Source: Gammaproteobacteria bacterium
GTDB lineage: Bacteria; Pseudomonadota; Gammaproteobacteria; Eutrophobiales; Eutrophobiaceae
Direction of reading: 5' to 3'
Assembly (NCBI GenBank): GCA_965243205.1
Contig: CBDEUK010000001.1
Location: 352,001-416,000 of the forward strand
Length of the DNA: 64,000 nt
In this document: in pieces, positions 1-64,000 of the stretch
How positions within the stretch are numbered: the stretch's first letter is position 1
Layout: each line of letters starts with the position of its first letter
Translations under genes and position numbers: made by a program
Notes under the pieces: generated by a model
What the model saw: the letters and a program-made list of their open reading frames with translations, nothing else
What the model was told of the DNA's origin: nothing
The model's database searches: none

Positions 1-1
1 T

Positions 2-469
2 TTAAGTCGTTATATTCCACCCGAAAAAGGCTACATTAAAACTACTGATGGAATGATCATTGGTGAACATGAGGGTGTGTTTTATTACACTTTAGGCCAG
101 CGCCAAGGTCTAGGTATTGGTGGGGTCAAAGATGCCAGTGACCTACCTTGGTATGTGGTACAAAAACGCATTGATTCAAATGAATTGATCGTGGCTCAAG
201 ATCATGATCATCCCCTACTCCACAGCAAGCAATTGACCGCCTCTAATATTAACTGGGTTTCACCAAAATTACCGCTCGAGAAACTGAGTTGCTTTGCAAA
301 GACTCGATACCGTCAACCCGATCAAGCCTGCGAAGTTATTCGAATCTCTGAAAATGAGTACAAAGTGCAATTTGAGCAATCTCAAAGAGCCATTACTCCT
401 GGTCAATTCGTAGTCTTTTATCAACAAGATGTATGCTTAGGCGGCGGGATCATTGATTCTGCTGAATAA
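2..469 (+). CDS. mnmA: tRNA 2-thiouridylase MnmA, C-terminal part (5' truncated by window edge)
   Basis: Frame is open from base 2; motifs YTLGQRQGLGIGG, KTRYRQ and QRAITPGQFVVFY...CLGGG are typical of the MnmA C-terminus. Confidence 0.95.
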   Translation, partial: LSRYIPPEKGYIKTTDGMIIGEHEGVFYYTLGQRQGLGIGGVKDASDLPWYVVQKRIDSNELIVAQDHDHPLLHSKQLTASNINWVSPKLPLEKLSCFAKTRYRQPDQACEVIRISENEYKVQFEQSQRAITPGQFVVFYQQDVCLGGGIIDSAE

Positions 470-645
470 CACTACTATTATTAGGCATGTCACGGATGTG
501 TGCAAAATGTTAAGTATTTGTTTTAATTCAATTATTTTTATATCTCATAGTTAAAACACTTTTTAAGATCTAAACAGATCGGCCGAAATATCGATATAAA
601 TTGGCTTTTCATAATAATTTTAAATAATCATCGGAGAAAAATATC

Positions 646-3249
646 GTGCTGGAACAGTATCGCAAGCATGTGGAAGAACGGGCGGCTGAAGGTATCGTGC
701 CTAAGCCATTGGATCCTGAACAAACCGCTGCTTTAGTAGAGTTGCTCAAAAATCCTCCTACAGGTGAAGAAGACTTCATCCTGGATCTATTAACCAATCG
801 CGTCCCTGCTGGTGTTGACCAAGCAGCCTATGTCAAAGCTAGTTATCTTGCTGCCATTACTAAAGGTAATGCAACATCGCCTTTAATTGACAAGACGAAA
901 GCCGCAGAATTATTAGGCACTATGTTAGGTGGTTATAACATTGCAGCATTAATTGATTGTCTAGATGATGCTGAATTAGCGCCTACCGCAGTAAAAGCTT
1001 TATCCCATACCTTATTAATGTTTGATGCTTTCCATGATGTAAAAGATAAAGCTGATGCGGGAAATGAATCAGCCAAACAAATTATGCAATCATGGGCTGA
1101 TGGCGAATGGTTTACCAGTCGTCCACAATTAGCAGAAAAAATAACGGTTACCGTATTTAAAGTCACAGGCGAAACCAATACTGATGACTTATCCCCTGCT
1201 CCAGATGCATGGTCACGCCCTGATATTCCATTACATGCAAATGCGATGTTAAAAATGGAACGAGATGGTATTAACCCTGATCAACCAGGTACGGTTGGAC
1301 CAATCAAACAAATCGAAGAATTAAAAACCAAAGGTTTTCCTTTGGCCTATGTGGGTGATGTTGTCGGCACAGGTTCTTCACGTAAATCTGCAACAAATTC
1401 TGTGTTATGGCACATGGGTGATGATATTCCTTTCATCCCTAACAAACGCGATGGTGGTTTTTGCTTAGGCGGCAAAATCGCACCTATCTTTTTCAATACC
1501 ATGGAAGACGCGGGTGCATTACCTATCGAATGTGATGTAACTGGTATGAACATGGGCGATATCATCGATATCTACCCATACGAAGGTAAAATCTGCAAGC
1601 ACGGCAGTGATGAAGTCGTATGTGAGTTCTCCTTGAAAACCGATATTCTTCTTGATGAAGTTCAAGCAGGCGGTCGTATCCCTTTAATCATTGGTCGTGG
1701 TCTTACTGAACGTGCTCGTGAAGCACTTGGGTTAGGAAGTACTGACTTATTCCGTCGCCCAGTCGCTGCTAATGATACTGGCAAAGGTTATACCTTGGCG
1801 CAGAAAATGGTCGGTAAAGCGTGTGGTGTTGAAGGCATTCGTCCTGGTACTTATTGCGAACCAAAAATGACCACTGTGGGTTCTCAAGATACCACTGGCC
1901 CAATGACACGTGATGAGTTAAAAGACTTGGCGTGTTTAGGTTTCTCATCAGACTTAGTAATGCAGTCTTTCTGTCATACCGCAGCATATCCAAAACCTGT
2001 TGATGTAAACACACATGAAACATTACCTGATTTCATCCAAACTCGTGGTGGTGTAGCACTACGCCCAGGTGATGGTGTGATCCACTCTTGGTTAAACCGT
2101 ATGTTAATGCCTGATACCGTTGGTACAGGTGGTGATTCACATACCCGTTTCCCAATTGGTATTTCTTTCCCAGCAGGTTCAGGCCTTGTTGCTTTCGCTG
2201 CAGCGACTGGTGTGATGCCATTAGATATGCCTGAATCGGTTCTTGTTCGTTTCACAGGCGAAATGCAACCAGGTATTACTTTACGTGATTTAGTAAATGC
2301 CATTCCATTAGCTGCAATCAAGACTGGTGATTTAACCGTTGCTAAAGAAGGTAAGAAAAATATCTTCTCAGGTCGTATTTTAGAGATTGAAGGTTTACCT
2401 AACTTAAAATGTGAACAAGCATTTGAATTATCAGATGCATCTGCAGAGCGCTCAGCAGCAGGTTGTACAATTAAATTAGATAAAGAACCTATCATCGAAT
2501 ACTTAACTTCTAACGTCACCATGTTACGTTGGATGATCAACGAAGGTTATGGCGATCCACGTACCTTAGAGCGTCGCGCACAAGCTATGGAAGAATGGTT
2601 AGCAAATCCAGAGCTAATGCAAGCGGATGCTGATGCGGAATACGCAAAAGTATTTGAAATTAACATGTCGGAAATCAAAGAACCTATTCTTGCTTGTCCG
2701 AATGATCCTGATGATGTGAAAACACTAGCTGATGTAGCAGGTACTAAAATCGATGAGATCTTCTTAGGTTCTTGTATGACTAACATCGGTCACTTCCGCG
2801 CAGCCGGTGAGATGTTAAACAAAGCAAAAGGTGAAATCCCAACACGTATGTGGGTAGCTCCTCCAACTAAGATGGATCAAGACCAACTAACTGCTGAAGG
2901 CTACTATAGCTCTTTTGGTAAAGCAGGTGCCCGAACAGAAATGCCTGGTTGTTCATTATGTATGGGTAACCAAGCAAGAGTTGCTCCTGGTTCAACGGTT
3001 GTTTCAACATCAACCCGTAACTTCCCTAACCGTTTAGGTGATGGTGCGAATGTATTCTTAGCATCTGCTGAAATTGCAGCGGTGTCTTCTATCTTAGGCA
3101 AAATTCCAACGTTCGAAGAATACATGGAATACGCTAAGGACTTAGAACCGGTTACCGACAATGTTTATAAATATTTAAACTTTAATGAAATCGATTCGTT
3201 CCAAAATAGTGCAGATGAAGCCAAAGAAAAGATGGCTGCTGAAGCATAA
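646..3249 (+). CDS. acnB: aconitate hydratase B / 2-methylisocitrate dehydratase
   Basis: [23 protein letters not shown]-terminus, [32 protein letters not shown]; GTG start with GGAGA SD. Confidence 0.97.
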
Positions 3250-3275
3250 TTAATTCTTATATAAAAGAGTATTTT

Positions 3276-3303
3276 AAAGGGCACTTATAGTGCCCTTTTT
3301 TTG
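3276..3303 (+). terminator. intrinsic terminator after acnB
   Basis: AAAGGGCACT-TAT-AGTGCCCTTT hairpin followed by a T run. Confidence 0.85.
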
Positions 3304-3429
3304 TTCTTTATAAAAATAAATATTCTAAAAGAATGTTTCATAATGCATCACCCATATCAAGTATATTTTTATTCAAAAGTGTTCGAACAATGATATTATG
3401 ACGTTTTATTGGCGTTATATTATTGAAGA

Positions 3430-4572
3430 ATGAGTTACTATAAAGCTTCGGAAGCTAAACAACTTGATATACTGCTTAAAAATACTCGAACTGGGTTAGT
3501 TTATGCTGCCTTGTATATTGTTCTGTTCTATTTAATTATTCCTAAAGAAACTCTAAATTTTATTTTTTACATTTGGGCAGTCTCTTACATTTTTATTAAT
3601 GTAATTCGAACATTTTTAGGTATTAAAATTAGCGATGTTATCGAGAAAAATACTGAGCTGAAGCCTTGGGTTATTGGATTTAATGTTAATTTATTTTTGT
3701 CTTCCATATGCCTATGCTATCTCCTACTAATATTTGAAACGACATGGCCTGTTGTTAATCAAATAGCTTTTTGGATGTTATACGTTAGCCTGATAGCAGG
3801 CAGCGTACCTTTATATTCCGTAAAATTTGAAAGCTATCTTAGCTTTGCAAGTCCGCTTATTGTTAGTTGTTTCCTAATGCCATTTACTCTTACAGATCCA
3901 AGTTATAAATATATTGGCTATTTATTTATTCCTTTTGGTATCGGGATTATTTTTGTTGCAAAAAAATATAACGATATTCTGAAAAACTTAAATAAAAAAG
4001 AAATTGAACTAGCTGAATCTAATAAAAAATTAGAAAGTATTGCATCGAAAGACCCATTAACTCGTTTACCTAACCGAAGAGCCTACGATGAATATTTCTT
4101 GTCTGAATGGGATCGACATAAACGCTCGGCATCTGTCCTATCACTATTAATCATCGATGTAGATCATTTTAAAGAATATAACGACCACTATGGCCATAGT
4201 GAAGGAGACACATGTTTAATTCGGCTTTCAAATATTATTAATAAAAATTTAAAACGCCCTGGTGATTTAGCTTGTCGTTATGGTGGAGAAGAATTTACTA
4301 TCATTCTTCCAGATACAAATACAAAAGGTGCTTTTGAAGTCGCTGAAAGAATGCGCAAAAAAATCGAAAATCTACAAATTCCTCATGAATATTCAGAAAT
4401 GACGCCGTATGTCACTGTGAGCATTGGTGTGGCTACAATTGATCCATCAGATGAAAATGAACCTCAAAGTTTTTTCAAACAAGCTGATGCTCAACTTTAT
4501 AATGCAAAACAACGTGGCAGAAATAAAGTATGTATAGATACAAAAAATATTGTTGAGAGTAATACTACTTAA
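3430..4572 (+). CDS. membrane-bound diguanylate cyclase (GGDEF domain)
   Basis: Several N-terminal TM helices, DPLTRLPNRR, DVDHFKEYND, RPGD I-site and RYGGEEF active site. Confidence 0.92.
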   Translation: MSYYKASEAKQLDILLKNTRTGLVYAALYIVLFYLIIPKETLNFIFYIWAVSYIFINVIRTFLGIKISDVIEKNTELKPWVIGFNVNLFLSSICLCYLLLIFETTWPVVNQIAFWMLYVSLIAGSVPLYSVKFESYLSFASPLIVSCFLMPFTLTDPSYKYIGYLFIPFGIGIIFVAKKYNDILKNLNKKEIELAESNKKLESIASKDPLTRLPNRRAYDEYFLSEWDRHKRSASVLSLLIIDVDHFKEYNDHYGHSEGDTCLIRLSNIINKNLKRPGDLACRYGGEEFTIILPDTNTKGAFEVAERMRKKIENLQIPHEYSEMTPYVTVSIGVATIDPSDENEPQSFFKQADAQLYNAKQRGRNKVCIDTKNIVESNTT

Positions 4573-4619
4573 ATAATATAAACGTTAACTATTTTACTTA
4601 ACAGCTCTGCCTAAAATTT

Positions 4620-6008
4620 TTATGTTGCCTCGTGCATATTGCCTCTAACAAACGATAAATATAATCCTGGAATGCATAATAAGGCTGCAAGCATAAAACA
4701 AATTTGTATTGCCGTTTGTAATTGATGATATGTTTCTTCTGTAATTTTATTTTCGCCAATAAATAAAGAAAAGATCATTGCAACTAAAATCATACTGCTG
4801 AGTTGTCCAAGAATACGCATGCTTGCCATTATAGAAGTTGCGCTTCCATAGAGCTTTTTTTCTACAGAACTCATAATTGCATTTACATTCGGTGATGAAA
4901 AAAAACTAAACCCAAGGCCAGTAATGACTAATGCTAATAAAATATAAACCAAACTAGTTTCTGAATTTAAACCTGAAAGAAAAAACAAACCCAGTATCGT
5001 TAATATCATGCCAATAGTAGCAATATATCTAGGCTCATAACGATCGGATAATTTACCAGTAAGAGGAGAAAATACCGCCATCACTAATGGTTGTATCATC
5101 ATTATTATACCTGCTTGCGTTGCAGAAAATTCTTGTAAATATTGTAAATACAAACTGATTAAAACCACGTTAGCAAAAGTGGCTGTATACATAATCAGTG
5201 ACGCTATGCAAGAAAAAGTGAATACTTTATTCGTAAAAAATAATTTTACATTAATTAATGGTGATTCAAGCGAATATTGTAATTTGATAAAAATGAAAAT
5301 AAAAATAACACTAATTAAAATTAGAATATAACCAAGATAATTAGGAATTTTAGTCACGCCATAACACAAACAAGCTATTGCTATTGCATAGGTTAGCGCT
5401 CCAACAACATCTATTCTTGTTTTTTTCTCTGCTCGCCATTCATCCTTAACAAATACACTCCCTATAACAATGACTAATATCGCTAATGGAATATGCAATA
5501 AAAAAGCACTACGCCATCCAAATTTATCTATTAAAATGCCGCCTAAAAAAGTACCAAAACATAAACCTAAATAAATCATTGAAACTGTTAAACCAACAAT
5601 CTTTCCTCTTTCTTTTGGTGGATAAATGGAACTCACGATAGCTACTTGAGTAGCATATAACATTGCAGCACTAATACCTTGTAGGAAACGAGCACTTAAG
5701 ATCTCAAATGAATTATTTGCTGTTGCTGCATAAGATGATGTAATAACAACAAGTATGGTTCCCAATAAGAAAATTTTCTTACGACCATACACATCTGCTA
5801 ATCGTCCAAATAATAATAAAAACATTGCGCTTGCCATTAAATACGCCATTGGCACCCAACTTATAACAACAGCGTCTAAATTTAGACTATTAGCAATATG
5901 TGGTAATGCTACATTGACCGCCGATAACATTAAGGGCGTAGTGAAAGCATTTATTAACACCATAACTAACGTTATTCTTGTTTGGAAATTTGTATTCGTA
6001 TCGGTCAT
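4620..6008 (-). CDS. MFS transporter, DHA2 (EmrB/QacA-like) family
   Basis: About 14 hydrophobic segments, GRLADVYGRKK and GKLSDRYEPR MFS loop motifs; start overlaps cmoB stop (ATGA). Confidence 0.88.
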   Translation of the reverse strand: MTDTNTNFQTRITLVMVLINAFTTPLMLSAVNVALPHIANSLNLDAVVISWVPMAYLMASAMFLLLFGRLADVYGRKKIFLLGTILVVITSSYAATANNSFEILSARFLQGISAAMLYATQVAIVSSIYPPKERGKIVGLTVSMIYLGLCFGTFLGGILIDKFGWRSAFLLHIPLAILVIVIGSVFVKDEWRAEKKTRIDVVGALTYAIAIACLCYGVTKIPNYLGYILILISVIFIFIFIKLQYSLESPLINVKLFFTNKVFTFSCIASLIMYTATFANVVLISLYLQYLQEFSATQAGIIMMIQPLVMAVFSPLTGKLSDRYEPRYIATIGMILTILGLFFLSGLNSETSLVYILLALVITGLGFSFFSSPNVNAIMSSVEKKLYGSATSIMASMRILGQLSSMILVAMIFSLFIGENKITEETYHQLQTAIQICFMLAALLCIPGLYLSFVRGNMHEAT

Positions 6009-6979
6009 ACTATTTTTATTGCTTTCATAAGAACACGTTTTGGAGCTGGATAACCTTCGATTGTTTTTGTTATATCATTTGGGTCAAGGAAATCAGCCAA
6101 AGATTCAAAAGACATCCATTGAGTTACACGTTGTTCCTGAGAGGTAGTGTTCGATTCATCCAGAATTTCTATTGATGAAAATCCATTTTCAGATAAAGTT
6201 TCAGAAAGTTTACGAATCGATGGTATCCACCAAACATTTTTCATTTTAGCATATCGCCCATCAGGTACTAAAATATCGCCATAGATTTCGTCAATGACTA
6301 AAGTTTCGATCACAAGCTCACCATTCGGTTTAATGCAATTATATAGCTGTTTTATATGCTCAACAGGATCACGTCGATGATATATCACCCCCATAGAAAA
6401 AACCGTGTCGAAAGATAATTTATCTATTGATAATTCTTGAATACCAAATGGCAACATATAAAACGGATTATCTATAAGATAACGTTTTAAAATTTCGTAT
6501 TGCATCAAATAAAACAAAGTTGGATCAATACCAACAACGATATCTGCTCCTGCTCCTAACATACGCAAACTGTAATAACCATTACCACAACCAACATCTA
6601 AAACTGTTTTATTTGTTAAATCTATTTTATCTTTGACACGAGACCATTTTAAATCACAGCGCCATTCAGCATCCAAATCTATTCCAAATAAATCAAATGG
6701 ACCTTTACGCCAAGGAATAAATGTTTTTAAAACAGTTTTTATTTGTTCAAACTCTTGTTCTGAACAATCTTTTCTTTCACCAATTCTTGGTGCGGTTGCA
6801 GTAAAATCAAATGATGAAGGTTTAATATCAGGTAATGATTCAATTGCCTGTTTCCAAGCAGGGTAGTTTCCATGATTAATATTGCGAACGTATTCTTCTA
6901 GTTTTGATTGTAATTCCACAGCCCAATCAGCCATACCATGCTGATCCAATAACGGATATAGATTCGAATATTCAAACAT
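6005..6979 (-). CDS. cmoB: tRNA U34 carboxymethyltransferase CmoB
   Basis: PWRKGPF, DAEWRCDLKW, VLDVGCGNGY, FDTVFSMGVIYHRR, TIEGYPAP; next to cmoA. Confidence 0.95.
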   Translation of the reverse strand: MFEYSNLYPLLDQHGMADWAVELQSKLEEYVRNINHGNYPAWKQAIESLPDIKPSSFDFTATAPRIGERKDCSEQEFEQIKTVLKTFIPWRKGPFDLFGIDLDAEWRCDLKWSRVKDKIDLTNKTVLDVGCGNGYYSLRMLGAGADIVVGIDPTLFYLMQYEILKRYLIDNPFYMLPFGIQELSIDKLSFDTVFSMGVIYHRRDPVEHIKQLYNCIKPNGELVIETLVIDEIYGDILVPDGRYAKMKNVWWIPSIRKLSETLSENGFSSIEILDESNTTSQEQRVTQWMSFESLADFLDPNDITKTIEGYPAPKRVLMKAIKIV

Positions 6980-6980
6980 A

Positions 6981-7712
6981 TTATTTTTGAGCTAGGAAGG
7001 TTATAAAATTGAAATTTTGCATTAACACATCAAAAGATTGAAATCCTACTGATTCACAACGTTGTTTATGTGAATTTATTGTTTCAGGAATTAATATATT
7101 TTCTAAAGCAGTACGTTTACCTGAAATTTCCATATCATCATATCCATTAAGTTTTTTATATCGATGATGTAATTCAGTCATACGGTTTTGTTGTTCTTCA
7201 TCTTCAAAAATAATTTTTTCAGAAATAGCTAACACACCTTTTTCATTCAAACCTGAATAAATCTTTTGAATCAATTTCTCTCTTTCAGGTAGAGGTAAAA
7301 ACTGTAAGGTGTAGTTCATAACAACTATGGATGCATTATGTATTTCTATATCTCGAACATCTGCATGAACTATTTCGATCAGCGTCTTATTTGAAATACG
7401 TTGTAATTGTTTTTTACATCGAGTGATCATAGGTTCAGAAATATCTACAGCAATGATTTTAAATCTCTCATCATTCAAAGCTTGGCTCATTGATAAAGTA
7501 CAAGCGCCTAATGAACAACCTAAATCATAAATCTGTGAATTGGCAACAGAATATTGTTTTGCAATCACACCTAATAAAGCAACGCTCTGAAAATAACCCG
7601 GCACTGAACGATTGATCATATCTGGAAATACATCTGCTACACGTTCATCAAATTCAAATGGCTTAATTTCGCCATCAAAGTTTCGATAGATTGTGTCTTT
7701 TTGCTTTGTCAT
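6981..7712 (-). CDS. cmoA: carboxy-S-adenosyl-L-methionine synthase CmoA
   Basis: FEFDERVADVFPDMINRSVPGY, YDLGCSLGA, NYTLQF, KRTALEN. Confidence 0.95.
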   Translation of the reverse strand: MTKQKDTIYRNFDGEIKPFEFDERVADVFPDMINRSVPGYFQSVALLGVIAKQYSVANSQIYDLGCSLGACTLSMSQALNDERFKIIAVDISEPMITRCKKQLQRISNKTLIEIVHADVRDIEIHNASIVVMNYTLQFLPLPEREKLIQKIYSGLNEKGVLAISEKIIFEDEEQQNRMTELHHRYKKLNGYDDMEISGKRTALENILIPETINSHKQRCESVGFQSFDVLMQNFNFITFLAQK

Positions 7713-7794
7713 TGCTCTATTGTAACCGCAATGCTTGAGAAAAATGCTAGAATTACTGTTTTTGATTAAATAAATATTTTAAGAGTTGCTATCG

Positions 7795-9312
7795 ATGACA
7801 GTTATTAAACAAGACGATTTTATTGCCAGCGTTGCTGACGCTTTGCAATTTATTTCCTATTACCATCCTCTCGATTTTATCCAGGCTGTGAATGCCGCTT
7901 ATGAGAAAGAAGAAAGCCAGGCCGCAAAAGATGCAATGGCTCAAATCTTAATCAATTCTCGTATGTGTGCTGAAGGCCACCGCCCTATCTGTCAAGATAC
8001 TGGCATCGTTACCGTATTTATCAAAGTCGGTATGGATGTTCAATGGGATGCCAACATGGGCGTTACCGATATGATCAACGAAGGTGTACGTCAAGCCTAT
8101 AATCATCCTGATAATAAACTACGTGCTTCAATTCTTTCCGATCCAGACGGTGCTCGAAAAAATACTGGCGATAACACTCCTGCTGTGATCAATATGGAAA
8201 TCGTTGAAGGGAATACAGTTGATGTGCAAGTTGCGGCCAAAGGCGGTGGGTCAGAAGCCAAATCAAAATTTGCTATGTTGAATCCATCCGACAGCATTGT
8301 TGATTGGGTATTAAAAACCGTTCCAACTATGGGCGCGGGTTGGTGTCCGCCAGGCATGTTAGGCATCGGGATTGGTGGTACTGCGGAAAAAGCCATGGTG
8401 ATGGCAAAAGAAAGTTTGATGGATCCTGTCAACATACAAGAACTCATTGAACGTGGTCCAAGTAACCGCGCTGAAGAACTACGCTTAGAGTTATATGAAA
8501 AAGTAAATAACTTAGGTATCGGTGCACAAGGTTTAGGCGGTTTAACGACTGTACTTGATATCAAAGTTCGGGATTACCCAACTCATGCTGCTAATAAACC
8601 AATCGCTATGATTCCTAACTGCGCGGCGACTCGTCATGCACATTTTGTATTAGATGGTTCAGGTCCTTCATTACAAACACCTCCAAATCTAGATGACTGG
8701 CCAGAGATCACTTGGGATGCAGGCCCAACTGCCAAACGTGTAAACCTAGATGAAGTCACACAAGAAGAAATTGAAACCTGGCAACCTGGCCAAACCTTAT
8801 TGCTTAACGGCAAAATGTTAACCGGTCGTGATGCAGCTCATAAAAAGATTCAAGATATTTTATCCAAAGGTGAATCCTTACCTGACGGTGTGGATTTTAA
8901 AAATCGTTTTATCTATTACGTAGGTCCAGTTGACGCAGTGCGCGACGAAGTGGTCGGTCCTGCTGGTCCAACAACCGCAACACGTATGGATAAATTCACC
9001 GAGATGATGTTAGCCGAAACAGGCTTACTTGGTATGGTTGGTAAAGCTGAACGTGGTCCAGTTGCAATTGATGCTATCAAAAAACACAAAGCCGTTTATT
9101 TAATGGCCGTAGGTGGCGCAGCTTACTTAGTCTCTAAAGCAATTACTGATGCGAAAATCGTTGCGTTTGAAGAACTCGGTATGGAAGCTATTCATGAATT
9201 TGAAGTGAAAGACATGCCTGTAACCGTCGCAGTTGATGTGAACGGTGATGCAGTACATAAATCTGGCCCTGAACAATGGAAGCAGATTATCTTTGATAGA
9301 AAATCTGCATAA
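7795..9312 (+). CDS. class I (Fe-S) fumarate hydratase
   Basis: MTVIKQDDFIASVADALQFISYYHP, RPICQDTG, KGGGSE, GWCPPG, GPTTATRMDKF; ATG at 7795 preferred over upstream TTG. Confidence 0.93.
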   Translation: MTVIKQDDFIASVADALQFISYYHPLDFIQAVNAAYEKEESQAAKDAMAQILINSRMCAEGHRPICQDTGIVTVFIKVGMDVQWDANMGVTDMINEGVRQAYNHPDNKLRASILSDPDGARKNTGDNTPAVINMEIVEGNTVDVQVAAKGGGSEAKSKFAMLNPSDSIVDWVLKTVPTMGAGWCPPGMLGIGIGGTAEKAMVMAKESLMDPVNIQELIERGPSNRAEELRLELYEKVNNLGIGAQGLGGLTTVLDIKVRDYPTHAANKPIAMIPNCAATRHAHFVLDGSGPSLQTPPNLDDWPEITWDAGPTAKRVNLDEVTQEEIETWQPGQTLLLNGKMLTGRDAAHKKIQDILSKGESLPDGVDFKNRFIYYVGPVDAVRDEVVGPAGPTTATRMDKFTEMMLAETGLLGMVGKAERGPVAIDAIKKHKAVYLMAVGGAAYLVSKAITDAKIVAFEELGMEAIHEFEVKDMPVTVAVDVNGDAVHKSGPEQWKQIIFDRKSA

Positions 9313-9314
9313 GC

Positions 9315-9866
9315 ATGCCTAAAGTCTTAGTTCCACTGGCACAAGGATGTGAAGAACTGGAAGCGGTTACTATCATCGATGTGTTACGACGAGCGGGTAT
9401 AGAAGTTATTACTGCTAGTTTAGATGGCGAAATGATCACTGCCAGTCGTGGCGTTAAACTCGTAGCTGACATGGATCTTGATACAGCATTACAAAAAGAC
9501 TATGACATGTGTGTGCTACCAGGTGGTCTACCTGGTTCAGATCATCTTGATAATGATCCTCGCATTCGTGAATTACTCATCAAACTTTCCAATAGTGAGA
9601 AATTTACTGCAGCCATCTGCGCCGCACCTAAAGTTTTAGCCAATGCAGGTTTATTAAATGGTAGACGTGCCACAAGTTACCCAGGTGTATTAAATTCTAT
9701 GGAAATAATTGATATGGAGTATATTGAAGATAATGTTGTTAAAGATGGAACTGTGATTACTTCTCGTGGCCCTGGCACAGCAATAGAATTCGCTTTGACC
9801 TTAGTTGCAACATTAGTTGGTAAAGAAAAAAGAAATAACGTAGCAAAAGGATTGTTGAATAACTAA
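9315..9866 (+). CDS. DJ-1/PfpI family protein (YajL/ThiJ-like)
   Basis: GCEELEAVTIIDVLRRAG, LPGG, AAICAAP nucleophile Cys, TSRGPGTA. Confidence 0.9.
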   Translation: MPKVLVPLAQGCEELEAVTIIDVLRRAGIEVITASLDGEMITASRGVKLVADMDLDTALQKDYDMCVLPGGLPGSDHLDNDPRIRELLIKLSNSEKFTAAICAAPKVLANAGLLNGRRATSYPGVLNSMEIIDMEYIEDNVVKDGTVITSRGPGTAIEFALTLVATLVGKEKRNNVAKGLLNN

Positions 9867-9899
9867 TAAAAAAATGAATTAGAGTTAATAATTTTTAAA

Positions 9900-10466
9900 T
9901 TACTCTGCTACCGCCTTTAGCTCTCCCAAAGTCCCTTCCCACAGTTTAAAAAAGCTTTGTTGATGTGAAAAACGTACCCAACTTACCCAACTATATTTCT
10001 CTAAATTCGGATCATCAACCGCTATATTATGTTGTTTAATACCTATAGATAACTCGCCTCCTTCTTCACGCTTTTTCCTTTCCTTAAAAAAGTTTTGTAT
10101 CTCTCTTAGTTGCTCTGCTGAATCATCAGTTAATTGATATAACAACCATCGATAATTTTTATCCGCATTAAAACTTAACTGCTCACTGCTCAACTCAGAT
10201 AATTTCATGGTCAAAGAAAGATTAATCGGCTCAAATGTTCCTTCTTCGGCAGGCTTAATGCCTACATCTAAATAAGGAACTGCATTCGAATCAATTTGAA
10301 TGTTTTCATCCACTCCAATCGCGAGTGCAAACTCTGCAGGATCGCTATTCAGTAACTGTTCTGGAACACTGAATAATTTTGGAATTGATTTGAGTGGCAC
10401 ACCTCCACAAGCTATAAACAAGGAACAAAACAGGATAATTAGAACATTTCTACTGATAATAAACAC
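9900..10466 (-). CDS. hypothetical lipoprotein
   Basis: Hydrophobic leader ending in lipobox-like FIAC; GTG start at 10466 chosen from AAGGA SD. Confidence 0.6.
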   Translation of the reverse strand: MFIISRNVLIILFCSLFIACGGVPLKSIPKLFSVPEQLLNSDPAEFALAIGVDENIQIDSNAVPYLDVGIKPAEEGTFEPINLSLTMKLSELSSEQLSFNADKNYRWLLYQLTDDSAEQLREIQNFFKERKKREEGGELSIGIKQHNIAVDDPNLEKYSWVSWVRFSHQQSFFKLWEGTLGELKAVAE

Positions 10467-10514
10467 TTTACTTTCCTTAAAAAATAACAAATAATTATTA
10501 TTATATATATATTT

Positions 10515-10533
10515 ATTATTGTTTTACAATAAT
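10515..10533. promoter_or_regulatory. palindromic operator candidate ATTATTG-N5-CAATAAT
   Basis: Perfect 7-bp inverted repeat between divergent lipoprotein and DUF2975/XRE genes. Confidence 0.5.
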
Positions 10534-10547
10534 TTTAGGTGTCGTTT

Positions 10548-11099
10548 ATGAATACAAAACCAGAAAATCATGTAGTGATGATATGGAGTTACCGCTTATC
10601 TTGGGTATGCTTACTATGTTTCTATCTATTACCAATAGCCGTTATTTCTTTATGGCTAATGAATTATAACGATCCAAAACACATAAGTTATTTCTTGGAG
10701 CTTCCAGAACTGGAAATCATCAACCAACCATCTTTATTGGTTAAACTCATCTCACTGTTTATTTTATTAATCCCTGTCAGCCTCTTTATGATTGCAATGC
10801 TGTATGCAAAAAACTGTTTCAGAGCATTTAGTAAAGGCGATTATTATTCTGCTCTCACTGTAAACGCATTAAGAAATTTCTCTCGCTTTATATTCTTTTC
10901 AGTATTGGCTAGTTTATTCGCTACACCGTTACTGTCTGTATTATTAACCTGGCAAAACCCAGAAGGTTTGCGGCAAGTTGCAATCAACTTAAGCTCGAAT
11001 AATGTATTTACATTACTCGTTTCAGCGATGTTTTGGGTAATATCCTCTATACTTGCTCATGGTGGAAGACTACAAAAAGAAAACCAATCTTTTATCTAA
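10548..11099 (+). CDS. DUF2975-like membrane protein
   Basis: Four TM helices, F..F.KG.Y segment, C-terminal G.RLQKENQSFI; directly followed by an XRE HTH gene as usual for this family. Confidence 0.8.
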   Translation: MNTKPENHVVMIWSYRLSWVCLLCFYLLPIAVISLWLMNYNDPKHISYFLELPELEIINQPSLLVKLISLFILLIPVSLFMIAMLYAKNCFRAFSKGDYYSALTVNALRNFSRFIFFSVLASLFATPLLSVLLTWQNPEGLRQVAINLSSNNVFTLLVSAMFWVISSILAHGGRLQKENQSFI

Positions 11100-11103
11100 C
11101 TGT

Positions 11104-11328
11104 ATGCCAATTATTGTTGAACTCGATGTAATGCTCGCTCGCCGTAAAGTAAAATCGAAAGAACTTGCCGAGCATGTAGGGATTACTGAAGCAAACTTAT
11201 CATTGCTAAAAAAAGGTAAAGTTAAAGGTGTTCGTTTTGAAACACTAGAAAAGATTTGCGAATACCTGGAATGTAAGCCTGGAGATATATTGATATACGA
11301 GCCTTCTGATACTTCAAATGAAAAATAA
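11104..11328 (+). CDS. XRE/Cro-C1 family HTH regulator (YozG-like)
   Basis: MPIIVELDVMLARRK...LAEHVGITEANLSLLKKGKVKGVRFETLEKICEYLECKPGDIL. Confidence 0.92.
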   Translation: MPIIVELDVMLARRKVKSKELAEHVGITEANLSLLKKGKVKGVRFETLEKICEYLECKPGDILIYEPSDTSNEK

Positions 11329-11342
11329 ATAATCTATAAAAA

Positions 11343-11630
11343 ATGGAAACGCATAAAAAAATTGCATTGATAATTTATTTTATCGTGGCTTTTTTGATAA
11401 GTGGTCGAGAGGATATTGAGCGAGTTAAAGCTCAGCTAATTTTATTGGCTATATGTCTCATACCTATTCTATTTTATCGTTTGATTGCCCGTTTCTCAGG
11501 TTTTGGTTTCCCAGAAATATTTGCTAAAGATTATGGCAAGCCAAGACCAGCTGAACCCTATGCTTTTTTCTTTTGGCTTTTATATTTAATTGCTTGTGGT
11601 TTTATCGTTTTTAAATGGTCGATTTATTAG
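11343..11630 (+). CDS. small hypothetical membrane protein
   Basis: 95-aa ORF with three hydrophobic segments, co-oriented after the XRE gene and followed by a terminator. Confidence 0.6.
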   Translation: METHKKIALIIYFIVAFLISGREDIERVKAQLILLAICLIPILFYRLIARFSGFGFPEIFAKDYGKPRPAEPYAFFFWLLYLIACGFIVFKWSIY

Positions 11631-11643
11631 ATTGGCTTCATCT

Positions 11644-11671
11644 TAAAACCCACCAAATATGATGGGTTTTA
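11644..11671. terminator. bidirectional intrinsic terminator
   Basis: TAAAACCCA-N10-TGGGTTTTA between convergent genes. Confidence 0.7.
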
Positions 11672-11682
11672 TTACCAAATAT

Positions 11683-11898
11683 TTAACCTGCGGGCACACC
11701 GGTTCTATTCACTTGCGAATAAAACACTTTTTGGTTGTGTAACTTTCCAAGCACTTCATTGAGTGAGCGGACGGTTTGTTTTTGATGAGGACATGTTGAG
11801 TTAACATCTGCATGCAGATTCAACAGATTACGAAGAGCGTTCTCGATAATATCGATATCGCTGGGATCTAAATTAAAGGTACTACTATACTTAGGCAT
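11683..11898 (-). CDS. small hypothetical protein (71 aa)
   Basis: Strong GGAGGA SD before ATG at 11898, TATAAT upstream on minus strand, convergent terminator downstream. Confidence 0.7.
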   Translation of the reverse strand: MPKYSSTFNLDPSDIDIIENALRNLLNLHADVNSTCPHQKQTVRSLNEVLGKLHNQKVFYSQVNRTGVPAG

Positions 11899-12100
11899 TA
11901 CAAATTCCTCCACGGTTTAACCTAACGTCTTCAGCATTAAGCCGGGTGAACTTTGATTATAAGCTCAATTTCCACTTGAAGAAAAGTATTGTTTTTAAGA
12001 TCTTTTAAACACTAAATAAGCAACGAAATCGTTGCTTAATCAAACCAAATTTTGCATTTACTACACTGACTATCGAAGTATTTTCAGTTAAAATCATCTT

Positions 12101-14662
12101 ATGTCATCGACGATTAAGTCATCCGAGAATCACACCCCTGTTATCCAGCAATATCTGGGCTTTAAGGCACAGCACCCTGAACGATTATTGTTTTTTCGCA
12201 TGGGTGATTTTTATGAATTATTTTTTGAAGATGCAAAAAAAGTAGCGCGACTTTTAGACATTACTTTAACTGCGCGAGGTAAGTCCAAAGGCGAACCCAT
12301 TCCTATGGCAGGTGTTCCCTATCATGCAGCCGAGTCTTATTTGGCAAAACTTATTAAACTCGGTGAATCGGTTGTAATTTGTGAGCAAATCGGAGACCCA
12401 GCAACCTCAAAAGGTCCTGTTGAACGTGAAATTGCTCGAATACTGACGCCCGGAACCGTTACAGATGATGCCTTATTAAACGACAGAGAAGATAACCTTC
12501 TATTATCCATTCACTTTGAAAAAGAAATATTTGGTATCGCGTACATTGATGTTACGAGTGGACGTTTCCAGCTATTAGAAGTTGATAATAGCCAAGCTCT
12601 CGCAGCTGAACTTGAACGAATCAAACCTGCAGAATTGTTATTAAGTGAAGACTTTCAACTTGAAGAAATTATTCAAAACAAACAACTTAAAATTACTCAA
12701 CGTTTAAGCTGGGAGTTTAATCATTCTCAAAACCTACAACGCTTACTCACTCAATTTAATGTCAAAGAGCTGAACGGCTTTGGTTGTCAAGACATGTACA
12801 GTTCCGTAACCGCAGCAGGGGTGTTACTAAACTATCTTGATGAAACACAACGTACCAGTTTGATACATCTGCAATCACCAAAAGTCGAACAGCAAGAAGA
12901 TTGCATTATGATGGATAGCGTTTGCCGTCGAAATTTAGAAATCGATAAGCAAATAAATGGTGAGCAAAAACATACCTTGCTTAACGTTATTGATACGACG
13001 AAAACCGCAATGGGTTCACGTTTATTACGACGCTGGTTGCATTGGCCATTACGTGATCATGAACAATTAAATTTCCGTTATGCTGCTGTTGAAACATTAT
13101 TGCATAACAGAAACTTCATCGATCTGCTTGAACCATTGCAATCTATCTATGATCTAGAACGAATTATTACTCGTATTGCCTTAAAAACTGCAAGGCCTCA
13201 TGATTTAGTTGCATTAAGAACAACGCTTAATCAATTACCGATCATAAAAAACAGTTTAGAAAAACTGGATAGTCCATTATTAAAACAAATCAATTCTCTT
13301 ACACCATTGTTTTCAGAATTAACAGCGTTACTAAAATCGGCTGTAATAGAAAACCCGCCTGCTTTAATTCGTGATGGTGGTGTAATTGCCGATGGTTTTG
13401 ATAAAGAGCTGGATGAGTTACGCAATTTAAGTCGAGATGCGGATAGCTTCTTAGAACAACTTGAACAAACGGAACGTGAAAAAACAGGGATTGCTACTTT
13501 AAAAGTGGGATATAACCGCATTCATGGTTATTACATTGAACTTAGTCGTAATCAAAGTCATGAAGTTCCTGAACATTATCATCGTCGCCAAACCTTAAAG
13601 GCCGCTGAACGATTTATTACTCCCGAGCTGAAAGCGTTCGAAGATAAAATTTTAAGCGCAAGAGAACGCGCTTTAACTAAAGAAAAAAACTTATACGAAG
13701 AATTATTAAATACCATCTGCAAAGACGTAGCCGAATTACAAATTTGTGCAGAACAAATAGCAACACTGGATATATTAGTGTCATTCAGTGAACGTGCAGA
13801 AACATTAGATTATTCAAAGCCAAGTTTAAGCAAACAACGTGGCATCGAAATTACAAACGGTCGCCATCCTGTTGTAGAACAAATTCAAACCGAAACGTTT
13901 ATCGCGAATGATTTAACACTTAACCAAAACATCCCTATGTTGATTATCACAGGTCCTAATATGGGAGGTAAATCGACTTATATGCGTCAAGCTGCATTGA
14001 TCGTAATACTTGCTCATATTGGTAGCTTCGTTCCTGCTGAATCAGCCATGATCGGTCCTATCGATCGTATCTTTACCCGCATTGGCGCAAGCGATGATCT
14101 GGCCAGTGGTCGTTCTACGTTTATGGTCGAGATGACGGAAACGGCGAATATCTTAAACAATGCGACTGAAAACAGTTTAGTCATCATGGATGAAATCGGG
14201 CGTGGCACCAGTACCTTTGACGGTTTATCACTGGCCTGGGCAAGTGCTGAACATATTGCAACAAAACTCAATTCAATGTGTTTATTTGCAACACATTATT
14301 TTGAAATGACAACCTTAGCCGAACGACATGATGGTATAAAAAATGTTCATCTAGATGCGATAGAACATAACGATAAAATCATTTTTATGCATACCATTAA
14401 AGAAGGCTCAGCAAATCAGAGTTATGGTTTGCATGTTGCCGCTCTTGCTGGGGTCAATGAGTCGATCATTAAACAAGCTAAATTGAAGCTTCTCGAATTA
14501 GAGTCCAGTCGTTTAGAGCCTTCTTCTTCCAAAGAAACCACCCAAACAAATCTATTTTTCGAAAAAACTGCTATTGAAACTGAATTGGAACCATTGAATC
14601 CTGATGAACTTAGTCCCAAACAAGCTTTGGATATTCTATACAAACTAAAACAACTAATTTAA
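12101..14662 (+). CDS. mutS: DNA mismatch repair protein MutS
   Basis: [33 protein letters not shown] Walker [17 protein letters not shown]. Confidence 0.98.
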
Positions 14663-14740
14663 CGCCTATATTTTGAAAATACAGCGAATTTCGGTATTAT
14701 TCACGACCTATTTTTACAAGAACTTTAAGGTGAAACATCG

Positions 14741-15064
14741 ATGACATTTGTCGTAACTGAGAACTGCATAAAATGTAAATACACGGACTGTGTAGAAGTG
14801 TGTCCAGTGGACTGCTTTCATGAAGGTCCGAACATGCTGGTGATCGACCCTGATGAATGTATTGACTGCACCTTGTGTGAGCCCGAATGCCCGGCTGAGG
14901 CTATCATGTCTGACGACGATGTGCCGGATAACATGCAAGAGTTTATTCAGTTGAACGAAGAACTTTCTAAAGAATGGCCAGTTATCAACGAGATGAAAGA
15001 TGCACCTGATGATGCTGATGACTGGAAAGACAAAGAAGGTAAAATCGAACTACTTGAGAGATAA
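14741..15064 (+). CDS. fdxA: 7Fe ferredoxin FdxA
   Basis: [26 protein letters not shown]...[12 protein letters not shown]; next to mutS. Confidence 0.95.
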
Positions 15065-15111
15065 AGTATCGTTCTGGGCTTAGTTTGAGCCCTAATCCAC
15101 AAAACTCCCTT

Positions 15112-15138
15112 TCAAGAATTCCTAATTCCTGCCGATAA
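15112..15138 (+). promoter_or_regulatory. sigma-28 (FliA)-type promoter
   Basis: TCAAGAAT-N11-GCCGATAA: perfect -10 element and canonical spacing, about 75 nt upstream of the HDOD gene. Confidence 0.75.
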
Positions 15139-15211
15139 GATATCCAGATTATCTGGGTATCTTATTTGCCCCCAATTTCACCTTAGAAATACTTTCAGGC
15201 AGGAGATCGAT

Positions 15212-16639
15212 ATGCGGGATGAACTCACGCAGTGGAAAAAACGTATTGATAAAGCGCCACTGCCCATCCTGAAAAGTACAGCACAGTTTTTTGCTAAAAC
15301 ACAATCTAAGCCAGGCGCGAGTGTTTCGGGACTTTGGTCATGCCTCCAATATGATTTAGGTATGTGTTTAAATTTATTACGTGCCGCTGGACGTAGTAAA
15401 AACACAAAAGTCACAAATCTTAATCATGCGATTTTGCTACTTGGCTTACCTAACACATTAAACCGGCCTAATAATCTACCTAAAATTGATGACATCAAAG
15501 ATAAGCAAATTAAAAATACCTTTTTTCAAATCTATAGTAATAATTTTCAAACCTATTCCATCTTAAAAAACTGTTTTAAACAAAGCTCTGAAGATACTAA
15601 TAAAGAGTTAGAAATCTGCAATTTTGCCACAGGTTTTATTGATTACTTACTATTTAATGCAGACCCTGACCGTTATTTAAAACTTCTAAAGAAAGAGCAA
15701 CAAGGAGTTACTCGAATTGAAGCAGAAGAATCCATATTGGGATTCACGCGTCGAGAATTAGCCTTTGAAATTGCAACTGACTGGCGTTTGCCTGAACTAA
15801 TCGCCCAATCACAACAACACAGCACAAACCAATCGCCAAATTTACAACAAGTCTCTTTAAATTTACGTTTTAAAGAAGAACTAAACCAAGGTTGGTATCA
15901 CCAAGGAATGGATGAATTTATAAATGTACTTGCTAAAACTACTTCAAATACCACTGAATATATAACGAAGAAAATTCATAATGAATCGGTAAAGATCGCT
16001 CGTAATAATAAAAATATATTTCCAACAGCAATCAGTTTTGCTGAGCGGCTTATCGAATGCAAGGCTTCCAAAATAAAAAAACCTGCCGTTCTTATTCAAC
16101 CTCAAAAAACTCGCAAAGAATTATACGCTCAAGCTATTCAATCGATTGAAAAACATCATCTAGCAAGTTATCAAGAAATCATTACAGAATGTTTTAACGG
16201 TTATAAAAATGGTCTGGGGTTTAGTAGAATGTTTTTTGCAGTATTAACTGAAGACAAAAAACATTTAAAGATTATTTTATCGAAAACTATCGAAGGAAAA
16301 GAAAGCTTAAATAAGCTACGAATCCCATTAAATAATAAAAATTTATTTGAACAGCTCATGCGTCAACCTGGTGGCGTGTGGATGAATAAAAATAACCAGA
16401 AAAAATATCTACCTTTTCTACCAATGATTTTTCTGGATAAATTACGCAGCCATAACTTTGTAGCAATGTCCGCATTTATTCATGACCATCCTTTTGGATT
16501 ATTCTATGCAGATATGAACGGTACACAAAATCTTACAGATGGTCATTTTAAATATTTCAAACATCTCTGTAGGATCAGCAATGAAGCCTTTGAAGCATTG
16601 TCAGATCATCAAGAAAAGCAGAAAATAGCCCACGCTTAA
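15212..16639 (+). CDS. HDOD-domain protein with probable C-terminal GAF-like domain
   Basis: LPIL...D.G...NLLR.A...VTNLNHAILLLG and E...LGFT......IA.DWRLPE HDOD pattern; C-terminal GFSRMFFAVL...PFGLFYAD; AGGAG SD. Confidence 0.7.
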   Translation: MRDELTQWKKRIDKAPLPILKSTAQFFAKTQSKPGASVSGLWSCLQYDLGMCLNLLRAAGRSKNTKVTNLNHAILLLGLPNTLNRPNNLPKIDDIKDKQIKNTFFQIYSNNFQTYSILKNCFKQSSEDTNKELEICNFATGFIDYLLFNADPDRYLKLLKKEQQGVTRIEAEESILGFTRRELAFEIATDWRLPELIAQSQQHSTNQSPNLQQVSLNLRFKEELNQGWYHQGMDEFINVLAKTTSNTTEYITKKIHNESVKIARNNKNIFPTAISFAERLIECKASKIKKPAVLIQPQKTRKELYAQAIQSIEKHHLASYQEIITECFNGYKNGLGFSRMFFAVLTEDKKHLKIILSKTIEGKESLNKLRIPLNNKNLFEQLMRQPGGVWMNKNNQKKYLPFLPMIFLDKLRSHNFVAMSAFIHDHPFGLFYADMNGTQNLTDGHFKYFKHLCRISNEAFEALSDHQEKQKIAHA

Positions 16640-16660
16640 ATAAACTTCGATATAGGACTC

Positions 16661-17131
16661 ATGATGAAAAACTTGATGTTAGTTGTGCTGGGTTCAGTTT
16701 TGCTCTGCTTAAATATATTATCATTCACACTAAATGCTGAAATCTATAAATGGACTGATAAGGACGGTAAAATCCATTACAGTGACCGGCCCAATCAAAA
16801 AGCAACTACTGTCGATATCAAAACCCAAACACAACCTCAAGCTAATCAGGCCGATCGATGGCAGGCAATACAAGAACGCCAACAACGCTACCTTGAATAT
16901 TTACAAGATGAACGTGGCGATCGTGATGAAGAAAAACAAAAAAAAGAACAACAGTTAGCAGAGCGAAAAAAAATCTGCCAAGAAGCAACAGATTATCATA
17001 AACAATTGAATACGGTTAGGATGTGGTACGATGAGGATGAAGAAGGCAATAAAAGATATCTCGACCATACTGAGAAAGATAAGGAAATAGCTAAAGCCAA
17101 ACAAATGATGGATAAATATTGCGCAAACTGA
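16661..17131 (+). CDS. DUF4124-domain exported protein
   Basis: Signal peptide then AEIYKWTDKDGKIHYSDRP, coiled coil and a terminal Cys pair. Confidence 0.85.
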   Translation: MMKNLMLVVLGSVLLCLNILSFTLNAEIYKWTDKDGKIHYSDRPNQKATTVDIKTQTQPQANQADRWQAIQERQQRYLEYLQDERGDRDEEKQKKEQQLAERKKICQEATDYHKQLNTVRMWYDEDEEGNKRYLDHTEKDKEIAKAKQMMDKYCAN

Positions 17132-17247
17132 ATATATGCCTCATGGTAAATTCTTTGAATCGACTTATCTTGCAACAGAAATTAGACAATGAAGACAAAT
17201 TCTAGTCTAATATATCTCTTCATTATAATGTCATAAGTACTTGTACT

Positions 17248-19776
17248 ATGAAAAAAAGTTTCTGGAAAAGTGATGCTCTGGTTGGGCTGATTATTTCGAT
17301 AATCTTCTTTCTCATCGCGCCAAGCAAATTTATCCAGAATATAGAAACCCTTGCCTATGATTACGGTGTTAAAAATTCCTCCCGTGAATCTGGTGACAAA
17401 GTCACTATCATTGCCATAGACGATCAAAGTATTGAGAACATAGGCCGCTGGCCATGGTCAAGATCTATCTTGGCTGAAATGATCGATAAGTTAAAAGCAG
17501 CTGGCGCTAAGGTCGTTTCTAACACTGTATTACTTTCCGAACCTCAGACATCTCCTATTAGCCAATATGTCGATGGTGCCATTAATTTACTAGAGAATGA
17601 TTCCAGTGCACGTTACTCTTCCAGCATTGCTGAAGCCATTGATCTATTAAAACAAGGTCGAAGTGATGTATTGGAAAATGATTCCTTACTTTCGACCAGT
17701 ATGGGAAATGCAAGCAATGTTATACTCGGCATGCAATTTGGTTTAGGTGAGCCTTTAGGCAAACCTGATAGCGCTCTGCCAGATTATGTTTCTAAACATA
17801 AATTAGAAAATGTACTAGGCGATCCAGAATTAGGCCGGCCTGCATTTGCAAATGCCATCACTCCTCCAATTTCTACCTTAGGAAACCAAGCCCAAGGCCT
17901 TGGACATATTAGTTTTCCTATTGATAACGATGGTGGCGTTAGAAAAGATTTATTACTAGTCGATTATTACAACGATTATTTTCCTTCAATAGCATTAATT
18001 ACCGCTGCGAAGAGTTTGAATTTAGGCCCTGAAGATATTCTGATTAAACAAGGTGAATCAGTGAATTTGTCTAACCTTGTGATTCAAACTGATCCAGCTT
18101 CACGCATGTACCCGTTTTTCTATCAAAATGCTGAAGGTGGTTCGCCATTTAAAGTGAATTCATTTTATGATGTGAAAGAAGGCAAGGTTTCGCCTGATGT
18201 TTTCAAGGATAAAATTGTCATCATTGGTGCTACGGCCTACGGCATAGGTACCAGCTTTAAAACACCAACAGATCCGACAATGTCACCCGCTATGGTTTTA
18301 GCAAACGTCGTTGCGAGTATTTTGAATCAACATTTTTTTGTGGTACCTAGTTGGGCCGTGATTGCGCAAATCCTGGCTTTTTTAATCGTTGCTCTCTTCC
18401 TTATTTTCGTACTACCTAAACTCAGTGCAAAGATGGCAGCGATTTCGAGCTTTTCGATATTCGCTATTTTGATTGCAGCGAATCAATTTCTAATGATCAA
18501 TCAAGCTATGTGGGTCAAATTAATGTTGCCTGCATTATTATTGCTTGGTGGTTATCTATTACTAATTACTAAACGTTACCTTGTCACCGAACGCGGCAAA
18601 CTAAAAGCCGACCAAGCTTCAGCGGACAGTAATCGCACACTTGGTCTTTCATACCAGCAACAAGGTCAATTGGATATGGCATTGGATAAATTCAAAGCTT
18701 GTCCATTAGATGATTCCATCATGGAACCTTTGTACAGCTTAGGTCTAGATTTCGAAAGTAAACGTCAATTCAACAAAGCCTGTGCTGTCTACGATTACAT
18801 GGCGACGCATGACAGCAATTACAAAGATATTAAAGAACGTATCCAACGCAGCCGCGCGCTTGAAGAAACCGTCATGCTTGGCGGTGGCGGTGGTGGCGGC
18901 TCTGCTGCAGGCACACTATTGCTTGATGGTGGCGGTGTGCAAAAACCCAAACTCGGTCGTTACGAGGTTGAAAAAGAACTCGGTAAAGGTGCTATGGGTG
19001 TTGTCTACCTTGGCAAAGATCCAAAAATTAATCGTGTTGTTGCCATCAAAACCATGGCTCTATCACAAGAATTTGAAGAAGATGAACTAGATGAAGTAAA
19101 AGAACGCTTCTTTCGTGAAGCTGAAACCGCTGGTCGCTTAGCGCACGCAAATATCGTCACAATCTTTGATGCTGGTGAGGAACATGATCTTGCCTATATT
19201 GCCATGGAATTCCTTGAAGGCCATGATTTAATGCGATACACCAAAGGGGATTCACTATTACCAGTCAAAACAGTGATGAATCTCATAGCTCAATCAGCTG
19301 ACGCCTTGAGCTATGCACACGAAGCTAGCGTAGTCCATCGAGATATAAAACCTGCTAATGTCATGTATGAGCCCGAATCCGGTAAGCTCAAATTAACCGA
19401 CTTTGGCATCGCACGAATTACTGATTCCAGCAAAACCAAGACTGGAATGATTCTAGGTACACCTTCGTATATGTCTCCTGAGCAACTGTCTGGTAAAAAG
19501 GTAGATGGTCGCTCTGACCTGTTCTCATTGGGCGTAATGTTTTACCAAATGCTTTGCGGAAAACTACCATTCAAGGGTGATTCTATGGCGACCTTAATGT
19601 ATAAAATCGCCAATGAAGACCACCCTGACTTGAACGAAGTGAACCCAAAATTTGCTAAATTGCCGTGTATCTCCCAAATCATCAATAAAGCTTTGGAGAA
19701 AGCTCCTGATAAGCGATATCAAGACGGTGCTGAGATGGCCGCTGATATTCGTAAGTGTATGAGCTACTTAAAATAA
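17248..19776 (+). CDS. CHASE2-domain Ser/Thr protein kinase
   Basis: IIAIDDQSIENIGRWPWSR CHASE2 start, three TMs, TPR-like segment, kinase motifs LGKGAMGVVY, VAIK, HRDIKPAN, DFG, GTPSYMSPEQ. Confidence 0.93.
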   Translation: MKKSFWKSDALVGLIISIIFFLIAPSKFIQNIETLAYDYGVKNSSRESGDKVTIIAIDDQSIENIGRWPWSRSILAEMIDKLKAAGAKVVSNTVLLSEPQTSPISQYVDGAINLLENDSSARYSSSIAEAIDLLKQGRSDVLENDSLLSTSMGNASNVILGMQFGLGEPLGKPDSALPDYVSKHKLENVLGDPELGRPAFANAITPPISTLGNQAQGLGHISFPIDNDGGVRKDLLLVDYYNDYFPSIALITAAKSLNLGPEDILIKQGESVNLSNLVIQTDPASRMYPFFYQNAEGGSPFKVNSFYDVKEGKVSPDVFKDKIVIIGATAYGIGTSFKTPTDPTMSPAMVLANVVASILNQHFFVVPSWAVIAQILAFLIVALFLIFVLPKLSAKMAAISSFSIFAILIAANQFLMINQAMWVKLMLPALLLLGGYLLLITKRYLVTERGKLKADQASADSNRTLGLSYQQQGQLDMALDKFKACPLDDSIMEPLYSLGLDFESKRQFNKACAVYDYMATHDSNYKDIKERIQRSRALEETVMLGGGGGGGSAAGTLLLDGGGVQKPKLGRYEVEKELGKGAMGVVYLGKDPKINRVVAIKTMALSQEFEEDELDEVKERFFREAETAGRLAHANIVTIFDAGEEHDLAYIAMEFLEGHDLMRYTKGDSLLPVKTVMNLIAQSADALSYAHEASVVHRDIKPANVMYEPESGKLKLTDFGIARITDSSKTKTGMILGTPSYMSPEQLSGKKVDGRSDLFSLGVMFYQMLCGKLPFKGDSMATLMYKIANEDHPDLNEVNPKFAKLPCISQIINKALEKAPDKRYQDGAEMAADIRKCMSYLK

Positions 19777-19778
19777 TT

Positions 19779-20543
19779 ATGACAAATCTAGCTAACTTAA
19801 ATGTAGTAAATATCTCTGATGTAGGACAAAAACGTCCCCATAATGAGGACAGCACTATTACTGATTCCAATAAAGGCATCATGATTTTAGCTGACGGTAT
19901 GGGGGGCTATAAAGCTGGGGAAGTGGCTAGCAGCATTGCCGTGACAGATGTATACCAATTACTGAAAATTGGTTTAGATAAGATTGATAACAATTCAAAT
20001 GGTTCTGGCGGAATCAGTACAGAATCTATTTTGCTCGAAAAAGCTATTAGTGCTGCAAACTTAAAGATCTATAACTTAGCGACGCATGAAAACTCCTGCC
20101 AAGGCATGGGAACAACCATCGTCACCTGTCTTGTGAGAGAAAACCATCTAGTGGTGGGGCATGTTGGCGATTCAAGAATGTACCGTCTAAGAGCCGATGT
20201 CTTTGAACAAATCACTAAGGATCACTCGCTGATCCAGGAATTAGTCGACCGAGGCCTATATTCTGAAGAGGAAGCTGCCGCTAATACACCCAAAAATTTA
20301 GTAACAAGAGCTTTGGGTATCGATACAGAGGTCGAGGTCGATGTATTTGAAGAAGCAACCGTGAGTGGTGATATTTACCTCCTTTGCTCGGACGGATTAA
20401 CAGATATGGTAAAAGATGAAGAAATTCACTTAACCCTAAGTAAATATAGTGCTAATCTTGTACAAGGAGCTAACGAATTAGTTCGAATGGCGAACCAAAA
20501 TGGTGGCAAGGATAATATTTCTGTCATTTTGGTGCAGGTCTGA
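19779..20543 (+). CDS. PP2C-family Ser/Thr phosphatase (Stp1/PrpC-like)
   Basis: SDVGQKRPHNED, ADGMGG, GMGTT, HVGDSR, LLCSDGL, GGKDNIS. Confidence 0.93.
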   Translation: MTNLANLNVVNISDVGQKRPHNEDSTITDSNKGIMILADGMGGYKAGEVASSIAVTDVYQLLKIGLDKIDNNSNGSGGISTESILLEKAISAANLKIYNLATHENSCQGMGTTIVTCLVRENHLVVGHVGDSRMYRLRADVFEQITKDHSLIQELVDRGLYSEEEAAANTPKNLVTRALGIDTEVEVDVFEEATVSGDIYLLCSDGLTDMVKDEEIHLTLSKYSANLVQGANELVRMANQNGGKDNISVILVQV

Positions 20544-20608
20544 GATAATCCAGATTTTGCATTCTTTTTTGATTTTTTGACGAATAATTGGGGAAACAGG
20601 GCTCAACG

Positions 20609-21331
20609 ATGGCAAAGTTAGTTCTTAGTCTAAATGGGGTTGTCCAAGGGGAATATGAGCTTAATCAAGAGCGCATTTCCATCGGTCGCAAACCAGATAA
20701 TAACATTCAAATCGATAATTTAGCGGTCAGCGGCAAACACGCACTGGTCATTTCAATTCTTGACGATTCATTTCTAGAAGACCTAGGTAGTACCAATGGT
20801 ACTTATGTGAATGGTAAATTAATCAAAAAACACGCGTTGAAAGACGGTGATGTTGTCTCAATCGGCAAACATGAGCTGAAGTATGTCAATGAACACGCTA
20901 CAGCCGATGATGATGAGTTTGAAAAAACCATGATCATCAAACCTGGCTCTGCTAGTGCCGCCGTTGCTGCTGCTGAAGCTGCCACTGCATCTGGTGTCGC
21001 AACTCCTGCACCATCTGGCACTTCAACTCCAGTCAACCCTGGCTCAGGCATGCCATTAGGTCGCCTGACTGTGTTAAATGGCCCTATTGCAGGCAAAGAA
21101 TTACAACTCACAAAAGCATTAGTCACACTGGGTAAACCAGGAACTCAAGTTGCCGTAATATCCCGACGTCCTCAAGGGTACTTCCTAACGCACATTGAAA
21201 GCGATGGTGACGGTAAACGTTATCCTATTGTGAATGGTGACGCGATTGGCCCGAAAGCTTACCAATTAACCAATAGCGATTTAATTGAGTTAGCTGGAAT
21301 TAAAATGGAATTCAATACCATCGAGCAGTAA
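20609..21331 (+). CDS. FHA-domain protein (N-terminal FHA, second degenerate FHA-like domain)
   Basis: IGRKPDN, VSGKHA, DLGSTNGTYVNG; Ala/Pro/Thr linker; C-terminal beta-rich domain lacking the pThr-binding residues. Confidence 0.9.
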   Translation: MAKLVLSLNGVVQGEYELNQERISIGRKPDNNIQIDNLAVSGKHALVISILDDSFLEDLGSTNGTYVNGKLIKKHALKDGDVVSIGKHELKYVNEHATADDDEFEKTMIIKPGSASAAVAAAEAATASGVATPAPSGTSTPVNPGSGMPLGRLTVLNGPIAGKELQLTKALVTLGKPGTQVAVISRRPQGYFLTHIESDGDGKRYPIVNGDAIGPKAYQLTNSDLIELAGIKMEFNTIEQ

Positions 21332-21346
21332 TCCACTACTGCTCGA
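21321..21346. terminator. hairpin between convergent FHA and cyclase genes
   Basis: TCGAGCAGTA-ATCCAC-TACTGCTCGA perfect 10-bp stem; U-tails weak. Confidence 0.5.
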
Positions 21347-21363
21347 ATTAATGCATACAATTC

Positions 21364-23619
21364 TTACTTAGTTGTCCAATTAAACACACCATCCCAATCA
21401 GTCCCTGGTGGATTGGCTCTAAGATGTTTGATTCTGTCTGTATAAGCTTGGTAAATCTTTGGAGTTTTTGACGAGTTCATTAAATTTATAAATTGAACCT
21501 CAGCCATATCCCAGTTTTGCTCACGATAATATGCAACAGCTTGTCGATATAACTTAATTTCATCTTTTAATTCTTTAGTGACCTGTTCTCTTAAGCACAG
21601 AGGTTCATAAATAATAACCGGTTCATCTTTACCTTTTACCCGAATCTTATCTAGTTCTCGATACACATATTCTGGTGCGGCGGCTTTAGTAAACTCACTG
21701 ACCAATAATTCAACGCCATACTGTTTAGTCATACCTTCTAATCTTGAACCTAAGTTCACAGCATCTCCCATTACAGTATAGGCTTTGCGGAATTCGGATC
21801 CCATATCACCCACACGCATTGGCCCAGTATTTAATCCAATACCAATCTTTAATTCTGGCCAACCACGTTTTACGAACTCTTTATTCATTTTCCTAAGAAT
21901 TGATAACATTTCTAACGAGGCATCGATTGCCGATTTTGCATGACTAGGGTGCTCCAGTGGCGCACCCCAAAACGCCATCACAGCATCACCGATGTATTTA
22001 TCAATGGTTCCACGATGTTTTTGGATGATATTCGTCATTGGAGTTAAATATTCGTTAAGTAAATCTGATAAATCCTGCGCATTCATCGCTTCTGAAATAC
22101 TAGTAAAACTGCGTATATCTGAAAATAATACAGTAAGGTCTCGAACCTCAGCTTCTAAAGTATATCGACTTGGGTCGTTACTCATTTCTTCAACTAATTC
22201 AGGAGGAATATACTGGCCGAATAAACCAGCAATCTGTCGCTCACCGCGTTTGGTAATGAAAAAGCCATAACTCATCGCTAATAAAAACATGGATAAAATC
22301 ATGAGTAATGATGCAGCGATAGGTATTACTAAATTCATTTGCGTCCAAGCAAAGGTATTTAATAAAAAGACAAACAGTAACAAACCAGCAGTAGTCATTG
22401 TTGCGGCTATTGGCGTGAGAGTCGTGACATAAAGTGCAATGATTAAACCTAATAGAACTAAGATAATCACTTCAGCACCTAAAACATAATATGGCTGTTC
22501 TTTAACTCGTTTATCAAACACACCTGAAATTAAATTAGCGTGTACTTCGACTCCAGGTAACGCACTTTGCACGGGCGTATTTCGTAAATCGAATAACCCT
22601 TTGGCGGACGAACCGACTAAGACAACACGATCGTACAAAATAGATTTATCGACTTTGCCCTTAATTACATCTACGGCAGAAATATATGGGAAACTTCCTT
22701 CCTTACCGCGATAAGGTACTAACACATTTGAATTTTCATCAACTGGTATTTTTCGATCACCAACTTTAAAATAATCAGGTGATTTATAATCCGATAGGTA
22801 AAAGTTAAAACCATAGATTGGTTCAACCGTTTTACTCTTCATAATATGTCTGATAATGGCCAATGATAATGATTCATAAAAATTATCATCATATTCATAA
22901 AATATTGGAACTCGACGAACAGAGCCATCGCCATCTAAAGTAGGATTAAAATGTCCTGCACCTTTAGCACTGTTAAAAATAGATTCTAAACTTGCACCAT
23001 AACCTTGTGCAGAAGGTGGCTGAAAGTTTCTAGCAGCAAATTCTTTGGATGAAAAAATAGGCTTAGGCAGTTTGCCTGCTTTAATAACCTCCTCACCTTC
23101 TTCAAAACTTTCAAAGAAATAACCTAAAATAACAGGTCGGTCTTTCAAACTCTTGGTGAATAACTGATCGTAATCTAGTGAAGGTTTAATTTTTTTTAGT
23201 CTTTGTTGATATTCTGCAACGTCTTTAAATTGATTATTGGCCAATTTTTCTAAAATTTGTAAACCAGAACTATTATCTGGTTCAGCAAACACCACATCAA
23301 AGCCCACAACTTCGACTTTGTATTTTTCAAATAATTGATTGGTTAGTTTGGCTAATTGATCTCTTCCCCAAGGCCAACGCCCTACTTCTAACAAACTTTT
23401 TTCGTCGATATCAACTATAACAATACGATCATCGACTGTTTCTTGTGCGCTAAGAATGACTCTAGCGTCGTAAGCCATGTTTTCGATTTGATCAATGAAA
23501 TTCCAATGAAAGAACTGACCACGATCGGTCACAACGTGTAGCACGAATATCAGTAACAACAACAACTCAAGGCCAATTAACGGTAACTGCTTTTTTAGCC
23601 GGTCAAGTATCTTGTTCAT
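21364..23619 (-). CDS. CHASE2-domain class III adenylate/guanylate cyclase (adenylate-type residues)
   Basis: IVDIDEKSLLEVGRWPWGR CHASE2, three TMs, LFSDIRSFT, IDKYIGDA, YTVMGDAVNLGSRLEG. Confidence 0.92.
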   Translation of the reverse strand: MNKILDRLKKQLPLIGLELLLLLIFVLHVVTDRGQFFHWNFIDQIENMAYDARVILSAQETVDDRIVIVDIDEKSLLEVGRWPWGRDQLAKLTNQLFEKYKVEVVGFDVVFAEPDNSSGLQILEKLANNQFKDVAEYQQRLKKIKPSLDYDQLFTKSLKDRPVILGYFFESFEEGEEVIKAGKLPKPIFSSKEFAARNFQPPSAQGYGASLESIFNSAKGAGHFNPTLDGDGSVRRVPIFYEYDDNFYESLSLAIIRHIMKSKTVEPIYGFNFYLSDYKSPDYFKVGDRKIPVDENSNVLVPYRGKEGSFPYISAVDVIKGKVDKSILYDRVVLVGSSAKGLFDLRNTPVQSALPGVEVHANLISGVFDKRVKEQPYYVLGAEVIILVLLGLIIALYVTTLTPIAATMTTAGLLLFVFLLNTFAWTQMNLVIPIAASLLMILSMFLLAMSYGFFITKRGERQIAGLFGQYIPPELVEEMSNDPSRYTLEAEVRDLTVLFSDIRSFTSISEAMNAQDLSDLLNEYLTPMTNIIQKHRGTIDKYIGDAVMAFWGAPLEHPSHAKSAIDASLEMLSILRKMNKEFVKRGWPELKIGIGLNTGPMRVGDMGSEFRKAYTVMGDAVNLGSRLEGMTKQYGVELLVSEFTKAAAPEYVYRELDKIRVKGKDEPVIIYEPLCLREQVTKELKDEIKLYRQAVAYYREQNWDMAEVQFINLMNSSKTPKIYQAYTDRIKHLRANPPGTDWDGVFNWTTK

Positions 23620-23740
23620 ATAAACGTTCTTCAGTCGTTTCTTGTTATTGTCCCAAGATAGTAAGTATTGTTGTATTTAATCGAAACTGCAACAAAATTA
23701 GAGACTTATTTTATAAATTTACATTGAATTTTTAACTTAA

Positions 23741-24388
23741 TTAAGGCTTATCTAGGTATTTTTTCTTATCTCGCCATTCGCATAAATCTTCGATAGCACA
23801 TCCTGCACACTTTGGGTTTCTAGCAATACAGGTATATCGACCGTGCAATATCAGCCAATGATGCGCATCGAGTTTGAATTCCTCTGGAACAAATTTGAGT
23901 AATTTTTTTTCAACTTCTAAAACATTTTTTCCTGGTGCGATTCCTGTACGGTTTGAGACACGAAAAATATGGGTATCAACCGCAATTGTCGGTTGCCCAA
24001 ATGCTGTATTTAAAATCACATTAGCGGTCTTGCGCCCAACTCCAGGCAATGCTTCCAATGCCTCACGGTTTTCAGGCACTTGTCCATCATGTTGTTCTAA
24101 TAAAATTCTACAAGTCTTAATAATATTCTCAGCTTTAGCGTTATAAAGACCAATTGTTTTTATATATTTTTTTAAACCACTGACACCAAGTTCTAATATC
24201 GCTTTAGGCGTATTGGCAATAGGATATAATTTACTCGTCGCTTTATTAACTCCAACATCGGTTGCTTGTGCCGAGAGAATCACCGCAATCAATAATTCAA
24301 ACGAATTATCATATTGCAATTCAGTGGTTGGCTTAGGGTTAAGATTTTTTAAGCGTTGAAAAATGTCTGTGCGTTTTAATTTGTTCAA
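23741..24388 (-). CDS. nth: endonuclease III
   Basis: LLIAVILSAQATD, LPGVGRKTANV HhH, VDTH, C-x6-C-x2-C-x5-C Fe-S motif. Confidence 0.97.
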   Translation of the reverse strand: MNKLKRTDIFQRLKNLNPKPTTELQYDNSFELLIAVILSAQATDVGVNKATSKLYPIANTPKAILELGVSGLKKYIKTIGLYNAKAENIIKTCRILLEQHDGQVPENREALEALPGVGRKTANVILNTAFGQPTIAVDTHIFRVSNRTGIAPGKNVLEVEKKLLKFVPEEFKLDAHHWLILHGRYTCIARNPKCAGCAIEDLCEWRDKKKYLDKP

Positions 24389-24477
24389 AACAAGCCTTGT
24401 CTAAGATGAATAATATGTTTGCAACTTTTTTTATTGCTATCATACTAAAAGTTAATTCAAAACGATAAATTAAGATC

Positions 24478-24843
24478 ATGCATAAAATATTATTAATTAC
24501 ATTATTCGTATTATTAAGCCTGCAATCCAAAGCAAATGAAAGATTACCTGATGGACATAAGCTTTTGCAAAATGAACAAGGCGAATATTACATCGAAAAT
24601 AAAGAAGGTATTGTGATGATTGACCCATCAATTATCTCATTAGGTCATCAACGACAATGGATCGTTGCTTGTGTGAAAAACGATTCTATCGATACCGATC
24701 CAAAACGTTATTACTTTATCAATCTTAAAATCGGCGGTACTACCGATTCGATTAATCAAGAAAATTGGGAATACTTCAAAACAGCCTACGATGGTCTCGG
24801 AGATGTCGAACTGAAACCACTTACTGAAGAAACTTGCCCTTAA
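24478..24843 (+). CDS. hypothetical exported protein
   Basis: Signal peptide MHKILLITLFVLLSLQSKA; 121 aa with two Cys. Confidence 0.65.
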   Translation: MHKILLITLFVLLSLQSKANERLPDGHKLLQNEQGEYYIENKEGIVMIDPSIISLGHQRQWIVACVKNDSIDTDPKRYYFINLKIGGTTDSINQENWEYFKTAYDGLGDVELKPLTEETCP

Positions 24844-24960
24844 GAAAATACATTAAAAATACTAGATAATACTTTTGTATAGTTGTCAGTTTAGAGTCTT
24901 CGACGTTACAATATAGCTTCAGTATATTATTCCAGATTTGTGGAACTGGGGGAGAGTTTC

Positions 24961-26088
24961 ATGACTTACAATAAAATTGGTTTAGTATTAACCACGTTAC
25001 TATTTTTGAGTTCATTCAATGTCTGGGCCGGTGGGACACCGGCTCCACCTTCATCAAGCAGCCAAGTTTGTACTGATGCCCTCAGAACAGATCCAACCGT
25101 TTGTCTAAATGGCGTGGGGGCCGGAACATACGGCACCGATAATGTTCGTTTAACCACGACCAGTTTTTCTGCTGCGACTAACAGCGCCAGTAATGATGAT
25201 AATACTCAAACCAGTCAACGTTTTGGTGAATCGAATCTTAATGGTGTTGCTGCTGGTGATCACTTTCATGGTTGGGGATTCTGGGGCAGTTTTAACAACA
25301 CTGAATTCGATGGCTCTTTAGCACTTGCTGGTAACACCAATATTTCTCGTGTTGCTTATGATGGTGATATCAAAACATTCTTGTTCGGTGCGGATAAATT
25401 AGTCACAGATAGATTAGTACTTGGTTTAGCTCTGGGTTATGAAGAATCGGACGTTTTTACACTTTATAATGGTGGTAATAACCAATCTGATGGGTTCACA
25501 GTTGTTCCCTATGCAGCCTATTTGTTGAATGATTTCATTAGCATTGATGCGGCAGTGGGATATACACAATTAGAATACGATACTGATCGAGTCTCACTTG
25601 CTTCAGCAGGTACTACTAATATAGGTTCTTATGACTCTGATCGGTGGTTCGCATCAATTAATCTAAATGCTACTGGCAATATTGGTAATTTTCTAATAAC
25701 TGGTCGAGCAGGGTATCTTTACACTGAGGAAGACCAAGATGCTTACCAAGAAACTGGCGGTACAGATGCAAGGGCAGTCGGTGCTCGAAAACTTGATTTA
25801 TCTCAAATTCAACTGGGTTTTGAAGTCGCCTATGATAGTGTTTTGATGCCATATGCCGGTTTGACCTGGGCCAATGATATAGATCGAGAAACAGGGGGTA
25901 ACGGCCTACAACCAGGGCTACCGGGTGGCAATCAAGTCGTATTCGAAGACAGCAATGAAATACAACTTGGCTTTGGTTTACGACATTTTGGTGATATGTT
26001 AAGCGTCATGTTAGATGTGAATACGGTTTTAGAACGTGATAGTTTTGATAGTCATAGTGTTATGTTCACATTACGTACCGATTTGTAA
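24961..26088 (+). CDS. autotransporter-like outer-membrane beta-barrel protein with very short passenger
   Basis: Signal peptide, GVAAGD junction, alternating beta strands (GADKLVTDRLVLGLALGYEES, VPYAAYLLND); GGGGGAG SD. Confidence 0.8.
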   Translation: MTYNKIGLVLTTLLFLSSFNVWAGGTPAPPSSSSQVCTDALRTDPTVCLNGVGAGTYGTDNVRLTTTSFSAATNSASNDDNTQTSQRFGESNLNGVAAGDHFHGWGFWGSFNNTEFDGSLALAGNTNISRVAYDGDIKTFLFGADKLVTDRLVLGLALGYEESDVFTLYNGGNNQSDGFTVVPYAAYLLNDFISIDAAVGYTQLEYDTDRVSLASAGTTNIGSYDSDRWFASINLNATGNIGNFLITGRAGYLYTEEDQDAYQETGGTDARAVGARKLDLSQIQLGFEVAYDSVLMPYAGLTWANDIDRETGGNGLQPGLPGGNQVVFEDSNEIQLGFGLRHFGDMLSVMLDVNTVLERDSFDSHSVMFTLRTDL

Positions 26089-26110
26089 TAGAATCCAACA
26101 CTGGAAAATT

Positions 26111-26139
26111 AAAGGGCCATGAATTTCATGGCCTTTTTT
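26111..26139 (+). terminator. intrinsic terminator
   Basis: AAAGGGCCATGAA-T-TTCATGGCCTTT then T run. Confidence 0.85.
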
Positions 26140-26165
26140 ATATATAAAAACAATAAGGTTTCTCC

Positions 26166-27020
26166 ATGCAATTAATTTCATACAGTGTTAATAACGATCG
26201 CAGAGTCGGCGCATTACAAGAACAAGCTATTTTCGATGCAGGCGATGAATACGCAGGACCAGATGGAATGCTACGTTTTTTAGAAGCAGGAAAACCTGCG
26301 ACCACTACTCTTCAGGATAAAATATCCTCTGGAGCTGCTAACCATAGTCTCGATAACATAACATTACTTGCCCCTGTTAGACGCCCGCCTAAATTCTTTG
26401 GTGTGAGTTTAAATTACGCTGACCACATCGCTGAAACTGGCCTTGAACAACCCGAGTACCCAACGTTTTTCAATAAACAATCAACCTGTGTGATTGGACC
26501 AGGAGAATCCATCGTCCGCCCGAATGTCTCAGAAAAACTGGATTATGAAGGAGAATTAGGTGTAGTGATTGGCCAATTTTGTCACCAAGTTACTAAAGAA
26601 CAAGCCAAAGATGCTATAGCAGGTTATACCATTGTAAATGATGTTTCGGTACGGGATTGGCAAATGCGCTCCCATACATGGACCTTAGGAAAGTCTTTCG
26701 ACACCCATGGCCCAATAGGTCCAATGATAGTAACCACTGACGAACTAGACGACCCCCATAAGCTTGATATTAAAACTTGGGTTGATAATGAACTTCGACA
26801 AGATTCCAATACCCGCCATCTCATTTTTGATTGTTATGATTTAGTGGAATATCTATCTTCGGTAATGACCTTAGAGCCCGGCGATATTATTGCCACAGGC
26901 ACCAGCAGTGGAGTCGGTGTGAAAATGAAACCTCGCGGTTACATGAAACCAGGCCAAACTGTGACCATTGAAATCGAAAAAATTGGAAAATTAAGCAATA
27001 ATATTATCCAAGAATCCTAA
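26166..27020 (+). CDS. fumarylacetoacetate hydrolase family protein
   Basis: LNYADH, LDYEGELGVVIG, NDVSVRDWQ, GKSFDT, LEPGDIIATGT. Confidence 0.92.
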   Translation: MQLISYSVNNDRRVGALQEQAIFDAGDEYAGPDGMLRFLEAGKPATTTLQDKISSGAANHSLDNITLLAPVRRPPKFFGVSLNYADHIAETGLEQPEYPTFFNKQSTCVIGPGESIVRPNVSEKLDYEGELGVVIGQFCHQVTKEQAKDAIAGYTIVNDVSVRDWQMRSHTWTLGKSFDTHGPIGPMIVTTDELDDPHKLDIKTWVDNELRQDSNTRHLIFDCYDLVEYLSSVMTLEPGDIIATGTSSGVGVKMKPRGYMKPGQTVTIEIEKIGKLSNNIIQES

Positions 27021-27112
27021 TAAAAACAGTTACTAATACTAAATATCTATTTCTCTTTCTAGAAATAAAAGCTATTATTTAATAAATTACATTAAATAAT
27101 ACTGGTAACGTT

Positions 27113-28510
27113 ATGTTGAACAGGATTCTTCAAGCGTGTTTTTGCGTTCTATTATGTTTTTTTTCTTTTGCTACCAACGCAGCTCCAAATGTAGTTGGTA
27201 CTTTTTCAGGTACTTTAACCGGGCTTAGAGACCAATGTATTACTACAGGCTCGCCTTCTTCTAATAACGTCAACATAACTGTGACCTCACAAAATGGCGG
27301 AACCTTCAGTGGGACATTTACAGTTTCTGGACTAAATAGTGGCGGTAATGTCAACGGAAGTATTGATGCGGCAGGAGGAATCGTTGCAAACTTTGTTGGG
27401 CCGAATATTATTGCTGGACTAGGATTCACAGGAAATTTTGATGGTGCAAATCTTGTAATACCTCCTGGCGGTTTAAGTGTTGAAGACTTATCTATGAACT
27501 GTTTTGATCTGGGAGGCTCACTCAGTTTTTCCGGCGGCCAAATAATTAATCCAGAAGAAGCGCCTAGTACTAGTATTAAAGATTCAGGCACCATTCGAAC
27601 TGAAGTTCTAGGGGTCACCGCTCCTATCCAACAACATTTAGTAAAAACATTACACGGCCCCGCCAAAGGTTTGGATTTTAATAAACAAGGTTTCTTTATA
27701 GAGGGTGAAGGTGGCTTAAATGCAGGTAACTTGCAATTAGGTAATATAGGAGTTTGGGCAAGTTACAATTATCGAGATGTTGAAAATGACTTTTCACGAA
27801 CAGCATTTGAATCCACACATCATACTGGATTATTAGGGATCGATTATTCGCCAAATAAGCATTTGATTATAGGTGTTGCAATTGCTTATGAAGATTCTGA
27901 AACCGATACTACGTTCAATAATGGTGAACTCGAATCTGACGGTTATACCGTATCACCCTATATAGGTATTCTACTTGATGATAATTGGTCATTAGATGCC
28001 AGCATGGGTTTTTCATTCATAGATAACGAACAGTTCAGAATTGATCCCATAACCTCTCAAAGAGTAAATAGCTCTCCAGAAACTGATCGTTTTTTCTTTA
28101 ACGCAAATGTAAATGGGTTTAGTTATATCGATAATTGGATCCTTGGTGGTCGTTTTGGAATTCTCTATGCCAAAGTTGAAACTGAACAGTTTACTGAAAG
28201 TAATGGAAGCGTTGTAGGCGAACGCCGTACTAAATTAGGACAAATTCGTGTAGGTGGTGATATCGCATATAACTTTGGAGAATGGGAACCTTATTTAGCC
28301 GCCTTATATGAATATGATTTTCAATTCGATAAAGTTGAATTAACCGCAGGTGCTCAGCCAGCAAATGATAGAGATGATTTATTAATCTCTAGTGGTTTTC
28401 GTTTCTTTAATCGCCATGGCTTCTCCGCAAACTTTGATTATACAACTCGTGTGCTCCGAGAAGATTTTGAAGAAGATTCAATCACCGTGAATGTACGTTA
28501 CGATTTCTAA
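27113..28510 (+). CDS. autotransporter-like beta-barrel protein, paralog 1
   Basis: Signal peptide, Gly/Thr/Asn-rich passenger, GLNAGN junction, barrel ending in VRYDF. Confidence 0.82.
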   Translation: MLNRILQACFCVLLCFFSFATNAAPNVVGTFSGTLTGLRDQCITTGSPSSNNVNITVTSQNGGTFSGTFTVSGLNSGGNVNGSIDAAGGIVANFVGPNIIAGLGFTGNFDGANLVIPPGGLSVEDLSMNCFDLGGSLSFSGGQIINPEEAPSTSIKDSGTIRTEVLGVTAPIQQHLVKTLHGPAKGLDFNKQGFFIEGEGGLNAGNLQLGNIGVWASYNYRDVENDFSRTAFESTHHTGLLGIDYSPNKHLIIGVAIAYEDSETDTTFNNGELESDGYTVSPYIGILLDDNWSLDASMGFSFIDNEQFRIDPITSQRVNSSPETDRFFFNANVNGFSYIDNWILGGRFGILYAKVETEQFTESNGSVVGERRTKLGQIRVGGDIAYNFGEWEPYLAALYEYDFQFDKVELTAGAQPANDRDDLLISSGFRFFNRHGFSANFDYTTRVLREDFEEDSITVNVRYDF

Positions 28511-28525
28511 ATTTCATTTTCTATC

Positions 28526-29908
28526 ATGGCAAAAACACTTTCTTTCCAACGGTTAATCGGCCAATTTATCGGATGTATATTGCTTATTACCATTCACTTA
28601 ACTGTATCTGCTCAAGTCAATTTAGTTGGTGAATACAAAGGTAGTGTCGCAGGTATTAACCAAAGTAATGGTAACGCAGTAAATCAAAGTATTATCTTAC
28701 GAATAACCAATCAAAATGGTAGCAGTTTTGATGGTAAATTTATCTTACTTCCCAGTGAATTTTCAACAAACTTTACAGGTTCATTTTCAACGAATACTAA
28801 AATTGATATTACGTGTGGCCCTAGTCCTTGTATTAGTGCATTTACAGATGGTGCTCGCATTAACATTCCAAATGGGGATATGATGCTTAGCACTCCTGCT
28901 GGAAACTTTCTTTTAGGCGGTCTCTTAAAAAGAAATAAAATCGTCAAGCCTTCTAAGGCTCCTGGCACATCATTAAAAGATGCAACCACTGTTAGATCAG
29001 AAATTCTGGGTGTTGTGACACCTATTCAACAGCATTTGGTTAAAACATTAAGAGCTGATGTCAAAACCTTTAATTTCAATCCACAAGGTTTTTTATTAGA
29101 GGGTGAATCGGGTCTTAACTCTGGAGATCTTCAACTGGGTAATCTTGGTGTTTGGTTAAGCTATAATTATCGTGATATTGAAAATGACTTTTCTGGTACA
29201 GCATTTGAGTCAACTAGCCATACCGCCATTGGTGGAGTTGACTATTCTCCAAACGATTACATAGTTTTAGGAGTTGCTATTGCCTATGAATATTCAGATA
29301 CCGATACTTTGTTTAACCAAGGTAATTTACAAACGGATGGAATAACGATCGCTCCCTATTTTGGTTTTTTATTGAATGAAACTTGGAGTTTAGATGCTAG
29401 TTTTGGTATTTCCTTAATTGAAAATGATCAGTTTAGAACCGATCCAACAACAGCCTTAAGAGTAACAAGTAATCCTGATACCGATCGTTTTTTTATGGCG
29501 ATGAATTTTAATGGTACTAGTTATATTAATAATTGGATTATTGGTGGCAGAATTGGTTACTTATTCGCTAAAAGCGTTACCGATGAATTTGTCGAGAGCG
29601 ACACATCAACTGTTGGGAAAACCAAAACCAAGCTAGGTCAAATTCGATTAGGCGCTGATGTTGCTTACAATTTCGGAAACTGGGAACCGTTTTTATCAAC
29701 AACCTATCAATACGATTACGAATTCGATAAAGTGATTTTATTAGATGACCTTCAACCTGCGAATGATAGAGATGATATTCTTTTAGCAACAGGTTTTCGA
29801 TATTACAATGACAATGGATTTACTTCGAATTTTGAATATTCAAAACGTTTATTACGTGAAGAATATAACGAAGACTCTTTAAGTTTTACACTTCGTTATG
29901 ATTTTTGA
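28526..29908 (+). CDS. autotransporter-like beta-barrel protein, paralog 2
   Basis: Same architecture and clear similarity to 27113..28510; ends in LRYDF. Confidence 0.82.
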   Translation: MAKTLSFQRLIGQFIGCILLITIHLTVSAQVNLVGEYKGSVAGINQSNGNAVNQSIILRITNQNGSSFDGKFILLPSEFSTNFTGSFSTNTKIDITCGPSPCISAFTDGARINIPNGDMMLSTPAGNFLLGGLLKRNKIVKPSKAPGTSLKDATTVRSEILGVVTPIQQHLVKTLRADVKTFNFNPQGFLLEGESGLNSGDLQLGNLGVWLSYNYRDIENDFSGTAFESTSHTAIGGVDYSPNDYIVLGVAIAYEYSDTDTLFNQGNLQTDGITIAPYFGFLLNETWSLDASFGISLIENDQFRTDPTTALRVTSNPDTDRFFMAMNFNGTSYINNWIIGGRIGYLFAKSVTDEFVESDTSTVGKTKTKLGQIRLGADVAYNFGNWEPFLSTTYQYDYEFDKVILLDDLQPANDRDDILLATGFRYYNDNGFTSNFEYSKRLLREEYNEDSLSFTLRYDF

Positions 29909-30489
29909 TTTTGTAAATCGATCTTTTCTATCGCCCCTTGTAACTTCTGTAAACGATTAATAGGGTCGTCTATTTCTAAAATAGTTTGTTTATCGTTTAA
30001 TTCAACAGGCAATATTTCAGCTAAACGACAACCAACCCAATAAGGGTCTTGAAATTTTTCATGTTCATGTGCATACGATAATTTAAATTTTTCGACCACT
30101 TGTCTTAATAAATCTGCGAATAACTGATATTCAGGAGGTATATAATTATCTTCTTCTGTATCAATTAATTGAATATCAGCTTCACGTAATTGATTATTAC
30201 GGACTCTTTCTTCCAATATTCGAAATCGCTGTTGACCTTTAGTGGTTAATAATAAAGTACCATCATCATGACGATCCCAATCAATGATATGAGCAGTAGT
30301 ACCAATTTTATGAACAGTTGCTGCTTTACCAGTTTCATTTCCATTTAAAATTAAACAAACACCAAAATCTTTCTGTTCTTTTAAACATTCACTAACCATA
30401 TCAACGTAACGAGGCTCAAAGATTCTTAAAGGTAAAATACCTTCTGGGTACAATACTGTGTTTAATGGAAATATTGGTAAGGTAATCAT
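29896..30489 (-). CDS. Lon peptidase N-terminal (substrate-binding) domain protein
   Basis: LPIFPLNTVLYPEGILPLRIFEPRYVDMVSECL, G.QRFRI, RLAEILP. Confidence 0.9.
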   Translation of the reverse strand: MITLPIFPLNTVLYPEGILPLRIFEPRYVDMVSECLKEQKDFGVCLILNGNETGKAATVHKIGTTAHIIDWDRHDDGTLLLTTKGQQRFRILEERVRNNQLREADIQLIDTEEDNYIPPEYQLFADLLRQVVEKFKLSYAHEHEKFQDPYWVGCRLAEILPVELNDKQTILEIDDPINRLQKLQGAIEKIDLQNQKS

Positions 30490-31844
30490 AAATTAGAAAT
30501 TTTTTCAGTTAATGTGATATGAATTCCTGAGAAACTGCCATTACTCATTATAACTATATGATCTTCAGGTTTAACAAAATTCACGACAGACTTAACTATT
30601 TCATCAATGTTGTTATGGACAGTGCATTGTTCTCCTAGACTTTCAGTTGCCTGAGTTAAATTCCATTTTACATCTGGTGATTGATATAAAAATACTCTAT
30701 CAGCATCGCTAAGAGATGGTGCTAACGTTTTACCATGTACACCTGATTTCATAGTATTTGATCTTGGCTCTAAAATAACAATGATTCTTGCATCACCGAC
30801 TTTATTTCGTAATGCATCAATGGTTAATTCTATGGCTGTAGGATGATGAGCAAAATCATCATATAAACAAATATTATTATACTCAGCTATCTTTTCTAAT
30901 CGACGTTTTACACTTTTAAATTCAGCTAACGCCTTTGATGACATTTTAGGATCTATTCCAATATGATTTGCTGCAGCAACTGCCGCAAGCGCATTTTCAG
31001 CATTATGTTTACCAATTAAGGGCCAATCTACCTTTGCTACTGTTTCATTTTGATATTGGATTTCAAACTGACTGTAATCATTGTTAGATATGGTGACTTT
31101 CCATAACCCTTGGTCAATAGAAAAAGAATCTATTGGTGTCCAACAACCTTGGTTGAGTGTTTTTGTTATATGATCACTTTTAGCATTTATTACTAATTTA
31201 CCTTGATTAGGTACAGTTCTAATTAAATGATGAAACTGAGTTTTAATTGCTTCAATATCATCAAAGATATCTGCATGATCAAATTCTAAATTATTAATGA
31301 CTAAGGTATCGGGATGATAATGAACAAATTTGGAACGTTTATCAAAAAATGCTGTGTCATATTCATCCGCTTCAATCACAAAGTATTTTGAATTTGTTAA
31401 TCTTGAAGAAACGGAAAAGTTTTCTGCAACACCACCAATTAAAAAACTTGGGTTTAACCCAGCGTATTCTAATATCCAACTTAACATTGACGTTGTGGTA
31501 GTTTTACCATGCGTACCAGAAACTGCTAGCACATGTTTATCTCGTAAAACATTTTGATATAACCATTCAGGTGCAGAACAGTATGGCAATTTATGATTGA
31601 GAATATACTCAACAATTTCATGGCCACGAGACATGGTATTACCAATCATAATGAGATCATGATCGTCCGATAAATGCTCTATCAGATAACCTTGTTGTAT
31701 CTCAACTCCTTGTTGTTCCAACATTGTACTCATGGGCGGATACACATTTTCATCGGACCCAGTCACTTCATGCCCAAGTTCACGAGCAATTAAAGCAATA
31801 CTGCCCATAAACGTCCCACAAATACCTAATATATGTAGTTTCAT
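30486..31844 (-). CDS. mpl: murein peptide ligase Mpl
   Basis: HILGICGTFMG, GTHGKTTT, EADEYDTAFFDKRSKF, DDFAHHPTAI, EPRSNTM. Confidence 0.96.
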   Translation of the reverse strand: MKLHILGICGTFMGSIALIARELGHEVTGSDENVYPPMSTMLEQQGVEIQQGYLIEHLSDDHDLIMIGNTMSRGHEIVEYILNHKLPYCSAPEWLYQNVLRDKHVLAVSGTHGKTTTTSMLSWILEYAGLNPSFLIGGVAENFSVSSRLTNSKYFVIEADEYDTAFFDKRSKFVHYHPDTLVINNLEFDHADIFDDIEAIKTQFHHLIRTVPNQGKLVINAKSDHITKTLNQGCWTPIDSFSIDQGLWKVTISNNDYSQFEIQYQNETVAKVDWPLIGKHNAENALAAVAAANHIGIDPKMSSKALAEFKSVKRRLEKIAEYNNICLYDDFAHHPTAIELTIDALRNKVGDARIIVILEPRSNTMKSGVHGKTLAPSLSDADRVFLYQSPDVKWNLTQATESLGEQCTVHNNIDEIVKSVVNFVKPEDHIVIMSNGSFSGIHITLTEKISNL

Positions 31845-32377
31845 GTATTTAACGCCTCAGGAATTAGCAATACCACTAATGCATTCATCAATAGATAATA
31901 CATGAGTGCAATCCCCAAACCACCGATAAAAAATATAGAAAACGCGTGTCGAAAAATATGTCCGTTAATAACTATATTCCATAACACTAGCATTGTTAAA
32001 AAGAATGAAATGATCGTTGTTATTTCAGGACTATCTTTAAACTGGTTTATTAAAAAAAGTAACGGAATACCTATGATACCAAATAGGCTGCCACACCCAG
32101 CGATTGCGGCTGTACTTTGCCGCCAGCGATTAGTGAAACCACATATCAATAAACAAAAAAAGACAAAGCTCATCAATAAAAAAATATCAATAAAGGCAAA
32201 CGGTATGGCGTATTCTGAAGATAAATATATATATGCAGTAATAAAACTAATAACAAAATAAATAATTAATAAGCTTGAAAATTCATTATGAGAAATTTTT
32301 ATATCTTGTGGCTTCTTTTTAAAAAATAAGATTTCAAAAAAATTCTGATAATGTGCTATTAGCTTTTGAACCAACAT
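31841..32377 (-). CDS. hypothetical membrane protein
   Basis: Five to six TM segments, stop overlaps mpl start; start codon uncertain (32377 or 32422). Confidence 0.65.
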   Translation of the reverse strand: MLVQKLIAHYQNFFEILFFKKKPQDIKISHNEFSSLLIIYFVISFITAYIYLSSEYAIPFAFIDIFLLMSFVFFCLLICGFTNRWRQSTAAIAGCGSLFGIIGIPLLFLINQFKDSPEITTIISFFLTMLVLWNIVINGHIFRHAFSIFFIGGLGIALMYYLLMNALVVLLIPEALNT

Positions 32378-32431
32378 GTAACTAACAATCTCCAACAATC
32401 CTAATACATTCAATTGTACCATTAATAAATG

Positions 32432-32468
32432 ATAGATATTTACTATCGATTTTATATATTTTATTTAA
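32432..32468 (+). promoter_or_regulatory. OxyR-like binding site upstream of dps
   Basis: ATAG-N7-CTAT-N7-ATAT-N7-TTAA abutting the expected -35 of a TAAAAT -10 at 32491. Confidence 0.55.
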
Positions 32469-32530
32469 TATATTTAAATTCAAAACCAGCTAAAATACGC
32501 AAAACTAAACAGGATTAACGGAGAAATACT

Positions 32531-32998
32531 ATGAAAATCGATATAGGTATCAATGAGTCTGATCGCAATGATATAGCACAAGGCTTGGCAAAATTACTTG
32601 CTGACTCTTACACTTTGTATTTAAAAACGCACAACTTTCATTGGAATGTAACTGGACCAATGTTCAGTACTTTACATACATTATTTGAAACTCAATATAC
32701 TGAACTGGCAACTGCTGTAGATGAAATCGCTGAACGCATACGGACATTAGGTGTAGCAGCGCCAGGCTCATATAAACAGTTTTCTGAACTTTCAACCATT
32801 GAAGAAGAAACCGCGGTTCCTAAGGCTGAAGAAATGATTAAACAATTAATTGTTGGTCAAGAAACCATCATTCAAACTGCTCGAGAAATTTTTCCACTCG
32901 TCGAGAAAGCGAATGATGAACCAAGCGCGGACCTTTTGACTCAAAGAATGCAAATTCATGAAAAAAATGCCTGGATGTTACGTAGTCATTTAGAATAA
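32531..32998 (+). CDS. dps: Dps family DNA protection/ferroxidase protein
   Basis: LYLKTHNFHWNVTGPMF..LH..FE.QY, DEIAERIR, HEK.AWMLRS. Confidence 0.95.
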   Translation: MKIDIGINESDRNDIAQGLAKLLADSYTLYLKTHNFHWNVTGPMFSTLHTLFETQYTELATAVDEIAERIRTLGVAAPGSYKQFSELSTIEEETAVPKAEEMIKQLIVGQETIIQTAREIFPLVEKANDEPSADLLTQRMQIHEKNAWMLRSHLE

Positions 32999-33100
32999 CT
33001 AAACAGACCTACACGGATGTAGCTGTCTTTTACAAAAATTTTATTGTCATTAATGCAAATGTTATCCTTGATAAATCTTAAGACCAATAAGGCTGAACTA

Positions 33101-33589
33101 ATGCGACTTATTATAAAACTATTTACCTTACCCTTTTTAATTCTATTTTCTACTTTTTCCATCGCTATGGAAGAAACCTCTACTTATTTAGAGCCTCAAG
33201 ATATATCTGATGCGGAATGGAATAACATCAATGGAAAAGTAAGAGTCTACAACGGCTGTCTTAATCAAGAAATGGTCAAATGGGTAGGTCAAGGCACTGA
33301 CCCAAGAGCTGTATCTGATCAAGTGTTGGAGCTATGCAGCTTCCATTTAATCGAATTAGAAAAAGAAATGGGTGATAAAAACATTAATCCTGAGTTTACC
33401 AAACGTTTTATTTATGCCAGTAAAAACAAAGCTGCAAAAAAAATGCTTGGTACGATTATGATGTTAATGTCACAATCTCAACAAGCAAGAGAAGCTGGTA
33501 TACAAGCACAAGAATCGGCTAATGCAGAAGAACAAAACCCATCACCAGTAAATACCAAACCCCATATAACCGTTATCAAACAAAATTAA
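33101..33589 (+). CDS. hypothetical exported protein
   Basis: Signal peptide from ATG 33101 (MRLIIKLFTLPFLILFSTFSIA), Cys pair. Confidence 0.6.
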   Translation: MRLIIKLFTLPFLILFSTFSIAMEETSTYLEPQDISDAEWNNINGKVRVYNGCLNQEMVKWVGQGTDPRAVSDQVLELCSFHLIELEKEMGDKNINPEFTKRFIYASKNKAAKKMLGTIMMLMSQSQQAREAGIQAQESANAEEQNPSPVNTKPHITVIKQN

Positions 33590-33595
33590 ACGGAA

Positions 33596-34084
33596 TTAAA
33601 CGGAATTTATATTTTTACTAAACAAAGGCCTTAATTGTTTTAAGGCCTTTTGATATACCGAACGTTTGAAAGACACAACGTTGTCAACAGGATACCAATA
33701 ATCTACCCAACGCCACTTATCAAATTCAGGTGTATCACTCTGATCAAAACGAAAATCAGACTCAGATGACTTAAGTTTAACTAAATACCAGACTTGTTTC
33801 TGACCGATACAGACTGGCTTCACATTATGACGTATAAAACGTTTAGGTAATTTGTATCTTAACCATCCATCAGTACAACCGATGATGTCAACCTGCTCGG
33901 GCAACAAACCAACTTCCTCATTTAATTCTCTAAACATCGCAGTTTCAGCCGACTCTTTAGCCTTAATACCACCTTGTGGAAACTGCCATGCATCCATACC
34001 AATACGCCTTGCCCAGAATAATTTTCCAGAATCATTAGAAATAATGATACCAACGTTTGGCCGATAACCATCTTTATCAATCAT
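33596..34084 (-). CDS. rppH: RNA pyrophosphohydrolase RppH
   Basis: [21 protein letters not shown], Nudix box [25 protein letters not shown]. Confidence 0.97.
33624..33651 (+). terminator. probable terminator of the 33101 gene, inside the rppH 3' end
   Basis: AAAGGCCTTAA-TTGTT-TTAAGGCCTTT hairpin. Confidence 0.55.
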
Positions 34085-34213
34085 GCTAATTCAGGCCTAA
34101 TTTTATTTATAACTTATTTTTCCATAATAATGACTGACTTGGCAATTCATAATATCTAATTCGTCCAAACTGCTTTAAACTCAGCGCTAAATTTTTAGTA
34201 TGAATTATATTTT

Positions 34214-34870
34214 ATGAAGTTAGCATTATTTGATTTAGATAATACCTTAATCGCCAATGACAGCGATTATCTGTGGGGAGAATTTCTGACCGAAAATGGT
34301 TATGTCGATGGTAATAGTTATAAAGAAGGTCATGATCGTTTCTATGAAGATTATCTCAACGGCGTTTTAGATATTGATGAATTCTTAAAATTTCAATTAC
34401 ACCCTCTTTCAACTCAACCTATTTCAGTACTTGAAGAATGGCGTGAACGTTACCTCGAAGAGAAAATTCAACCATATATGTTGCCTGCAGCAAAAGAATT
34501 GATTGAAAAACATCGCCAACAAAACCATATTTTAATGATTATCACGGCAACAAACCGTTTTATCACTCAACCAATTGCAAACATGCTCAATGTTGAACAT
34601 CTAATTGCCTGCGAACCAGAAGTTAAAGACGGTCGTTATACAGGTGACTATGTTGACGTTCCTTCTTTTCAAGAAGGTAAAGTCACTCGTTTAAATAACT
34701 GGTTAAAACAACAGGAGCAGGAATTAACTGAAAGTTGGTTTTACAGTGATTCTCGTAACGATATCCCTTTGTTAGATATAGTCGATCATGCAACGGCTGT
34801 TGACCCAGATGAGACTTTAAAAAACTACGCGATTGAAAAAGATTGGCCCGTTATATCTTTACGTAAATAA
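34214..34870 (+). CDS. HAD-IB family hydrolase (SerB/histidinol-phosphatase-like)
   Basis: LALFDLDNTL, ITATN, GKV, FYSDSRNDIPLL; divergent from rppH. Confidence 0.88.
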   Translation: MKLALFDLDNTLIANDSDYLWGEFLTENGYVDGNSYKEGHDRFYEDYLNGVLDIDEFLKFQLHPLSTQPISVLEEWRERYLEEKIQPYMLPAAKELIEKHRQQNHILMIITATNRFITQPIANMLNVEHLIACEPEVKDGRYTGDYVDVPSFQEGKVTRLNNWLKQQEQELTESWFYSDSRNDIPLLDIVDHATAVDPDETLKNYAIEKDWPVISLRK

Positions 34871-34873
34871 CAT

Positions 34874-34900
34874 AAAAAAAGCACCATTCGGTGCTTTTTT
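34874..34900. terminator. bidirectional intrinsic terminator
   Basis: A7-GCACC-ATTC-GGTGC-T6 between convergent genes. Confidence 0.9.
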
Positions 34901-34923
34901 GAAAATTAAATCCATATCAAAGG

Positions 34924-35907
34924 TTATGATGGTAATAAGTGCGCTATAGCACTCCTTTCTTCCTCAAGTTCTTGAAGAGTGATATCCATTTTCTGCCGAC
35001 TAAACTCATTTACATCAAGCCCTTGAACAATATGATACTTACCATCAGAACAAGTCACTGGAAATGAATAAATCACTTCCTCAGGAATACCATAACTACC
35101 ATCACTTGGTACTGCCATACTAACCCATTCACCATCTGTAGTACCAAGCGTCCAGTCTCGCATGTGCTCTAAAGCTGCGTTTGCAGCGGATGCGGCACTT
35201 GAAGCACCTCGAGCATCGATAATTTCTGCTCCACGCTTAGCAACACGAGGGATATATTCATTTTCATACCAATTCGAATCAACTAAACCAGGAGCGGAAT
35301 CTCCATTGATAGTCGCATGAGAGATATCAGGATATTGAGTTGGCGAATGATTTCCCCAAATACACAAATTATTAATAGCATCGACAGTAGAGTTTGTCTT
35401 ATTCGCTAATTGAGCTAAAGCTCGATTGTGATCCAGTCGAGTCATTGCAGTAAAATTTGCTGAGTTCAAATCCGGAGCATTTTTCATTGCTATATAAGCA
35501 TTTGTGTTAGCAGGATTCCCTACTACAAGCACTTTCACATCACTGGAGGCATTGTCGTTTAAAGCCTTTCCTTGTGCATTGAAAATCGCAGCATTACCTT
35601 CTAGTAAATCAGCCCGTTCCATACCTGGCCCACGTGGTTTAGCGCCGACCAACATTGCATAATCAACATCTTTAAAAACCACATTAGCATCATCACCTGC
35701 TACAAAACCCTGGCATGTTGGGAATGCGCAATCCTCTAACTCCATGATGACACCTTCAACGGCTTTTAAAGCCGGTGTAATTTCTAACAAGTGTAAAATC
35801 ACCGGCTGGTCTTTACCTAACATTTCCCCTGCGGCTATTCGAAATAGCAACGCATAACCGATTTGACCTGCAGCACCTGTAACGGCTATACGAACGGGTT
35901 GTTTCAT
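34924..35907 (-). CDS. mdh: malate dehydrogenase (type 2, cytosolic-like)
   Basis: [12 protein letters not shown]-type start, [34 protein letters not shown]. Confidence 0.96.
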
Positions 35908-35936
35908 ACTATTTTTCTCCAGTTTTGGTTTTAATA

Positions 35937-37232
35937 CTATCCTCGTTTATCTATCGGTACATAATCCCGTTTTTCAGAACCAATGTATAACTGTCTTGGT
36001 CGACCGATACGGAATTCAGGATCTTCCATTAACTCTAACCACTGAGAAATCCAACCAACAGAACGTGCAAGAGCAAAAATGACTGTATACATACTGGTCG
36101 GAATGTTTAGAGCTTTAAGAATAATGCCCGAATAGAAATCCACATTTGGATATAATTTACGTTCAATAAAATAATCGTCTTTTAATGCAATTTCTTCTAA
36201 TCGCATAGCGGTTTCAAACATTGGTTGATCAATGCCTTCAAGTTCACCTAATAAATCATGACACGCTTTGCGAATGATAGTGGCTCTAGGATCAAAGTTT
36301 TTATATACACGATGACCAAATCCCATTAAACGAAATGGGTCACTTTTATCTTTTGCTCGATCAACAAATTGTGAAATATTTTTAGCATCACCAATTTGAT
36401 CAAGCATATTGATCACGGCTTCATTAGCGCCGCCATGAGCTTTACCCCAAAGAGTAACAATACCTGCTGAGATACACGCAAATGGATTCGCTTCAGCACT
36501 ACCGGCTAAACGTACAGTTGAGGTAGAAGCATTTTGTTCATGATCAGCATGAAGGATTAATAATAAATCTAATGCTTTAATTGCTACTGGGCTTGGTTCG
36601 TAATTACGACATGGTATTGAAAACATCATATTTAAAAAGTTTTCAACATAACTCAGATCACTTCGTGAATAGACAAATGGATGACCAACAGAATGCTTAT
36701 AACAGTGAGCAGCAAGAATAGGCATCTTTGCAATGACTCGTTTCGCAGTTAAATCGCGATCTTCAGGATCATTCAGATCCATCGCTTCATGATAGTAAGA
36801 TGATAATGCCCCTGTGACACCGATTAAAATCGACATTGGATGAGCATCATGCAAATAGCCAGAATAAAAACGCTCTAAATGCTCATGCACTAAATTGCGG
36901 CGATTCAGTTCAGAGCGAAACTCCGTAAATTGCTGCTCAGTTGGTAGTTCGCCATAGAGCATTAAATAACATACTTCGAGGTATGAACTCTGTTCTGCCA
37001 ACTGATCAATTGGATATCCACGGTGCAATAGAATACCTTCTTCACCATCTAAATATGTAATTGAACTGCGGCATGCAGCGGTAGTGACAAAGCCTGGGTC
37101 AAACGCAAACATTCCTAGTTCTTTATATAAGGCTTTAGTATCAATCACTGGCGCACCATAGGTACCGGTCATTACCGGGCATTCCAGTTCTTTGCCTGTG
37201 TCTTTGTCTTTAATAATCACAGTTTTTGACAT
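35937..37232 (-). CDS. gltA: citrate synthase
   Basis: [55 protein letters not shown]; ATG 37232 with GGAGAG SD. Confidence 0.97.
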
Positions 37233-37542
37233 TGAACAACTCTCCAAAGGTCTATTTCGTATATTTTTTACGACGTATAAATTTTTTTATAAACCATTAA
37301 GCATACAGGGCAGTGCAACAAACTAGCAAGGAAAAATCTCTATGTAATCTCCTTATAACTCTCGCACTATTAAATATTTTCATATATAACAATAATTTAT
37401 ATTTGTTAGCTGAAAAAAATTTATTTTGCTATGCAACATTTTTTAGTCTATCATAACATTGAAACAATTAAGAGTAACAACTCACCTCTAGTGGAGAATC
37501 GCCATAGATGTGAAGCAATTTGTGTCGGTTTATGCCGTGTAA

Positions 37543-40371
37543 ATGAATAATCATCGTAAAACATCCCATTTATTTTCCGCAAATCTCGAGTTAGTCGAGT
37601 CCTTATATACAGAGTTTTTAAAAGAACCTGAGTCAGTATCGGCTGAATGGCAGGAATACTTCAAAAATTTTGATGAAAACGTCATACAGCCAAAGCAAGC
37701 TCCTCGAGCAAATAAAGCTCGTGTAGCCGCAAATAACCACTTTCAACCTGTTAATCAGGCTGGACTTATAAGAAAACAAGTATCTGTTTTGCAACTTATC
37801 AATGCCCATCGATTTCGCGGTCATCGTGAAGCTAATCTAAACCCTCTTCAATACAGGGAACGCCCCAAAGTCGATGAACTGGATTATCACTACCACGATT
37901 TAACCGAAGACGATCTAAATACCCAATTTAATACAGGTTCATTAGTCGGCTCAGAAACCGCCTCATTGAAAAACATCATTGAGCAAGTTAAACAAACATA
38001 CTGTGGTTCAATTGGTGCAGAATATATGCACATCAATGACACAACTCAAAAGCGATGGATTCAACAACGTTTAGAAAGTTGTCGTGCTCAACCTAATTTT
38101 GATCGGAATATGCAATGTAATATTCTGGAACGCATAATCGCCGCAAATGTTCTCGAGGAATATCTACATAATCGATACGTTGGGCAAAAACGTTTTTCAC
38201 TTGAAGGTGGCGAAAGCTTAATTCCTTTACTCGATCATATTATCGAAAATGCCGGTGCAACCGATATTCAAGAGGTAGTCGTCGGTATGGCTCATAGAGG
38301 CAGGTTGAATGTCTTAATTAATATTCTAGGCAAAGATCCAGCGATTTTATTTGACGAATTTGAGGGTGCTCATACCCAAGAAAGTAGCTCTGGCGATGTA
38401 AAATATCATTTAGGCTATTCTTCCAATATCTCCACTGAAGCTGGTAGTTCAGTACATTTAACATTGGCATTTAATCCATCTCATTTAGAGATCATCGATC
38501 CTGTGGTAGAAGGTTCAGTAAGAGCTAGACAAGATCGAAGAGAAGATATTGAACATAAAGAAGTTTTACCTATTTTGATCCATGGCGATGCTGCATTTGC
38601 TGGACAAGGTGTAGTCATGGAAACGTTTAACTTATCGCAGACTCGCGGTTATAAAACTGGCGGCACTATACACATTATTATCAATAACCAAATTGGTTTC
38701 ACCACCAGTGACCCATTAGATTCCCGTTCGACATTATACTGCACCGATGTTGCAAAGATGGTACAAGCGCCTATTTTTCATGTGAATGGCGACGATCCTG
38801 AAGCTGTAGTATTTCTAACTAAGCTTGCGGTTGATTATCGAAAAGAATTCAAAAAAGATATCGTGATCGACATGATCTGTTACCGCAAACACGGTCATAG
38901 TGAAGCTGACGAACCTGCCACGACTCAACCCATGATGTATAAAAGTATTCGTAAACACCCAGGCGTTCGCGATAAATATGCTGCAAAATTGATCAATGAT
39001 AATGTCATTACTCGAGTCAATCTCGAGCAGATGGAAATTGATTACATCAAATCATTAGAGAACAATGAAACCGTTTCAGCTCCGAAACTCAATGAATTCC
39101 AATCCAATTATTTGATCAATTACGACCGTTACAAAAATCAAAATTGGAATATGGATGTCGTTACGACGATTTCACAAGGCTTAATCGATGAAATAACCTC
39201 AATCATTACGACTACACCAGAAGGTTATCAATTACATCCTGCAGTAGAAAAAATTCTAACTGGTCGTAAAAAAATGGCGCAGGGTGAGATTCCTTTTGAT
39301 TGGGGTTTTGCTGAAATGATGGCTTATGGCAGCTTGATCGATCGTGGTTATGCAATTCGGATCTCAGGGCAAGATAGCTCTCGTGGTACTTTTTTTCATC
39401 GTCATTCTGTCATACATAATCAAGCTAACGGTGAAAGTTACGTACCACTTCAGCATATGAAGCCTGAACAACCACAATTCATGGTGATTGATTCTACTTT
39501 GTCTGAGGAAGCAGTCTTAGCATATGAATTTGGCTATAGCAGTTCTGCACCTGAAACATTAGTGATTTGGGAAGCGCAATTTGGCGACTTCGCTAATGGC
39601 GCCCAAGTAGTATTTGATCAATTCATTAGCTCCTGTGAAGCCAAATGGGATCGCTATTGTGGATTAACCGTTCTCCTACCCCATGGTTATGATGGTCAAG
39701 GTCCCGAACATTCATCAGCAAGATTAGAACGTTTCTTACAATTATGCGCGCAAGAAAACATGCAAATTTGCATTCCAAGTACTGCTGCACAAATGTTTCA
39801 TATGTTACGTCGTCAAATGATAAGGCCTTATCGAAAACCGTTAATTGTGATGAGTCCAAAAAGCTTATTACGCAATAAACTTTCCTGTTCTCATATTGAT
39901 GAACTAACAGACGGTGAATTCCAGTTGGTCATCAATGAACAAGATGATTTGGATCCAAATAAAGTTTGCCGCCTCTTATTTTGTACCGGTAAAGTTTATT
40001 ATGATTTGTTAAAAGCTCGTCGTGAAAACGAGTTACTTAATGTCGCTATTGCTCGTATTGAACAACTATTTCCATTCCCAGCGGAGGCAGTACGATGTGT
40101 GATACAAAATTATCCAAATTTAAAAGAAGTTGTCTGGGTTCAAGAAGAACCTAAAAACCAAGGCAGTTGGTACTATATGCAATCTCGTAGAACCATGATT
40201 GGTGTTTTGGATGATCATCATCAATTTGGTTATGCAGGTAGACAATATTCAGCTTCACCTGCAGCAGGGACAATGGCGATGCATCTCGAACAACAACGCC
40301 AACTAATTGCCGATGCATTAGAGTTAGATAAGCTTGAAGTCACCCATAAAAAGAGTATTTTACAAACATAA
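37543..40371 (+). CDS. sucA: 2-oxoglutarate dehydrogenase E1
   Basis: GQKRFSLEGGE, GMAHRGRLN, GDVKYH, HGDAAFAGQG, WEAQFGDFANGAQ, GPEHSSAR. Confidence 0.97.
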   Translation: MNNHRKTSHLFSANLELVESLYTEFLKEPESVSAEWQEYFKNFDENVIQPKQAPRANKARVAANNHFQPVNQAGLIRKQVSVLQLINAHRFRGHREANLNPLQYRERPKVDELDYHYHDLTEDDLNTQFNTGSLVGSETASLKNIIEQVKQTYCGSIGAEYMHINDTTQKRWIQQRLESCRAQPNFDRNMQCNILERIIAANVLEEYLHNRYVGQKRFSLEGGESLIPLLDHIIENAGATDIQEVVVGMAHRGRLNVLINILGKDPAILFDEFEGAHTQESSSGDVKYHLGYSSNISTEAGSSVHLTLAFNPSHLEIIDPVVEGSVRARQDRREDIEHKEVLPILIHGDAAFAGQGVVMETFNLSQTRGYKTGGTIHIIINNQIGFTTSDPLDSRSTLYCTDVAKMVQAPIFHVNGDDPEAVVFLTKLAVDYRKEFKKDIVIDMICYRKHGHSEADEPATTQPMMYKSIRKHPGVRDKYAAKLINDNVITRVNLEQMEIDYIKSLENNETVSAPKLNEFQSNYLINYDRYKNQNWNMDVVTTISQGLIDEITSIITTTPEGYQLHPAVEKILTGRKKMAQGEIPFDWGFAEMMAYGSLIDRGYAIRISGQDSSRGTFFHRHSVIHNQANGESYVPLQHMKPEQPQFMVIDSTLSEEAVLAYEFGYSSSAPETLVIWEAQFGDFANGAQVVFDQFISSCEAKWDRYCGLTVLLPHGYDGQGPEHSSARLERFLQLCAQENMQICIPSTAAQMFHMLRRQMIRPYRKPLIVMSPKSLLRNKLSCSHIDELTDGEFQLVINEQDDLDPNKVCRLLFCTGKVYYDLLKARRENELLNVAIARIEQLFPFPAEAVRCVIQNYPNLKEVVWVQEEPKNQGSWYYMQSRRTMIGVLDDHHQFGYAGRQYSASPAAGTMAMHLEQQRQLIADALELDKLEVTHKKSILQT

Positions 40372-40411
40372 TTAAACTATGCTTTTATAAACTTTAGGAG
40401 ATTCTTTTTCA

Positions 40412-41707
40412 GTGTTAATAGACATTAAAGTTCCAATGCTTGCCGAGTCAGTTTCGGAGGCAACCTTAGTTAACTGGCATAAAAAACCTGGCGAAGTAAT
40501 TAAACGTGGCCAAAATCTTATTGATATAGAAACCGATAAAGTTACATTAGAAATTACTGCTCCTGAAGATGGCGTTTTAGAAGAAATACTGAAGGAAGAT
40601 GGTATGGATGTTTCCAGTGATGAAATCATTGCTCGCATTAATCCCAATAGTTCAGGATTACAACAAGAGGATGAATTACAACTAAAACAGACAGAACTTC
40701 CTGTTCTTGATGAATCACAAGTTGTGGATCTTAATGCGCATGAAGATTCACCAAATTTTCAAGATATTAAACTTAGTCCTGCTGTGCGAAATATGGCCGA
40801 AAACTTTAATGTTGATTTAACTCGTGTCGATCATGAAAAAGATCGTATCACTAAATCAAATATCATCGATCATGTTTCAGAAAATAAATTAGAACAGTCA
40901 AAAGACTTTGACTCAACGTTAGCTTTTACTGCTGTCGATAAAAGCCTGGAAAACTCTGAAACTGTTCAACCAATTAATACTACGACCATAACTCACAATG
41001 TTAACGATGAGGCAGAACATCGAGTTCCAATGAATCGTTTACGACAACGGATAGCAGAGCGACTATTAAACGCTCAGCAAGAAAATGCTATCTTAACTAC
41101 ATTCAATGAAGTCAACATGCAGCCTGTAATGGATTTACGCAAACGCTATAAAGATGAGTTTGAACAAGCGCATGGTGTAAAACTTGGTTTCATGTCTTTT
41201 TTTACCAAAGCCGTTATTGAAGCATTAAAAAAATTTCCTGTATTGAATGCTTCAGTAGATGGAACTGATATCGTTTACCATAACTATTATGATATTGGCA
41301 TCGCTGTCAGTTCTCCCAAAGGATTATTCGTTCCTATCGTACGTAACGCAGATGAAAAAAATTTAGCCCAAATTGAAACAGAAATTCGGCAATATGGTGA
41401 TAATGCACAGAATGGGCAACTGGATATACAAGATATGCAAGGAGGGACTTTCACTATAACAAATGGTGGTGTATTCGGATCGTTACTATCCACTCCTATT
41501 CTTAACCCTCCACAAAGTGCAATACTCGGTATGCATAAAATTGAAGATCGGCCGATAGCAGAGAATAATCAAGTTGTGATTCGACCCATGATGTATTTAG
41601 CACTATCTTATGATCACAGAATTATTGATGGACGCGAAGCAGTACAATTTTTAGTCGCGATTAAAGACCAACTAGAAGATCCAACAAGATTACTACTACA
41701 AATATAA
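40412..41707 (+). CDS. sucB: dihydrolipoamide succinyltransferase E2
   Basis: Lipoyl motif IETDKV, LSPAVR E3-binding segment, [19 protein letters not shown]. Confidence 0.96.
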
Positions 41708-41711
41708 ACTT

Positions 41712-43133
41712 ATGAAAAATTACGACGTTATTGTTATCGGTGCCGGCCCAGGCGGTTATGTTGCAGCTATTCGAGCAGCACAACTTGGTTTTAAAACCGC
41801 ATGTATTGAACGCTGGTTAAACCCAAATAATATGCCCTCATTAGGCGGTACTTGTTTAAATGTTGGATGCATACCTTCAAAGGCACTTTTAGATTCATCT
41901 CACCTTTTTAAAAGCATGCAAAAAGATGCTCAACAACATGGCATCACGGCTAACAATGTTTCAATTAATGTTGAAAAAATGATGCAACGAAAAGATCGCG
42001 TTGTGCATATGCTCACTCAAGGCATCGCAGGCCTGTTTCAAAAGAATAATATCGATTGGCTACAAGGTAGCGGTAAACTAATTAGTCATAACCAAATTGA
42101 AATTACGCCTGTAACGGCTGATGGTGAAAAAGAAACTGTTACTGCAAGCAATATCATTATTGCCACAGGTTCTAGACCAACTGTGATCCCAGTTGCCAAT
42201 GTTGACCAAGATCGAATTGTAGATTCAACAGGTGCTCTTTCGTTCGATAAAGTACCAGAAAGACTCGGAGTGATTGGTGCTGGAGTAATTGGTTTAGAGC
42301 TTGGTAGTGTTTGGAAACGCTTAGGCTCTGAAGTGACAGTTCTTGAAGCGACCGAAAGCTTCTTGCCAACTGCGGATAAAGACATAGCTGCCGAAACTCA
42401 AAAGATTCTTCGTAAACAAGGCCTTAAGATCTTACTTGGTGCTAAAGTTACGAATACCGTCAGCAACGATGAAGTAGTGACCATTGAATTTGAACAAAAT
42501 GGCGAATCACAAACCATCGAATTTGACAAAGTCATCGTAGCAGTAGGCCGTTCTCCTAATACCGATGGCTTAGGAGCAAATGAAGCTGGTTTAAAGCTCG
42601 ATGATCGTGGTCGAATTGAAATCGATGAAAATTTTAAAACTTCTTTACCTAACGTTTATGCCATTGGCGATGTTGTAGCAGGACCTATGTTAGCCCACAA
42701 AGCGTCTGAAGAAGGTATCGCAGTTGCTGAAATTATCTCAGGCAAAGTCAGACATCTAAATCACAATACAATACCGTGGGTTATTTATACCTGGCCAGAA
42801 GTGGCCTGGGTCGGCAAAACCGAGCAAGAATTAATAGCCGATAATATTGAATACAAGTCGGGTGACTTTCCTTTCTCGGCCAGCGGTCGTGCTAGGGCTA
42901 TGGCTGAAACTCAAGGCCTAGTAAAAGTACTAGCCGATACAAAGACTGATCGAATCCTAGGTATTCATATCGTAGGTCCAAACGCATCTGAACTTATCAC
43001 TGAAGCGGTTACGGTTATGGAATTTGATGGTTCTGCCGAAGATATTGCACTTACGATTCATGCTCATCCAACCCTAGCTGAAGCCATCCACGAAGCAGCG
43101 TTAGCAGCCGATGATCGAAGAATCCATCTATAG
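41712..43133 (+). CDS. lpdA: dihydrolipoamide dehydrogenase
   Basis: GAGPGGY, GGTCLNVGCIPSK, GAGVIGLE, HAHPTLAE. Confidence 0.96.
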   Translation: MKNYDVIVIGAGPGGYVAAIRAAQLGFKTACIERWLNPNNMPSLGGTCLNVGCIPSKALLDSSHLFKSMQKDAQQHGITANNVSINVEKMMQRKDRVVHMLTQGIAGLFQKNNIDWLQGSGKLISHNQIEITPVTADGEKETVTASNIIIATGSRPTVIPVANVDQDRIVDSTGALSFDKVPERLGVIGAGVIGLELGSVWKRLGSEVTVLEATESFLPTADKDIAAETQKILRKQGLKILLGAKVTNTVSNDEVVTIEFEQNGESQTIEFDKVIVAVGRSPNTDGLGANEAGLKLDDRGRIEIDENFKTSLPNVYAIGDVVAGPMLAHKASEEGIAVAEIISGKVRHLNHNTIPWVIYTWPEVAWVGKTEQELIADNIEYKSGDFPFSASGRARAMAETQGLVKVLADTKTDRILGIHIVGPNASELITEAVTVMEFDGSAEDIALTIHAHPTLAEAIHEAALAADDRRIHL

Positions 43134-43170
43134 AACTCTTAAAAATATGTTGAGAAATGCCACAGAACGC

Positions 43171-43208
43171 TAGAATCAGCAAAAACTTTCTGCTAAGATT
43201 CTATTTTT
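43171..43208 (+). terminator. probable terminator after lpdA
   Basis: TAGAATC-AGCA...TGCT-AA-GATTCTA imperfect stem followed by T5. Confidence 0.5.
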
Positions 43209-43220
43209 GTGCAGTGCAAC
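43207..43220. promoter_or_regulatory. PhaR-type box upstream of phaA
   Basis: TTGTGCAGTGCAAC, same TGCA-N-TGCA core as the boxes upstream of the phasin. Confidence 0.65.
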
Positions 43221-43308
43221 GTAAATAAAATCCTTCCTTTTCTTATCTGTTCTTAGATTAGCGATGGTTATTTGACAATCAAAACATAAATTTGGGAGAT
43301 GAATATCC

Positions 43309-44490
43309 ATGTCAGAAAACGTCGTAATTGTTGCAGCAGGCAGAACCCCTATTGGGAATTTTGGTGGTGCTTTATCATCTGTTCCAGCACCTCAACTTGG
43401 GGCTAAAGTCATTGCTGCATTATTAGATAAAACAAATATAAAACCAGAACAAATTGATGAAGTAATCCTTGGCCAAGTATTAACTGCTGGTAGTGGGCAA
43501 AACCCAGCAAGACAAACAGCTATTGCCGCCGGCTTACCTGAAAGTGTTCCATCTATGACGATTAATAAAGTTTGTGGTAGCGGTTTAAAAACTATCCATC
43601 TAGCTGCTCAAGCCATTAAATGTGGTGATGCCGAAATTATTATCGCAGGCGGGCAGGAAAATATGAGTCTATCACCTCATGTACTGCCTAAGTCACGTAA
43701 CGGTACTAAGATGGGTGATTGGAAACTGCAAGATTCTATGATTGTTGATGGCCTTTGGGATGCCTTCAACAATTATCACATGGGCATTACTGCTGAAAAT
43801 GTTGCAAAAGAATATGATATTTCACGACAAGAACAAGACGAATTTGCAGCCGCTACCCAGCAAAAATGCGAAGCCGCAAGAAATGCTGGAAAGTTTGTTG
43901 ATGAAATCATCCCTGTCGAAATTCCTCAACGCAAAGGCGACCCTATTATTGTTGATAAAGATGAATTTCCTCGAGATGGCGTAACTGCGGAAGGCCTTGG
44001 CAAAATGCGTCCAGCTTTTGATAAAGAAGGAACAGTAACCGCCGCTAATGCCTCTGGAATTAATGATGGTGCTGCTGCAGTTATTGTCATGTCAGAATCC
44101 AAAGCTAAAGAACTTGGCTTAACTCCATTAGCCACAGTCAAAGCGTACGCAAGTGCTGGCGTTGATCCAAAAATAATGGGTACTGGGCCTATTCCAGCTT
44201 CGACTAAATGTTTGGAAAAAGCTGGCTGGGACAAAGACGAATTAGATCTAATAGAAGCCAATGAAGCATTTGCTTGCCAAGCCATTTCAGTGAATAAAGG
44301 CATGGATTGGGATACAAGCAAAGTAAATGTTAATGGTGGAGCTATTGCTATTGGGCATCCTATTGGTGCTTCTGGATGCAGGGTATTGGTCACTCTTTTA
44401 CATGAAATGAATCGAAGCGATGCTAAAAAAGGTTTAGCAACCCTATGTATTGGTGGTGGTCAGGGTGTGGCATTAGCTGTAGAAAAATAA
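43309..44490 (+). CDS. phaA: acetyl-CoA acetyltransferase (beta-ketothiolase) PhaA
   Basis: [29 protein letters not shown]; first gene of a PHA operon. Confidence 0.95.
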
Positions 44491-44508
44491 GAACTCGAGG
44501 AAAACATA

Positions 44509-45258
44509 ATGAAAACTGATTTAACGGATAAGGTAGCACTTGTCACTGGTGGGACTGGTGGCATTGGAGCGGCTATTTGCGAGCAATTAGCTAGCTCTGG
44601 CGCGAAAGTGGCTACTAACTATCGAAATAAAGATAAAGCTATTGCTTATCAAAAAGAAATGAAAAAGAAAGGTCTAGACATTGCTATTTATCAAGTTGAT
44701 GTTACTGATTTTGACGGCTGTAAAGAGCTTATTGAAAACATCGAAGCGGATTTAGGGCCTCTCGATATTATTGTAAATAATGCAGGCGTAACTCAAGATA
44801 CTACATTGAAGAAAATGTCGAAGGAGCAATGGGATACCGTATTGGATATCAATCTTGATAGCTTATTTAATATTTGCCGAAATGCAGTTGAAGGCATGAC
44901 TAATCGCGGCTTTGGTAGAATCATAAATATCTCTTCTATCAACGGCCAAAAAGGTCAGTTAGGACAAACCAATTACGCAGCTTCCAAAGCAGGTATGCAT
45001 GGTTTCACCATGGCTTTAGCTCAAGAAGTTGCACGTAAGGGCGTTACCGTCAATACAGTATCACCTGGTTATATCGCGACTGAAATGGTAATGGCGGTTC
45101 CCGAAAAGATTCGTGAGCAAATTATTGGTCAAATCCCAGTAGCACGTTTAGGTCGACCAGACGAAATTGCTGCCATTTGTGATTTCTTATGCTCTGAACA
45201 TGCGGGTTTTATCACCGGCGCAGATATTGCTGCGAACGGTGGCCAACATATGATGTAA
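44509..45258 (+). CDS. phaB: acetoacetyl-CoA reductase PhaB
   Basis: TGGTGGIG, NNAG, SSINGQKGQ.GQTNY..SKAG, NGGQHM. Confidence 0.95.
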   Translation: MKTDLTDKVALVTGGTGGIGAAICEQLASSGAKVATNYRNKDKAIAYQKEMKKKGLDIAIYQVDVTDFDGCKELIENIEADLGPLDIIVNNAGVTQDTTLKKMSKEQWDTVLDINLDSLFNICRNAVEGMTNRGFGRIINISSINGQKGQLGQTNYAASKAGMHGFTMALAQEVARKGVTVNTVSPGYIATEMVMAVPEKIREQIIGQIPVARLGRPDEIAAICDFLCSEHAGFITGADIAANGGQHMM

Positions 45259-45303
45259 TGAGTTCAATATAAATTATTATTTCTTAATCAAAGGTTTAGA
45301 AAC

Positions 45304-45768
45304 ATGAGCAAGGTAAGAATTATAAAAAAATATCCTAACCGTCGTTTGTATGATACGGAAATCAGTAAATACATCACGATGGAAAACCTCAAAAACCTAG
45401 TGCTTGAAGGAATCGATTTCAAAGTTATTGATGTTAAATCGGAAGAAGATCTAACGCGTAGCGTATTGCTACAAATCATCGCGGAACAAGAGCATGGTGG
45501 AGAACCTATCTTCTCCACTGAAAGCTTAACGAAGATAATTCGTTTTTATGGTGATTCAATGCAAGGTATGGCTTCTGATTATCTCAACCAAAGCCTAGGT
45601 TTATTCGCTGAACAACAAGAAGCTCTTCAAAAACAATTTGAATCAGCAGTGGATGGCACTCCGTTAGAATCTATAGCAGACCTAACGAAGAAAAACATTG
45701 AGTTATGGACTCAAATGCAAAAGAGTTTTTTTGATGCAACCGGTTTTAATACAAAGAAAAAAGACTAA
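45304..45768 (+). CDS. phaR: PHA synthesis repressor PhaR
   Basis: RIIKKYPNRRLYDTEISKYIT, EDLTRSVLLQII.EQE, IIRFYG. Confidence 0.95.
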   Translation: MSKVRIIKKYPNRRLYDTEISKYITMENLKNLVLEGIDFKVIDVKSEEDLTRSVLLQIIAEQEHGGEPIFSTESLTKIIRFYGDSMQGMASDYLNQSLGLFAEQQEALQKQFESAVDGTPLESIADLTKKNIELWTQMQKSFFDATGFNTKKKD

Positions 45769-45810
45769 CAACTCTGCAAAAGCCTGCGAGAAGATTACGA
45801 GGATTATATT

Positions 45811-46818
45811 ATGAGTAAAAATGGTAACGATTTTTCACAAATACCATATTTTAATAATGATGATTTAAAAAAGGCTCAAGAAAAAATGTACAACCAATGG
45901 TTTGATACCATGGATACTTTCTTCGGTACCGTCAATCAATTTGCGGATGCAACTCAAACAGCATTTAACATGGCACAAGAGACCCATAACGAGTCAATGA
46001 AATATTTCATGCCAAATGCCAATAACTTTTACTTCAAACCAACAACTGATAGTGCGACAAGCCTACAGACACAACACACAGGGCATATCGCTATTGTAAC
46101 TGGTGGTGTTGGTGGTATCGGTACCGCGATCTGCGAGCGTTTGTACGATGATGGTAACCAAGTTATTGCTACTTATATCAAACCAGAAGAAGAACGCGCT
46201 AAAGAATGGCAACAAGAGTATGCTACTAAAGGCTACTTATTTGAAATTGTTGAATTAGATGTAACTGATTTTGATATGTGTAAAAAAGTTGCTAGAAAGA
46301 TGAATAAAGACTTTGGTCATATCGATATCTTAGTTAACTGTGCAGGCATTACTCAAGACGCGACCTTGCGTAAGATGGAAACTACACAATGGCATAAGGT
46401 AATTGAAACCAATTTAGACAGTGTATTTAACGTAACAAAAAGTTTTCTCGATGGTATGTTAAAACGTAAATATGGTCGTATCGTTAATATTTCTTCAGTT
46501 AACGGTCAAAAAGGCCAGTTTGGTCAAACCAATTACTCAGCCGCAAAAGCCGGCATGATTGGTTTCAGCCGTTCTTTAGCAATTGAATTAGCTGAAACTG
46601 GTATTACCGTAAACACAGTTTGCCCAGGCTACGTTGGTACTAGTATGGTTGAAGCCATTCCTAAAGAAATCTTAGATGGAATTATCTCTAAAATACCAGT
46701 CGGTCGTTTGGCTAAACCAAGTGAAGTAGCTGATACCGTTTCGTTTCTATCATCAAAAACCAGTGCTTATATCACTGGCTCTGAAATTTCAGTAAATGGT
46801 GGCTTATATACTGGTTAA
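45811..46818 (+). CDS. phaB: second acetoacetyl-CoA reductase with ~90-aa N-terminal extension
   Basis: SDR core TGGVGGIG, SSVNGQKGQFGQTNYSAAKAG begins around residue 92; GAGGA SD before the first ATG. Confidence 0.88.
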   Translation: MSKNGNDFSQIPYFNNDDLKKAQEKMYNQWFDTMDTFFGTVNQFADATQTAFNMAQETHNESMKYFMPNANNFYFKPTTDSATSLQTQHTGHIAIVTGGVGGIGTAICERLYDDGNQVIATYIKPEEERAKEWQQEYATKGYLFEIVELDVTDFDMCKKVARKMNKDFGHIDILVNCAGITQDATLRKMETTQWHKVIETNLDSVFNVTKSFLDGMLKRKYGRIVNISSVNGQKGQFGQTNYSAAKAGMIGFSRSLAIELAETGITVNTVCPGYVGTSMVEAIPKEILDGIISKIPVGRLAKPSEVADTVSFLSSKTSAYITGSEISVNGGLYTG

Positions 46819-46844
46819 TAAACGCATTTATTTTTCATTTATTC

Positions 46845-46878
46845 AAAACCCATAATCATTCATGATTATGGGTTTTTT
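46845..46878 (+). terminator. intrinsic terminator after the pha operon
   Basis: AAAACCCATAATCAT-TC-ATGATTATGGGTTTTTT. Confidence 0.88.
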
Positions 46879-46905
46879 ATTTGTAATAACATTAAACTTG
46901 ATAAC

Positions 46906-47343
46906 ATGAATTCACTGACACCGTTTCATTTAGCCATACCAGTACGTGATATTGATGAAGCTCGTGAATTCTACGGCAACAAACTCGGTTTTCCTGAGGG
47001 ACGATCAGCCGGAAAATGGATCGATTTTAATTGTTTTGGCCATCAACTTGTTACTCACCTAGACGATACCATTGGAAAAACTGGAAAAGTAAATAGAATT
47101 CATAACCCTGTAGATAACGAACAAGTACCTATTCCACATTTTGGTGTAGTAATGGAAATAGCACAATGGAAAGATTTTTGCACAAAATTAGAAAGCATTG
47201 ATTGTGAATTTATTATAAAACCAAGTATTCGCTTTCAAGGCCAGGTAGGAGAACAAGCCATTGTGTTCTTTTATGATCCTAGTGGTAATGCTTTAGAATT
47301 TAAAGCATTCAAAAATATCGATGAACAATTATTTACTAAATAG
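46906..47343 (+). CDS. VOC/glyoxalase family protein
   Basis: PFHLAIPV, WIDFN.FGHQLV.H, VP.PHFG, DPSGNALEFKAF. Confidence 0.88.
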   Translation: MNSLTPFHLAIPVRDIDEAREFYGNKLGFPEGRSAGKWIDFNCFGHQLVTHLDDTIGKTGKVNRIHNPVDNEQVPIPHFGVVMEIAQWKDFCTKLESIDCEFIIKPSIRFQGQVGEQAIVFFYDPSGNALEFKAFKNIDEQLFTK

Positions 47344-47361
47344 ATTAAGTTTAGACAATAA

Positions 47362-47952
47362 ATGAAAAATTTTTTCATAATCGCTTTAATCCTTCTAGCA
47401 TTTTGGCAAATAGAACAATCTAGAGTTACTTCTCTTGGACCAGGGGTTAAAGCACCAGAAGTCCCCAAACAAGATTCCATTAAGAACGCAAAGCCATTTA
47501 ACTTTGAAGGCTATCAAATTACACCGTTAGCCGATTTTTCCTTAGAGGCAAAAGTATTATCGAAAGAAAATTATTCTTTAGGTAGAGAAGCCGATTTATC
47601 ACCTGTTGATTTAGCACTCGGTTGGAAGAACATGTCAGATGAAGCTGTGATAGAAAAAATTTCTATACGACAATCAGGTCGCTGGTACCGTTGGAACTCT
47701 AAAGATTTTCCAATTCCTAGAAGAGAGATAGAAACATCAAGTGCTAATATGCATATGGTTCCTTCAACAGATGCAATTCATTCAACCTTAAAAAAAGTTC
47801 GTAAAGGTGATTTGATAACGCTGCAAGGAAAACTTATAAGAGTTAATTCTAGTGACGGTTTTAGATGGCAAAGTTCGTTAACTCGTAACGATACTGGCGA
47901 TGGTGCATGTGAATTGATTTGGGTAGAACAACTATCGATACAAAATCAATAA
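47362..47952 (+). CDS. hypothetical exported protein
   Basis: N-terminal hydrophobic leader; LSPVDLALGW, SANMHM, SSLTRND.GDGACE look like conserved motifs. Confidence 0.7.
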   Translation: MKNFFIIALILLAFWQIEQSRVTSLGPGVKAPEVPKQDSIKNAKPFNFEGYQITPLADFSLEAKVLSKENYSLGREADLSPVDLALGWKNMSDEAVIEKISIRQSGRWYRWNSKDFPIPRREIETSSANMHMVPSTDAIHSTLKKVRKGDLITLQGKLIRVNSSDGFRWQSSLTRNDTGDGACELIWVEQLSIQNQ

Positions 47953-47965
47953 ATTCAATTTTTCT

Positions 47966-49027
47966 CTAACGTTTAGATAACCAATCACCTACTGTGGGCG
48001 GAATCATCTTTTGTGCTTTACCACTAACATAGATACCAATATGACCACCTGGAAATTCTAATGCTGTGTAGTCCTTAGTACCTACACAACCCTCCAATGC
48101 TTTAGATGAATCTGGCGGCACAAGATGATCATCCGCTGCATAAATATTTAAGATAGGCATTTTTAAATTGGCTAAATCAACTGTATCTTCACCAATTTTA
48201 ACAGTACCTTTGACTAAACCATTTTGCTGATAGAACTGTTTTATGAACTGTTTATAGGCTTCTCCAGCTTGATCAGGACTATCAAAAATCCATTTTTCCA
48301 TACGCATAAAATTCATGGCTTTATCAGAGTCATTAAGAATATTCACAACGTCAACATACTTTTGACCGATTAAGCGAAACGGCTTTAGCGATAAAAAAGT
48401 TGAATTTAATAATTCACCAGGCACATTACCCATTGAATCAACAATTAAGTCGATATCAACATGGCGTACCATATTACTCAAGAGATCATCTTTGGTATGA
48501 AAATCAACAGGTGTCACTGTTGTAATAAGGTTTTTTACTTTATCTGTATGTAAGGATGAATAACATAAGCTAAAGGCACCACCTTGACAGATACCTAATA
48601 AATTTATTTTTTTAAGGTTATGTTCTTGTCGAATAAAATCGACACAATTATTAATATAACCATTGATATAATCATTAAGGTCCAAATATCGATCAGAACT
48701 ATCTGGGTAACCCCAATCAATTAAATAAACATCTAAACCTGCATCTAAAAGTCCTTGAATCATTGAACGTCCATCTTGTAAATCAGCCATATAGGGACGA
48801 TTCACCAGCGCATAAACCACAAGCAATGGAACCTTATGCTGCGATTTAGTACGTGATTTATAATGATATAAAACAATTTTATCTTCTGAATAGACCGCCT
48901 CTTTCTCAGAAACACCGACATCAATTTCATTTAAATCAGATAAGGTATCAATACTTTGAGCTAATTTAGTATTAAATTCTAAAACCTCTTCTTGAATATC
49001 TTCTGGTGTAAACTTAAATGGATTCAT
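47966..49027 (-). CDS. phaC: class III PHA synthase catalytic subunit PhaC
   Basis: 353 aa, YALVNRPYM.DLQ, GICQGG lipase-like box, RMEKWIFDSPDQAGE, DHLVPP, GGHIGIYVS. Confidence 0.96.
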   Translation of the reverse strand: MNPFKFTPEDIQEEVLEFNTKLAQSIDTLSDLNEIDVGVSEKEAVYSEDKIVLYHYKSRTKSQHKVPLLVVYALVNRPYMADLQDGRSMIQGLLDAGLDVYLIDWGYPDSSDRYLDLNDYINGYINNCVDFIRQEHNLKKINLLGICQGGAFSLCYSSLHTDKVKNLITTVTPVDFHTKDDLLSNMVRHVDIDLIVDSMGNVPGELLNSTFLSLKPFRLIGQKYVDVVNILNDSDKAMNFMRMEKWIFDSPDQAGEAYKQFIKQFYQQNGLVKGTVKIGEDTVDLANLKMPILNIYAADDHLVPPDSSKALEGCVGTKDYTALEFPGGHIGIYVSGKAQKMIPPTVGDWLSKR

Positions 49028-49039
49028 GGTAACAGTTCT

Positions 49040-50233
49040 TTAAAATTTTATTTCAATCACATTGTTATTAGTATTCGGACTAGTTTGGCGAGTAGATTTT
49101 CTTACTTTTTTTTTACTTACCGTCTTTTTTCGAGCCGTTGTTTTTTTCTCAGCTAAATTTGGGCTTTTGACTTTAGTTTTTGCTTTCTTCTTTTTTTTCC
49201 TAGCTGTAACAGAAGATGTATTAGTCACCTTTTTGTTTAAAACCAGATCACGAAGTTCTTGAATTTCTTTTTCAAGTTTATTGACTTTCTGTTGTTCTTG
49301 TATATTTTTTTGTTCTGCTCTTTTCAGTTTTTGTTTTAGTTGATGTTGTTCTTTTGCTAATTCATCAAACTCATTTTTAGATGTCATGTTGTAGGTGCTA
49401 TAAACTTCATTCATAAGTTCAGCACTGTCTTTTTTAAAGGCCATTAAGGCATTGACAACATTTCCATATAACAGTGAATACTCTTCACCAAGAACATATT
49501 CGCCGTAAGCTTCTTCGTTACAATCAACCCATAAATCATAGGCAGCTCTTAATGATTCAATTTTTTCTTTGTTCTGAGCTAAAACAATCAGTTTATCTTT
49601 TAATAAATCTAAACCACTCGAGGCAACTTGTGCCATTGCATCGTTATATTGTTTATTAGTTTCCTGAAATCGTTTAAATGATAAAACAGTGTGTTGAATT
49701 TTTTCCTGTAATTCTCTATTTAGGCCAAGACCAGGCATCGAAAGATATTTTTCAATATAGTCTTGAATCTCAGAATCACTAACACTTTCATCCAATATTT
49801 TTTCAAAACCAGGAATAAAGTTAACTGACGACTTCAATGCTTCTTGATTAATCTTCCATTCAGAAAGCAAACCATCTTGAAAATAATTTGACTGCTCGTT
49901 ATATGCTTGCTTCATCACTTCAATTTGTTGTTCAAGCATATTCATCCAATTTTTTTTGGTTTTCTTTTGAGAAGAAAGTAACTCTAATAAAGTTGATAAC
50001 TGTTCTCCAAGGAAATAAAAAGACTTGCCTTGATTCATGACTTTATTAAAGACTTCGAATTGATCCATAGGCATAGAAACATCATTGGATTTCCACCAAT
50101 AATTCATCGCCTGTTCCCATGGGTTTTGCGGTTTACTTTGACCAGAAATGAAGCTGTTTACTGATTCAATGTATTGTTTTTGTAGATCTGACCAATTCAT
50201 TGAATTCCAATCTTGATTAAAAAATTTATTCAT
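49040..50233 (-). CDS. phaE: class III PHA synthase subunit PhaE with Lys-rich C-terminal tail
   Basis: P.LGLNRE.QE, SLRAAYDLWVDCNEEAY, YG..VNALM; directly upstream of phaC. Confidence 0.88.
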   Translation of the reverse strand: MNKFFNQDWNSMNWSDLQKQYIESVNSFISGQSKPQNPWEQAMNYWWKSNDVSMPMDQFEVFNKVMNQGKSFYFLGEQLSTLLELLSSQKKTKKNWMNMLEQQIEVMKQAYNEQSNYFQDGLLSEWKINQEALKSSVNFIPGFEKILDESVSDSEIQDYIEKYLSMPGLGLNRELQEKIQHTVLSFKRFQETNKQYNDAMAQVASSGLDLLKDKLIVLAQNKEKIESLRAAYDLWVDCNEEAYGEYVLGEEYSLLYGNVVNALMAFKKDSAELMNEVYSTYNMTSKNEFDELAKEQHQLKQKLKRAEQKNIQEQQKVNKLEKEIQELRDLVLNKKVTNTSSVTARKKKKKAKTKVKSPNLAEKKTTARKKTVSKKKVRKSTRQTSPNTNNNVIEIKF

Positions 50234-50350
50234 GTTGCCAATGCTTTATATTTTTTTAATTGTATTTAAATCCCTTGTATAACAATAGTCTGAATATTCA
50301 AAGATACCAAACTATTCAGATTAATCGAAAATAACTAATCTTACTTACTG

Positions 50351-50773
50351 TTAACTGGCTTTAGATTTTGCTTTGGTCTTAGCTTTTGAAACTTTACGTT
50401 TAGTCACTGGTTTCTTTGGTTCTTCTGGAATCACAGAATCAAATTCAGTCATTTTAGGTAATTCATTACTGAACCAATTTGTTACTTCATCTTGTGAAGA
50501 ACTAATGACTGCACTTGCTTGTTCTGCAATCTTAATCACTTTATCTTGTACTTCGCTAGCAAACTGAGCTTCGGCACTAATAAATTCATTATAGTCTTTA
50601 ATATTACTGACTAATTTGAATTGCGCTAAACCGCTCTCAAAACTGATATTGGCAAGGTTCATCTGAATAGTGGCCAATTCATTTAATGTGGTTGTATTAA
50701 TATCAGTCAGCTTTTGGATTGCTTCGTAGGAAGCCTTACTGGCGTTGGTGATTTCTTCAAAGGTTGTATTCAT
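50351..50773 (-). CDS. phasin family protein with Lys-rich tail
   Basis: Helical Ala/Glu/Gln-rich 140-aa protein in the pha locus, preceded by PhaR-type boxes. Confidence 0.75.
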   Translation of the reverse strand: MNTTFEEITNASKASYEAIQKLTDINTTTLNELATIQMNLANISFESGLAQFKLVSNIKDYNEFISAEAQFASEVQDKVIKIAEQASAVISSSQDEVTNWFSNELPKMTEFDSVIPEEPKKPVTKRKVSKAKTKAKSKAS

Positions 50774-50836
50774 GATGGGTATCTCCCAGATTTATAGCCG
50801 ACAACCAACATCCGGCTATGAAAGTTATATAATCAA

Positions 50837-50872
50837 TATTGTGCACTGCAATACTTATTGCAATGCACAATA
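50837..50872. promoter_or_regulatory. double PhaR-type operator upstream of the phasin
   Basis: TATTGTGCACTGCAATA-CT-TATTGCAATGCACAATA: 17-bp inverted arms with one mismatch. Confidence 0.75.
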
Positions 50873-50920
50873 GTCTAGTTCAACGTCAATGTCAACTATT
50901 CATGAATACAGGAAGGTAAA

Positions 50921-51469
50921 TTAGAAATGAGGTTTTTCTGGTAAATCTTGATATCGTTTCATTGAATCAACGATTTCTTGTTTCGCAGCATCCGCCTCAC
51001 GCCAACCATCGACTTTTACCCATTTTTCAGGTTCTAAATCTTTATAATGTTCAAAGAAATGAGTAATTTTATCTAATAAGGCTGGCTGTAAATCACGAAA
51101 ACTGTTCACATTGCGGTTAAATTTAGACACCTTATCGATAGGCACAGCTAGAACCTTTCCATCATCGCCTGCTTCATCAGTCATATCTAAAATACCAATG
51201 GGTCTACAGCGCATAACGGCACCAGGAATGATAGGCATAGGGGTTGCGATTAGTACATCCACAGGATCGCCATCCAATGCTAATGTGTGAGGGACATAAC
51301 CATAGTTACATGGATATACCATAGAGGTATTCAGATACCGATCAACGAACATCGCTCCAGTGTCTTTATCTAATTCGTATTTTACTGGATCGCCATTGAT
51401 GGCTATTTCAATGATCACATTGATCTCTTCTGGCGGATTTTTGCCAGGTCCTACTCGGTCTAAATTCAT
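50921..51469 (-). CDS. ppa: inorganic pyrophosphatase (family I)
   Basis: VKYELDK, YPCNYGYVP.TL..DGDPVDV, HFFEHYKDLE. Confidence 0.96.
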   Translation of the reverse strand: MNLDRVGPGKNPPEEINVIIEIAINGDPVKYELDKDTGAMFVDRYLNTSMVYPCNYGYVPHTLALDGDPVDVLIATPMPIIPGAVMRCRPIGILDMTDEAGDDGKVLAVPIDKVSKFNRNVNSFRDLQPALLDKITHFFEHYKDLEPEKWVKVDGWREADAAKQEIVDSMKRYQDLPEKPHF

Positions 51470-51498
51470 TAGAGCTCCTAATTAGTTAGTATTTACTA

Positions 51499-53439
51499 TT
51501 ATTTATTCGCTCGATTCTCAATGAGTTCATCTACCACAGTAGGATCAGCTAGAGTACTGGTATCACCTAAGTTCTCCAATTCATTAGCCGCAACTTTTCT
51601 GAGAATTCGACGCATAATTTTGCCAGAGCGGGTCTTCGGTAAACCAGGAGCCCATTGAATGATATCCGGACTGGCTATGGGTCCAATCTCTTTACGGACA
51701 TGACTAACCAATTCTTTCTTTAATTCATCTGATGGATCGGTACCGGCCATTAACGTGACATACGCATAGATACCCTGCCCTTTGACATCATGAGGATAGC
51801 CCACGACTGCGGCTTCCGCGACAGTGTCATGCAAGACTAATGCACTTTCAACCTCTGCAGTCCCCATACGGTGACCGGAAACATTAATAACATCGTCTAT
51901 TCGACCTGTGATCCAATAATACCCATCTTTGTCTCTTCTAGCACCATCTCCTGAAAAATATTTTCCAGGAAACATTTTGAAATACGTATCAATGAAACGT
52001 TCATGATCGCCAAATACGGTACGCATCTGGCCTGGCCAAGGACGTTTGATACATAAAGCACCTTCAGCTTCTCCTTCAAGTTCATTACCTTTATCGTCCA
52101 CCAAACAAGGTTCAACACCAAAAAATGGTAACGTAGCTGATCCAGGTTTTAGTGCAGTCGCTCCAGGCAAAGGCGTAATTAAATGACCACCTGTTTCTGT
52201 TTGCCACCAAGTATCAACTATCGGACATCTGCCATCGCCTACGACATTGTAATACCACTCCCAAGCTTCAGGGTTAATGGGCTCACCTACCGATCCAAGA
52301 ATGCGTAAGCTACTGCGATCATGCTTTGCTACAAATTCATCACCTTGTCCCATTAACATGCGTATTGCAGTCGGTGCAGTGTAAAATGAATTCACCTTAT
52401 GTTTTTCAACTATCTGCCAGAAACGGCCGACATCAGGATAATTTGGTACGCCTTCAAACATTAAACTAATCGCGCCGTTTGCTAATGGCCCATAAACAAT
52501 ATAGGAATGCCCAGTAACCCAACCTACATCAGCGGTACACCAATAGATCTCACCTTCCTGATAATCAAAAACATATTTATGTGTCATTGCTGCATAAAGC
52601 AGATATCCACCTGTAGTATGCAAAACACCTTTGGGCTTGCCCGTTGAACCTGAGGTATACAAAATAAACAATGGATCTTCTGCATCCATTTCTTCAGGCT
52701 CACAATCAGTAGAAGCGTTATCAACTAATTCGTGATACCAGACATCTCTATCACCGTTCCAATCAACATCATCTCCAGTTCTTTGAACAACGATACATGT
52801 ATGGACATTAGGACAACCGCTTAAACCCTTATCGGCATTGGCTTTAAGAGGAATATGTTTTTTACCACGTAAACTATAATCGCTGGTGATAACAACCTGA
52901 CAATCAGAGTCATTAATGCGGTCACGTAAAGCATCAGGAGAAAAACCTCCAAACACAATAGAATGAACTGCACCAATTCTGGTACACGCTAACATCGCAA
53001 CTGAGGCTTCAGGAATCATTGGCATGTATAAACAGACTCTATCCCCTTTTTTTACCCCACGAGATTTTAAACCATTAGCAAAGCGACAAACCTGTTCATG
53101 AAGCTCTTTGTAAGTAATTGTTTTATCTTCTTCAGGATCATCTCCTTCCCAAATGATGGCTGTTTGATCACCACGAGTATCTAGATGTCGATCCAAACAA
53201 TTGTATGAAACATTTAGCTTGCCACCTTTAAACCAATTAATATCGACATTATCTTTGCCAAATTCCCAATCCTGTACTTGGTCCCAAGTTTTAAACCAAG
53301 AAATAAATTCATTAGCCTGTTGTGCCCAGAAATTATCTGAATCATTAATCGATTGCTCATACATTGATTTATATTGTTCAGCATTTATATGAGCAGTATT
53401 TGAAATAGATGTAGGTACTTTATAAGTCTTATCTGACAT
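51499..53439 (-). CDS. acs: acetyl-CoA synthetase
   Basis: [37 protein letters not shown]. Confidence 0.97.
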
Positions 53440-53482
53440 AAGTCCTTCCCTCGTTTATAGAATATTTTTTATAGTTATAGTT

Positions 53483-54628
53483 TTAATTTGACTTCAGTAA
53501 TTTAAGTCGTCGATAGATCGTCGTACGATTAATCCCTAAGATGCGCGCCGCTTTAGAAATGTTTCCATTCGTTTTCTCCAACGCCTCTTTGATCATCTGA
53601 TCACCTTGTGATTTAAAATCAATTGTTTGATTGGTAGAAATGAAATTTGAATGTTCAAAAAAACTATCTTGAATCAAAATCGCTCCTAAGCAAACATTTG
53701 ACTCCATGATAGGTTCAATAATAAATCTTATTTCTTTATTTTCATTGATATTGATCAATAATTCATCGCTTATCCCTTTATGTAAAATAGATTCAATGGA
53801 ATCCCATATCCCTGTTTGAAGATTATATTTTGAAATCTTTGATAAATTTTGACCTGCAAAAAAATTCATTAATGATTGATCACACTCTAAAACGCATCCC
53901 AGAGAATCAATTAAACAACTCGAAACATTACTTAATTGAAATTTTCTCTCTCGATATAGTTGTCTTAGTTGTTCACGTTTTTGCAAACGCATGACATTCA
54001 ATTCAGACTCAACAGAATGTGCTAATGAGACTGCTAATGACATCGTTTGCATAGAGAGATGATTGGCAGGACCAGTAATATCAATCGCACCGATCACATC
54101 ACCTGCTAAATTATGAATGGGTGATCCATAACAAGCCCAAGGTTGCCAAGCCTCACAATAATGTTCACTACCATAAATCAATTCAGGTTTATCAAATGCG
54201 ATAGGAGTACCAACACCATTTGGTCCAACTTGATCAATATCCCAAGAACCACCTGGCATAAAATTAATTTGTTCCAATTCCGCCTGAACGGCTTTATGAC
54301 CAACGGAATATAAAATCTGACCTTCAGCGTTCGCTAAAACCATAATGTGTTTTGTATTGAAGGTTGAATCGGCAACCCGTTCTAAAACAGACTTACCAAC
54401 AATGCCTAACTCGTTATTATTAATTTGTTCATCGAGTTCACTTTGCTCTAAGGCAGTGCTAGCTCTTTGTATATTTGGATCAATGCCTTTGTCTCGGCTT
54501 TGTCGCCAACTGTCTAGAATCAGTTGTCGCGGTGTAGAGCGTGTACTGTGTCCTGTATCAACGAACTCTTCCCATGCTTTTTTAATCGCTAAGGAGTTAG
54601 TCCCTTGTTCTTCTAAGGTGGGGTTCAT
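53483..54628 (-). CDS. GAF-domain transcriptional regulator with Fis-type HTH (AcoR/DhaR-like N-terminus, no AAA+ domain)
   Basis: SWRQS...G, G.W....VGPNGVGT, EHYC.....WAC.GSPIH, IDITG; C-terminal ALEKTNGNISKAARILGINRTTIYRRLK. Confidence 0.82.
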   Translation of the reverse strand: MNPTLEEQGTNSLAIKKAWEEFVDTGHSTRSTPRQLILDSWRQSRDKGIDPNIQRASTALEQSELDEQINNNELGIVGKSVLERVADSTFNTKHIMVLANAEGQILYSVGHKAVQAELEQINFMPGGSWDIDQVGPNGVGTPIAFDKPELIYGSEHYCEAWQPWACYGSPIHNLAGDVIGAIDITGPANHLSMQTMSLAVSLAHSVESELNVMRLQKREQLRQLYRERKFQLSNVSSCLIDSLGCVLECDQSLMNFFAGQNLSKISKYNLQTGIWDSIESILHKGISDELLININENKEIRFIIEPIMESNVCLGAILIQDSFFEHSNFISTNQTIDFKSQGDQMIKEALEKTNGNISKAARILGINRTTIYRRLKLLKSN

Positions 54629-54826
54629 CAAGATTCCTCTTCGGCAATTCTTAATATATTTACAATTATTTAGATACTAAAAATTGTAACAAAGATGAAT
54701 AATAAATCTATAAATATAGGCTTTTTTTAATTAATATGATTGTATTAGACGTTGCTTAATGCAACAAAGAAGTAAACTATCGCATACTTTTAGTGCAAGA
54801 AAAGAAATTTTGAAGCTATAAAAATT

Positions 54827-55561
54827 TTACTGCCTAAAAACCTTCTTTAATAATTCAGTTGTTCGAGCAGCTGGATTTGTCCTAATCAATTTTTCTTCAT
54901 CTGCCAAAATAGAAAATAAACCATCCATTGTTTTATTGGTGACATACTTATCAAGATCCAAAGCTTCTGTATCGACTAGATTTTTCATGAAACCAAGATT
55001 ATCGATCATATTTTTATAATTATTTGTCACACCCGTTTTTTCGGTTGCTGCTTGCACAATCGGTAACATTTTTTCAAATAAGCGACTGCCACCTGTGCTA
55101 CGAAAATACTCTGTAGCTGCATTATCAGGCCCGTTTACAATTGCTTTCGCATCATCAAAGGTCATTTGTTTAATAGCATCACCTAGAATATTAGCGGTTT
55201 CTGGAATGGCTTGCTCAGCGGCTCGATTCATGGTGAGAATGAATTCATCGGCGTATTTATCTTGACCTATTTTACGTAAGCCACTTTCAATTGATTGTAA
55301 TTTTTCTGGCATTCGGATCTTCACTTTATTATTAGCAAAGAAACCATCGGTCTTACCTAAAGATTGGATCGCGTTTTTGGTTGAAACCGATAAGGCTTCT
55401 TTTAACCCATCAATCATATCGGAATTACTGAGTGCAGAAAGAGCAGAACCCGAACTTTCAGAATCTCCTCCAAAGACATCTTTTAATAAATCGCCCCAAC
55501 CAGCGAAGGCAAATTTACCTGGCATTAATACTAAAAGTATGATCAATAAAAATTGCTTCAC
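54827..55561 (-). CDS. DUF4197 family exported protein
   Basis: GLKEAL, LGKTDGFF.N..VKI.MP, MNRAAEQA, EEKLIRTNPAARTT; GTG start after AGGAGA SD. Confidence 0.85.
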   Translation of the reverse strand: MKQFLLIILLVLMPGKFAFAGWGDLLKDVFGGDSESSGSALSALSNSDMIDGLKEALSVSTKNAIQSLGKTDGFFANNKVKIRMPEKLQSIESGLRKIGQDKYADEFILTMNRAAEQAIPETANILGDAIKQMTFDDAKAIVNGPDNAATEYFRSTGGSRLFEKMLPIVQAATEKTGVTNNYKNMIDNLGFMKNLVDTEALDLDKYVTNKTMDGLFSILADEEKLIRTNPAARTTELLKKVFRQ

Positions 55562-55577
55562 GAATCTATCTCCTGAA

Positions 55578-56828
55578 TTAAGCATCGGCTGTAGCAGATT
55601 TACTTGAGTAACGTTGTTCTACGTAATTATCAACGATTTCTTTGAACTCAGCAGCGATGTTATCGCCTTTCAGAGTGACTGTTTTTTTGCCATCAACGAA
55701 AACTGGCGCTGAAGGCGCCTCACCTGTTCCAGGAAGGCTGATACCAATATCTGCATGTTTACTTTCTCCAGGGCCATTAACCACGCAACCCATTACCGCA
55801 AGATTCATATCTTCAACGCCTTCGTATTTTTCACGCCAGATTGGCATTTGACTACGTACATATGCCTGAATGTTATCTGCTAGCTCTTGGAAAACCGTAC
55901 TGGTCGTCCGTCCGCATCCTGGGCATGCTGTTACTAATGGGGTAAATGATCGTAATCCCATCGTTTGCAACATCTCTTGTGCAACAATGACTTCATTAGC
56001 GCGGTCACCGCCTGGTTCAGGTGTTAGAGATACACGAATCGTATCGCCTATCCCTTCCTGTAATAACACGCCCATCGCTGCAGTGGATGCAACAATACCT
56101 TTTGAACCCATGCCCGCTTCGGTAAGACCTAAATGTAATGCGTAATCACAGCGTGACGATAAATCTCGGTAAACGGAAATTAACTTCTGTACACCACTGA
56201 CTTTACATGACAACACAATTTTATCGCGGCCAAGGCCAATCTCTTCGGCTTTTTTAGCACTGGATAATGCGGACATGATCAAAGCCTCGCGCATAACATC
56301 CTCGGCTTCTTTTGGTTCAGCCAATTGCGCATTTTCATCCATCATTTGCGCGAGTAAATCTTGGTCCAAACTGCCCCAATTCACACCAATACGTACGGGC
56401 TTATCGTACTCAATGGCCTTTTCGATCATGGTGCCAAATTGCAAATCTTTTTTACGACCAAACCCAACATTGCCTGGGTTGATTCGATATTTGCCTAATG
56501 CCTCAGCACATTCAGGGTATTTTGTGAGTAATTGATGCCCGTTGTAATGAAAGTCTCCCACAATTGGCACCATACAGCCTGTCGCAGCCAACATATCTCG
56601 AATTCGGGCGACTTGTTTGGCAGATTCTTCATTATTCACCGTTATCCTGACCAGTTCAGAACCAGCTGCAGCTAACTGTTGAATTTGTTTGGCTGTGGCT
56701 ACAGCATCGGCTGTATCGGTATTGGTCATGGATTGCACAACCACAGGACTTGAACCACCAATGGTCACAGAACCAACTTTGACTCCGACACTAGTTCGTC
56801 GAAGATGAGGACCGGGGATGAATGACAT
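55578..56828 (-). CDS. ispG: (E)-4-hydroxy-3-methylbut-2-enyl-diphosphate synthase IspG
   Basis: [48 protein letters not shown]. Confidence 0.97.
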
Positions 56829-56941
56829 ACTTACTATAAACCTTTGATAAATGATTAGGCTGGCAGTCTACTTGGCAAGCGGTTGCTGTCAAGAAAATCA
56901 CCATGTTTCGTCTTTTACGCCTAAATAACAACAATTTCGAG

Positions 56942-56964
56942 CAATAAAATGTGACATTTTATTG
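56942..56964. promoter_or_regulatory. perfect palindrome (operator candidate) between ispG and fabA
   Basis: CAATAAAATGT-G-ACATTTTATTG. Confidence 0.55.
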
Positions 56965-57075
56965 GGACGAATTCCTGTTCCGTGCGATACTTCGCACCTA
57001 ATTTATATCAGCAAAAGAAAAATAAACAAATACCTTCCAGTAACCCATCGCTGCCAGGTTTTTGAAACTAACCGT

Positions 57076-57618
57076 ATGAACCAACCAGAAAAACAATATT
57101 TATTTGATAGAAAATCTCATTATACCTACGATGAATTACTAGACTGTGGTCTTGGCAAAATGTTCGGTGATGGTAATGCTCAGTTACCTCAACCGCCGAT
57201 GCTCATGTTTGATCGCATCGCAGAAATTAACGAAACAGGCGGCGAACACCAAAAAGGACAAATCATCGCTGAAATGGATATAAAACCTGACTTATGGTTC
57301 TTTGACTGCCACTTCACCAATGACCCGGTTATGCCAGGATGTCTTGGACTCGATGCCATGTGGCAATTAGTTGGCTTTTATCTCGGTTGGATGGGAGCAC
57401 CAGGCAGAGGCCGTGCACTAGGCTCAGGGGAAGTTAAATTTACCGGCCAAGTCACTCCAAAAAATGAATTAGTCAGCTATGAAATTACTATGAAACGCGT
57501 TATTTTACGCAAGCTAGTAATGGGGGTGGCCGATGCCGTCATGAAAGTAGACGGTAAAGAAATTTACGCTGCAAAGGATTTACGCGTTGGCCTATTTCAA
57601 TCAACTGAAGATTTTTAA
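57076..57618 (+). CDS. fabA: 3-hydroxydecanoyl-ACP dehydratase/isomerase FabA
   Basis: [41 protein letters not shown]; ATG at 57076. Confidence 0.96.
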
Positions 57619-57643
57619 TCAATTCTATAACTAAAACTATAAT

Positions 57644-58858
57644 ATGAAACGAGTAGTCATCACCGGTCTCGGCATTGTATCGAGCATTGGAAATAATCAA
57701 GAAGAAGTTATCGCAAGTTTAAAAGCAGGTAAATCAGGCGTTCAACGCTCTGAAGAATATGCCGAACTGGGTTTTCGTTCGCATGTGTATGCGCCTATCA
57801 ATATTGATATCAACGAGCATGTTGATCGTAAAATGAAACGCTTTATGGGCGATGCAGCGGCTTATGCTTCCATCGCTATGAATGAAGCTATACAAGATGC
57901 CAATCTAGCAGATGATTTAGTCTCAAATCCTCGTACTGGTTTAATCGTAGGCTCAGGCGGTTCTTCAACCGATAACATGTTACAAGTCACCGATACCGTT
58001 CGAGAACGCGGAGCAAAAAAAGTCGGCCCAACCATGGTTCCAAGAATCATGAGTAGTACTGTCAGTGCTTGCTTAGCCGTTGCCTATAAAACCAAAGGCA
58101 TCAATTACTCTATCAGTTCTGCTTGTTCTACTAGTGCACACTGTATTGGCAATGCCTACGAACAAATTCAAATGGGTAAACAGGATATTATCTTTGCAGG
58201 TGGTGGCGAAGAATTGCACTGGACCAGTAGTGTGTTATTTGATGCGATGGGCGCACTTTCTTCTAAATACAACGAAACACCTGAAATTGCATCACGGGCT
58301 TTCGATGCTAACCGAGATGGCTTTGTGATCTCTGGTGGCGGCGGCATTGTTGTGGTTGAAGAGTTAGAGCATGCGCTTGCACGTGGCGCTAAAATTTATG
58401 CCGAAATTACGGGTTATGGCGCAACCAGTGACGGTTTTGATATGGTTAAACCATCAGGTGAAGGCGCATTTCGTTGTATGCAAATAGCTAAACCTGAAGG
58501 CGTGGATATCGATTACATTAACGCCCATGCAACTAGCACCCCTGCAGGCGATGTGGTTGAACTCAATACGATTAAAACGTTATTTAAAGATACACTGCCT
58601 AAAGTCAATTCCACTAAATCCTTAACAGGGCATGGGCTTGGTTGTGCAGGTGTTAACGAAGCAATCTTTTCCCTTCTAATGATGCAAGAAAACTTCATTG
58701 CTGCTTCTGCAAACATCGAAAACTTAGATGATGCTGCAGAAGATTTACCGATTGTCTTAGACCGAATTGATAACATTGAATTAAACGCCGTTATGTCGAA
58801 TAGTTTCGGCTTTGGTGGAACTAACGCCACATTAGTTTTTCAAAAACTCCAACAATAA
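57644..58858 (+). CDS. fabB: 3-oxoacyl-ACP synthase I FabB
   Basis: [41 protein letters not shown]; follows fabA. Confidence 0.96.
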
Positions 58859-58874
58859 CGAACTACGGTCATGT

Positions 58875-59312
58875 ATGGATCCAGCTACTGCAAATATGGT
58901 AAAAATTTTGATGAGCTGGACCGTACATTTAGCAACGGCATATAGCCTTCCAGAAACATTACCTGAGCTTGTTTACGAACCACGAGAATATTTTGTTAAT
59001 ACCGTTTGTGGCGGTGTTGAAAAGAAATGTGATGCCGTTGGTTGGTACGATAACAATGGCACTATTCATATTGACGATAGATTGAAAGGCAATGAAGATC
59101 CTTATACCCGAAGTCTAATCGTGCATGAACTTGTACATTACCTACAAGACATCAGCGGTAAATTTGATAATAAAAGTTGTGAAGATTATGTTTTCAAAGA
59201 ACGTGAGGCCTACAGCATACAACGTCAGTATTTGAAACGTATCGCGCAGCGTTATGTGGCTATCTATCAAAACTATCCACCTTGCCAATGGCATGAAACA
59301 ACAGATGAATAA
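58875..59312 (+). CDS. hypothetical protein with HExxH zincin-like motif
   Basis: SLIVHELVHYLQ followed by C....EREAY..Q. Confidence 0.65.
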   Translation: MDPATANMVKILMSWTVHLATAYSLPETLPELVYEPREYFVNTVCGGVEKKCDAVGWYDNNGTIHIDDRLKGNEDPYTRSLIVHELVHYLQDISGKFDNKSCEDYVFKEREAYSIQRQYLKRIAQRYVAIYQNYPPCQWHETTDE

Positions 59313-59900
59313 ATGAACTGGTTAAAAGATTTTTCACCTTTTGTTTTTATTAGTTTATTTTCTATAAGCGCACTTTCTGAAACGGAAATAGAATTTACCA
59401 CGCGAGAATACCCTGTTCCTGAACATGGTTTGTTAAGTTTAGAAGTTCCAACAGAATGGAATGTCACTTATTACGAACCCGCCGATATAAAAGCACCTAT
59501 TATCATTTTTTATCCGCAAGAAAAACCACATAACTTTCAATTAACGGTTTCACCACTTTGGGATGAAGGTTATTTAAGAAACATTACTGAACCCGAATAC
59601 ATAAAAAAATATTTAGAATCGGTTGGTACTGATATTTTGCAATATTCTGATCAAGATGAATTAGAACTTAAATTATTAGATGGCAAACAAGGTGATGGTT
59701 ATTATTTTCAAGTTTCAGATCAATCAGCACCCGATTCTGAATTTAAATATTTAACTCAAGGCGCCATCGCGGTAGGAGAAATATTGGTGGTTTTTTCGTA
59801 TTTTAGTAATCAAGTAAATGATCAAAATACCGATATCATTCTGGAAATGATGCGTAAAGCTGTGCAGAATCATCAACGTCAAGTACACTTATTTTACTAA
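59313..59900 (+). CDS. hypothetical exported protein
   Basis: Signal-like N-terminus; start abuts the previous stop. Confidence 0.65.
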   Translation: MNWLKDFSPFVFISLFSISALSETEIEFTTREYPVPEHGLLSLEVPTEWNVTYYEPADIKAPIIIFYPQEKPHNFQLTVSPLWDEGYLRNITEPEYIKKYLESVGTDILQYSDQDELELKLLDGKQGDGYYFQVSDQSAPDSEFKYLTQGAIAVGEILVVFSYFSNQVNDQNTDIILEMMRKAVQNHQRQVHLFY

Positions 59901-59921
59901 TCTAATAAGAAAATACTTAAC

Positions 59922-61709
59922 TTGGACACAATTTCTTCTCTCTCGCTGATTGTCGTATTGGGCATCACCTGCCAGTGGTTGGCATGGTGGGCTCGCTTAC
60001 CTGCTATTTTATTCTTACTGATCACAGGCATGCTCATAGGGCCAGTAACGGGTGTTTTAAATCCTGATCAATTATTTGGTGATCTTTTATTTCCCATGGT
60101 GTCTCTCTCCGTAGCCGTCATCTTATTTGAAGGCAGTTTGACCTTAAAATTTGATGAGATTAGAGGCTTGGGTTACGTGGTGCGTAACATGATCAGTATC
60201 GGCACACTGATTACCTGGATCGGAACCGCATTAGTCACTCATGCCTTATTGGATTTTCCATATGAGTTATCGTTTTTGTTTGGCGCAGTTGTTATCGTAA
60301 CTGGTCCTACTGTGATTGTTCCAATTCTAAGAAGTGTTAGGCCCAATGCAAAAATCGCTAATATCCTGCGTTGGGAAGGTATTACCATCGATCCCATTGG
60401 CGCTTTAATGGCGGTCTTGGTTTTTGACTTCATTATTTCCAAACAAAACGAATACGTATTTAGCAATATTCTGATCGTGTTTGGAACACTCATCTTTGTC
60501 GGCACTGTCGTTGGCATAATCGCAGCTCTCGCACTTAACTATGTTCTAAAACGTCATTTAATACCTGAGTATTTACGCAATGTATTTGCCTTAGCGTTGG
60601 TTTTTGCAGCATATGCTGTTTCCGATCTATTTGTTCATGAGTCAGGCTTATTAGCCGTCACCGTTATGGGTATTATTCTGGCCAACATGAAAGAAACGGA
60701 TATCGAAGACATACTTGATTTTAAAGAGACATTGAGTGTTCTACTCATATCTGGATTATTTATTATTTTGGCTGCACGTATTGAGTTTGAACAATTCCAA
60801 CAACTGGGTTTTCGATCGTTTGGAATTTTATTAGCGCTTATGTTCATCATTCGCCCGCTTAAAGTATGGATCTCGTCTATTGGCTCGGACTTAACCGTAG
60901 CTGAAAAAATGATGATTTCTTGGGTTGGGCCAAGAGGTATTGTAGCAGCAGCCATCGCTGCATTATTCGCTATTCGACTTGAAGAAGCGGGGTTTCCTGA
61001 AGCATCTTTATTAGTACCACTGACATTTCTTATCATTATTGGCACTGTCGTAATCCAAAGCTTAACCTCAAAACAAATTGCTAGCTGGCTAGGTGTACGT
61101 GAACCTGCTGCAACAGGAGTGTTGATCATTGGCGCGGGTAAAGTCGCAAGAGTGATTGGCAAAGCTATTCAAGAACAAGGATTTAAAGTCGTCATGACTG
61201 ACAGTAACTGGGAAAATACCAGTCTTGCACGTATGGAAGGCTTAATGACGTATTTTGGTAACCCTATATCTGAACATGCTGACCGTAATCTAGATTTAGT
61301 TGGCGTAGGTTCAATGTTGGGGCTATCTGGGCGTGCCAACCTTGATACATTAGCAGCTCTTCGCTTTCGTAACGAATTTGGTTCGAATAGCGTTTATGAA
61401 GTAAAAACTAGCCGTGAAGATATTGTTGGTGATAAACATATTGTTTCGACACGTCATCGTGGCTTCCAGTTATTTTCTAATGATATTACCTATGGAACCT
61501 TAGCTAACTGGATAGGCAATGGTGCTGAAATTAAAAAGAATCAATTAAGTAATACCTTTGATTACTCAAATTTTCAAGATAAATATAAAAACAATTCCAT
61601 TCAATTATTCGCAATTGATCCTAAAGGAAAATTACATTTTTACGTTGCTGAAAAAGAACTTAAACCTGAAGCCGGTTGGAGTATCATCAGTTTGATTCAA
61701 CCCGCATAA
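59922..61709 (+). CDS. cation:proton antiporter (CPA1/NhaP-like) with C-terminal RCK/TrkA-like domain
   Basis: VILFEGSLTL, TGPTV, LRWEG..IDP.G, GPRGIVAAA; IIGAGKVAR nucleotide-binding-like motif. Confidence 0.9.
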   Translation: MDTISSLSLIVVLGITCQWLAWWARLPAILFLLITGMLIGPVTGVLNPDQLFGDLLFPMVSLSVAVILFEGSLTLKFDEIRGLGYVVRNMISIGTLITWIGTALVTHALLDFPYELSFLFGAVVIVTGPTVIVPILRSVRPNAKIANILRWEGITIDPIGALMAVLVFDFIISKQNEYVFSNILIVFGTLIFVGTVVGIIAALALNYVLKRHLIPEYLRNVFALALVFAAYAVSDLFVHESGLLAVTVMGIILANMKETDIEDILDFKETLSVLLISGLFIILAARIEFEQFQQLGFRSFGILLALMFIIRPLKVWISSIGSDLTVAEKMMISWVGPRGIVAAAIAALFAIRLEEAGFPEASLLVPLTFLIIIGTVVIQSLTSKQIASWLGVREPAATGVLIIGAGKVARVIGKAIQEQGFKVVMTDSNWENTSLARMEGLMTYFGNPISEHADRNLDLVGVGSMLGLSGRANLDTLAALRFRNEFGSNSVYEVKTSREDIVGDKHIVSTRHRGFQLFSNDITYGTLANWIGNGAEIKKNQLSNTFDYSNFQDKYKNNSIQLFAIDPKGKLHFYVAEKELKPEAGWSIISLIQPA

Positions 61710-61733
61710 CAAAGTGATCACTTGCAATAAATA

Positions 61734-61755
61734 AACTGTGATCTAGTTCCCATTT
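61734..61755. promoter_or_regulatory. CRP-type binding site 1
   Basis: AACTGTGATCTAGTTCCCATTT matches 19 of 22 positions of the consensus AAATGTGATCTAGATCACATTT. Confidence 0.7.
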
Positions 61756-61814
61756 CAAACAAGTCACAACTAGAAATTCATATTCGCTTAATAGATCCTA
61801 TCTAAAATTATAGG

Positions 61815-61907
61815 TGTAGCTTTCCATGTGTAGTGAAGTAGTGAAACAGCATGGGGTTACTCTTAATCCCTCCTCCCCAAGAGTAGCCCCAAGCTTTTAA
61901 CTTTTTT
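61815..61907 (+). ncRNA. candidate small RNA 1 with CCUCCUCCC loop (boundaries inferred)
   Basis: TAAAAT -10 at 61803; 13-bp stem TGGGGTTACTCTT/AAGAGTAGCCCCA with one U-G pair, loop AATCCCTCCTCCCC, T-rich tail. Confidence 0.55.
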
Positions 61908-61947
61908 ATGTCTAACATTAATAGTGAAAAAATAATTGTTGACTTTA

Positions 61948-61963
61948 TGTGATTTAAATCACG
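61948..61963. promoter_or_regulatory. CRP-type binding site 2
   Basis: TGTGA-TTTAAA-TCACG. Confidence 0.7.
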
Positions 61964-61979
61964 CCTTTACGGCTCATTT

Positions 61980-62022
61980 TGTGAGAATAATCACAGATAT
62001 CCTGATCATGAATTACTAGACT
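61980..62022 (+). promoter_or_regulatory. CRP-type site 3 plus -10 element (class II geometry)
   Basis: Perfect TGTGA-GAATAA-TCACA centred at 61987.5; TAGACT at 62017-62022 puts +1 near 62029 and the site at -41.5. Confidence 0.75.
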
Positions 62023-62028
62023 TATTAC

Positions 62029-62107
62029 CGAAGACATCAATACCTCTCTATGCAAATATGCAGATCGGGATTGGCCACCCCCCCCCAGGCTGATTCCGAT
62101 TTTTTTT
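62029..62107 (+). ncRNA. candidate small RNA 2 with poly-C loop terminator hairpin (boundaries inferred)
   Basis: Stem ATCGGGATTGGCC/GGCTGATTCCGAT with three G-U pairs valid only on the + strand, loop A-C9-A, then T7; class II CRP promoter upstream. Confidence 0.65.
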
Positions 62108-62242
62108 ATCAAGCAATCGTTCAATTAAACCGCTATCAGGATATAATGTATTACATAATAATTGATTGTTAATACATTATTATTTATCAAAATGATGTGT
62201 AATAGACTACTATTAGTATTTTAATTTATTTGTTTCTCGATA

Positions 62243-64000
62243 ATGAACAATAGCAACTACAACAATGCATTAGCCATTGATACTGAATTACTTTGGTATC
62301 GAATAGAAGGGGTACTTGGCCAAGGTGCGTTTGGTATTACCTATTTGGCGCATGATATTTATTTGGATAGAAAAGTTGCGATTAAAGAATACATGCCTGG
62401 TGCGTTTTCAATGCGCATGGATGATCTAAATATTGAACCAATTTCCAGTGATCTCACTAATGATTATAAATCTGGTTTAGAACGTTTTTTAAGTGAAGCC
62501 AGAACTCTTACTAAATTCAAACATCCAAATCTCGTTCAAGTTTTCAATATATTTGAAGAAAACAATACCGCCTACATGGTAATGAGTTATGAACAAGGCC
62601 GTAGCTTAAAACAAATTTTAAAAACCAGAAAATCATTATCAGAAACAGAACTGATGAATTTATTAGTGCCGCTAATGGATGGCCTCGAAATGATGCATGA
62701 AAAAGGTTTTATTCATCGTGATATCAAACCAGGAAATATCTTTATCCGTGAAGATAACACGCCTGTACTACTGGATTTTGGATCGGCTAGACAAACTCAT
62801 TATTTCCTTAGTGATGATGATGAAGAGTCACAAGTAAAAACGCTAACAAATTTTGTTTCTCCTGGTTATACACCGATTGAACAATACAGTGGCAAGAGTG
62901 ATCGCCAAGGTCCATGGACAGATATTTATGCTTTAGGCGCTACATTATATAAATGTATTACTGGCAGAATGCCAATTGAAGCAGTGGAACGTAGTGAAAG
63001 CATTGTTCACGTCAGTAAAGATGAATATGTGAGCCTTTATGAAATTGCCCAAGGTAAATATTCTAAATCATTTCTAAATGCAATTGATCATTCCCTCGAA
63101 TTCAAAGCACAAAACAGACCTCAAACCATCAAAGAATGGCGAAGCGAATTTGGTATCTCGATTGAAGAGTTCGATACTATTGAGTTACCAGAAGAAAATA
63201 CAGATGAATTACAAAGCCCTCTGGATATTAATACAGAAAATTTAGAAACATTAGAAGCAACCACTTATCAAAAAACCATACCTGAAAATCATGAAGCTAC
63301 TACTGTTGCTGCTGAAAGCCGTTTCGTTAAGAAGAAAAATTCATCAATAAAATCATTTATAACTTATGCTACCGCAGCTACGTTATTAGTAAGTGTATTT
63401 GCTATCACTTATTATCAAATTAATAAACCTAATGATGAGATTAGCGAGACTGTTACTCAACGATTAAACACTATTCCAGATCCAATCATAATAGAAGAAC
63501 GGACTCCACCAGTTACTGAGCCAAATACATTAACAGAAATAACCATTCAAACTACTCCAATCGGAATTGATGAAGAAATAGAAAAAACTAACACCTTAAA
63601 AGAAAGAATCGCCAAACAAAAATCTGATAAAAAAGAAGAAATCGAGATATTACTTCGTTTGGCCGCTAAAGATATTCAAGCTAAACGATACACTTTACCT
63701 GAAAATAATAATGCTTATGAAAAATATCAAAAAGTTTTGGCAATAGATGTATCTAATGAAGATGCTAAAAATGGTATCTTATTTTTAACGGATAAGTTTA
63801 TGATTGCAGCTTATAGAGAAATTGAAAAAAATAATTTCGATGGTGCAAAGGAAAATATAGCCAAGGCTGATACCTTATCTCCAAACTTGGATGCCGTGAA
63901 ACGAGCTAAAGAACATCTACAAAGGAAACAGCGCCAATATTACGCTGCCCAACGTGCCGCTCAACGACCACCTGAATCTCAAGTTAGTAATGTTCCTTCA
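62243..64000 (+). CDS. membrane-anchored Ser/Thr protein kinase (3' truncated; absent from the ORF track)
   Basis: Manual translation: LGQGAFGITY, VAIKEY, HRDIKPGN, DFGSAR, SPGYTPIEQY, TM segment near 63355-63415, then TPR-like LPENNNAYEKYQKVL. Confidence 0.92.
   Translation, partial: MNNSNYNNALAIDTELLWYRIEGVLGQGAFGITYLAHDIYLDRKVAIKEYMPGAFSMRMDDLNIEPISSDLTNDYKSGLERFLSEARTLTKFKHPNLVQVFNIFEENNTAYMVMSYEQGRSLKQILKTRKSLSETELMNLLVPLMDGLEMMHEKGFIHRDIKPGNIFIREDNTPVLLDFGSARQTHYFLSDDDEESQVKTLTNFVSPGYTPIEQYSGKSDRQGPWTDIYALGATLYKCITGRMPIEAVERSESIVHVSKDEYVSLYEIAQGKYSKSFLNAIDHSLEFKAQNRPQTIKEWRSEFGISIEEFDTIELPEENTDELQSPLDINTENLETLEATTYQKTIPENHEATTVAAESRFVKKKNSSIKSFITYATAATLLVSVFAITYYQINKPNDEISETVTQRLNTIPDPIIIEERTPPVTEPNTLTEITIQTTPIGIDEEIEKTNTLKERIAKQKSDKKEEIEILLRLAAKDIQAKRYTLPENNNAYEKYQKVLAIDVSNEDAKNGILFLTDKFMIAAYREIEKNNFDGAKENIAKADTLSPNLDAVKRAKEHLQRKQRQYYAAQRAAQRPPESQVSNVPS

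Follow-up and report, generated by a model that had tools for sequence, protein, structure and literature searches.

Introduction

In 6C RNA of the Actinobacteria and in RsaE/RoxS of the Firmicutes, C-rich small RNA loops pair with G-rich ribosome-binding sites. To our knowledge, small RNAs under CRP control have been described almost exclusively in enterobacteria (CyaR, Spot 42), and the anti-Shine-Dalgarno (anti-SD) "cuckoo" RNAs exclusively in Alphaproteobacteria. CyaR (RyeE; RF00112) is 87 nt long and combines an anti-SD-like seed, CCACCUCCUUA, with a C-rich UCUCCC in its terminator loop; upstream, the E. coli cyaR locus reads TCACA, 21 nt, TATCAT, 7 nt, +1. The available sections of PMC11795201 describe the conservation of the seed and of the terminator-loop sequence, a dependence on CRP and Hfq, and pairing with the SD region of ompX. 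The cuckoo RNAs (RSs0680/CcsR1-4, SmelC397/NfeR1; RF02791) are defined by two to four adjacent hairpins with CCUCCUCCC in each loop; 321 of them, all in 78 alphaproteobacteria, are reported from 2,689 screened genomes in the part of PMC4615179 at hand. Finally, in Pseudomon-1/ErsA of Pseudomonas (RF01719), a CCCGG...CCGGG terminator stem encloses a C-rich loop and is followed by a U tail. This RNA depends on sigma-22 (AlgU/T) and has been described as a functional orthologue of Spot 42, and no CRP box is reported for it in the available sections of PMC8395346.

Here we analyse an intergenic gap in a 64,000-nt stretch of gammaproteobacterial DNA (the window), for which two tandem CRP-controlled small RNAs had been proposed from the sequence (the original prediction).

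Results

Two promoter-hairpin units in one intergenic gap

The gap (61710-62242) measures 533 bp and contains only ORFs of at most 56 aa. It is preceded by a gene for a cation/proton exchanger (Na+/H+-exchanger/TrkA_N domain; 59922-61709, + strand) and followed by a Ser/Thr protein kinase gene (62243 to beyond 64000, + strand), which has its own TATAAT hexamer (62142-62147), 3' of the second unit's terminator. On its + strand lie two units, each composed of a CRP-type box, a weak promoter, a short leader, a GC-rich hairpin, a C-rich loop and a U tail, just as described originally for an ORF-poor gap of about 530 bp. The + orientation had been deduced from the G-U pairs; the T runs and the stronger folding of the + strand agree with these pairs for both units. 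For unit 1, the 91-nt + strand folds at -26.7 kcal/mol with a z-score of -3.55 (1 of 200 shuffles as good), against -1.45 for the - strand; for unit 2, the z-scores are -2.80 (2 of 200 shuffles as good) and +0.50, respectively. A simple consensus scan of the gap returned no + strand sigma-70 promoter and no terminator; its terminator rule admits only loops of 3-8 nt, and activator-dependent promoters come without a -35 element. The palindrome GTGATCAC (~61713-61724), at the start of the interval first proposed, is no CRP box, nor has the congener conserved it.

The proximal CRP box of unit 2, a perfect TGTGAGAATAATCACA at 61980-61995, is centred at about -41.5/-42.5, a class II geometry, and a distal CRP-type box with one mismatch (TGTGATTTAAATCACG, 61948-61963) is centred 32 bp further upstream. 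Perfect boxes are scarce: the 2.79-Mb genome has six, including this one, and all six lie outside long ORFs. The -10 hexamer TAGACT (62017-62022, + strand) follows the box by 21 nt and is conserved in relatives. Transcription from this promoter would yield a small RNA of about 79 nt (62029-62107, + strand; model match 62028-62108), in which a conserved 5' motif, GAAGACAUCA, is followed by ACCUCUC, a small hairpin (62051-62062) and the terminator. The A-C9-A terminator loop (62077-62087) had been read correctly; the hairpin itself spans 62063-62101 on the + strand with 14 bp, rather than 62064-62100, and it ends in eight T residues (U8, 62100-62107) rather than seven. Identity with the congener reaches 84% over 62014-62110, and conservation ends at the U tract, 135 nt 5' of the kinase ATG.

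In unit 1, a CRP-type box with one mismatch (TGTGATCTAGTTCCCA, 61737-61752) lies at about -70/-71 from the proposed start and aligns with TGTGAAACAGTTCTCA in the congener, its position being conserved. Directly downstream, TTTCAAACAAGTCACA (61753-61768; two mismatches, right half-site retained) is the degenerate remnant of the family's proximal, class II box. The position of the ancestral TAGACT now reads TAGATC (61792-61797), and the candidate -10 hexamer would be TAAAAT (61803-61808, + strand), which stands at a class I distance from the box at 61737-61752. The predicted RNA is about 90 nt long, with approximate ends (61815-61907, + strand; model match 61814-61901); towards its 5' end it departs from the family consensus, and the 5' motif is gone. 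The terminator hairpin, with 13 bp at 61852-61891 (+ strand) and a C-rich loop, is as first proposed, and runs into U4 and U6 tracts; its loop is AAUCCCUCCUCCCC (61865-61878). The congener has exactly the same loop CCCUCCUCCCC between stem arms that have both been replaced, which argues for selection on the loop sequence, something a plain terminator does not need. With 35-45% identity to all others, this is the most divergent copy that we have seen. Having neither the 5' module nor a good proximal CRP box, this copy may be decaying or only weakly expressed.

Old paralogues of one RNA family

The two units had been thought to share architecture but not sequence. This proved wrong once relatives were compared. 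Indeed, a single covariance model matches both units (62.5 and 76 bits), and the syntenic loci of three related genomes hold both of them, with the 5' motif and the loop in common and the stems different. Furthermore, unit 1 of the congener is 61-68% identical to unit 1 of another genus and 49% identical to its own unit 2. By these sequence relations, units 1 and 2 are old, diverged paralogues of one RNA family of about 90 nt. Exact-motif searches and covariance models found no further copy in this genome.

Plain DNA similarity among 60 relatives recovered the congener alone, and there unit 2 alone, so that covariance models were required beyond it. A first model (R1) found matches in 37 of the 126 genomes of the order. 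With a second (R2), the gene proved to be conserved in 65 of these genomes, in 41 of the 81 of high quality and in 26 of the 34 genera. Outside the order, 150 other families of the class were sampled with one genome per family. Five of these genomes gave a match, four of them with the full anatomy on inspection, so that the RNA occurs in at least four further gammaproteobacterial families; within two of those other orders, 2/2 and 3/7 genomes matched. A Nitrospinaceae exchanger locus gave no match to the covariance model.

Covariation across relatives had been named as a check of the proposal, and the terminator helix covaries strongly: 86.8% of cells are paired and 12 of its 14 pairs changed on both sides. 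None of 500 shuffles was as good, and slid controls did not exceed 56%. The 5' helix is paired in 79.4% of cells in the first set; few of these changed on both sides, and its covariation support in that set is weak. In 21 matches from outside model building, aligned to the covariance model's own structure, 88.8% of the terminator helix and 82% of the 5' helix are paired.

Spanning 14-25 nt, the loops are very large, and they hardly vary between genera. CCUCC stands in the terminator loop of 32 of 34 copies, all but unit 2 of the window and its counterpart in the congener, and in the 5' loop of 24 of 34; CCUCCUCCC stands in 21 of the 34 terminator loops. This full motif is confined to the terminator loop; in the window, unit 1 carries it once and unit 2 not at all.

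CRP boxes and the probable regulator

A TGTGA-N6-TCACA box with at most one mismatch was found about 40 bp upstream of 47 of the 55 copies examined (28/34 and 19/21), most boxes being centred 38-43 nt 5' of the model start. It is perfect in 12/34 and 12/21 copies; random 75-nt windows contain a perfect box in 0.015% and one with at most one mismatch in 0.15% of cases. This genome encodes a CRP orthologue (333.6 bits, cut-off 266), a class I adenylate cyclase (CyaA, 402.7 bits) and Hfq.

The RNA and CRP also co-occur. CRP is encoded by 62 of the 65 RNA-bearing genomes, the other three being 59-83% complete, and the RNA went undetected in all five genera without a CRP orthologue. A further 26 of the 126 genomes have CRP and no RNA match and 35 have neither, an association that is not phylogenetically independent, one genus contributing 23 of these 35 double negatives.

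Gene neighbourhoods

The family occupies at least four different gene neighbourhoods, in which the CRP box and the terminator are conserved. Upstream, the exchanger gene is the commonest neighbour (17 of 30 loci), followed by a ketoacyl synthase gene (6), and the rest vary. In 11 of the 16 non-exchanger loci that have a downstream ORF, this ORF is convergent. Of the 30 loci, five have the kinase gene nearby, and in three of these it is convergent; judged from these neighbourhoods, it is no conserved cis partner of the RNA. Like the genes of Hfq-type trans-acting small RNAs in general, those of this family have a promoter of their own, an intrinsic terminator of their own and a conservation that does not depend on the neighbours. 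Among sequencing runs, four DNA runs from a single study contained the sequence, whereas three runs presumed to be RNA contained none of it and yielded no read that could be placed, and a further run placed one DNA contig; this result speaks neither for nor against expression.

Comparison with described RNAs

As originally anticipated, no Rfam family matches: scans at E<=10 of positions 61000-62800 of the window and of eight typical loci gave sub-threshold noise only, with scores of 19.8 bits for MicF (gathering 79), 27.5 for ErsA (50) and 17.6 for CcsR1 (65.3). Nor is the family described in the literature we searched on the loop word and on CRP-dependent anti-SD small RNAs in Gammaproteobacteria, a search that covered few subscription journals.

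The family resembles CyaR in length (80-95 nt against 87 nt), in the spacing of its class II promoter, which is that of the E. coli cyaR locus, and in having a counterpart to both the anti-SD-like seed and the C-rich terminator loop. It differs in host lineage and synteny, in carrying the seed in a 5' hairpin loop, in its much larger terminator loop and in its tandem duplication. Homology is not supported, as CyaR gave no match at E<=10 in the window or the eight typical loci, and R2 scored 7.6 bits (E 0.19) on the E. coli cyaR locus. With the cuckoo RNAs the family shares adjacent hairpins, variable stems that compensate, the CCUCCUCCC loop motif, the anti-SD resemblance, tandem copies and several genomic "nests". 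However, it carries CCUCCUCCC in the terminator loop only, its 5' loop has CCUCC(C) and its promoter is of the CRP type; the CcsR1 hit came from one locus only (E 4). ErsA has a similar terminator and a different 5' part. It is the best sub-threshold Rfam match (E 0.1), obtained with unit 2 of a related genome and absent from the window, and no sign of Spot 42 or ErsA synteny was seen among 33 neighbouring ORFs scanned in non-exchanger loci. The 6C and RsaE/RoxS RNAs belong to unrelated phyla, answer to other regulators and were not matched in the Rfam scans.

Discussion

The original proposal of two sibling + strand small RNA genes, with CRP-type boxes and C-rich loops, gains support from the single covariance model, from its matches, with strong covariation, in about half of the genomes of the order, from the boxes upstream of most copies and from the co-occurrence with CRP. 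We consider it likely that the gap encodes, as tandem paralogues, two copies of a small RNA of about 80-95 nt that is free-standing, acts in trans and is switched by CRP, and that the modules of the ancestral RNA have been divided between them. A typical member would have a class II CRP-dependent promoter (TGTGA-N6-TCACA, 21 nt, a -10 such as TAGACT, 7 nt, start) and an RNA in three parts: a 5' hairpin (AAGACAUCA / UGAUGCUU) whose loop would expose ACCUCCC, an A/U-rich spacer, and a Rho-independent terminator whose large loop would expose CCCUCCUCCCCC. A rise in cAMP would lead CRP to turn the gene on. The exposed C-rich loops, which would copy the anti-SD end of 16S rRNA, would then base-pair, probably together with Hfq, at the G-rich ribosome-binding sites of particular mRNAs, whose translation would be blocked. 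The loops look made to mask ribosome-binding sites, and such pairing is a plausible mechanism. In this genus, unit 2 retains the perfect CRP box together with a 5' motif that is now unpaired, its terminator loop having become a C9 run; unit 1 retains the canonical terminator loop and, its 5' module and proximal box having been lost, would rely on the CRP box at about -70.

It is possible, and in our view somewhat unlikely, that unit 2 is the sole working gene and that unit 1 is a decaying paralogue whose hairpin serves mainly as terminator of the exchanger mRNA. The hairpin does lie on the strand of the exchanger gene, 143 nt 3' of its stop codon, and the divergence of unit 1, the loss of its 5' motif, its TAGATC and the two mismatches in its proximal box all fit decay. 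However, the unchanged loop between replaced stem arms, the positionally conserved one-mismatch box and a TAAAAT at class I distance speak against it. A reading purely in cis, with hairpin 2 as an attenuator in the kinase leader, hairpin 1 as the exchanger terminator and no trans-acting RNA at all, seems to us very improbable. The original prediction had itself named this reading as its own refutation, and all three genes are indeed co-oriented in the window and in the congener. It fails because the RNA and its promoter recur in other neighbourhoods, beside unrelated genes and often facing a convergent gene; moreover, the kinase gene is near only 5 of the 30 loci, three times in convergent orientation, and conservation in the congener stops at the U tract, well before the kinase ATG. 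The same variable flanks, together with the conserved CRP box and -10 hexamer that precede the RNA, led us to reject a plain intrinsic terminator or leader attenuator for the family as a whole.

The nature of the signal and of the partner can be questioned likewise. The boxes might be read by another regulator of the CRP/FNR superfamily, with a signal other than cAMP, and 12 further cNMP-domain matches fall below the CRP cut-off in this genome, one of them with 64.7 bits. We hold this to be quite improbable, given the absence of the RNA from the genera without CRP, the presence of CRP in nearly all RNA-bearing genomes, the presence of CyaA, and a box that we take to be the canonical CRP palindrome and not of the FNR type. 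It is improbable, too, that the RNAs act on a protein or on another RNA, as a sponge of a G-rich small RNA or of a C-rich-RNA-binding protein, instead of on ribosome-binding sites. The loops, near-invariant over 14-25 nt, exceed what an 8-bp seed needs, that of unit 2 is a homopolymer, and no predicted target passed the specificity control described below. On the other hand, CCUCC is the anti-SD core and Hfq is encoded in the genome; the A/U spacer and U tail presumably also befit an Hfq-type RNA. Moreover, similarly looped RNAs act on SD regions, according to the available sections on CyaR (PMC11795201) and on the cuckoo/CcsR RNAs (PMC4615179).

Candidate targets of the proposed small RNAs were sought with RNAduplex on 3490 crude ORF starts, the top ranks being partly false starts. 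G-rich extended SDs are rare in this set: GGAGGAGG precedes two of the starts, GGGGAGG one and GGAGGGG two, and the genes behind them encode a PQQ methanol/ethanol-family dehydrogenase, amtB and nrdA. These three, together with pntA, aroQ and a DUF4870 gene, were the plausible predictions checked in five relatives. The target idea did not pass the control. Of seven genomes in which the RNA went undetected, four retain the GAGGAGGAGG site in front of the PQQ dehydrogenase gene and the other three have it only slightly altered, so that the conservation of this SD does not depend on the RNA. Its conservation in five RNA-bearing relatives is therefore uninformative on the RNA, and no target is claimed.

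A bolder extension, which we think unlikely, would make the family a deep-branching counterpart of CyaR, the CRP-switched anti-SD mimic either going back to an ancestor of much of the Gammaproteobacteria or having arisen in them several times, with the very loop word of the alphaproteobacterial cuckoo RNAs, CCUCCUCCC, and the two copies in this genus splitting the job. If so, unit 1 would read GGAGG-type sites such as those of the PQQ methanol/ethanol-family dehydrogenase and nrdA, and the C9 loop of unit 2 would read G-run sites such as that of amtB; the cAMP status would then be wired to one-carbon/alcohol oxidation, nitrogen uptake and DNA precursor supply.

In conclusion, with its clean covariance model, its conserved class II CRP promoter and its phyletic link to crp, the RNA is a candidate for a new Rfam family. 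Its tandem, diverging copies offer a natural case for the study of small RNA subfunctionalisation, with no new principle involved. The family would carry the themes of the CRP-controlled small RNA and of the anti-SD RNA into poorly studied, mostly uncultured Gammaproteobacteria, and would represent the post-transcriptional branch of their cAMP regulon.

Two paralogous units between the exchanger and kinase genes

A cation/proton exchanger gene that includes a TrkA_N domain (59922-61709) and a Ser/Thr protein kinase gene (from 62243), both on the + strand, flank a 533-bp gap at 61710-62242 whose ORFs do not exceed 56 aa. The two hairpins of the original prediction were recovered on the + strand: hairpin 1, in the candidate small RNA gene called unit 1, at 61852-61891 (13 bp, loop AAUCCCUCCUCCCC), and hairpin 2, in unit 2, at 62063-62101 (14 bp, loop A-C9-A, then U8). 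The orientation proposed for them also holds, as the + strand folds are better than shuffles (z of -3.55 for unit 1 and -2.80 for unit 2) whereas the - strand folds are not (-1.45 and +0.50, respectively). Upstream of unit 2 lies a perfect CRP palindrome, TGTGAGAATAATCACA (61980-61995), and 32 bp above it a second box with one mismatch (61948-61963); the box ahead of unit 1, TGTGATCTAGTTCCCA, lies at 61737-61752. Just six perfect TGTGA-N6-TCACA boxes exist in the whole genome (G000, 2.79 Mb, 36.6% G+C), all six outside ORFs of at least 150 aa; the other five (C1:340834, C2:391260, 476898, 1028307 and 2220301) may mark the core CRP regulon. Whole-genome motif searches found CCTCCTCCCC once in G000, and C runs of at least 8 nt in three places.

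Two further features of the gap were noted. The GTGATCAC palindrome directly past the exchanger stop codon (61713-61724) was rejected as a CRP box, and it is not kept in the congener, a related genome of the same genus. The kinase gene has a TATAAT hexamer at 62142-62147, 3′ of the unit 2 terminator; nothing recognisable as a Shine-Dalgarno (SD) sequence precedes the kinase ATG (62225-62245).

The units had been thought to share architecture and not sequence, a view that comparison with relatives corrects. The congener has the same order of exchanger, gap and kinase. Its unit 2 is 84% identical to that of the window over 62014-62110, the similarity ending at the U tract, while the unit 1 stem arms are wholly different around an identical loop, CCCUCCUCCCC. 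Two more distant exchanger-bearing genomes carry the RNA, one with two units and the other with one, and these units start with (C/G)AAGACAUCA, like unit 2 of the window. Furthermore, the congener unit 1 is closer to the unit 1 of a different genus (61-68% identity) than to the congener's own unit 2 (49%), so that the duplication predates these genera. Judged by these alignments, unit 1 and unit 2 are paralogues within a single RNA family.

Distribution and anatomy of the family

A covariance model made from seven units (R1) found the RNA in 37 of the 126 genomes of the order, which is a single family, and a second model made from 34 matches (R2) found it in 65/126 genomes, 41/81 high-quality genomes and 26/34 genera, with one copy in most RNA-bearing genomes. 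When 150 other families of the class were sampled with one genome apiece, five matched; four of these matches have the complete anatomy, and the remaining one is another kind of C-rich RNA that lacks a CRP box. In two of those other orders, 2/2 and 3/7 genomes matched.

Two loci deserve separate mention. In a genome of another gammaproteobacterial family, L050 (G210:C130:38472-41559) holds an RNA-like element distinct from ours, with the C-rich motifs CUCCUCCCC, CUCCUCCUCCC and CCUCCUCCC in successive hairpins and no CRP box; it is possibly a true cuckoo-like RNA outside Alphaproteobacteria. Genome G141 has two copies of equal score on different contigs, L039 (C2:431293-434389) and C6:43001-43097; Mutator-family transposase ORFs on either side of the L039 RNA suggest duplication together with a mobile element.

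A typical member consists, from 5′ to 3′, of a CRP box, 21 nt, a -10 hexamer (TAGACT, TAAACT, TAGAAT or similar) and 7 nt, followed by a 5′ hairpin in which AAGACAUCA pairs with UGAUGCUU around a loop with ACCUCCC, an A/U-rich spacer (UAAAU), and a terminator hairpin with a conserved CCCGG/CCGGG base, a 14-25-nt loop containing CCCUCCUCCCCC and a U run. The terminator loop contains CCUCC in 32/34 copies and CCUCCUCCC in 21/34, and the 5′ loop has CCUCC in 24/34. Covariation across relatives, which the original prediction proposed to look for, is strong in the terminator helix: 86.8% of cells are paired and 12 of the 14 pairs have changed on both sides, values that none of 500 shuffles matched, with slid controls reaching at most 56%. 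For the 5′ helix, this first set shows mainly sequence conservation (79.4% paired). In 21 further matches outside the R2 building set, whose alignment was fitted to the R2 structure and is biased towards it, the terminator helix is 88.8% paired and the 5′ helix 82%, the latter with double changes in 9/9 pairs.

Association with CRP

Within 75 nt upstream of the model start, a perfect CRP box was found in 12/34 copies of the first set and 12/21 of the independent set, and a box with at most one mismatch in 28/34 and 19/21; random 75-nt windows of G000 contain such boxes in 0.015% (perfect) and 0.15% (at most one mismatch) of cases. Together with the conservation of the family, these boxes support the essentials of what had been predicted, namely sibling small RNAs with CRP-type boxes. 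Measured from the model start, most box centres fall 38-43 nt upstream; relative to the inferred +1 this is about -41.5/-42.5, the geometry of class II promoters. In G000 the CRP orthologue scores 333.6 bits (the cut-off being 266), and a class I adenylate cyclase (402.7 bits) and Hfq (102.8 bits) are encoded as well.

Among the 126 genomes of the order, 62 have both CRP and the RNA, 26 CRP only, 35 neither, and three, which are 59-83% complete, the RNA only; all five genera without a CRP orthologue also lack the RNA. These counts, which are not phylogenetically independent (23 of the 35 double negatives come from a single genus), are consistent with CRP control and are no proof of it. In the complete genome G026, a partial CRP match below the cut-off (193.7 bits; C1:958297-958698) contains two stop codons and the RNA match is weak (E 1e-4); crp may be decaying there together with its RNA.

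A probable free-standing gene

Could the RNA be a cis element of the exchanger or the kinase gene? The exchanger gene does lie directly upstream on the same strand in 17/30 loci. However, a beta-ketoacyl synthase gene takes its place in 6/30, and the other neighbours include a ROK kinase, a PstS-like binding protein, methyltransferases, GGDEF proteins and, once, Mutator transposase ORFs. The Ser/Thr kinase gene is near the RNA in only 5/30 loci, convergent in three of them, and the downstream ORF is convergent in 11 of the 16 non-exchanger loci that have one. We therefore reject the cis-element reading: since the flanking genes vary and the downstream ORF is often convergent, promoter, RNA and terminator travel as one, the mark of a gene that stands on its own.

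The atypical copies of the window

Unit 2 has kept its perfect box and -10 as well as the 5′ motif; the 3′ arm of its 5′ hairpin is gone, and GAAGACAUCAAUACCUCUC is therefore predicted to be unpaired. Unit 2 and its congener counterpart are the only two of the 34 copies whose terminator loop lacks CCUCC; a C run stands instead at 62077-62087, C9 in the window and C7UC in the congener. Homopolymer C tracts can vary through slippage; no variant of this tract was seen in the one DNA contig examined. Unit 1 retains the canonical terminator loop, but its 5′ region is unlike anything else (35-45% identity to all copies), its proximal box, the one nearest the RNA start, is degenerate, and TAGATC stands at the ancestral -10 position. 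At 61803-61808, about 70 bp 3′ of the centre of the 61737-61752 box, a TAAAAT hexamer could form with that box a class I promoter for unit 1.

Comparison with known RNAs

No Rfam 15 family reached its threshold, the comparison with Rfam having been among the checks originally envisaged. The best sub-threshold match was ErsA (27.5 bits vs 50), whose similarity resides in the terminator; ErsA is sigma-22 dependent (PMC8395346). CyaR is closest in design and proposed role: it has a class II CRP promoter and, within some 87 nt, combines a CCUCC seed with a C-rich terminator loop that is conserved, and the annotated E. coli cyaR has the same spacing as our family (TCACA, 21 nt, TATCAT, 7 nt, +1); nevertheless, homology to CyaR was undetectable in both search directions. 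With the cuckoo RNAs, of which PMC4615179 reports 321, confined to Alphaproteobacteria (78 of 2,689 genomes screened), the family has in common the exact loop word, variable stems, tandem copies and several “nests”. However, each loop of a cuckoo RNA must carry the motif, a pattern absent from our family. Literature on the loop word or on CRP-dependent anti-SD sRNAs in Gammaproteobacteria, in a search whose coverage left out most subscription journals, did not describe the family, which is apparently uncatalogued.

Proposed mechanism and candidate targets

CCUCC is the core of the anti-SD sequence of 16S rRNA. In CyaR, SD regions are where the exposed C-rich loops act (PMC11795201), and such an action has been proposed for cuckoo RNAs (PMC4615179). 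Because of this anti-SD core and these precedents, we propose that cAMP-CRP would induce the RNA, and that the induced RNA would mask G-rich ribosome-binding sites through its exposed C-rich loops, aided by Hfq.

The A+T-rich G000 has few extended G-rich SDs: among 3490 crude ORF starts, GGAGGAGG precedes two, GGGGAGG one and GGAGGGG two. The genes behind them are a PQQ-dependent methanol/ethanol-family dehydrogenase (TIGR03075, 617 bits), an ammonium transporter gene and nrdA. The dehydrogenase SD site, AGAGGAGGAGGUCAUG, is identical in 5/5 RNA-bearing relatives examined, and the nrdA GGAGGGG is retained in 4/4 relatives. However, a control went against a specific link between the RNA and the dehydrogenase SD: in seven dehydrogenase-bearing genomes without detectable RNA, GAGGAGGAGG is kept in four and close variants in three, and the three genes are therefore leads only. 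The dehydrogenase itself is 76-92% identical across the order (G000 contig 2, 209582-209644; loci L072-L076 and L098-L104), with GAGGAGGAGG invariant in most genomes, and a conserved upstream block similar to GAGATCAACACATGATCAAC may be a regulator site.

In conclusion, the gap holds two tandem, diverged copies of a small RNA family that is real and conserved and has a CRP-type promoter; its transcription, cAMP dependence, Hfq binding and targets are predicted. The family adds to a well-known kind of regulator, the principle itself not being new.
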